Below are positions 1 through 64,000 of a stretch of 64,000 bases of DNA, in pieces. Position 1 is the first letter of the stretch, and each line of letters starts with the position of its first letter. This DNA is from Patescibacteria group bacterium (GTDB lineage Bacteria > Patescibacteriota > Patescibacteriia > Magasanikbacterales > GWA2-37-8). Made by a program: the position numbers and the translations under genes. The DNA is taken from NCBI GenBank assembly GCA_004321885.1, contig SCQK01000004.1, positions 1 through 64,000 of the forward strand, written 5' to 3'. The notes below the pieces were generated by a model that worked only from the letters and a program-made list of their open reading frames with translations, was not told the origin of the DNA and made no database searches.

Positions 1-23917: not shown

Positions 23918-24574
23918 TTGTATATGTTTTACAAAAACATCCCAAAACCCGGCGCTAATTTTAGAGCCAAGACCGGACTAAGCAGTTTTCAAAGAAGAAT
24001 AAAAAGCGCCGCCTTCTATAATTCCGCCAGTCCGCAGGCCGCGCTAAAACTTCATCCAAAAGCCGTTGACGCCCTCATCGGGCAGGTGGCCGCCAAAGAA
24101 AACGTCATCAGGCAAAACAAACTGACTTCCTATCACGTTACTAAAATGCGCGCGAACATTAAAAAAGCCGACCCTACCCTAACCAAAGTCAGCGAGGCGA
24201 TTATTCGTAAAACCCTCACCGGACTCACGGCCCAGGCCGCCAAAGAACAATCCCCGCAAGAAAAAAAGGCAATTATCGCGCGTAATCTGGCGCGGCGGCG
24301 CGAGGCTGATTCCGAACAGCAAAACCAAAACCAGCTTCGCCAGGGCACAATCAGCAGTATGAATAGGCGGTTTATAAAGGGTTCGGCCACTGCGCTCGGA
24401 AGACGTGGATACGAAACCACGCCGGACAAACTCGGTTCTCGCAACGCCACCTATGGCAGTATAGACGCCAAAGTAAAAGCCGCTCAATACGCCAAAAAAG
24501 AAGTCAAGGGTTCGGCGATTGGGCCGGTAAAGCCCTCGGCCAAACGACCGCCTCTCATGGATTTAGCGATTTAG
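23918..24574 (+). CDS. hypothetical basic low-complexity protein
   Basis: 218 aa, rich in K/R/A/Q. No family recognised. Confidence 0.4.
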   Translation: MYMFYKNIPKPGANFRAKTGLSSFQRRIKSAAFYNSASPQAALKLHPKAVDALIGQVAAKENVIRQNKLTSYHVTKMRANIKKADPTLTKVSEAIIRKTLTGLTAQAAKEQSPQEKKAIIARNLARRREADSEQQNQNQLRQGTISSMNRRFIKGSATALGRRGYETTPDKLGSRNATYGSIDAKVKAAQYAKKEVKGSAIGPVKPSAKRPPLMDLAI

Positions 24575-24577
24575 CGC

Positions 24578-25339
24578 ATGCCCAAGCAACCTTATAAAAT
24601 CATTGCTGAAACTGCGGATTATCTGGTGGTGGAAAAACCGGCCGGCCTGTTGACGCATTCCACCGCCAAACGCGAGCCAGACTCACTGGCTGAGTTGTTG
24701 GCAAAAAAATACCCGGAAATGCGCGAGGTGGGCGACTCCCCGGCCGAACGCCCGGGCATTGCGCACCGGCTGGACAAAGAAGCCTCGGGCTTGCTGGCGG
24801 CGGCGCGCACCCAAAAGATGTTTGAACATTTGAAAAAACAGTTCCAGGAACGAACCGTGGAAAAAGAATACATCGCCCTGGTACACGGCAAGGTGGCAAA
24901 AGATGTCGGCGAAATAAACTTCCCCATCGGCCGAGCGACGAACAAGGAGAGGATGGCGGCCAGGCCGTTTACCCCTCCCTCGCCACCACACCAAAAATTT
25001 TGGTGTGGTGGCGAGCCCTCCCCTTCTAAGGGGGAGGGGAAAATGGCCAGCACTGAATTTGAGGTGGAAAAGCGATTCATCAATTTCACCCTATTGCGCG
25101 TCAAAATCCACACCGGCCGCATGCACCAGATTCGCGTTCATTTGCTCGCCTACGGCAACCCGCTCGTCGGCGACCCGCTCTACATCAAAAGAAAACAAAA
25201 GCGCAAATGGGACCAGGCGCTGGGACGACTTTTCTTGCACTGCGTAAAATTAGTGTTCAAAGATTTGAATGGGGCGCCGCGAACATTTACTTCCCCGTTG
25301 CCGCTTGAATTGGAAAATTTTCTTAAAAAAATAAAGTAG
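24578..25339 (+). CDS. RluA-family pseudouridine synthase with ~25-aa in-frame palindromic insert
   Basis: HRLDKEASGLLAAART (catalytic Asp motif) and GRMHQIRVHL. The insert PPSPPHQKFWCGGEPSPSKGEGK is encoded by the nested palindromes at 24979-25040. Confidence 0.8.
   Translation: MPKQPYKIIAETADYLVVEKPAGLLTHSTAKREPDSLAELLAKKYPEMREVGDSPAERPGIAHRLDKEASGLLAAARTQKMFEHLKKQFQERTVEKEYIALVHGKVAKDVGEINFPIGRATNKERMAARPFTPPSPPHQKFWCGGEPSPSKGEGKMASTEFEVEKRFINFTLLRVKIHTGRMHQIRVHLLAYGNPLVGDPLYIKRKQKRKWDQALGRLFLHCVKLVFKDLNGAPRTFTSPLPLELENFLKKIK
24979..25040. repeat. composite palindrome (CCACCACACCAAAAATTTTGGTGTGGTGG + CCCTCCCCTTCTAAGGGGGAGGG) inside the RluA-family CDS
   Basis: The first palindrome is a perfect 29-mer. 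The second is an RPE-like family member. Confidence 0.7.
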
Positions 25340-25340
25340 T

Positions 25341-25925
25341 ATGGGACTTCTCGTCATCATCTCATCTCCCTCGGGCGGCGGCAAAGACTCGGTTATCAAC
25401 GGGTTGCTTAAGATAATTCCCAATTCCGGACGCCTGGTAACCGTTACCTCTCGCCCGCCCCGCCCGGGCAATATGGAGGGAATTGACTACCACTTCATCA
25501 GCCAAAAAGAATTTAAAAAACGGCTAAGCGAAAAATGTTTCTTTGAATATAATATGTATTCAAACCATTATTACGGCACGGACAAACATCTGCTCAACGA
25601 GGCGCTGGCCAAATATGACGTTATATTTTCCCAAATTGAAATAAACGGCAAGCACAATCTGGACAAGGCCGGGGTGAAAAATTTGTCCATATTCTTGATG
25701 CCGGAAAATCTAAACGATTTGCGCCAAAGAATCGCGCGGCGGGGCGGTTTGACGCCGCAACAGATTGAAGAAAGGATGAAAATCGCGGAGAAAGAGATGA
25801 AAGAATCGGCGGATTATGATTTTAGGGTGGTAAATAAAGAAGGAAAGCTGGATAAAACCATAGAGCGGGTAAAAAAGATAATCTTGACAAAAATGAGAAA
25901 AAAAGATAGAATGCCTGGTACTTAA
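25341..25925 (+). CDS. gmk: guanylate kinase
   Basis: P-loop SSPSGGGKDS and TTRPPRPGNMEGIDYHFIS. Confidence 0.85.
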   Translation: MGLLVIISSPSGGGKDSVINGLLKIIPNSGRLVTVTSRPPRPGNMEGIDYHFISQKEFKKRLSEKCFFEYNMYSNHYYGTDKHLLNEALAKYDVIFSQIEINGKHNLDKAGVKNLSIFLMPENLNDLRQRIARRGGLTPQQIEERMKIAEKEMKESADYDFRVVNKEGKLDKTIERVKKIILTKMRKKDRMPGT

Positions 25926-25957
25926 AACAACTGGATTCCCCCGACTAAGTCGGGGGA

Positions 25958-26302
25958 ATGACAATTATGACCGAAACAACCACAAAAGCGGCAGTCTACA
26001 AGCCCGGCATGACCGTGAAGGTGCACCAAAAAATCAGGGAATTAAACGTTAAAGGCGAGGAAAAAGAACGCATTCAGATTTTTGAAGGCATGATTATCGC
26101 GGCCAAGCACGGCAATGAGCCGGGCGCCACCATTACGGTGCGCAAGGTTTCAGGCGGCGTGGGCGTGGAAAAAATTTTCCCGATTCATTCGCCCATCATA
26201 GAGAAAATAGAGGTGGAGCGCGAATACGCGGTGCGGCGCGCCAAACTCCACTATCTGCGCGACCCGAAATTTAAGAGGCGGCTGAAAGAGAAAACGAAGT
26301 AA
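25958..26302 (+). CDS. rplS: 50S ribosomal protein L19
   Basis: [37 protein letters not shown]. Confidence 0.9.
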
Positions 26303-26311
26303 ATAAAAAAA

Positions 26312-26389
26312 CTGGCTCCATACTCTGTGTGGAGCCAGTTTGCAATACGGCTCCACAGCCCCGACTAAGTCGGGGACTATGGAGCCAGC
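26312..26389. repeat. REP-like palindromic element (GGCTCCA family), between convergent rplS and uvrA
   Basis: ctggctccatactctgtgtggagccagtttgcaatacggctccacagccccgactaagtcggggactatggagccagc. Confidence 0.75.
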
Positions 26390-26416
26390 TACTGACCAGC
26401 GATTGGGAGCGGGATT

Positions 26417-29341
26417 TTATCCTTTTAAGTACTTCCCGGTCCAGCTTTTTTTGCTCTTCATAATATCACGCGGAGCGCCCGCGGCCACAATCTCTCCGCC
26501 CTTGTCCCCGCCCTCTGGCCCCATGTCTATCACCCAATCGGCTGAACGTATCACGTCCAGATTGTGCTCTATCACCAGCACGGTGTTGCCTTTGGCCACC
26601 AATCTGTTCAACACTTCCAACAAATGTTTTATATCTTCAAAATGCAAGCCAGTGGTGGGTTCGTCCAAAATATATAATGAATGTCCGGACGCGCTGCGCG
26701 ACAGCTCGGCGGACAGCTTTATTCTCTGGGCTTCGCCGCCCGAAACCGTGGTGGCCGGCTGGCCCAGCTGAACATAGCCCAAACCGATTTCGCGCAACAC
26801 GCCCAACTTGCCGGCGATGGGCGGAACGTCGTTAAAAAAAGCAAAGGCCTCGTCTACGGTCATACGCAAGACATCGGCGATATTCTTGTTGCGGTAATGT
26901 ATCTCCAGGGCCTCGCGATTATAGCGGTCTCCGCCGCACTCATTGCACTGCATGTACACGTCGGCCAAAAATTGCATGGGGATGCGCACATAGCCCTCAC
27001 CGGCGCAGGCCTCGCAACGGCCCCCGCCCTTCACGTTAAAACTGAACTTGCCGGCGTCGTAGCCGTTCATTTTGGCTTCGGGCAAACCGGCGAACAAATC
27101 GCGAATCAAAGTAAACAGCCCCGTGTACGTAGCCGGATTACTGCGCGGGGTGCGGCCGATGGGCGACTGGTCCACGGTAATTACTTTGTCAATATTTTCA
27201 ATGCCTTTAATTTTTTTGTGCTCGCCCGGCAAATCTTTGGCCCGATAAAAATGGCGGGCCAGCTGTCTGCCCAAAATATCCACGATGAGCGAAGACTTGC
27301 CCGAACCAGACACGCCGGTCACGCACACGAATTTGCCCAAGGGGATGTCGGCGTCCACATTTTTCAAATTAAAGGCCCTGGCGCCGAGGATAGAAATTTT
27401 TTTGTTGGATTTTTGCAGACGCGCCCCCATTTTTATGGGCAGGACGCCCCGGCCGACTAGATACTTTCCCGTAACCGATTTTTTATTTTTTTTTATCTGT
27501 TGTAAACTGCCGGCCGCCACGATTTCGCCGCCGGAGAGGCCGGCGCCCGGCCCCATATCAATTAAATAATCCGCGCCGGCCATCATAGCGCTGTCGTGCT
27601 CCACCACTATTACAGTGTTGCCCAAATCGCGCAAAAATTTCAGGGCGCCGATGAGTTTGGCGTTGTCTTTGGGATGCAGGCCCACCGAAGGCTCGTCTAA
27701 AATATATATAATGCCGGTAAGGCCCGACGACAGCTGGCCGGCCAAACGCACGCGCGTCACCTCTCCACCCGAGAGCGTGTTCATGGCGCGCCCCAGCGAC
27801 AAGTATCCCAAGCCCACCTCCTGTAAATTTTGCAAGCGCTTGATTGTTTCTTTGATGATGGTTTCACCGTGCTGGGCAAAAACTTTGCCTCCCATCCCCC
27901 ATTTGTCCCCCCCTCTGGCAGAGGAAGAAAGCTTTTCCAAAACCGACACGGCTTGCCCGGCCGACAGCTCGGAAATATCCGCGATGCTGTACTGGCCCAG
28001 CTTCACGGCCAATGACTCCACGCGCAAACGTTTGCCATGGCACAGGGAACACACCTGCTCGCGCATGTACTGTTCTATTTCACCGCGCACATAATCAGAA
28101 TCGGTCTCCAAATGCCGCTGGGTCAGATTGGTAATCACCCCGGAAAAAACGGTTTTCTTTCCGTCTATTTCGTATGTCTCGTTGTCGCCGTACAAAATCA
28201 GCTTCATCTGCGCATCGGAAAGTTCTGCTACTGGCGCATTCAGAGAAAAATCATGTTTCTGCGCGACCGCGGCCAGAATTTTTTGGTACCACGTTTGATT
28301 GCCGGTAATGCGGGTCCAGGGCTGGATAGCGCCCTCGGCCAAAGTAAGCCGCTTGTTAGGCGCCACCAGCTCCGGGTCAACTTCCATGGTCACGCCCAAA
28401 CCAGTACAACGCGGGCAGGCGCCATAAGGGCTGTTAAAACTAAAACTGCGCATGTCAATCGCCGGCATTACTTTGCCGCATTTAGCGCACAGCCCTTCGG
28501 TGGAAAACAACACTTCCCTCCCCCTTTTTAAGGGGAAGGCGGGGTGGGGGTAAGACGCCGCAATCACACTGCCGTTGCTCAAATCCAAGGCCGTCTCCAC
28601 CATTTTGGCGATGTTGGGCTGTTTCTTGGCATTCTGGGTGGAAATATTTCCCACCACCAGTTCCACGTTGTATTTTTTATTGGGCAAAAAACCAAAACGC
28701 GCGAATTCGTTTAGTTTCATCAGCTCGCCGTTTACCCGCACCGTGTCAAAACCCGACTTTTCCACTTTGTCCAGCAATGCGGCATGACTGGGTTCCCCTC
28801 CCCCTTTTAGAGCTTGTCCCGAACTTGTTTCGGGAGGGAGGACAGAGGAGGGGGTATTTGGCGAGGATGGGGTCAATGGAGACAACACCCACACCTCGGA
28901 ACTATTCCGCGTCATCTTTCTCACTTCCTCGGTAATCTGGCCGGGCGTAAACGACATCACTGGCACGCCGCAACCGGGGCAGTATTGCGCGCCCACGCGC
29001 GCGAAGAGCAAACGCAAATAATCGTAAATCTCGGTGATAGTGCCCACGGTGGAACGCGGATTCTGCGAAGAACTTTTCTGGCCGATGGCGATGGTGGGAG
29101 AAAGCCCCTCCACGCTGTCCACGTCCGGCTTGTCGCGCACGTCCATAAACTGGCGCGCGAAAGAAGACAGCGACTCGGCGTAGCGGCGCTGGCCCTCGGC
29201 GTAAATTGTGTCAAAGGCGAGCGAGGATTTTCCCGAACCGGACAAGCCGGTAATCACTACCAGCTTGTTCTTGGGAATTTCCACGTTTATATTCTTCAAG
29301 TTGTGTACTCTCGCCCCTTTGATGATTATTTTATCAGCCAT
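26417..29341 (-). CDS. uvrA: excinuclease ABC subunit A, with two in-frame RPE-like inserts
   Basis: Two ABC ATPase modules ([24 protein letters not shown]) and zinc-finger cysteines. Inserts [12 protein letters not shown] (element 28516-28550) and [31 protein letters not shown] (element 28793-28860). Confidence 0.9.
28793..28860. repeat. RPE-like nested palindrome inside uvrA
   Basis: ttcccctcccccttttagagcttgtcccgaacttgtttcgggagggaggacagaggagggggtatttgg. Confidence 0.65.
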
Positions 29342-29625
29342 ATAATTGCTATCAAGCCATTATATGCACAAAATACGCCCGTGTCAACTTCTGCGCCGAC
29401 AGCCCCATTATATTTCCCAAACCTTAATTATCGGGTAGGAAGCAATTAAATTTTTTCCACATCAAAACACGCGATTTGTAATTCAAAAAATCCCGTCTTT
29501 TCATTATTGAGATTGAAGATATTTATCTCGCTCCATCATTTTCCTTCTTTGCGCCTCAAAACCGATTAACGCTGACAGTAAGTTATCTATGACCACGCTA
29601 CAAGTAACGATAATCTCGCCGTATT

Positions 29626-31128
29626 TCACAATGTTTTGTCTTTCCCCCATGGCAGACAGTCGGTTTTATCCGCCCACCCAAGCACTGATGACATAATCGT
29701 GCCAGCCGTTGCATTATCAATCGCCGGAAATTCGCCTCTATCTATTTTTATATCGCAAAGATAACCTCTTTTTAACTCATCCACGGTTATTAAATATTTT
29801 TTTATTAATGGAAGTACGCCATTAAGGAGTTTAAGCTCGCTATACGAATAAATATAGGAACACGAACAGCGGGCATCCTTGGCGCCTTTGCAATTGTCGT
29901 TTCCCGCGTTCACCAAGGCTTTTGATAAATTCACGCTGCACGAATGCGACCCGGGTCCGGCCTGCCCCACAGCCATCCAATCATCTATGCCCCAAGAAAA
30001 AGGCATTCCTTCCATGAATCTGCCGGTGGCGCCTGACTCGTCGTTCACTTCCACCCCCAGATAAAAACCAACCGGGTCAGCCCCATTTTTACAGATTTTT
30101 TCCACATTTTTCACGGGGAAAATATATGACCTACCTTTTTCATCAACATCTATCTTATCGCCAACCTGCAACAAATTTTTGGCCGTGCCCCCGCTCTCCG
30201 GGTCCTCACAAATAGCTATTAATATTGCGTCGTTATTATTATCCACCACCGGCGCCCCGGCGAGCCCGAGGGTCCCGGGAATCTTGCCGGCCAGCATGCC
30301 GTCAGCGCAGTAATTCGGCTGTTGCTTGTCGCTGGAGCCGACATCAAAGCACACTTTTCCCTTTGGGCAATAATTTCCCCAGCAAGTCGCGGCGCCGCCT
30401 TTTTCCATAAAATACCGGTTGCCGCAATAAAAATTCTTATCATTATCGCTTTCCAGTTTAAGATTGTAATCTGGTTTCTCAATCTTCACCGGCGAAACCT
30501 GGTCCTTGGCCAATGCCGCCACGGAAAATTTTGTGCCCTTGGGAGCCTCCAGACAGTACTGGGGCATGGTTGTCTGCTCTTTTATCATATACACCTGGGG
30601 CAGACGCAAATCCACTGTGGCCGGATTGATGGCGTGCAAAATAAAATACGACATGTAGGCGATGAACAGGCCGATGAGCGCGCCGAAGATGCGCTTTTTG
30701 GCGCTGGTGATGCGCTCGCTGTTTCCGCCCGAGGTTGTCCATTGCACGCCGGCGATGATAATGACAATCACCGCCAGTATGGCCGCTATCTGCAGGGCGT
30801 ACTTATAGAGCATGGCAATGAACTCGCCGACATTCTCAAAATCCTTCCGTCCGCCAAAAGCAATTTGCGTGGTGGTTTTGCCGGCCGGCAGACACATGCC
30901 CCAATCGCCCGCGCAAATCTGCGGATTTTTTACCCAGCCCTGGGCCGCGTCTTTTTTTTCGGCCCCGAATTTAATTCTGACCTGCTCGCATTCGTCTTTT
31001 TTCCAGCACAGCGGATTAAATTCAGGGATTTTACTAACGGCACTACCTTGAGCGAGAGCTGCCAAGGGGGCGACCAGGGATACGAAGAGGAAAATTAAAA
31101 ACAGAAACGCTGGTGTTTTTTTTAGCAT
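29626..31128 (-). CDS. T4SS-pilin-like (TrbC/VirB2-type hairpin) secreted protein fused to a large Cys-rich C-terminal domain
   Basis: Signal peptide, then FIAMLYKYALQIAAILAVIVIIIAGVQWTTSGGNSERITSAKKRIFGALIGLFIAYMSYFILHAINP. This matches the two-helix pilin hairpin with the central (M/W)TSGG motif common in CPR genomes. About 330 further residues carry more than 25 cysteines. Confidence 0.6.
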   Translation of the reverse strand: MLKKTPAFLFLIFLFVSLVAPLAALAQGSAVSKIPEFNPLCWKKDECEQVRIKFGAEKKDAAQGWVKNPQICAGDWGMCLPAGKTTTQIAFGGRKDFENVGEFIAMLYKYALQIAAILAVIVIIIAGVQWTTSGGNSERITSAKKRIFGALIGLFIAYMSYFILHAINPATVDLRLPQVYMIKEQTTMPQYCLEAPKGTKFSVAALAKDQVSPVKIEKPDYNLKLESDNDKNFYCGNRYFMEKGGAATCWGNYCPKGKVCFDVGSSDKQQPNYCADGMLAGKIPGTLGLAGAPVVDNNNDAILIAICEDPESGGTAKNLLQVGDKIDVDEKGRSYIFPVKNVEKICKNGADPVGFYLGVEVNDESGATGRFMEGMPFSWGIDDWMAVGQAGPGSHSCSVNLSKALVNAGNDNCKGAKDARCSCSYIYSYSELKLLNGVLPLIKKYLITVDELKRGYLCDIKIDRGEFPAIDNATAGTIMSSVLGWADKTDCLPWGKDKTL

Positions 31129-31140
31129 AAGACTTTATAA

Positions 31141-31250
31141 AGAATGCTTTAAATTTCCAATTTCCAATCAATGTCCAATGACCAATTACCAATATCCAAT
31201 TTGGACATTTGGATTTTGGCATTGATTTGACATTGGAAATTTGTCATTTG
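31141..31250. repeat. AT-rich CCAAT/ATTGG long palindromic element
   Basis: aaatttccaatttccaatcaatgtccaatgaccaattaccaatatccaatttggacatttggattttggcattgatttgacattggaaattt. Confidence 0.6.
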
Positions 31251-31967
31251 TCATTTCGCCAACACCTTCTCCCACTCGCTCATAGGCACTACGCCTTCCA
31301 CTTTCTCGCTGTTGATAAAAAACGTGGGCGTGCCCTGCACCCCAAATCTAAATCCGTCAGCGTAATCGCGATTCACTTTCACTCCGGTCCGGCCCGAGTC
31401 CACGCATTCTTTTAATTTTTGCGCGTCCAGGTAGGCGGTATCGGCCAAAAACTTGTAATCCTCGCCGGCCAGCTCTTTACTAAACGCGTCTTGATTGGAA
31501 AACAAGGCGTCGTGCGCCTCCCAAAAACGGCCCTGCTCGGCGGCGCAGGCCGCCACTATGGCAAACTTGTTCGCGCCCGGGTGAATTGACTCGGAGGGAA
31601 AAAGCCGGACCGTTAATTTCACTTTGTATCCATATTGGGCCATCATCTGGCGCATTATGGGCGCGGCCATTTTGGAATTTGGGCACTTGAAATCCACAAA
31701 CTCCACAATGGAAATTTTGGCATTGGGATTGCCCAAAAACAGCCCGCCCCCTTCTAACTCGGCTCGGCCCGGCTTGGCCGCGGCGAGCGGCGTTTTTATG
31801 GACCGGTCAAAATTTCCGTAAAATGTCTGCCGCAGTTTCAGCCCCTCGCCATTTTTTATCTGCCGCCAGTACCCAATGGTATAAAAAACAAAAAGCGCCA
31901 AAAACAGCGCCAGCAAAGCGCCCAGCCCCAAAATCACGATAGCCCACCAGTGGTGATACCAACGCAT
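31251..31967 (-). CDS. DsbA-like thioredoxin-fold protein (periplasmic thiol-disulfide oxidoreductase family; active site CPNS)
   Basis: N-terminal TM, ISIVEFVDFKCPNSKMAAP, then a DsbA-like helical insert. Directly upstream of the Cys-rich pilin-like gene. Start set at M19 of the track ORF. Confidence 0.65.
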   Translation of the reverse strand: MRWYHHWWAIVILGLGALLALFLALFVFYTIGYWRQIKNGEGLKLRQTFYGNFDRSIKTPLAAAKPGRAELEGGGLFLGNPNAKISIVEFVDFKCPNSKMAAPIMRQMMAQYGYKVKLTVRLFPSESIHPGANKFAIVAACAAEQGRFWEAHDALFSNQDAFSKELAGEDYKFLADTAYLDAQKLKECVDSGRTGVKVNRDYADGFRFGVQGTPTFFINSEKVEGVVPMSEWEKVLAK

Positions 31968-31974
31968 ATGTTGA

Positions 31975-32100
31975 AATGACCAATTACCAATAACCAATTT
32001 CCAATCAAATCCAAATGCCAAATAACAAACTTGGACATTTTAACTTTGACATTAGGAATTGATTTGATATTAGAAATTTGGATTTTGGCATTTACCGGAT
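31975..32100. repeat. AT-rich CCAAT/ATTGG long palindromic element
   Basis: atgaccaattaccaataaccaatttccaatcaaatccaaatgccaaat...ttggacattttaactttgacattaggaattgatttgatattagaaatttggattttggcattt. Confidence 0.6.
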
Positions 32101-32169
32101 TGTTATATTCTATCATAAATAGTTGACATTTGCCATAAGATATGGTAAAGTATCTCTACCCTAAAAAGT

Positions 32170-32388
32170 ATGTCTTCCCCTGTCTTCAATATCATCCAAG
32201 TGATTTTGGCCGCTTTGCTGGTGGCGGTTATTCTTTTACAACAAAAAGGTTCCGGCCTGTCGGGTGTGTTCGGCGGCTCTTCCAATATCTACAGCACCAA
32301 AAGGGGCGTGGACAAGATTCTGCATTATTCCACCATCGTCATCTCTTCACTTTTTTTCCTGGTCTCGCTGGCGAGACTCACCTTCTAA
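32170..32388 (+). CDS. secG: preprotein translocase subunit SecG
   Basis: MSSPVFNIIQVILAALLVAVILLQQKGSGLSGVFGGSSNIYSTKRG. Two TM helices and a Gly-rich loop. Confidence 0.75.
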   Translation: MSSPVFNIIQVILAALLVAVILLQQKGSGLSGVFGGSSNIYSTKRGVDKILHYSTIVISSLFFLVSLARLTF

Positions 32389-32401
32389 ATACCTTTCTAA
32401 A

Positions 32402-34315
32402 ATGAGTTGGAAATCTACCAAAGATTTTGATAAAAAATTGGTCAACAAAATCAATGCCGCTTTTTGGCCGAGCCGCGCCCAATTCAAATACATTGGCCGG
32501 TTCTTAAATCCGGCCGAGCGCAAAATTATCCGCGCCAGCATTTTTCTCATCGTCCTTTCGGTAGTCGTGCTGGGCGTGTCGTTTTTCATGGCCAACGCGG
32601 TGGCGGTGCCAGCCGAGGGCGGGGCGTACAGCGAAGCGCTCGTGGGCCAGCCCAAGCTGGTCAATCCGCTTTTCACGGCCGCGAGCGACGTGGACGCGGA
32701 CCTGGCCTACCTGATTTATTCCGGCTTGTTCAAGATAGAAGGGCAAAAACCGATTCCAGACCTCGCCAAATCCTACACGGTCAGTAAAGACGGCTTAAAA
32801 TACGACATTGCCTTGCGCGACGACGCGCAGTGGTCCGACGGCGAACCCTTCACGGCCAGCGACGTACTCTATACTTTTGAAATGATTACCGACCCCGAGG
32901 TGGACAGTCCCCTTCTGCCGTCTTTTGCCGGGGCCGGTGTGGAGCAAATTGACGACTATACTGTTCGCTTTACCCTAAAAGAACCATACGCCCCGTTTTT
33001 AAGCGCTTTGGCCGCGGGCATTCTGCCCCAGCACTACTGGTCCGACATCCAGCCGGCTAGCCTCAAGCTGGCGCGCAACAATTTACAGCCCATTGGCACG
33101 GGCCCGTGGCAGTTTTCCAAGCTGACCAAAGACGAAATCGGCAACATCCAAACCTATTCCCTGTCGCGCAACGAGAATTATTACGGCCAAAAACCCTATC
33201 TCAAAAATTTGGTTTTCAAATTTTACGCGGACCAAATTCAGGCGCTCGGCGCCCTGAAAAGCCAGGAAGCGGACGCGCTGGCCTTTATTCCAAAAAGCGC
33301 CAAAGACAAAGTGCCGGGCAAGGTCTATAATTTTTACAGTTTCAAATTGCCCCAGTACACGGCGCTGTTTTTAAACCAGGAACAGAACGGGGCTCTAACA
33401 GACAACGATTTGCGCGAGGCCCTGGACCTGGCCATAGACAAAGACGCGCTCTTGCGCGAGGCGCTTGGCGGGGCGGCTGAGCCGGCGAGCTCACCGTTTT
33501 TGCCGGGCACGACCGGGTACAACAGCGAAATAAAATATCCGGCGTGGAGCCGCGACGAGGCGAACAAAAAACTGGATAAAAAATGGAAAAGAATCCAGCC
33601 CGAACAATATTTCAAAACCCAATACGAAAAGGCCCTTAAAGACAGACAGGAGGAGATTGACCGAATTAAAAACAGCACCTCCACCCCCGATGCCACCTCC
33701 ACCATCAAATTGATAGAGGAAGAGGCGGCCAGCGCCATAAGAGAGGAGATGCAGGCAGACCAGCCATACTACCGCAAAGACAAGGACGACAATATTTTGG
33801 CTCTGGTTATTACCACGGCCGATACGCCGGAATACAAAGAGGCGGGAGAATTCGTGGCCAGAATGTGGCGGGCCGTGGGAGCGCAAACCAGCGTGCGCCT
33901 GGCCAGCAGTCTGGAACTGACCAAAGATATTTTGAAAACCCGCGACTATCAAATCCTGCTTTACGGCGAAATCGTGGGCAGCGACCCGGACCCGTATCCG
34001 TTTTGGCATTCCTCGCAGACCAGCTACCCGGGGCTGAACCTGGCGCTTTTCGCGGATAGAAACGCGGACAAAATTCTGGAAGAGGCGCGGGGCAAGGCCG
34101 AGCCGGAAAAACGGGTTGAGCTTTACAAAAAATTCCAGGAGATTCTATTCAAAGAAAAACCGGCCATATTCCTTTACGCTCCCACCTACGAGCTGGCCGC
34201 GAATAAAAATATAAGAGGAATTTCCCTAAACCAGATTTCCAATCCGCCGGAACGATTCGCGGATTTAAAAAATTGGTACGTGAAAATGAAAAGGAAGTGG
34301 AAGTTTGGAAAATAA
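32402..34315 (+). CDS. ABC transporter substrate-binding protein, family 5 (oligopeptide/nickel-binding-like)
   Basis: N-terminal TM, then DLAKSYTVSKDGLKYDIALRDDAQWSDGEPFTASDVLYTFE, typical of SBP_bac_5. The track ORF start at 32264 overlaps secG and is rejected. Confidence 0.75.
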   Translation: MSWKSTKDFDKKLVNKINAAFWPSRAQFKYIGRFLNPAERKIIRASIFLIVLSVVVLGVSFFMANAVAVPAEGGAYSEALVGQPKLVNPLFTAASDVDADLAYLIYSGLFKIEGQKPIPDLAKSYTVSKDGLKYDIALRDDAQWSDGEPFTASDVLYTFEMITDPEVDSPLLPSFAGAGVEQIDDYTVRFTLKEPYAPFLSALAAGILPQHYWSDIQPASLKLARNNLQPIGTGPWQFSKLTKDEIGNIQTYSLSRNENYYGQKPYLKNLVFKFYADQIQALGALKSQEADALAFIPKSAKDKVPGKVYNFYSFKLPQYTALFLNQEQNGALTDNDLREALDLAIDKDALLREALGGAAEPASSPFLPGTTGYNSEIKYPAWSRDEANKKLDKKWKRIQPEQYFKTQYEKALKDRQEEIDRIKNSTSTPDATSTIKLIEEEAASAIREEMQADQPYYRKDKDDNILALVITTADTPEYKEAGEFVARMWRAVGAQTSVRLASSLELTKDILKTRDYQILLYGEIVGSDPDPYPFWHSSQTSYPGLNLALFADRNADKILEEARGKAEPEKRVELYKKFQEILFKEKPAIFLYAPTYELAANKNIRGISLNQISNPPERFADLKNWYVKMKRKWKFGK

Positions 34316-34320
34316 TCCAC

Positions 34321-34404
34321 GCCGGGGTGGTGAAATTGGTAGACACGCTAGCTTCAGGAGCTAGTTCTCGCAAGGGAATGGAGGTTCGAGTCCTCTCCCC
34401 GGCA
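34321..34404 (+). tRNA. tRNA-Leu (anticodon CAG), long variable arm
   Basis: Acceptor GCCGGGG/CCCCGGC, D-arm TGGTGAAATTGGTAGACACG, anticodon stem CTAGC/GCTAG with loop TTCAGGA, long variable arm, T-arm GAGGTTCGAGTCCTC. Confidence 0.7.
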
Positions 34405-34483
34405 CAACTTGGAGGTTCGTCCGGTCATACGACCGGACGCCCAGTCAAATGACTGGGCGAGTCCCTCCTTGCCCACGTCTTTT

Positions 34484-34530
34484 TCCTCCCCTTGTTAAGG
34501 GGAGGATTAAGGAGGGGTATTCTTAATTAT
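34484..34530. repeat. RPE-like palindrome, intergenic
   Basis: tcctccccttgttaaggggaggattaaggaggggtattc. Confidence 0.6.
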
Positions 34531-34543
34531 TAAAGAGAAATAT

Positions 34544-36358
34544 ATGATTAGACAACATTCACGAGGACGGCATCAGCGCGCGCGACGCGCCTATAACACG
34601 CCGCCCAAAGAAGCGCCGGCGCAAAGCGCGAACGGCAAGCCAAATATTATCCGGCCCATCTACCAAAAGCCGTCGTTTTCGCGTTTCAAAAACGATGATT
34701 TGAAACTAAAAATCGCGGTCTTGGGCGGGCTGGAAGAAGTGGGTCGCAACTGCACTTTATTTGAATACGACGGCGATATTATTTTGGTTGACATGGGCCT
34801 GCAATTCCCCGAAGAAGATATGCCCGGCATTGATTACATCATTCCCAACATCGGCTATCTGAAAGGCAAGGAAAAAAATATCCGCGGGGTGATTATCACC
34901 CACGCTCACTACGACCACATCGGCGGCATACCCCACCTGATTCCGGCTCTCGGCTATCCCCCGATTTACGGCCTGCCGCTGACGAACGCCATCATCAAAA
35001 AGCGCCAGGAGGATTACCGTGGCCTGCGGCCGCTAAACATTCATAATATAAATGTGGCTGATAAGTTGCAATTAGGAAATTTTGAACTGGAATTTTTTCA
35101 CCTGAACCACAACATCCCCGATTCCATGGGCGTGGTGATTCGCACTCCAGAAGGCGTAGTGGTGCACACCGGCGACTGGAAATTTGACTACCAACCGGCC
35201 GGCGAACAGCCCGCGGACTTGCAAAGAATAGCGTCCATCGGCAGTCAGGGCGTGCTGGCGCTTTTGTCCGACAGCACCAATGCCTCGTCCCCGGGCCACC
35301 AGATCTCCGAGTCCGAAATCCGCACCAATCTGGATGACATCATTGCCAAGGCCCCGGGCCGCATAATCATCGGCACTTTTTCTTCGCTCTTGTCGCGCAT
35401 CAAGCAGATTATTGAAATCTCCGAAAAACTGGGCAAGGTGGTGGCCCTGGACGGCTTTAGCATGAAAAGCAACGTGGCCATTGCCAAAGAACTAAACTAC
35501 ATGCGATTCAGTCCCAAGACCTTGATTGACCTAAACCGCACGCGCGATTACCCGGACAACAAGGTGGTCATCGTGTGTACTGGCGCCCAGGGAGAAAAAA
35601 ACGCTTCCCTAATGCGTATTGCCAGCGGCGAGCACCGCTTGATAGAACTGACGCCCGGGGATACGGTGGTGTTTTCTTCTTCGGTTATCCCGGGCAACGA
35701 GCGCACTGTTCAGCGCCTCAAAGACACTCTTTTTCGCAAAGGCGCCGAGGTGATTCATTACCAGATGATGGACGTGCACGCCGGCGGGCACGCCAAGGCC
35801 GATGACGTGAAGCTAATGATACGCCTGCTTTCGCCCAAGTATTTTATTCCCATTGAAGGCAACCACTTTTTATTGCACTACAACGCCAAGGTGGCTGAAA
35901 GCATGGGCTTTCCCAAAGAAAATATTTTTATCGCCGACAACGGGCAAGTAATGGAATTTTTCCGCGGCGCCGGCCAGCTCACCAGAACCAAACTGCCGGC
36001 CGATTACGTGTTCGTGGACGGCCTGGGCGTGAGCGATGAAACCAACATTGTTTTGCGCGACCGGCAAGTCCTGGCCGAAGACGGCATGATTGTGGTGATA
36101 GCCACCGTGGACAGCAAAACCGGCAAGCTGGTGCAAAACCCGGATATTATTTCGCGCGGGTTTGTGTTTTTGAAAGAAAACAAGGAGCTGATAGAAGACC
36201 TGCGCCACCGCGTAAAAAAGCTGGTTACCGACAGCGACCCGCTTTCCTGGGCCGACACCAACAACATCCGCAACAAAATCCGCGACTATGTGGGACAATT
36301 TCTGTTTTCCAAAACCGAAAAACGCCCCATGGTGCTTCCAGTGGTGATAGAGGTATAA
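34544..36358 (+). CDS. rnj: ribonuclease J
   Basis: Metallo-beta-lactamase motif ITHAHYDHIGG, beta-CASP and C-terminal domain. N-terminal ~50-aa basic extension. Confidence 0.88.
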   Translation: MIRQHSRGRHQRARRAYNTPPKEAPAQSANGKPNIIRPIYQKPSFSRFKNDDLKLKIAVLGGLEEVGRNCTLFEYDGDIILVDMGLQFPEEDMPGIDYIIPNIGYLKGKEKNIRGVIITHAHYDHIGGIPHLIPALGYPPIYGLPLTNAIIKKRQEDYRGLRPLNIHNINVADKLQLGNFELEFFHLNHNIPDSMGVVIRTPEGVVVHTGDWKFDYQPAGEQPADLQRIASIGSQGVLALLSDSTNASSPGHQISESEIRTNLDDIIAKAPGRIIIGTFSSLLSRIKQIIEISEKLGKVVALDGFSMKSNVAIAKELNYMRFSPKTLIDLNRTRDYPDNKVVIVCTGAQGEKNASLMRIASGEHRLIELTPGDTVVFSSSVIPGNERTVQRLKDTLFRKGAEVIHYQMMDVHAGGHAKADDVKLMIRLLSPKYFIPIEGNHFLLHYNAKVAESMGFPKENIFIADNGQVMEFFRGAGQLTRTKLPADYVFVDGLGVSDETNIVLRDRQVLAEDGMIVVIATVDSKTGKLVQNPDIISRGFVFLKENKELIEDLRHRVKKLVTDSDPLSWADTNNIRNKIRDYVGQFLFSKTEKRPMVLPVVIEV

Positions 36359-36363
36359 ATAAT

Positions 36364-36536
36364 CGCTGGCTCCATAGTCCCCGACTAAGTCGGGGCTGTG
36401 GAGCCGTATTGCAAACTGGCTCCACACAGAGTATGGAGCCAGCGGGTGTAGAAAATCGCTGGCTCCATAGTCCCCGACTAAGTCGGGGCTGTGGAGCCGT
36501 ATTGCAAACTGGCTCCACACAGAGTATGGGGTCAGC
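36364..36536. repeat. two tandem REP-like elements (GGCTCCA family) between convergent rnj and ldh
   Basis: 36364-36444 and 36456-36536 are near-identical. Each is cgctggctccatagtccccgactaagtcggggctgtggagccgtattgcaaactggctccacacagagtatggagccagcg. Confidence 0.8.
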
Positions 36537-36553
36537 GAGCAAAGGGAGGGGTT

Positions 36554-37474
36554 TTACAAATACTTCTTTACTGCTTCAGCGGATTTTTTGAACTTCTTTT
36601 GCTCAACCGAAGGCAATTTCAACGGCCAAATTTTCACAATCCCCTTTCGGCCCAGCACCGCCGGAACGCCCAGACAGACACCGCTGACACCGTTCCAGCC
36701 GTTCAGACGCACCGAGAGGGGTAAAATTTTATTTTGATCATAAAGCACCGCTTCTATAATATCCGCCACCGTCAAGGCGATGCCGTAAAAAGTGGCGCCT
36801 TTGCGGTTGATGATTTCATAGGCCTCATTTTTTACCTTTTCCGCGATTTTATCCAGCTCTTTGGTCTTGATGAAATTGGTCACCGGCGCGCCGCCGATCG
36901 TTACCGTTGACCAGGCCGCGAATTCGCTGTCGCCGTGCTCGCCGAGCACAAAGCCGCTCACGCTGTGCGCGTTCACTTTCAATCTGACGGCCAGCGCGTG
37001 CCGCAGGCGCGCCGTATCCAGCGCCGTGCCCGTGCCAAACACCTGGGCGCGCGGCAAACCCGAAACTTTTTGCGCGACGTGGGTCAGCACGTCCACCGGA
37101 TTGCTTATCATTATTACAATCGCGCTCGGCTTGATTTTGCCGATGGATTTGAAAATGGATTTTATCACCGCGCGATTTTTCTTCACCAAATCCAGGCGCG
37201 TTTCCCCGGGCTTTTGCGCCAGCCCGGCCGTGACTACGATGATATCGGCATCGGCCGCGTCTTTGAAATCCGCGCCCTTCACATTGCCGGTTTCCACGAA
37301 AGACAAACCGTCGGCGATGTCCATTACTTCGCCTTTTTCTTTTTTCTCGTTCAAATCAATCAAGAGCACCTCCGAGGCCAAATTTTTGACCATGTCCGTG
37401 TAGGCCACGGTGGAGCCCACGGCCCCGGCGCCGATAACCGCGATTTTTTGCGCGGGGTATTTTTTGTCAGGCAT
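36554..37474 (-). CDS. ldh: L-lactate dehydrogenase (LDH/MDH family, Gln at the substrate-specificity position)
   Basis: KIAVIGAGAVGST, AGLAQKPGETRLDL (Q-type), GEHGDS. Confidence 0.8.
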   Translation of the reverse strand: MPDKKYPAQKIAVIGAGAVGSTVAYTDMVKNLASEVLLIDLNEKKEKGEVMDIADGLSFVETGNVKGADFKDAADADIIVVTAGLAQKPGETRLDLVKKNRAVIKSIFKSIGKIKPSAIVIMISNPVDVLTHVAQKVSGLPRAQVFGTGTALDTARLRHALAVRLKVNAHSVSGFVLGEHGDSEFAAWSTVTIGGAPVTNFIKTKELDKIAEKVKNEAYEIINRKGATFYGIALTVADIIEAVLYDQNKILPLSVRLNGWNGVSGVCLGVPAVLGRKGIVKIWPLKLPSVEQKKFKKSAEAVKKYL

Positions 37475-37488
37475 AATAATAAATTATT

Positions 37489-37884
37489 TTATTCTTTCAA
37501 GTCCTTCATCAGCGAACTGGCCGGACTAACTTCGCCCGCAGGCATTGGCATAAGCTCAAAATAATTGTCCGCTGAACCTGCTTCGCGGACCAACAATACG
37601 TTAAAACGCGCTTTGCCTTCTTCTGTCTGCAAAACAAAATCACCGATTTCTTGAGGCACAACTGCGTGGGTTAGGATACTGCTTGTTTGCGGGCCGCTCT
37701 TTTCTTTGGTTAAATCAAAGAGCCCTTGTAAAACCTCAACGGCCTCCTCGCGAGGCAAAGTCCTGCCTTTTGTTTCAACCGCGAGCGCGTTTATGGCCAT
37801 CTTGACCTCGGCCATTAAAGCCCGGCGCCGCTTTTCCTCCTTGTCTCCTTCCCTATCCCCTTTGCCTTCATTAAACTCTGTCAT
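37489..37884 (-). CDS. hypothetical acidic protein
   Basis: 131 aa. No family recognised. Confidence 0.45.
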   Translation of the reverse strand: MTEFNEGKGDREGDKEEKRRRALMAEVKMAINALAVETKGRTLPREEAVEVLQGLFDLTKEKSGPQTSSILTHAVVPQEIGDFVLQTEEGKARFNVLLVREAGSADNYFELMPMPAGEVSPASSLMKDLKE

Positions 37885-38470
37885 ACATAAATTTCAAATC
37901 TCCTTTTTAGATAGTATAGCAAACAAAAACGCCCCTGTTAAGGGGGCGTTTGTGGTTCATGGTTATAAGCCGAATTTTGTACCCCGACGTTACGTCGGGG
38001 CGATGTTCATTTCTCTGGTCTTGACATTGCTGTCAAAATCTTAGCGAGCGAACTTTTTATCCCGACTAAGTCGGGACTCTGCTCTTGCGCCAGACAGGGC
38101 TTGGCACTCTTCGACGTTGCCGCCGAAGGGAGTATGGTAGCTTTGGTCTCGAGAACCACAACTCCCATACACTTTTCACCTTTGACGAACCCCGACTAAG
38201 TCGGGGTGAACGTCCGCCTGTGGCGGACTCTCATGAATCGCTAGTATTGTCTCTGTGCCGCTTTCCCTACGCCGACGTTGCCGCCGACGTGGCGGGTGTT
38301 ACCCGTTGCCTTTTTCTTTACCGGCTAGTTCCGCTAAGGGCGGACAGACGGAAAGGGCGTTCGGACTTTCCTTCCCGACTAAGTCGGGACGAACATCTGC
38401 CACGAACTGATTAAATGTAGCACAAAAACGCCGACTTGTCAAGACAGCTAAAAAAGAGTAAAATGGCAGT

Positions 38471-39886
38471 ATGAAAAGACTTGACTACACCTTTACTTTT
38501 CTCCAACTTCCGGTGGATTACCTGATGCTTATTCTGGCCGGCTTTAGCGCCTATGGTTTGCGCTTCAGCAAATTCGCGGTCTCCATCCGCCCCATCATGT
38601 TTGACTTGTCCTGGAGTAAATATTGGCCCACAGCGCTTTTGGCCGCCGCGGGCTGGGTGATTATTTTCGCCCTGGCCGGGCTTTATCACTCCAACCCCAA
38701 CCGCAAATTACTGCGCGACCTGTCCCGCGTGCTCTTCGCCTGCTCCACCGGCTTCGCGGGCATCACCATTTACGTTTTTTTCACCCTGCAAAAATTTGAT
38801 TCGCGCTTTTTGGTTTTGGCCGGCTGGATTTTGGCCGCGCTCTATGTGAGCGCTGGCAGAATTATCATGCGCGGTCTAAAATTATTATTTTATAACCTGG
38901 GCCTGGGCCTGCGCCGCACGGTGATTGTCGGCTCGCAAATCATGGCCGAGCAGATTATCGGCGCCCTGGGCGGCCGCCAATATCTGGGGTACAAGGTAGT
39001 CGGTTTTTTTGACTGTTTTGATATTAGCTCGGCCAAAAAAATCGCCGCCCTTTCCCCGGATGAAATTATTTTCGCGGACCCCAAAGCCCACGGCGAGGAA
39101 GCCGTGGACGCGGTGGATTTTGCCAACGAGCACCATATCGCCTTCAAGTACTCGGCCGACCTCTTTTCCACCATCTCCACCAACATGACTGTGTCCACCA
39201 TTGCCGGCATTCCCATCATAGAGCTGGGGCGCACGCGCCTGGTGGGCTGGGGCATGATTGTCAAGAGAATTTTTGATATTCTCGGCAGTCTGATTTTGTT
39301 AATTTTCTTCTCGCCTATTTTCGCCCTGGCCGGCCTGGCTGTGCTGGCGGAAACCGGCCGTCCGGCGCTGTACCGCAACAGGCGCGTGGGGCAAAACAAC
39401 CGCGAGTTTATCGCCCTAAAATTCCGTTCCATGCGCCAAAAAGATTGCGTGGGGGAAGAATACGACAATGCCAAAAAAGCCCTGGCCAAAGAGCAAAAAC
39501 TAATAGAAACGCAGAGCGCGAAAAGCGGCCCGATTTACAAGATTAAAGACGACCCGCGCGTCACCAAAGTCGGCGCCTTTATCCGCCGCTGGAGCATAGA
39601 CGAACTGCCTCAACTGTGGAATGTGTTACGGGGGGAAATGAGTCTGGTGGGTCCGCGCCCGCACCAGCCCAGGGAAGTGAATAAATACCCATCGCGCCAC
39701 AAAATCGTCCTGGCCATCAAACCGGGCATCACCGGCCTGGCGCAAATTTCCGGCCGCAGCAGTTTAAGTTTTGAAGAGGAAATCCGGCTGGATACTTTAT
39801 ATATAGAAAAATGGAGCATCATTATGGATTTGATTATTTTGCTTAAAACCCCCTTTATTGTTTTGCGCAAAGAAGGCGCGTGGTGA
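38471..39886 (+). CDS. polyprenyl-phosphate glycosyl-phosphotransferase (bacterial sugar transferase family, WbaP/EpsL-like)
   Basis: Multiple N-terminal TMs, RIFDILGSLILLIFFSPI, VGPRPHQPREV, KPGITGLAQISGRS. Confidence 0.85.
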   Translation: MKRLDYTFTFLQLPVDYLMLILAGFSAYGLRFSKFAVSIRPIMFDLSWSKYWPTALLAAAGWVIIFALAGLYHSNPNRKLLRDLSRVLFACSTGFAGITIYVFFTLQKFDSRFLVLAGWILAALYVSAGRIIMRGLKLLFYNLGLGLRRTVIVGSQIMAEQIIGALGGRQYLGYKVVGFFDCFDISSAKKIAALSPDEIIFADPKAHGEEAVDAVDFANEHHIAFKYSADLFSTISTNMTVSTIAGIPIIELGRTRLVGWGMIVKRIFDILGSLILLIFFSPIFALAGLAVLAETGRPALYRNRRVGQNNREFIALKFRSMRQKDCVGEEYDNAKKALAKEQKLIETQSAKSGPIYKIKDDPRVTKVGAFIRRWSIDELPQLWNVLRGEMSLVGPRPHQPREVNKYPSRHKIVLAIKPGITGLAQISGRSSLSFEEEIRLDTLYIEKWSIIMDLIILLKTPFIVLRKEGAW

Positions 39887-39893
39887 GACCCCT

Positions 39894-41015
39894 ATGAAAA
39901 TTGCCCTGGTCCATGATTATCTGGCTCAAGACGGAGGGGCCGAGCGCGTACTGAAAACGTTTCATGAAATCTGGCCGCAAGCGCCTATTTTTGTTCTTTT
40001 CCACAACAAAAAAATGATAGACAGCCTGCCCGAGGCTAAAATCAATCAGTCGTTCATCTCCCGCCTGCCTTTCGGGAAAAAATTTTTTCAATGGTATCTG
40101 CCTCTCATGCCCGTGGCCACGGAAAAGCACAACCTGCATGAATTTGACGTGGTGCTTTCTTCCACCAGTTCATTTGCCAAAGGCGTGCTCACGCGGCCCG
40201 AAACCCTGCACATCTCCTATTGCCACACTCCCCCGCGCTATTTGTGGACCGAGGCCCACGAATATCTAACCGACCTGCGCCTGAACCGCGCGGTCAAAGC
40301 CCTGCTCCCGCGCATCATTTACAAACTGCGCATGTGGGACCAGATGAGCGCGGACCGCGTGGATTTTTTCATCGCCAACTCGCGCACGGTGCAGTTGCGC
40401 ATAAACAAGTATTACCGCCGTGCGAGCGATTTGATTTACCCGCCCGTGGACTTGGAAAAATTTCGCGTCGCGCCCGCCATCAGCGACTACTTCGCGGCCG
40501 GCGGCCGGCTGGTGCCTTATAAAAAAATTGACCTGGTCGTGAAAACTTTCAACCGGCTGAAATGGCCCCTGAAAATTTTCGGCGTGGGGCCGGAGCTAAA
40601 CGCTCTGCAAAAAATGGCCAAGCCGAACATAGAATTTCTGGGAAAAATTTCCGATGAAGAGAAAGCGTCTTTGCTGGGTCAGGCGCGAGCGTTCATTCAT
40701 CCGCAATTAGAGGACTGCGGCATCACGCCGCTTGAAACCATGGCCAGCGGCCGGCCGGTGATCGCCTATGCGGCCGGCGGGGCCACGGAAACGGTTTTGC
40801 CAAACGAGACCGGCGTTTTTTTCCACAAGCAAAATTGGGAATCGCTTTATAAAATCCTGCTTAATTTTGACCCATATTCCTGGGACGGCGAGCGCGTGCG
40901 CCAGCATGCGGCCAAATTCAACTCCGCCAATTTCAAGCAAAAAATAAAGGATTACGTGGAGCATCGGTACGAAGAATTCAAAAAGGGACTAAGCCAGGAA
41001 AGATTATTTGTATAA
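39894..41015 (+). CDS. glycosyltransferase family 4
   Basis: KIALVHDYLAQDGGAERV...EDCGITPLETMASGRPVIAY (GT4 E-x7-E region). Start moved to M13. Confidence 0.8.
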   Translation: MKIALVHDYLAQDGGAERVLKTFHEIWPQAPIFVLFHNKKMIDSLPEAKINQSFISRLPFGKKFFQWYLPLMPVATEKHNLHEFDVVLSSTSSFAKGVLTRPETLHISYCHTPPRYLWTEAHEYLTDLRLNRAVKALLPRIIYKLRMWDQMSADRVDFFIANSRTVQLRINKYYRRASDLIYPPVDLEKFRVAPAISDYFAAGGRLVPYKKIDLVVKTFNRLKWPLKIFGVGPELNALQKMAKPNIEFLGKISDEEKASLLGQARAFIHPQLEDCGITPLETMASGRPVIAYAAGGATETVLPNETGVFFHKQNWESLYKILLNFDPYSWDGERVRQHAAKFNSANFKQKIKDYVEHRYEEFKKGLSQERLFV

Positions 41016-41018
41016 TAT

Positions 41019-42212
41019 ATGCGCGTTGGCATTGATGTCAGGCCGCTGATGAATGACGTGCGCACCGGCATTGGCGAATACACGCATTTTTTGCTGGACA
41101 CTATTTTTGACATTGATAAAAAGAACGAATATTTTCTGTTTTACAACTCCGGCAAAGATGTCGGCGCCAATATTCCCCAGTGGACGCAAAATAATATTCA
41201 TTATGTCGCGAGCAGATGGCCCAATAAAATTTTCAACGCGTCCATAAAATTTTTCAACCGGCCGCGAATCAAAGAGGTGGACATTTTTTTTTCTCCTAAT
41301 CTCAACTTCACCGCCCTGTCGCCGAAAACAAAATTTATTCTCACGGTTCACGACTTGTCCTTTGAGCTGTTTCCGGAATTTTTTTCCGCCAAACAGCGGC
41401 TGTGGCACAAAATGATAAACCCGCGCAGACAATGCCAGCGGGCCGATATTATTATCGCGCCCTCTGAAAACACCAAGCGGGATTTGAGGGAGATATATAA
41501 TATAGAAGAGAAAAAAATAAAAGTGATTTACCCGGGAATATGTCATCCCGACCCGCCACAGGGCGGGGAGGGATCTCTGTTCACGGCTGGCTCCATAATC
41601 CCCCCCACAGGGGTGGAGCTAAACTGCAAGCTGGCTCCACAGCCCGCCTTTGGCGGGATTATGGAGCCAGCCAATTCCAATCCCTACATCCTCTTCCTCG
41701 GCACCATTGAGCCGCGCAAAAATATTATCGGCCTGATAGAGGCGTTTGAAAAAGCCTGCCCCTCGCTCCCGGCGCCTTACACCCTCGTTATCGCCGGGGC
41801 CGCGGGCTGGAACAATAAACAGATTTACGAACGCGCCAAAAATTCCCCCATTAAAGATAAAATTAAAATTTTGGGATACGTGCGGCCGGAAGAAAAGCCG
41901 GCTCTGTATGCCGGCGCGGCCTTGTTTTGCTATCCCAGCATTTACGAGGGCTTTGGTTTTCCGGTTTTGGAAGCCATGTCCGCGGGGACTCCGGTTTTAA
42001 CCTCAAACCGCTCTTCCCTGCCGGAAATAACGAGCGGCGCCGCGCACCTGGTAAATCCAAACAATGTTTCCGACATGGCCGCAGGCATAATAAACATTTT
42101 AACCAACGAAAAACTGCGCAATTTTTTGAAAGAAAAGGGCCAAGAGCAGGCCGCGAAATTTTTATGGCAAGAAGCGGCGGAAAAATTTTTAAGCGTTATT
42201 CGCTCTTTGTAA
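41019..42212 (+). CDS. glycosyltransferase family 4, carrying an in-frame REP-element insert in the inter-domain linker
   Basis: GT4 C-terminal domain YPSIYEGFGFPVLEAMSAGTPVLTS. Linker GICHPDPPQGGEGSLFTAGSIIPPTGVELNCKLAPQPAFGGIMEPANS is encoded by the palindrome at 41549-41578 plus the REP copy at 41585-41672. Confidence 0.8.
   Translation: MRVGIDVRPLMNDVRTGIGEYTHFLLDTIFDIDKKNEYFLFYNSGKDVGANIPQWTQNNIHYVASRWPNKIFNASIKFFNRPRIKEVDIFFSPNLNFTALSPKTKFILTVHDLSFELFPEFFSAKQRLWHKMINPRRQCQRADIIIAPSENTKRDLREIYNIEEKKIKVIYPGICHPDPPQGGEGSLFTAGSIIPPTGVELNCKLAPQPAFGGIMEPANSNPYILFLGTIEPRKNIIGLIEAFEKACPSLPAPYTLVIAGAAGWNNKQIYERAKNSPIKDKIKILGYVRPEEKPALYAGAALFCYPSIYEGFGFPVLEAMSAGTPVLTSNRSSLPEITSGAAHLVNPNNVSDMAAGIINILTNEKLRNFLKEKGQEQAAKFLWQEAAEKFLSVIRSL
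41585..41672. repeat. REP-like element (GGCTCCA family) inserted in frame within a GT4 coding sequence
   Basis: cggctggctccataatcccccccacaggggtggagctaaactgcaagctggctccacagcccgcctttggcgggattatggagccagcc. Same architecture as the 4229-4315 copy. The ORF stays open. Confidence 0.7.
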
Positions 42213-42321
42213 AAACCGCCAAACGTAGTAAAATAATAAACAGTAATTGATTTTAGTTAAAAAAACAGAAAATGCTCAATAAGAAATAAATAAGTTAAAG
42301 ATCAACTAGAAACCGACGAGT

Positions 42322-43449
42322 ATGGCAGAAAAAAAAATCCTCATCCTGCACGACTACTTCCTGTACAAAGGCGGCGGAGAACGGCTGGTGATTTCTTTGG
42401 CCAAGGGTTTGGGGGCCGATATCGCCACGGCTTTTATCGCGGCCGGCGCCTTTGACCCGCGCGACCACGGCATCAAAACCTTTGAATTATACAAAGAGAG
42501 CCGTTTTTCGCGAATCCCCGGCTTCAGATATTTGCAAACGCAATTCGCTTTTTTGCTCAAAACCGGCTTTGCCAAAAACTACGATGTCGTTATTTACAGC
42601 GGCGACTGCCTCACAGCGCGATTGCGCCTAACCAAACCAAAAAGCATCGCCTACATGCATACTCCTCCGCGTCATTTGTACGACGCCTATAGCGAACGCC
42701 TGCGCGAATATCCGTTGTGGAAAAAAATAATTTTTGTTCCCTTTGTTTGGTTCAACCGTTTGCGCTTTTCTTATTTAACAAAAAAAATGAACGTGATCGT
42801 CACAAATTCTCAAAACACGCGCGCGCGCATCAAAGAGTATTTGGGATTGGATTCCATTGTCGTTTATCCGCCCTGCGATGTCGTGCCCTTGTCCAATCTG
42901 GGCTACGGCGATTATTTTTTTTCCTGGGCCCGGCTCTATCCGATTAAACGCGTGGATAAGATCGTGGAGGCCTTTGCCGCCATGCCGGATAAAAAACTGG
43001 TGGTGGCCTCGGGCGGGCCGGATCTGGAAAAAATCCAAAAACTGGCGGCCGGCTGCCAGAACATCAAAGTGCTGGGCTGGATCAGCGACCAAGAATTGGA
43101 ACAACACCTGGGCAAATGTTTGGCCACCATTTACGTTCCGGTGCGCGAGGACTTTGGCATGAGCGCGGTTGAATCCATGAATGCAGGCAAACCGGTAATC
43201 GGCGCGGCCGAAGGCGGGCTCTTGGAAATAATTGAACACGAAAAAAACGGCTTTCTGCTAAAACCCGATTTTAGCGCCGAAGATTTACGCGCGGCCGTAC
43301 GCGCCATGACCGCGGACAAAGCCGCGGCTATGGCCAATGCCTGCCTGGCCACGAGCAAAAAATTCAGCGAGCAAAACTTCATTGAGGGAATGAAAAAAAT
43401 AGTGTATAATGTCATTGCGAGGCCGAAGCAAACCCATGCCCAACGATAG
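42322..43449 (+). CDS. glycosyltransferase family 4
   Basis: KILILHDYFLYKGGGERL...EDFGMSAVESMNAGKPVIG. Confidence 0.8.
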   Translation: MAEKKILILHDYFLYKGGGERLVISLAKGLGADIATAFIAAGAFDPRDHGIKTFELYKESRFSRIPGFRYLQTQFAFLLKTGFAKNYDVVIYSGDCLTARLRLTKPKSIAYMHTPPRHLYDAYSERLREYPLWKKIIFVPFVWFNRLRFSYLTKKMNVIVTNSQNTRARIKEYLGLDSIVVYPPCDVVPLSNLGYGDYFFSWARLYPIKRVDKIVEAFAAMPDKKLVVASGGPDLEKIQKLAAGCQNIKVLGWISDQELEQHLGKCLATIYVPVREDFGMSAVESMNAGKPVIGAAEGGLLEIIEHEKNGFLLKPDFSAEDLRAAVRAMTADKAAAMANACLATSKKFSEQNFIEGMKKIVYNVIARPKQTHAQR

Positions 43450-43452
43450 GGA

Positions 43453-45897
43453 TTGCTTCGCCACTTCATGGCTCGCAATGACAGCGACACAATGGCTAAG
43501 ATACAACTGCGCCGGTGCGCTCTTTGCCAAGAGCCCGGCCACAACAAATCCACCTGCCCCCAGCGGCACGATTTTGAAGTAGCCAAGCCCTCCGCGGCCC
43601 TGCATTTTTTTGTGCACCACACGAACCGCGACTCTTCCCCTTCTCCGCACGTAGTAAACCTCAAAGAAAAAGAGGAGCTCTGGCGCGACATAGAATCTTG
43701 CGAGCCAGAACACGGCCCGAAAAATGACGACTATTATTTTTATCACATCAAACACGCTGGCCACGACGACCCGCGCCAAACCCCGGTCGTCAATATCCTG
43801 CCGCAGGACCTGGACGCGCCCACGCCGCGGCCCTTGCCCAAAAAAAGCCAGCCCAAAAACGACAAAAAATTTTTCTCTGGAGCCGTGAGAAGCTTTAGGA
43901 AAACGTTTACTCCGGCGCGGGCCGCAGTCATTGTCTCTATTCTCACGCTGGTCGCGTTCGCCCCGTCCAGCGCGCAAAATTACTATCTAAGCGTGAAGTC
44001 AACCGCGGCCACGGCGGCCGAAAGCGGCGCCGCCGCTTTTTCGGCCCTGCGCGATTCCACCGCCGCCATTATGAGCGGCCAGCTGGACCTGGCGAGGAGC
44101 GCGCTGGAAAACGCCCTGCGCAATTTCAATCTGGCAGTGGAAACATTAAACAGCAACCATCGTTTTTTACAAACCGCCGCCGCCAGCCTGCCTATTGTGG
44201 GCCGCGACGTTTCGGGTAAGCAAAAACTGCTGCTGGCCGGCCAAGCCATTGCCCGCGGCAATGCCGAGCTTTTGCAAGGCGCGACGGAAATGGAGCGCGC
44301 AGACGCTGACCTGGCAAAAAAACTTAACGGCCTGGTGTCTTATATACAGCTATCCGTGCCGGAATTTCAAAAGGCCCTGGCCAGCCTGAAGGACGTAAGT
44401 GACGACAGCCTGCCGGAAAATTTTCAGCCGGCCCTGCAAACCGTTAAATCGGTTTTTCCCGCGCTGGTAAATGATTTAAGCGACATCGCGCGCCTGGCCC
44501 AATCCATTTCCGAAATTTCGGGCGCCCGGGGTTTGCGCCGCTATCTTTTAATTTTCCAAAATCCAAACGAAATCCGGGCTACCGGCGGATTTATGGGCAG
44601 TTTCGCCCTGCTGGAAATAGAAGACGGCAAAATGCGCAATCTGACGGTGCCGCCCGGGGGTTCATACGACCTGCAGGGTCAGCTGGACACCTACCTGGAG
44701 CCGCCGGCGCCCCTGCTTCTTTCCAACAAGCGCTGGGAATTTCAAGACGCAAACTGGTTTCCGGATTTTCCGGCCAGCGCCCAAAAAATTCTTTGGTTCT
44801 ATCGCCACAGCCGCGGCATTACGGCCGACGGGGTCATTGCCATAAACGCCACTGCGCTAAACCGCGCGCTTGAGCTCACCGGGCCCGTGGCGGACAAAAA
44901 ACGGGGGCTGATTTTGGCCAAAGACAACGCCCTGGACGTCATTTCCAAGGTGGTGGAATTTGGTCCGGAAAAGAAGGACAAAAAACCAAAGCAGATTTTA
45001 TCCGACCTGGCGCCAATTTTCGCGGACTATTTTCAAAATCTTAAAGCCGGCGAAACCCTGCCCGCCCTGTCCTCCCTGCTTGACGCCTTGCAAAAAAAAG
45101 AAATTCAGGTATATTTCAACGACAAGGCAACGCAGAACATTATGGAAGAATTCGGCTGGGCCGGCAAAATGGCGAATACCTACCCGGACCAGGATTATTT
45201 AATGGTGGTTAATTCCAATCTGCAGGGTCAAAAAAGCGACGCGGCCATTTCCCAGCTGGTCAGTCACCAGGCGGTAGCGCAAGCCGACGGCAGTATCATA
45301 GACAGCGTGGTGATAGAACGAAAACACAACGGCGTCCCCGGCGAACCACTCTACGGCCAGACCAACATAGATTATATCCGCGTCTATGTGCCGGCCGGCA
45401 GCGAACTCAAGAGCGCCAGCGGTTTTGTCTGGCCCGATGAAAAAAAATTCAAAGCCCCGGCCGCCTTTTATCAAAAAGACGCTTTCCTGGCCGGCCTGGA
45501 AAAAGAAATAGCCATAGACGACAGGTCTGGCACGCGCGTAACCGATGAATTCGGCAAAAGGGCTTTCGGCAACTGGCTCATCACCGAACCGGGCCAGACC
45601 AGCCGCGTGGAATTCGTATATCAGTTGCCTTGGCTGGCTTTTGCCGCCGATAAAGCAAACTCGCTAAAATGGGCGGAAAAAATTTTTGGCGGAGCAATTT
45701 CGGCCCGCTATCAGTTGGTGGCTCAAAAACAATCCGGGGTGGAGTCCGCGTTTGAAAGCCAATTTATTTTCCCGGCCGGTTGGACGCCGGTTTGGCGCCA
45801 GGGCGAAAATATGACGTTGGCCGGAAACGGCGCCGATGTTTCCCAAACTATGTTGGACACGGACAAGATTTGGAGTTTGGTTTTAGAAAAAGAATAA
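43453..45897 (+). CDS. DUF4012-domain membrane protein with N-terminal CCHC zinc-knuckle-like motif
   Basis: CALCQEPGHNKSTCP (C-x2-C-x4-H-x4-C), TM AAVIVSILTLVAFA, then YLLIFQNPNEIRATGGFMGSFALLEI, the DUF4012 signature recalled from CPR and actinobacterial cell-envelope loci. Confidence 0.6.
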   Translation: MLRHFMARNDSDTMAKIQLRRCALCQEPGHNKSTCPQRHDFEVAKPSAALHFFVHHTNRDSSPSPHVVNLKEKEELWRDIESCEPEHGPKNDDYYFYHIKHAGHDDPRQTPVVNILPQDLDAPTPRPLPKKSQPKNDKKFFSGAVRSFRKTFTPARAAVIVSILTLVAFAPSSAQNYYLSVKSTAATAAESGAAAFSALRDSTAAIMSGQLDLARSALENALRNFNLAVETLNSNHRFLQTAAASLPIVGRDVSGKQKLLLAGQAIARGNAELLQGATEMERADADLAKKLNGLVSYIQLSVPEFQKALASLKDVSDDSLPENFQPALQTVKSVFPALVNDLSDIARLAQSISEISGARGLRRYLLIFQNPNEIRATGGFMGSFALLEIEDGKMRNLTVPPGGSYDLQGQLDTYLEPPAPLLLSNKRWEFQDANWFPDFPASAQKILWFYRHSRGITADGVIAINATALNRALELTGPVADKKRGLILAKDNALDVISKVVEFGPEKKDKKPKQILSDLAPIFADYFQNLKAGETLPALSSLLDALQKKEIQVYFNDKATQNIMEEFGWAGKMANTYPDQDYLMVVNSNLQGQKSDAAISQLVSHQAVAQADGSIIDSVVIERKHNGVPGEPLYGQTNIDYIRVYVPAGSELKSASGFVWPDEKKFKAPAAFYQKDAFLAGLEKEIAIDDRSGTRVTDEFGKRAFGNWLITEPGQTSRVEFVYQLPWLAFAADKANSLKWAEKIFGGAISARYQLVAQKQSGVESAFESQFIFPAGWTPVWRQGENMTLAGNGADVSQTMLDTDKIWSLVLEKE

Positions 45898-45907
45898 CTA
45901 TAATTTT

Positions 45908-47803
45908 ATGGAAAAAGACCCCCGATTTGTCTCTAAATCTTTGGACAATCCGGAGGAGCCGGCCAAAGTCATAAAACCGCGCCGAAAAGTGACACGCAAA
46001 AAAATCGCGCCGGTCAAAAGGGTGAGCAAAAAAGAAAGGCAAATCAATTCCCAGCTCACTTCCATATACAGCGACGCCAACGGCCGCATCCCCAGCATGG
46101 ACCGCATTATCATCAAACGAAATCATCCGCTGGTGAAGATTTTTTTCTTTCTGCTCGTCGTGGGCGGGGCCCTGGCCGCGGCGGCCTGGTCTGGCCTTTT
46201 GGTTTTGCCGGAAAAAAAATTCGCCGAAGAAAAAGTGTCGCTAGTCGTGCGCGGGCCAATGGCCGCCGCCCTGGGCGCCACCACCACCTATACTATTGCC
46301 TACAAAAATGACCAAAACGCCACTCTGAATAACGCGGTGCTCTCGACGCAATTTCCCAAAGACTTTGTTTATCTCTCCAGCGAACCAACGGCCCGCAACT
46401 CGGGCAACAGCGAATGGCAGCTGGGCTCGGTGGGCCCGGGCGAGGGCAGACAAATCACGATTACCGGCCTGCTCTACGGCCGGCCCGGGGGCGAGCAGTC
46501 GTGGCGCGTCTTTCTCACCTACCGGCCGCAAAACATGAACTCTGACTTGCAAAAAATCGCCATCTACAACGTGGCCGTGGAAGAGGCCGGCGTGTCGCTC
46601 GCTATTGCCGGACCGGCCAAGGCTGTCTTGGGAAACAAAGCAGAATATACTTTCCGCGCCACCGCCGCCGACAAATGGCCGGCCGGCAAATTGGAGCTCC
46701 AGCCAATCCTGCCGGATAATTTTTACCTTGTTTCTTCCTCGCCGGCTTTGGATAAAAACAAAATTTGGACCATTAAAAATACGCCCGCGACCAGCACTAT
46801 TGTTTATAAAATCGCGGGCAAGTTCAGTACTTCCTCGGAAAACGCGGCGGTCATAAAAGGAACCCTGTCGCTGGCGGCCAAAGAAACCGGCCGGCTGTTT
46901 GAGCTGGCCAGCGCCGGCGCCGACACCCAGTTGGAAGACAACGACATCAGTCTTAATCTGGCAGTCAACGGCTCCACCGGCAATATGAACGCGAGCCCGG
47001 GAGAACTGCTCAATATGTCGCTGTTTTTGAAAAATATGACGCGGCTGGAAATGAAAAACGCGGCCATCAAGTTGGCGATAGACGCGCCTTCGTACAAAAA
47101 ACAAAGCGTGCTCAACTGGACGGAAATCACCGACGAACTGGACGGCGTCATCAGCGGAGCCCAGCTTGGAGATAATGTGCGGCGGGGAGAAATCACCTGG
47201 GACAAAGCCAAATTGCCCGCGCTGGCCAAACTAAAGCCCAATGACTCGGCGAGCATAGACGTGCGCCTGCCCATCAAAGACAGCCAGGCATTCGCCTTGG
47301 CCGAACTGAAAACCTTTGAAATAAAAATCGCGGCCGAGCTGACTTACACCGACAACAACAACAAAACGCAAGTCCTGGCTACCGCTCCCATCGTCATCAG
47401 ATTAAATTCCGACCTTAAGTTAGAAGTGCGCGATACCATCACGAGTGGCGACGCGGCCAAAGAAGAGCATAAAGCCGTGTGGGTGCTGACCAATAATTTT
47501 CATCCGGTGAAAAACATAAATATATCCGCGGATATCTACGGCCTGATTGACTGGTTTGGCGGCAATACCTCCACGGTGCCGGCCGGCCAGCTGACCTACG
47601 ACCCCAAGGCGCAAAAAATCACGTGGACCGTAAACGAGATGCCGCTTTCCGTGGATACCCTGGCCCTGCCGTTTACTTTCACTTTGAAGCAAAAAAATAC
47701 CACGCAAAAAGTGCTGGTATCAAAGGCGCATGTGCAGGCCGTGGATGCGACCACCGGCGAAGCGCTTGATTTTATGGGCGATGCCATCGGCCTCAATCCT
47801 TAG
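45908..47803 (+). CDS. hypothetical membrane-anchored protein with repeated beta-rich extracellular domains
   Basis: 631 aa, N-terminal basic region and TM. No confident family. Confidence 0.5.
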   Translation: MEKDPRFVSKSLDNPEEPAKVIKPRRKVTRKKIAPVKRVSKKERQINSQLTSIYSDANGRIPSMDRIIIKRNHPLVKIFFFLLVVGGALAAAAWSGLLVLPEKKFAEEKVSLVVRGPMAAALGATTTYTIAYKNDQNATLNNAVLSTQFPKDFVYLSSEPTARNSGNSEWQLGSVGPGEGRQITITGLLYGRPGGEQSWRVFLTYRPQNMNSDLQKIAIYNVAVEEAGVSLAIAGPAKAVLGNKAEYTFRATAADKWPAGKLELQPILPDNFYLVSSSPALDKNKIWTIKNTPATSTIVYKIAGKFSTSSENAAVIKGTLSLAAKETGRLFELASAGADTQLEDNDISLNLAVNGSTGNMNASPGELLNMSLFLKNMTRLEMKNAAIKLAIDAPSYKKQSVLNWTEITDELDGVISGAQLGDNVRRGEITWDKAKLPALAKLKPNDSASIDVRLPIKDSQAFALAELKTFEIKIAAELTYTDNNNKTQVLATAPIVIRLNSDLKLEVRDTITSGDAAKEEHKAVWVLTNNFHPVKNINISADIYGLIDWFGGNTSTVPAGQLTYDPKAQKITWTVNEMPLSVDTLALPFTFTLKQKNTTQKVLVSKAHVQAVDATTGEALDFMGDAIGLNP

Positions 47804-48731
47804 CATCCAAAAATTTTTCAACCAACTCTTCGGCCTTTTTTGGGTCGCTTCCCTCAATCCATTTTATCCTCTGGTCGCGCTTAAACCATGTAATCTGGCG
47901 CTTGGCGTAATTTTTTGTGTCTTTTTTGAGCGTCGCCAAGGCCTGCTCCAAACTCATCTCGCCGCGCAGATAATAGCCGATTTGCCGGTAGCCGAGCGTG
48001 CTCATGCTGGGCAAATCCCATCCGTATTTTTGCTTGGTTAAGCCAGACACTTCTTCAAGCAGGCCGCGCTTAATGTATGAATCGCATCTTTCCTCTATGC
48101 GCTTTAACAAAATTTCTTTGGGCCAGTGAAGGCCGATTTGCAAAACGTCAAACAAGGGCGCGCCCTTTTTTCTTTGCGATGAAAATGACGCGCCCGTGAT
48201 TATTTGCACTTCCAGGGCGCGAATCACGCGGCGCGGATTTTTGAGGTCAATTTTACGGGCGCCGGCCGGGTCAAGTTGCCGCAACAACCTGGCCAACTCG
48301 TCCAAACCCTTGCTTTCCAGACTGCGGCGCAAATTTTTGTTTGGCGCGATGGCCGGGATGTCAAGATTGTCAATTAAAGACCAGAGGTAAAGGCCGGTGC
48401 CGCCCACGACAATCGGCAATTTCCCGCGCGCGCTGATATCGCGGCAAATTCTGATTGCCGCGGACTTAAAATCAGCCACCGTGTAATTTTTGCCCGGGTC
48501 TATGATGTCCATCAGATAGTGCGGCACGGCTTCCACGAAATACGCTTTGTGCCGGCCGTGGCGGCGCCACTCGCCCACGGGCTTGTCCGTGGCAATGTTC
48601 ATTTTTTGATAAATCTGCCGCGAATCAGCCGAAACAATCTCGCCGTTAAATTTTTTGGCCAGCGCGATGCCCAGCTCGGTTTTGCCCGAAGCCGTGGGCC
48701 CGACAATGGCGATGATTTTAGGAAGAGACAT
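47793..48731 (-). CDS. miaA: tRNA dimethylallyltransferase
   Basis: P-loop IIAIVGPTASGKT, SADSRQIYQKMNIATDKP. Start set at M28. The upstream extension is encoded by the repeat at 48738-48852. Confidence 0.85.
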   Translation of the reverse strand: MSLPKIIAIVGPTASGKTELGIALAKKFNGEIVSADSRQIYQKMNIATDKPVGEWRRHGRHKAYFVEAVPHYLMDIIDPGKNYTVADFKSAAIRICRDISARGKLPIVVGGTGLYLWSLIDNLDIPAIAPNKNLRRSLESKGLDELARLLRQLDPAGARKIDLKNPRRVIRALEVQIITGASFSSQRKKGAPLFDVLQIGLHWPKEILLKRIEERCDSYIKRGLLEEVSGLTKQKYGWDLPSMSTLGYRQIGYYLRGEMSLEQALATLKKDTKNYAKRQITWFKRDQRIKWIEGSDPKKAEELVEKFLDAKD

Positions 48732-48737
48732 AGGTCG

Positions 48738-48852
48738 TTCCCCTCCCCTTGATATCTGCGGATATTTACTCATTCGTTCGGAAGTAAAAGTATAAACTTT
48801 TACTTCACTCACTCATTTCGTAAATAAGGGGAGGGTTAGGGAGGGGTAAAAT
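48738..48852. repeat. composite RPE-like palindromic element spanning the miaB 3' end and the miaB-miaA junction
   Basis: ttcccctccccttgatatctgcggatatttactcattcgttcggaagtaaaagtataaacttttacttcactcactcatttcgtaaataaggggagggttagggaggggtaaaat. Encodes the miaB tail LPLPNPPLIYEMSE. Confidence 0.65.
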
Positions 48853-50139
48853 AATTTCACCCTTTAAGACCCAAACATCAGCGGAAGTAATCTTAACATC
48901 CAAAATTTTTCCAATCAAATTTTTTGCGCCGGCAAACTGCGCGAGCTTCATTTCCGAAGAGTTGCCCGAGCAAATCCCTGCCTCGCATTTGTCCGCCAAT
49001 ACCGAAACTGTTTTGCCGATGTATTTTTGATTTTTGCGATAAGTTGTTTCTTCCATCAATTCTTGTAAAATCTGCCAGCGGCGCTTTTTTTCTAGGCGCG
49101 GCACATCATCTTTGAAGGCCCTGGCCGCGGCCGTCCCACTGCGCTGACTATACATGGCCGTGTAGGAAATGTCAAAATCACACTCTTTGTACAGAGCCAC
49201 CGTGTTTTGAAACTGTTTCTCGGTCTCGCCGCAAAAACCCGCGATAATATCCGTGCCAATGGCGATACTTGGTTTGGCCTGGCGGATTTTTTTTATCAAA
49301 TCAATATATTGCTCCCGCGTGTACTGGCGATTCATCTTGCGCAAAATTTCATTATCCCCGCTTTGAACCGGCAGGTGCAGATAATTCACCTGCTTGGGCA
49401 GTTTCAGCGCCTCTATTTGCGCGTCGGAAAAATAACGCGGGTCCGCGGCGGTAAAATGCAAGCGCTCCAACCCAGCCAACTTATTCAGCTCTTTCAGTAA
49501 ATCGACGAAACTGTCCCCCTCCCCCTTTTTAAGGGGGAGGTTGGGTAGGGGTAAATCCGGATCGCGGTAATTATTCACCACCTGCCCGAGCAGAATAATT
49601 TCTTTCGCGCCATTTTCAATCGCTATTTTTACCTCGTTAATAATTTCTTTGGCCGGCCGGTTTTTCTCGCGGCCGCGCGCCTGCGGCACCACGCAATAGG
49701 TGCAATAATTATCACAGCCGGTCTGAATAGTGATAAACGTTTGAAATCTACTCGTTCGCGCCGGCGCCAACTCTAAATAATCTCCAAGGTCAGCGCCTCC
49801 CAGCCATCTTGACAGCACCCCCATTTCGTGTATCGGAAAATACAAGTCAACCCCTTTTAGCCTGCTTTTTAACTTCCCGTCTTTGTCGCGGCCCGGCATA
49901 CAGCCGGTAACAGCGATTGTCAAATCCGGCTTTTTTGCCTTAAGTTGGCTCCAATTTCGCACTAGCCCGTGAACGCGGTCTTCGGCGCTTTGGCGCACCG
50001 AGCAGGTATTGACAATTAGTAAATCCGAGTTTTCGGCTTTGGCGCTTCTGGTCATCCCCAAGAAATTCAAAAAACCGGCGATTCTCTCTGAATCGTTTTT
50101 GTTCATCTGACAGCCGAAGGTAACGAGAAAATACTTCAT
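48805..50139 (-). CDS. miaB: tRNA-2-methylthio-N6-dimethylallyladenosine synthase (radical SAM methylthiotransferase)
   Basis: MTTase N-domain FGCQMNKNDSE, radical-SAM CxxxCxxC (CDNYCTYC), TRAM domain. In-frame RPE-like insert [18 protein letters not shown] at 49511-49560. Confidence 0.85.
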   Translation of the reverse strand: MKYFLVTFGCQMNKNDSERIAGFLNFLGMTRSAKAENSDLLIVNTCSVRQSAEDRVHGLVRNWSQLKAKKPDLTIAVTGCMPGRDKDGKLKSRLKGVDLYFPIHEMGVLSRWLGGADLGDYLELAPARTSRFQTFITIQTGCDNYCTYCVVPQARGREKNRPAKEIINEVKIAIENGAKEIILLGQVVNNYRDPDLPLPNLPLKKGEGDSFVDLLKELNKLAGLERLHFTAADPRYFSDAQIEALKLPKQVNYLHLPVQSGDNEILRKMNRQYTREQYIDLIKKIRQAKPSIAIGTDIIAGFCGETEKQFQNTVALYKECDFDISYTAMYSQRSGTAAARAFKDDVPRLEKKRRWQILQELMEETTYRKNQKYIGKTVSVLADKCEAGICSGNSSEMKLAQFAGAKNLIGKILDVKITSADVWVLKGEIILPLPNPPLIYEMSE

Positions 50140-50537
50140 TAGTTAGACAGCTTCTTTTTTGGCCGGCTTCCCAACTGAATCCTGGATACCATCGCGTGAA
50201 TCCTATCAACAATCTGCCCAGCCTCATGTTCAATCGCGATTTCTTGCTGATTAATTCTTTGAGCCAACGACGTTCCTTTTTCCACAGCCTTTTTTTGCCG
50301 CTTGAGGTGAGTTTGATTTTGTCTCGCCTGCGCCTCGGTCCATTCTGCGGCCGCCAGCGCCAAAGCGCCCGCTTCAATTTCTTCCTCGGTCCATTTTGCC
50401 AGTTCAAACAAAGTTATCGGCCCATTTTTCTGGTCTATCTTTAACAGAATCTGTTTATCAACATTGTCCAGGGTCTCGTTTCTATTTATTTCGTCCAAAA
50501 TACCCGCGTGAAAAATATCGCCTGATTCTCCATTCAT
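50139..50537 (-). CDS. hypothetical protein
   Basis: 132 aa. No family recognised. Confidence 0.4.
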   Translation of the reverse strand: MNGESGDIFHAGILDEINRNETLDNVDKQILLKIDQKNGPITLFELAKWTEEEIEAGALALAAAEWTEAQARQNQTHLKRQKKAVEKGTSLAQRINQQEIAIEHEAGQIVDRIHAMVSRIQLGSRPKKKLSN

Positions 50538-50548
50538 ATTGTTCTACA

Positions 50549-52369
50549 TTATTTCCTCCCGCTGATTTCGGTTTTCAAGCGAGAGATAAAATTTTGTTTA
50601 GACATTTTTATCTGGTCCTTTTGCCCGCGCGCGCGAATCATCCACGGCTCGCCGCCGATTTCCTTGTCGCCCACCACCACCACGTACGGAATTTTGCGCT
50701 CGGCCGCTTTGCGGATTTTATTGCCCAAGGTTTCGTTGGCCTCGTCTGTTTCCACTCGTATGCCCGCGTCTTTCATTTCACCCTCAATGGCGCGAGCGCC
50801 ACCGACGTGCTTTTCCGAAACCGAAGCCAACAAAACCTGGACCGGCGACAGCCAGAGCGGCCATACTCCCCCGTAATGTTCTATCAAAAACGCCGTGAAC
50901 CGCTCGTGCGTGGACAGCGGGGCGCGATGAATGACAAACACCTCGTTATTTTCTTTGCCGCTTTCGTCCGTGTAACTCAACTCAAATCTTTTCTTGGCCG
51001 CGAAATCAAGTTGAATCGTTGACATCGTCTCTTCGCGCCCGACGATTGATTTGAATTGCACGTCAACTTTGGGTCCGTAAAACGCCGCTTCGTCGTCAAC
51101 TTCAACAAAATCCACAAATGCTTCTTGGAGAACTTCACGAATAACGCTTTCGCAAAATTCCCAATTTTTTGGCTCATTGATATATTTGTCCAGACGCTCC
51201 GGGCTCCACTTGGACAAACGAAACCAATAATTTTTTAAGCCGAAAATTTCAAAATATTTTATATTTAATTGCAATACATCCATGAATTCTGCCTTGATTT
51301 GATCTTTGCGGCAATAAATATGCGCGTCATTCATGGCCAAACAGCGCACGCGCAACAATCCGGCCAGGGTACCGGATAACTCATTGCGGTAAACCGTGCC
51401 GTATTCAGCCATGCGCAAAGGCAATTCGCGATAACTGCGTTGGTTATGTTTGTAAATCAAATGGTGGTGCGGGCAATTCATGGCTTTCAGATAATACGTG
51501 CCATCATCCATTTTCATGGCCGGATACATACTGTCTTTGTAGTACGGCAAATGCCCGGATTTAATGTACAGCTCTTCCTTGGCCAAATGCGGAGTTACGA
51601 CGCGCGTGTAGCCGTGTATGTTTTCCATCTCAATGGCTAACTTTTCTATCTCATTTCTTATCACAGTTCCGTTTGGCAACCACATGGCCAATCCTTTACC
51701 CACCATGTCATCAATAAAGAACAGGCCTTGCTCCTGCCCAATTTTGCGGTGGTCGCGCTTTTCGGCTTCGGCCAGCATGGCCAAATATTCGTCCAATTCT
51801 TTTTGCGAAGCAAAACAAGCGCCGTAAATTCTTTGCAGCATTTTATTTTTTTCGCTTCCGCGCCAGTAGGCCCCGGCCAATTTTGTCAGCTTGAACGCGC
51901 CGATTTCTTTAGCTGATTGCACGTGCGGCCCGCGACACAAATCCACAAATTTACCCGTTTTGTACAAAGATACAATTCCTTTTTTCGGCTTTTCGCCAAT
52001 CACATCGGCTTCGTCTTTCGTCACTCTTGTTGTTCCCTTTTTCTTCAAATCCTTTAACAATTCAACCTTGTAATCCTGCTTTTCTTTTTTGAAAAACTTT
52101 ACGGCGTCGTCAATATCCAATTCATTTTTTTCAAACAACAAATCTTTTTCAATCAGCTGGCGCGCCTTGATTTCTATCTTTTCCAAATCCGCTTCGCCAA
52201 TGGGCTCTGAAAAATCTATGTCATAATAAAAGCCATTCTCCACCACCGGTCCCACGCCAAACTTGGCCTTGGGATAAAGCTCTTGTACCGCGGCCGCTAC
52301 CACATGCGCGCACGAGTGGCGCATTGTCTCCAATTTTTTGTTTTTCTCGTACATATTTAATACAAACAA
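50549..52369 (-). CDS. thrS: threonyl-tRNA synthetase
   Basis: Second additional (editing) domain HSCAHV, class II motifs, C-terminal anticodon-binding domain. Confidence 0.88.
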   Translation of the reverse strand: MFVLNMYEKNKKLETMRHSCAHVVAAAVQELYPKAKFGVGPVVENGFYYDIDFSEPIGEADLEKIEIKARQLIEKDLLFEKNELDIDDAVKFFKKEKQDYKVELLKDLKKKGTTRVTKDEADVIGEKPKKGIVSLYKTGKFVDLCRGPHVQSAKEIGAFKLTKLAGAYWRGSEKNKMLQRIYGACFASQKELDEYLAMLAEAEKRDHRKIGQEQGLFFIDDMVGKGLAMWLPNGTVIRNEIEKLAIEMENIHGYTRVVTPHLAKEELYIKSGHLPYYKDSMYPAMKMDDGTYYLKAMNCPHHHLIYKHNQRSYRELPLRMAEYGTVYRNELSGTLAGLLRVRCLAMNDAHIYCRKDQIKAEFMDVLQLNIKYFEIFGLKNYWFRLSKWSPERLDKYINEPKNWEFCESVIREVLQEAFVDFVEVDDEAAFYGPKVDVQFKSIVGREETMSTIQLDFAAKKRFELSYTDESGKENNEVFVIHRAPLSTHERFTAFLIEHYGGVWPLWLSPVQVLLASVSEKHVGGARAIEGEMKDAGIRVETDEANETLGNKIRKAAERKIPYVVVVGDKEIGGEPWMIRARGQKDQIKMSKQNFISRLKTEISGRK

Positions 52370-52381
52370 TTAAAATTTAAC

Positions 52382-52560
52382 AAAAACCCCAATACTACTT
52401 AAAGTATCGGGGTCCTTCATTTTTGAAAGACGGTTCCACCCGAAGTTTAACTTTTACCCTGTTAAATCGCCCCATAGGGACGTCGGCCTTTGGCCGAATT
52501 TAACAGGGTTGAATTTGTAGATACTCCGAGAGTGGTTAGTTCTCGTGCAAACGTATCGCT
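52382..52560 (-). promoter_or_regulatory. T-box riboswitch leader (Thr specifier ACC) upstream of thrS
   Basis: Minus strand holds CGAGAactaACCactCTCG as a specifier-like hairpin with ACC-A. cGGGTGGAACCGtc matches the T-box core AGGGUGGNACCGCG at 11 of 14 positions. A terminator CCCCGATACT-ttaagt-AGTATTGGGG plus UUUUU ends 13 nt before the thrS ATG. Confidence 0.5.
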
Positions 52561-52768
52561 ACGCACGGTTGATGCAAAGATTCCTCATCTGCCTCACCGG
52601 AACAAAATTTTCTAAATTAATATCCATTATGTCAATTCCCACAACTTCGCCTTTTTTATTATAATCCACCACCACATTTCCCGCGATATCAGAATCAACA
52701 CTTTTTTCTTTTCTAAAGCGTATGGATAGAATGCGATCTTTTTTTATGAAATTGATTTTAGGCGCCAT
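52559..52768 (-). CDS. DUF2283-family small protein
   Basis: ILSIRFRKEKSVDSDIAGNVVVDYNKKGEVVGIDIMD matches the DUF2283 pattern. Confidence 0.6.
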   Translation of the reverse strand: MAPKINFIKKDRILSIRFRKEKSVDSDIAGNVVVDYNKKGEVVGIDIMDINLENFVPVRQMRNLCINRA

Positions 52769-52923
52769 ACTAGTGGAAAAATCTTTTTGGCAACGAATCT
52801 GTTGAAGCTTGTGCGATCACGGGCAATTTCGTCTGGACTGTTAATCGCGCCGATTACCTCTGTCCGCGATATACCCCGCTCGCGCATTCTTTTTATCGCG
52901 TGGGTAGTAAAACTGACCCGCAT
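52744..52923 (-). CDS. DUF4258-family small protein (missed by the ORF track; 59 aa), overlapping the DUF2283 gene by 25 nt
   Basis: Own translation: MRVSFTTHAIKRMRERGISRTEVIGAINSPDEIARDRTSFNRFVAKKIFPLVWRLKSIS. The H-A-I-K-R-M-x-E-R-G-I-S motif is recalled as the DUF4258 signature. Confidence 0.55.
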   Translation of the reverse strand: MRVSFTTHAIKRMRERGISRTEVIGAINSPDEIARDRTSFNRFVAKKIFPLVWRLKSIS

Positions 52924-53057
52924 AGGGATAAACTATCAATAAATAGCTAAATAGTCAACAGCTCTACTTCTTCCCTTTTTTTGCTTTCTTGGGCGCTTTT
53001 TTGGCCTTCTTCATCGGGCCGCAAGCGCATTTGCAGCATCCCATAGAATAAAGTTAA

Positions 53058-64000: not shown

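What the first reader, a model, noticed from the sequence alone, without database searches (positions are those of the whole stretch)
28516..28860. CCTCCCCTT-N-AAGGGGAGG palindromes (RPE-like) inserted in frame in conserved housekeeping genes, adding Gly/Glu/Pro-rich linkers
There are at least 14 copies. Four are intergenic (11308, 17417, 34484, 63891). The rest are inside coding sequences without breaking the frame: uvrA (28516-28550 and 28793-28860), miaB (49511-49560, ...PLKKGEG...), gyrB (16806-16828, ...SSPARGEDEGG...), the RluA-family gene (25016-25040, ...PSKGEGK...), LamG paralog 3 (9866-9888), and the surface protein (two tandem copies at 12709-12800, ...PPLIGEG...). A composite copy also sits at the miaB/miaA junction (48738-48852). 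Palindrome-encoded peptide inserts in essential enzymes are a striking genome-wide feature. Their hairpin potential may also act on the mRNA.
Basis: partly seen in the sequence, partly recalled or inferred. Interest (0 to 1): 0.7.

Follow-up and report, generated by a model that had tools for sequence, protein, structure and literature searches.

The report
Triplex-type repeats inside housekeeping genes
The short CCTCCCC…GGGGAGG palindromes are real and do sit in frame inside uvrA, miaB, rluA and other genes of this candidate-phyla-radiation bacterium. They are not Rickettsia-like elements but a variant of the known, widespread BoxC/"intrastrand triplex" repeat, which had been described only between genes.

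Summary
I found 13 loci of a (C)CCTCCCC(C)TT-loop-AAGGGG(G)AGG(G) palindrome in 64 kb, and nine lie in frame in coding sequences. The window comes from a Patescibacteria (CPR) metagenome-assembled genome.

In UvrA the 22-aa insert is unique among 120 nearest homologues and is a disordered loop in an AlphaFold model. The second insert lengthens a β-hairpin turn.

The interpretation needs correcting. Every copy carries a third block, 2-9 nt downstream, that mirrors the purine arm (for example AGGGGAGGA-TTA-AGGAGGGGT). This is the Y-R-RH architecture of BoxC / PIT / "TMECO" intrastrand-triplex motifs (Holder 2015, PMC4666352).

The same variant occurs in at least 120 metagenome contigs (GC 0.34-0.73). 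It also occurs in Nostoc, Rahnella, Aeromonas, Azospirillum and Paenibacillus replicons. Across those hits the third block covaries with the purine arm.

Three things differ from the published picture, where the motif is "always intergenic" in E. coli:
- Density is very high (10 strict hits per 64 kb, against 7 per 1.59 Mb elsewhere).
- Copies sit in frame in conserved genes, here and in LeuRS, CCA-adding enzyme, RtcB and others from metagenomes.
- Other hairpin repeats are nested in the element's loops.

How the element spreads remains unknown. No transposase was found.

The parts
28517..28551 (+). Triplex-motif (TM) copy inside uvrA, site 2. Blocks are Y CCTCCCCCT, loop, R AGGGGAAGG, CGG, RH GGTGGGGGTA. 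It lies antisense to the gene and encodes ...[12 protein letters not shown]...
   Evidence: Sequence. Net gain is about 9 aa in a loop that is 22 residues long in 91 of 120 homologues. It lies between strands E258-264 and E276-280 of the AlphaFold model.
28795..28857 (+). Composite TM copy inside uvrA, site 1. The Y arm CCCCTCCCCC and the R/RH blocks GGGAGG-ACAGA-GGAGGGGGTAT flank a nested hairpin. It encodes ...[22 protein letters not shown]...
   Evidence: The 22-aa insert is unique among 120 homologues and 7 genome orthologues. pLDDT is below 50 for residues 160-182, with no secondary structure.
28817..28835 (.). Nested 'family D' hairpin TCCCGAA-CTTGT-TTCGGGA, inside loop 1 of the uvrA site-1 TM.
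   Evidence: The same core occurs at 20939-20953 in queA.
26417..29341 (-). uvrA gene (974 aa), which hosts two TM copies.
   Evidence: PDB match to UvrA 2r6f, E = 0. 100% identical to a Patescibacteria MAG protein, P0001.
49518..49552 (+). TM copy inside miaB, antisense to the gene: CCTCCCCCT-TTTTA-AGGGGGAGG-TTG-GGTAGGGGT. It encodes ...[13 protein letters not shown]...
   Evidence: Strict triplex scan. About 8 extra residues against MiaB 7mjz, inside the radical-SAM domain.
48740..48850 (+). Composite TM at the miaB/miaA junction. The Y arm CCCCTCCCCTT and the R/RH blocks AAGGGGAGG-GTTA-GGGAGGGGTAA are separated by a 73-nt AT-rich hairpin-bearing segment. It supplies the last ~15 codons and the stop of miaB, and it lies just upstream of the likely miaA ATG near 48728.
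24967..25040 (-). Composite TM inside the RluA-family gene. The Y/R hairpin is at 25016-25038 and the RH block GGAGGGGTA at 24970-24978. A perfect 37-nt palindrome (24979-25015) is nested between R and RH. It encodes ...FTPPSPPHQKFWCGGEPSPSKGEG...
   Evidence: Gain of 17 aa against the syntenic orthologue in L081. The Pfam/PDB domain is split at residues 130-152.
16806..16840 (+). TM copy in gyrB, sense orientation: TCCTCCCCT-GCCCG-AGGGGAGGA-TGA-AGGAGGGGC. It lies in a variable linker of the C-terminal region.
   Evidence: The linker is about 36 aa longer than in S. aureus GyrB, but no longer than in the closest syntenic orthologue.
12711..12745 (+). TM copy in the surface-like protein gene, antisense, encoding ...SVPPLIGEG...
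12768..12801 (+). Degenerate TM copy, part of a 57-nt tandem duplication in the same gene.
   Evidence: Tandem repeat at 12678-12801, period 57.
9855..9887 (-). TM copy in the LamG paralogue, sense orientation: CCCCCCCTT-AAT-AAGGGGGGG-CTA-GGGGGGGTA. It encodes ...FPPLNKGGLGG...
11306..11342 (-). Degenerate intergenic TM copy, downstream of the surface-protein gene.
17416..17450 (-). Perfect intergenic TM: CTCTCCCCT-TTATA-AGGGGAGAG-ACA-GAGAGGGGT. It fills the secE-nusG spacer.
   Evidence: The spacer is 45 nt here and 40 nt, without a TM, in L081.
34484..34518 (+). Perfect intergenic TM between a tRNA gene and the RNase J gene.
63891..63939 (.). Palindromic double TM, one motif on each strand sharing the central hairpin. 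It folds as a 57-nt two-stem hairpin upstream of the Nramp gene.
   Evidence: hits on both strands. DNA fold -16.8 kcal/mol, z = -4.0.

Best explanation
These are copies of a variant of the BoxC / PIT / 'TMECO' class of G/C-rich intrastrand-triplex repeats.

**Structure.** The unit is about 35 nt on one strand:
- a pyrimidine block (C)CCTCCCC(C)T
- a 3-7-nt loop
- the complementary purine block
- a spacer of about 3 nt
- a third G-rich block that mirrors the purine block and ends in GGGGTA

As single-stranded DNA it can fold into a hairpin whose purine arm is bound by the third block through reverse-Hoogsteen pairs (G*G·C and A/T*A·T). The same four G-runs could alternatively form a G-quadruplex.

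**What is shown and what is inferred.** The element is a dispersed, cross-phylum DNA repeat, and no mobilising enzyme is known for it. In this reduced CPR genome it has multiplied to an unusually high density.

The copies that persist inside genes are those that kept the frame, carry no stop codon and fell in permissive surface loops or linkers. They are translated as Pro-Leu-...-Gly-Glu/Arg-Gly peptides and look like tolerated passengers rather than adaptations.

- Shown: the architecture, its cross-taxon distribution, the mirror covariation, the in-frame lineage-specific location, and the loop position in UvrA.
- Inferred: that the DNA-level fold is what is maintained, that the coding copies are near-neutral, and that the loops of the folded element attract further hairpin insertions.
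- Unknown: the mechanism of spread.
For: **Architecture.** A strict triplex scan (stems 7-9 nt, loops up to 9 nt, at most 1 mismatch in total) finds 12 hits. Ten are genuine copies, and eight of those have 9-nt stems with loops of 5 or 3 and 3 or 5 nt. Twenty Markov-1 random sequences gave 0-1 hits each. The third block mirrors the purine arm copy by copy, for example GGGGAGAG/GAGAGGGG, GGGGGGG/GGGGGGG and GGGGGAGG/GGAGGGGG.

**Covariation across metagenome hits.** In 105 parsed hits, the G-run lengths of the purine block and the third block agree in 79% and 59% of cases. Permuted pairings give 46% and 39%, and none of 2000 permutations reached the observed values. The middle base of the third block is T or A in 103 of 105.

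**Distribution.**
The hits share a consensus that the search pattern did not specify.
- PLSDB hits include Azospirillum, Rahnella, Nostoc, Dolichospermum, Pseudanabaena, Aeromonas, Photobacterium, Moraxella and Paenibacillus.
- No recurrent neighbouring gene or transposase was found, and none is in the window.

**Literature.** The published pattern is CCCTCNCCC-N3-6-GGGNGAGGG-N3-GGGNGAGGG. The papers describe a stable triplex in vitro, no associated transposase, palindromic pairs, and abundance of G/C-rich motifs in cyanobacteria (PMC4666352; PMC5100583).

**Coding copies.**
- They are in frame.
- They are absent from orthologues.
- They occupy a disordered loop and a β-turn in the UvrA model.
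- The same variant is in frame in LeuRS, the HD domain of a CCA-adding enzyme, LplA/B, COX15 and RtcB of other organisms, and in a Nostoc CDS.
Against: - The exact TMECO consensus is not matched: the stem is CCTCCCC rather than CCCTCNCCC. E. coli genomes give only 4 weak hits to this variant.
- Holder et al. found no evidence for stable triplex formation in vivo. The fold is therefore a potential, not a demonstrated state.
- The nearest UvrA homologue in the protein database is only 68% identical, and none of six exact-protein contig look-ups for this genome returned its own contig. Recency, polymorphism and exact insertion boundaries therefore cannot be tested.
- Net length gains are smaller than the element: none in gyrB or in the secE-nusG spacer, +9 aa for a 12-aa element in uvrA, and +8 aa for a 13-aa element in miaB. 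Simple insertion does not describe all cases.
- With 9 of 13 copies in the 85% of the window that is coding, depletion from genes is weak. That is unexpected for purely deleterious or neutral passengers, but the sample is small.
Confidence: 0.75

Rival explanations
1. A lineage-specific miniature transposable element (RPE- or MITE-like), moved in trans by a transposase encoded elsewhere in the genome. On this view the resemblance to BoxC/TM motifs is superficial.
For: - The palindromic double form at 63891-63939 looks like terminal inverted repeats.
- In-frame insertion into housekeeping genes parallels RPEs (PMC10969869).
- Composite copies at 48740-48850 and 28795-28857 look like inverted-repeat arms flanking cargo.
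- Only 64 kb of the genome was seen.
Against: - No transposase is in the window.
- No recurrent neighbouring gene appears in 120 metagenome loci.
- No target-site duplication is evident.
- Most copies are the asymmetric 35-nt three-block unit rather than an inverted-repeat pair.
- The identical variant is present in many phyla with mirror covariation, which a lineage-specific MITE does not predict.
- The element is 4-5 times shorter than RPEs.
Confidence: 0.1
2. RNA-level regulatory hairpins. The arms would sequester or supply a Shine-Dalgarno sequence (GGAGG), pause ribosomes, or terminate or stabilise transcripts.
For: - The purine arm lies 7-9 nt upstream of the nusG and miaA start codons, and the third block lies upstream of the Nramp start.
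- The hairpins are stable, at about -10 kcal/mol or lower as DNA.
Against: - Almost no other gene in the window has a Shine-Dalgarno sequence, so the organism seems not to rely on one.
- Copies occur in both orientations relative to transcription: 7 antisense and 2 sense within coding sequences.
- The conserved mirror third block has no role in an RNA hairpin. Purine-motif triplexes do not form in RNA (PMC4666352).
- E. coli PIT elements showed no promoter or terminator activity.
Confidence: 0.07
3. Protein-level adaptation. The Pro/Gly/Glu-rich peptides would be selected as flexible linkers or interaction loops.
For: - The inserts fall in loops and linkers.
- UvrA site 2 carries extra residues in 29 of 120 Patescibacteria homologues.
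- Both UvrA inserts lie in what I recall, from memory of the 2r6f structure paper, to be the UvrB-binding domain.
Against: - The same DNA unit occurs in intergenic DNA and in unrelated proteins, in different frames and orientations, giving different peptides.
- What is conserved is the DNA symmetry, not a peptide.
- Insert 1 is predicted to be disordered.
Confidence: 0.05
4. An assembly artefact, or ancestral low-complexity sequence.
For: The source is a metagenome-assembled genome with no independent close relative.
Against: - All intragenic copies keep the frame.
- The same motif is present in finished isolate replicons.
- The inserts are absent from all orthologues examined.
Confidence: 0.03

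Closest known systems
[quoted passage not shown] 2015, PMC4666352)
   Same: - Three blocks on one strand (pyrimidine, complementary purine, mirror purine), with 8-9-nt stems, a 3-6-nt first loop and a ~3-nt second loop.
- A T or A in the third block opposite the A of the purine arm.
- Many dispersed copies.
- Palindromic paired forms.
- No associated transposase.
- Wide taxonomic spread.
   Different: - The stem sequence is CCTCCCC(C)T, not CCCTCNCCC.
- The host is a Patescibacteria genome.
- Density is about 35-fold above a background of 82 other bacterial loci.
- 9 of 13 copies are in frame inside genes, whereas the E. coli motifs are reported as always intergenic.
- Other hairpin repeats are nested in its loops.
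G-quadruplex-hairpin-duplex switch motifs HPG1/HPG2 of E. coli (Kaplan et al. 2016, PMC5100583)
   Same: The same kind of sequence read differently: four G-runs preceded by a complementary C-rich block, often in oppositely oriented pairs.
   Different: They are described as lying only between ORFs. Here the mirror covariation of G-run lengths is what a triplex needs and a quadruplex does not.
Rickettsia palindromic elements (RPE; Ogata et al. 2000, as reviewed in PMC10969869)
   Same: Palindromic repeats inserted in frame in unrelated housekeeping genes of a reduced genome, in positions compatible with the protein fold. This is the same consequence for proteins.
   Different: RPEs are about 150 bp, restricted to Rickettsia, and each family encodes a conserved peptide. 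These units are 35-57 nt, occur across phyla, have a three-block triplex architecture and give frame-dependent peptides.
REP / REPIN sequences mobilised by RAYT transposases
   Same: Short (20-40 nt) imperfect palindromes, highly repeated, sometimes in inverted pairs. A conserved end is present: GGGGTA, followed by G in many metagenome copies.
   Different: REPs are extragenic and species-specific, and they carry a 5' GTAG directly next to the stem. No RAYT gene was seen here, and the tag lies after a mirror block.

Membership tests
BoxC/PIT/TM intrastrand triplex motif (class II purine motif) | Three consecutive blocks on one strand (pyrimidine, loop, complementary purine, loop, third block), with stems of 6-15 nt and short loops. 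| tested here: met
   eight copies with 9-nt stems and loops of 5 or 3 and 3 or 5 nt. Twelve hits in total, against 0-1 in each of 20 random sequences.
BoxC/PIT/TM intrastrand triplex motif (class II purine motif) | The third block is antiparallel-compatible with the purine block (G*G·C, A*A·T, T*A·T), meaning it is a mirror repeat. | tested here: met
   at most 1 mismatched triplet per copy; mirror covariation of G-run lengths is 79% and 59%, against 46% and 39% permuted. The middle base is T or A in 103 of 105.
BoxC/PIT/TM intrastrand triplex motif (class II purine motif) | The exact TMECO consensus CCCTCNCCC-N3-6-GGGNGAGGG-N3-GGGNGAGGG. | tested here: not met
   The window copies have CCTCCCC(C)T / AGGGG(G)AGG stems. 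This variant gives only 4 weak hits in 5426 E. coli genomes. It is a variant of the class, not TMECO itself.
BoxC/PIT/TM intrastrand triplex motif (class II purine motif) | Dispersed, multi-copy, present in many taxa, with no linked mobility gene. | tested here: met
BoxC/PIT/TM intrastrand triplex motif (class II purine motif) | Intergenic location, reported as 'always' for E. coli K-12. | tested here: not met
   9 of 13 loci are inside coding sequences.
BoxC/PIT/TM intrastrand triplex motif (class II purine motif) | Forms a stable triplex as an isolated strand in vitro. | not testable with these tools
   Only Watson-Crick folding could be computed.
Rickettsia palindromic elements (RPE) | Length of about 100-150 bp with a family-specific encoded peptide. 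| tested here: not met
   The unit is 35 nt (57 nt doubled). Peptides differ with frame and orientation.
Rickettsia palindromic elements (RPE) | In-frame insertion in housekeeping genes at structurally permissive sites. | tested here: met
Rickettsia palindromic elements (RPE) | Sequence homology to RPE families; Rickettsiales host. | not tested
   No RPE sequences were available. The host is Patescibacteria.
REP/REPIN | A GTAG (or CGTC) tag directly flanking a 20-40-nt palindrome. | tested here: inconclusive
   Copies end in GGGGTA followed by A, T or G, but the tag follows the mirror block rather than the stem.
REP/REPIN | A cognate RAYT gene in the genome. | not testable with these tools
   None is in the 64-kb window. 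The rest of the genome could not be fetched.
MITE | Terminal inverted repeats plus a target-site duplication plus a related autonomous IS. | tested here: inconclusive
   Inverted arms occur only in the double and composite copies. No duplication was seen and no parent IS was found.

The most novel reading that the evidence does not exclude
BoxC/triplex-type repeats are not confined to intergenic DNA. In uncultured lineages, especially reduced CPR genomes, they may be a recurrent, cross-phylum source of in-frame loop insertions in core enzymes such as UvrA, MiaB, RluA, LeuRS, CCA-adding enzyme and RtcB. They may enter by a repair- or replacement-type process rather than cut-and-paste transposition, because the net length gain is smaller than the element. 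Their single-stranded loops may then act as landing sites for further hairpin repeats. On this reading the folded DNA form would be biologically real, and the repeats would be a general engine of protein length variation.
Probability: 0.3. Interest if true: 0.7.

Novelty: new variant of a known kind. Interest (0 to 1): 0.5.

Why it matters
BoxC/PIT/TM motifs have been known since the 1990s, but neither their function nor their means of spread is understood. The published work stresses that they never lie inside genes.

A genome in which they are very dense and mostly intragenic gives something intergenic copies cannot: alignable empty sites in conserved proteins. From those, insertion boundaries, replacement versus insertion, orientation and age can be reconstructed.

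It also shows that Rickettsia is not alone in having core enzymes interrupted by translated selfish palindromes. The consequence is the same, but the repeat class and the reduced-genome lineage are both different.

On the practical side, such inserts inflate protein lengths and produce spurious Pro/Gly-rich 'linkers' in CPR annotations and alignments.

Tried and rejected
- **Closer relatives for polymorphism or empty sites.**
  - The genome scan gave at best 63% identity.
  - The protein search gave 68% apart from the window's own protein.
  - Exact-protein look-ups for the Nramp, RluA-family and MiaB proteins and for P0001 returned nothing.
  - Only a 1.1-kb Logan contig carries the DUF3800 gene.
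  - The rest of the 86.7-kb contig could not be fetched.
- **Rfam.** No family matches the element.
- **Literature by CPR, palindrome and in-frame terms, and by peptide or DNA strings of the other repeat families.** Nothing relevant came up.
- **Shine-Dalgarno donor idea.** I dropped this as a main explanation because the genome largely lacks such sites.
- **integron attC resemblance (GTTAGGG/CCCTAAC).** I dropped this by reasoning rather than by a test. The copies are isolated single units inside or between conserved genes, not sites in a cassette array, and I did not look for the extrahelical bases that define attC sites.
- **Phage vector.** There are no hits in 50,697 phage genomes and only 69 in IMG/VR.
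- **Orientation bias in genes (7 antisense to 2 sense) and on the chromosome (9 to 4).** The samples are too small to interpret.
- **Neighbour-gene clustering around 128 metagenome copies.** No shared mobility gene was found.
- **Cyanobacterial link through the heptamer arrays.** There was no plasmid match.
Full report

Yes. The exact 9-mer CCTCCCCTT occurs 6 times in the window against 0.42 expected. With one mismatch it occurs 31 times against 13.7. No shuffle reached either count.

A hairpin scan and manual reading give 13 loci of (C)CCTCCCC(C)TT-loop-AAGGGG(G)AGG(G):
- 9855-9887
- 11306-11342
- 12711-12745
- 12768-12801
- 16806-16840
- 17416-17450
- 24967-25040
- 28517-28551
- 28795-28857
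- 34484-34518
- 48740-48850
- 49518-49552
- 63891-63939

The flagged interval 28516-28860 holds two of them, both inside uvrA.

**2. Source and genes**

The window's UvrA is 100% identical to a protein of a 'Patescibacteria group bacterium' MAG on a contig of 86,683 bp. The next-best protein among 5.8 billion is 68% identical. The nearest homologues that carry a source name are labelled Magasanikbacteria or Patescibacteria group.

- UvrA (26417-29341, minus strand)
- MiaB (48805-50139, minus strand)
- MiaA
- GyrB with an intein (13587-17117)
- an RluA-family synthase (24578-25339)
- a LamG protein (7791-9989)
- a surface-like protein (11346-13325)

No transposase is among the roughly 40 genes of the window.

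**3. In-frame, lineage-specific inserts in loops**

All nine intragenic copies keep the frame and contain no stop codon.

- **UvrA site 1.** This is a clean 22-aa insertion (…[21 protein letters not shown]…). It is absent from 7 genome orthologues and unique among the 120 closest database homologues. One exception, P0013, has a different 10-aa hairpin-encoded insert at the same position.
- **UvrA site 2.** It adds about 9 aa to a turn that is 22 residues long in 91 of 120 homologues. Twenty-nine of the 120 have extra residues there, several of them clearly encoded by repeats.
- **UvrA model.** An AlphaFold2 model (mean pLDDT 81.7, pTM 0.77) places insert 1 in an unstructured stretch with pLDDT below 50 (residues 160-182), between strand 149-155 and helix 186-196. 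It places insert 2 between strands 258-264 and 276-280.
- **MiaB.** It has about 8 extra residues against PDB 7mjz, inside the radical-SAM domain.
- **RluA-family protein.** It has 17 extra residues against its syntenic orthologue, and these split the domain.
- **GyrB.** Here the copy lies in a variable linker that exists, and is slightly longer, in the closest syntenic orthologue. It is not a net insertion.

**4. It is not a bare palindrome**

When the copies are aligned with their flanks, every copy has a further G-rich block 2-9 nt after the purine arm, ending in GGGGTA(A/T/G). That block is the mirror image of the purine arm. Examples are AGGGGAGGA-TTA-AGGAGGGGT (34484), AGGGGAGAG-ACA-GAGAGGGGT (17416), AAGGGGGGG-CTA-GGGGGGGTA (9855) and AGGGGGAGG-AAACA-GGAGGGGGT (63903).

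I wrote a scan for pyrimidine block, loop, complementary purine block, loop, and a reverse-Hoogsteen-compatible third block. It allowed stems of 7-9 nt, loops up to 9 nt and at most 1 mismatch. It returns 12 hits, ten of which are genuine copies, against 0-1 in each of 20 Markov-1 random sequences. Eight hits have 9-nt stems, a first loop of 3 or 5 nt and a second loop of 3 or 5 nt.

The copy at 63891-63939 carries the motif on both strands around one hairpin. It folds as a 57-nt two-stem hairpin (-16.8 kcal/mol, z = -4.0).

**5. The same thing is everywhere**

I scanned metagenome contigs for CCTCCCC-N5-11-GGGGAGG-N2-9-GGGGTA. The hits share a consensus I had not specified: CCCTCCCC-loop-GGGGAGGG-(TTA/CTG)-GGG(T/A)GGGG-TA. 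About 15 of them have the complementary C-rich block upstream as well.

In 105 parsed hits, the G-run lengths of the purine arm and the third block agree in mirror fashion in 79% and 59% of cases. Permuted pairings give 46% and 39%, with maxima of 61% and 52% in 2000 permutations. The base opposite the arm's A is T or A in 103 of 105.

Genes within 2.5 kb of the motif share no recurrent family.

BLAST against PLSDB finds the element in Azospirillum, Rahnella, Nostoc, Dolichospermum, Pseudanabaena, Aeromonas, Photobacterium (more than 40 places), Moraxella and Paenibacillus. Most of these copies are between genes. It is absent from 50,697 phage genomes and rare in IMG/VR.

**6. What it is called**

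A full-text search for the E. coli-type string GAGAGGGTTAGGGTGAGGG led to two papers.

Holder et al. 2015 (PMC4666352) describe this class of repeat:
- It was first named BoxC and then PIT elements. They call it TMECO, with the pattern CCCTCNCCC-N3-6-GGGNGAGGG-N3-GGGNGAGGG.
- It is a class II purine-motif intrastrand triplex that is stable in vitro.
- They counted 3610 copies in 262 proteobacterial genomes. [quoted passage not shown]
- In E. coli K-12 the motif is 'always located intergenically'. It is sometimes found in inverted pairs, and never with transposases.
- It is associated with local genomic instability.
- In vivo footprinting did not show a stable triplex.

Kaplan et al. 2016 (PMC5100583) read the same sequences as a G-quadruplex-hairpin-duplex switch, with 'none within' ORFs. 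A 2021 study of archaeal equivalents also reports only intergenic copies.

The window's family therefore belongs to this class by architecture and behaviour, but with a different stem (CCTCCCC). This variant gives only 4 weak hits in 5426 E. coli genomes.

It is not an RPE. RPEs are about 150-bp, Rickettsia-specific and encode a conserved peptide.

**7. What is unusual here**

(a) *Density.* The window has 10 strict hits (stems of at least 8 nt) in 64 kb. The 82 uvrA-centred loci of other bacteria have 7 in 1.59 Mb, and the CPR relatives L001-L005 and L081 have none.

(b) *Coding location.* Nine of 13 loci lie in the 85% of the window that is coding.
- This is not unique to this genome. The same variant is in frame in a LeuRS editing domain (L121), the HD domain of a CCA-adding enzyme (L102, double form), LplA/B (L098), COX15 (L100) and RtcB (L085) of unidentified metagenome organisms.
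- It is also in frame in a Nostoc TIGR03032-family gene.

(c) *Nesting.*
- The uvrA site-1 copy has a TCCCGAA-CTTGT-TTCGGGA hairpin in loop 1.
- The rluA copy has a perfect 37-nt palindrome in loop 2.
- The miaB/miaA copy has a 73-nt hairpin-bearing segment in loop 1.

So other small repeats have landed in exactly the parts that would be single-stranded in the folded element.

(d) *Net length change is smaller than the element.* There is none in the gyrB linker or in the secE-nusG spacer (45 nt against 40 nt in L081). The gain is +9 aa for a 12-aa unit in uvrA, +8 for 13 in miaB, and +17 for about 24 in rluA. This hints at replacement or indel events rather than clean insertion. At 59-73% orthologue identity it is only a hint.

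**8. How it most likely works**

*Shown:*
- a three-block DNA repeat whose hairpin complementarity and mirror symmetry are both maintained across phyla;
- copies in genes that are translated in frame, as judged from intact conserved ORFs;
- those copies sit where the fold tolerates them.

*Inferred:*
- The maintained property is a DNA-level fold of the G-rich single strand. Purine-motif triplexes do not form in RNA, and mirror covariation is not needed for a quadruplex.
- The intragenic copies are survivors of a selective filter on frame, stop codons and loop position. They are not adaptations, because what is conserved is DNA symmetry rather than a peptide, and the frames and orientations differ.
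- A reduced, probably host-dependent CPR genome tolerates them much as Rickettsia tolerates RPEs.

*Unknown:* how copies are made.

*RNA-level role:* this is unlikely to be general. The purine arm sits 7-9 nt before the nusG and miaA starts, but nearly all other genes lack any Shine-Dalgarno sequence.

**9. Verdict**

It is mis-filed: this is not RPE-like but a BoxC/PIT/triplex-motif variant.
- I rate the novelty as a new variant or behaviour of a known kind. Within the library I could search, nobody describes these motifs inside coding sequences or in CPR genomes.
- Interest is moderate, at 0.5.

Noticed in passing
window 5223-5302, 13629-13745, 21696-21792, 43411-43482: A second repeat family has terminal inverted repeats GTCATTGCGAG…CTCGCAATGAC and is 72-117 bp long. 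One copy lies in the N-terminal extension of GyrB (…PVIARPERG…APRNDK…). One copy lies in frame in QueA, adding 24 aa against the syntenic orthologue. Two copies lie at gene junctions. There are 80-95% matches over 40-72 nt on Calothrix, Tolypothrix and Microchaete plasmids.
   Followed up: partly
window 20936-20956 and 28817-28835; protein P0010: A third family is the hairpin CCYGAA-CTTGT-TTCRGG. In QueA it adds 16 aa (…CHPELVSGS…) near the C-terminus. In uvrA it is nested in the triplex motif. UvrA of another Patescibacterium (P0010) has 'DCHPELVSGS…MLKQVQHD' at site 2.
   Followed up: partly
window 1774, 7756, 20776, 25939, 26359, 36379, 36472 (17-nt each); 37950-38408: A fourth family is the hairpin CCCCGACT-N-AGTCGGGG, with 10 copies against 0.01 expected. 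The seven listed copies lie between genes. The other three, plus a related hairpin at 37982-38000, lie inside the RNase P RNA gene. That gene is 459 nt against a 367-nt model. One of these hairpins is its P3 helix and the others are extra or replaced helices. Similar TCCCGACT hairpins flank genes in the relative L081.
   Followed up: partly
UvrA residues ~262-276 (window 28515-28560) and homologues P0005, P0009, P0010, P0023, P0024, P0026, P0029: The β-turn at UvrA site 2 is an insertion hot spot across Patescibacteria. Twenty-nine of 120 homologues carry extra residues, up to about 37 aa, often Pro/Gly-rich and looking repeat-encoded. Site 1 is also hit independently in P0013, by two small TCTCCC/GGGAGA hairpins.
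   Followed up: partly
upstream 25 nt of ~40 genes across the window: Almost no gene has a Shine-Dalgarno sequence; the leaders are AT-rich. The only GGAGG-like sites are the purine blocks of triplex motifs in front of nusG (17459), miaA (~48728) and the Nramp gene (63883).
   Followed up: partly
window 13433-13586, 22028-22157, 31151-31248, 31975-32093: AT-rich intergenic arrays of heptamers (AATTTCC / AATGACC / AATTACC) are arranged as long imperfect inverted repeats in front of several genes. From memory they resemble cyanobacterial STRR heptamers. There was no plasmid match.
   Followed up: partly
window 36361-36537: A 93-nt unit is duplicated in tandem (97% identity) downstream of the RNase J gene. 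Each unit contains a CCCCGACTAAGTCGGGG hairpin and TGGCTCCA-type inverted repeats. Related GGCTGGCTCCATA inverted repeats lie at 1702-1806 and 41585-41672.
   Followed up: no
window 13587-17117: GyrB is 1176 aa because of an intein, Pfam Intein_splicing across residues 511-936. It also has a ~55-aa basic N-terminal extension partly made of the GTCATTGCGAG repeat.
   Followed up: no
window 61251-61314; 749-1324; 10158-10814: A DUF3800-II RNA motif (Rfam RF02961, 67 bits) and two DUF3800 genes are present. A tRNA gene at 7514-7584 overlaps the mechanical N-terminus of the LamG ORF 5309-7651, so that gene probably starts further downstream.
   Followed up: no
L014 16715-16807 (Dehalococcoidia chromosome), L034, L046: TMECO-type triplex motifs (CCCTCTCCC-TAT-GGGAGAGGG-CTG-GGGTGAGGG, two copies 60 nt apart) and related variants turn up near uvrA in a Dehalococcoidia, a Chloroflexi MAG and Enterovirga. 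The E. coli-type consensus therefore reaches beyond Proteobacteria.
   Followed up: no
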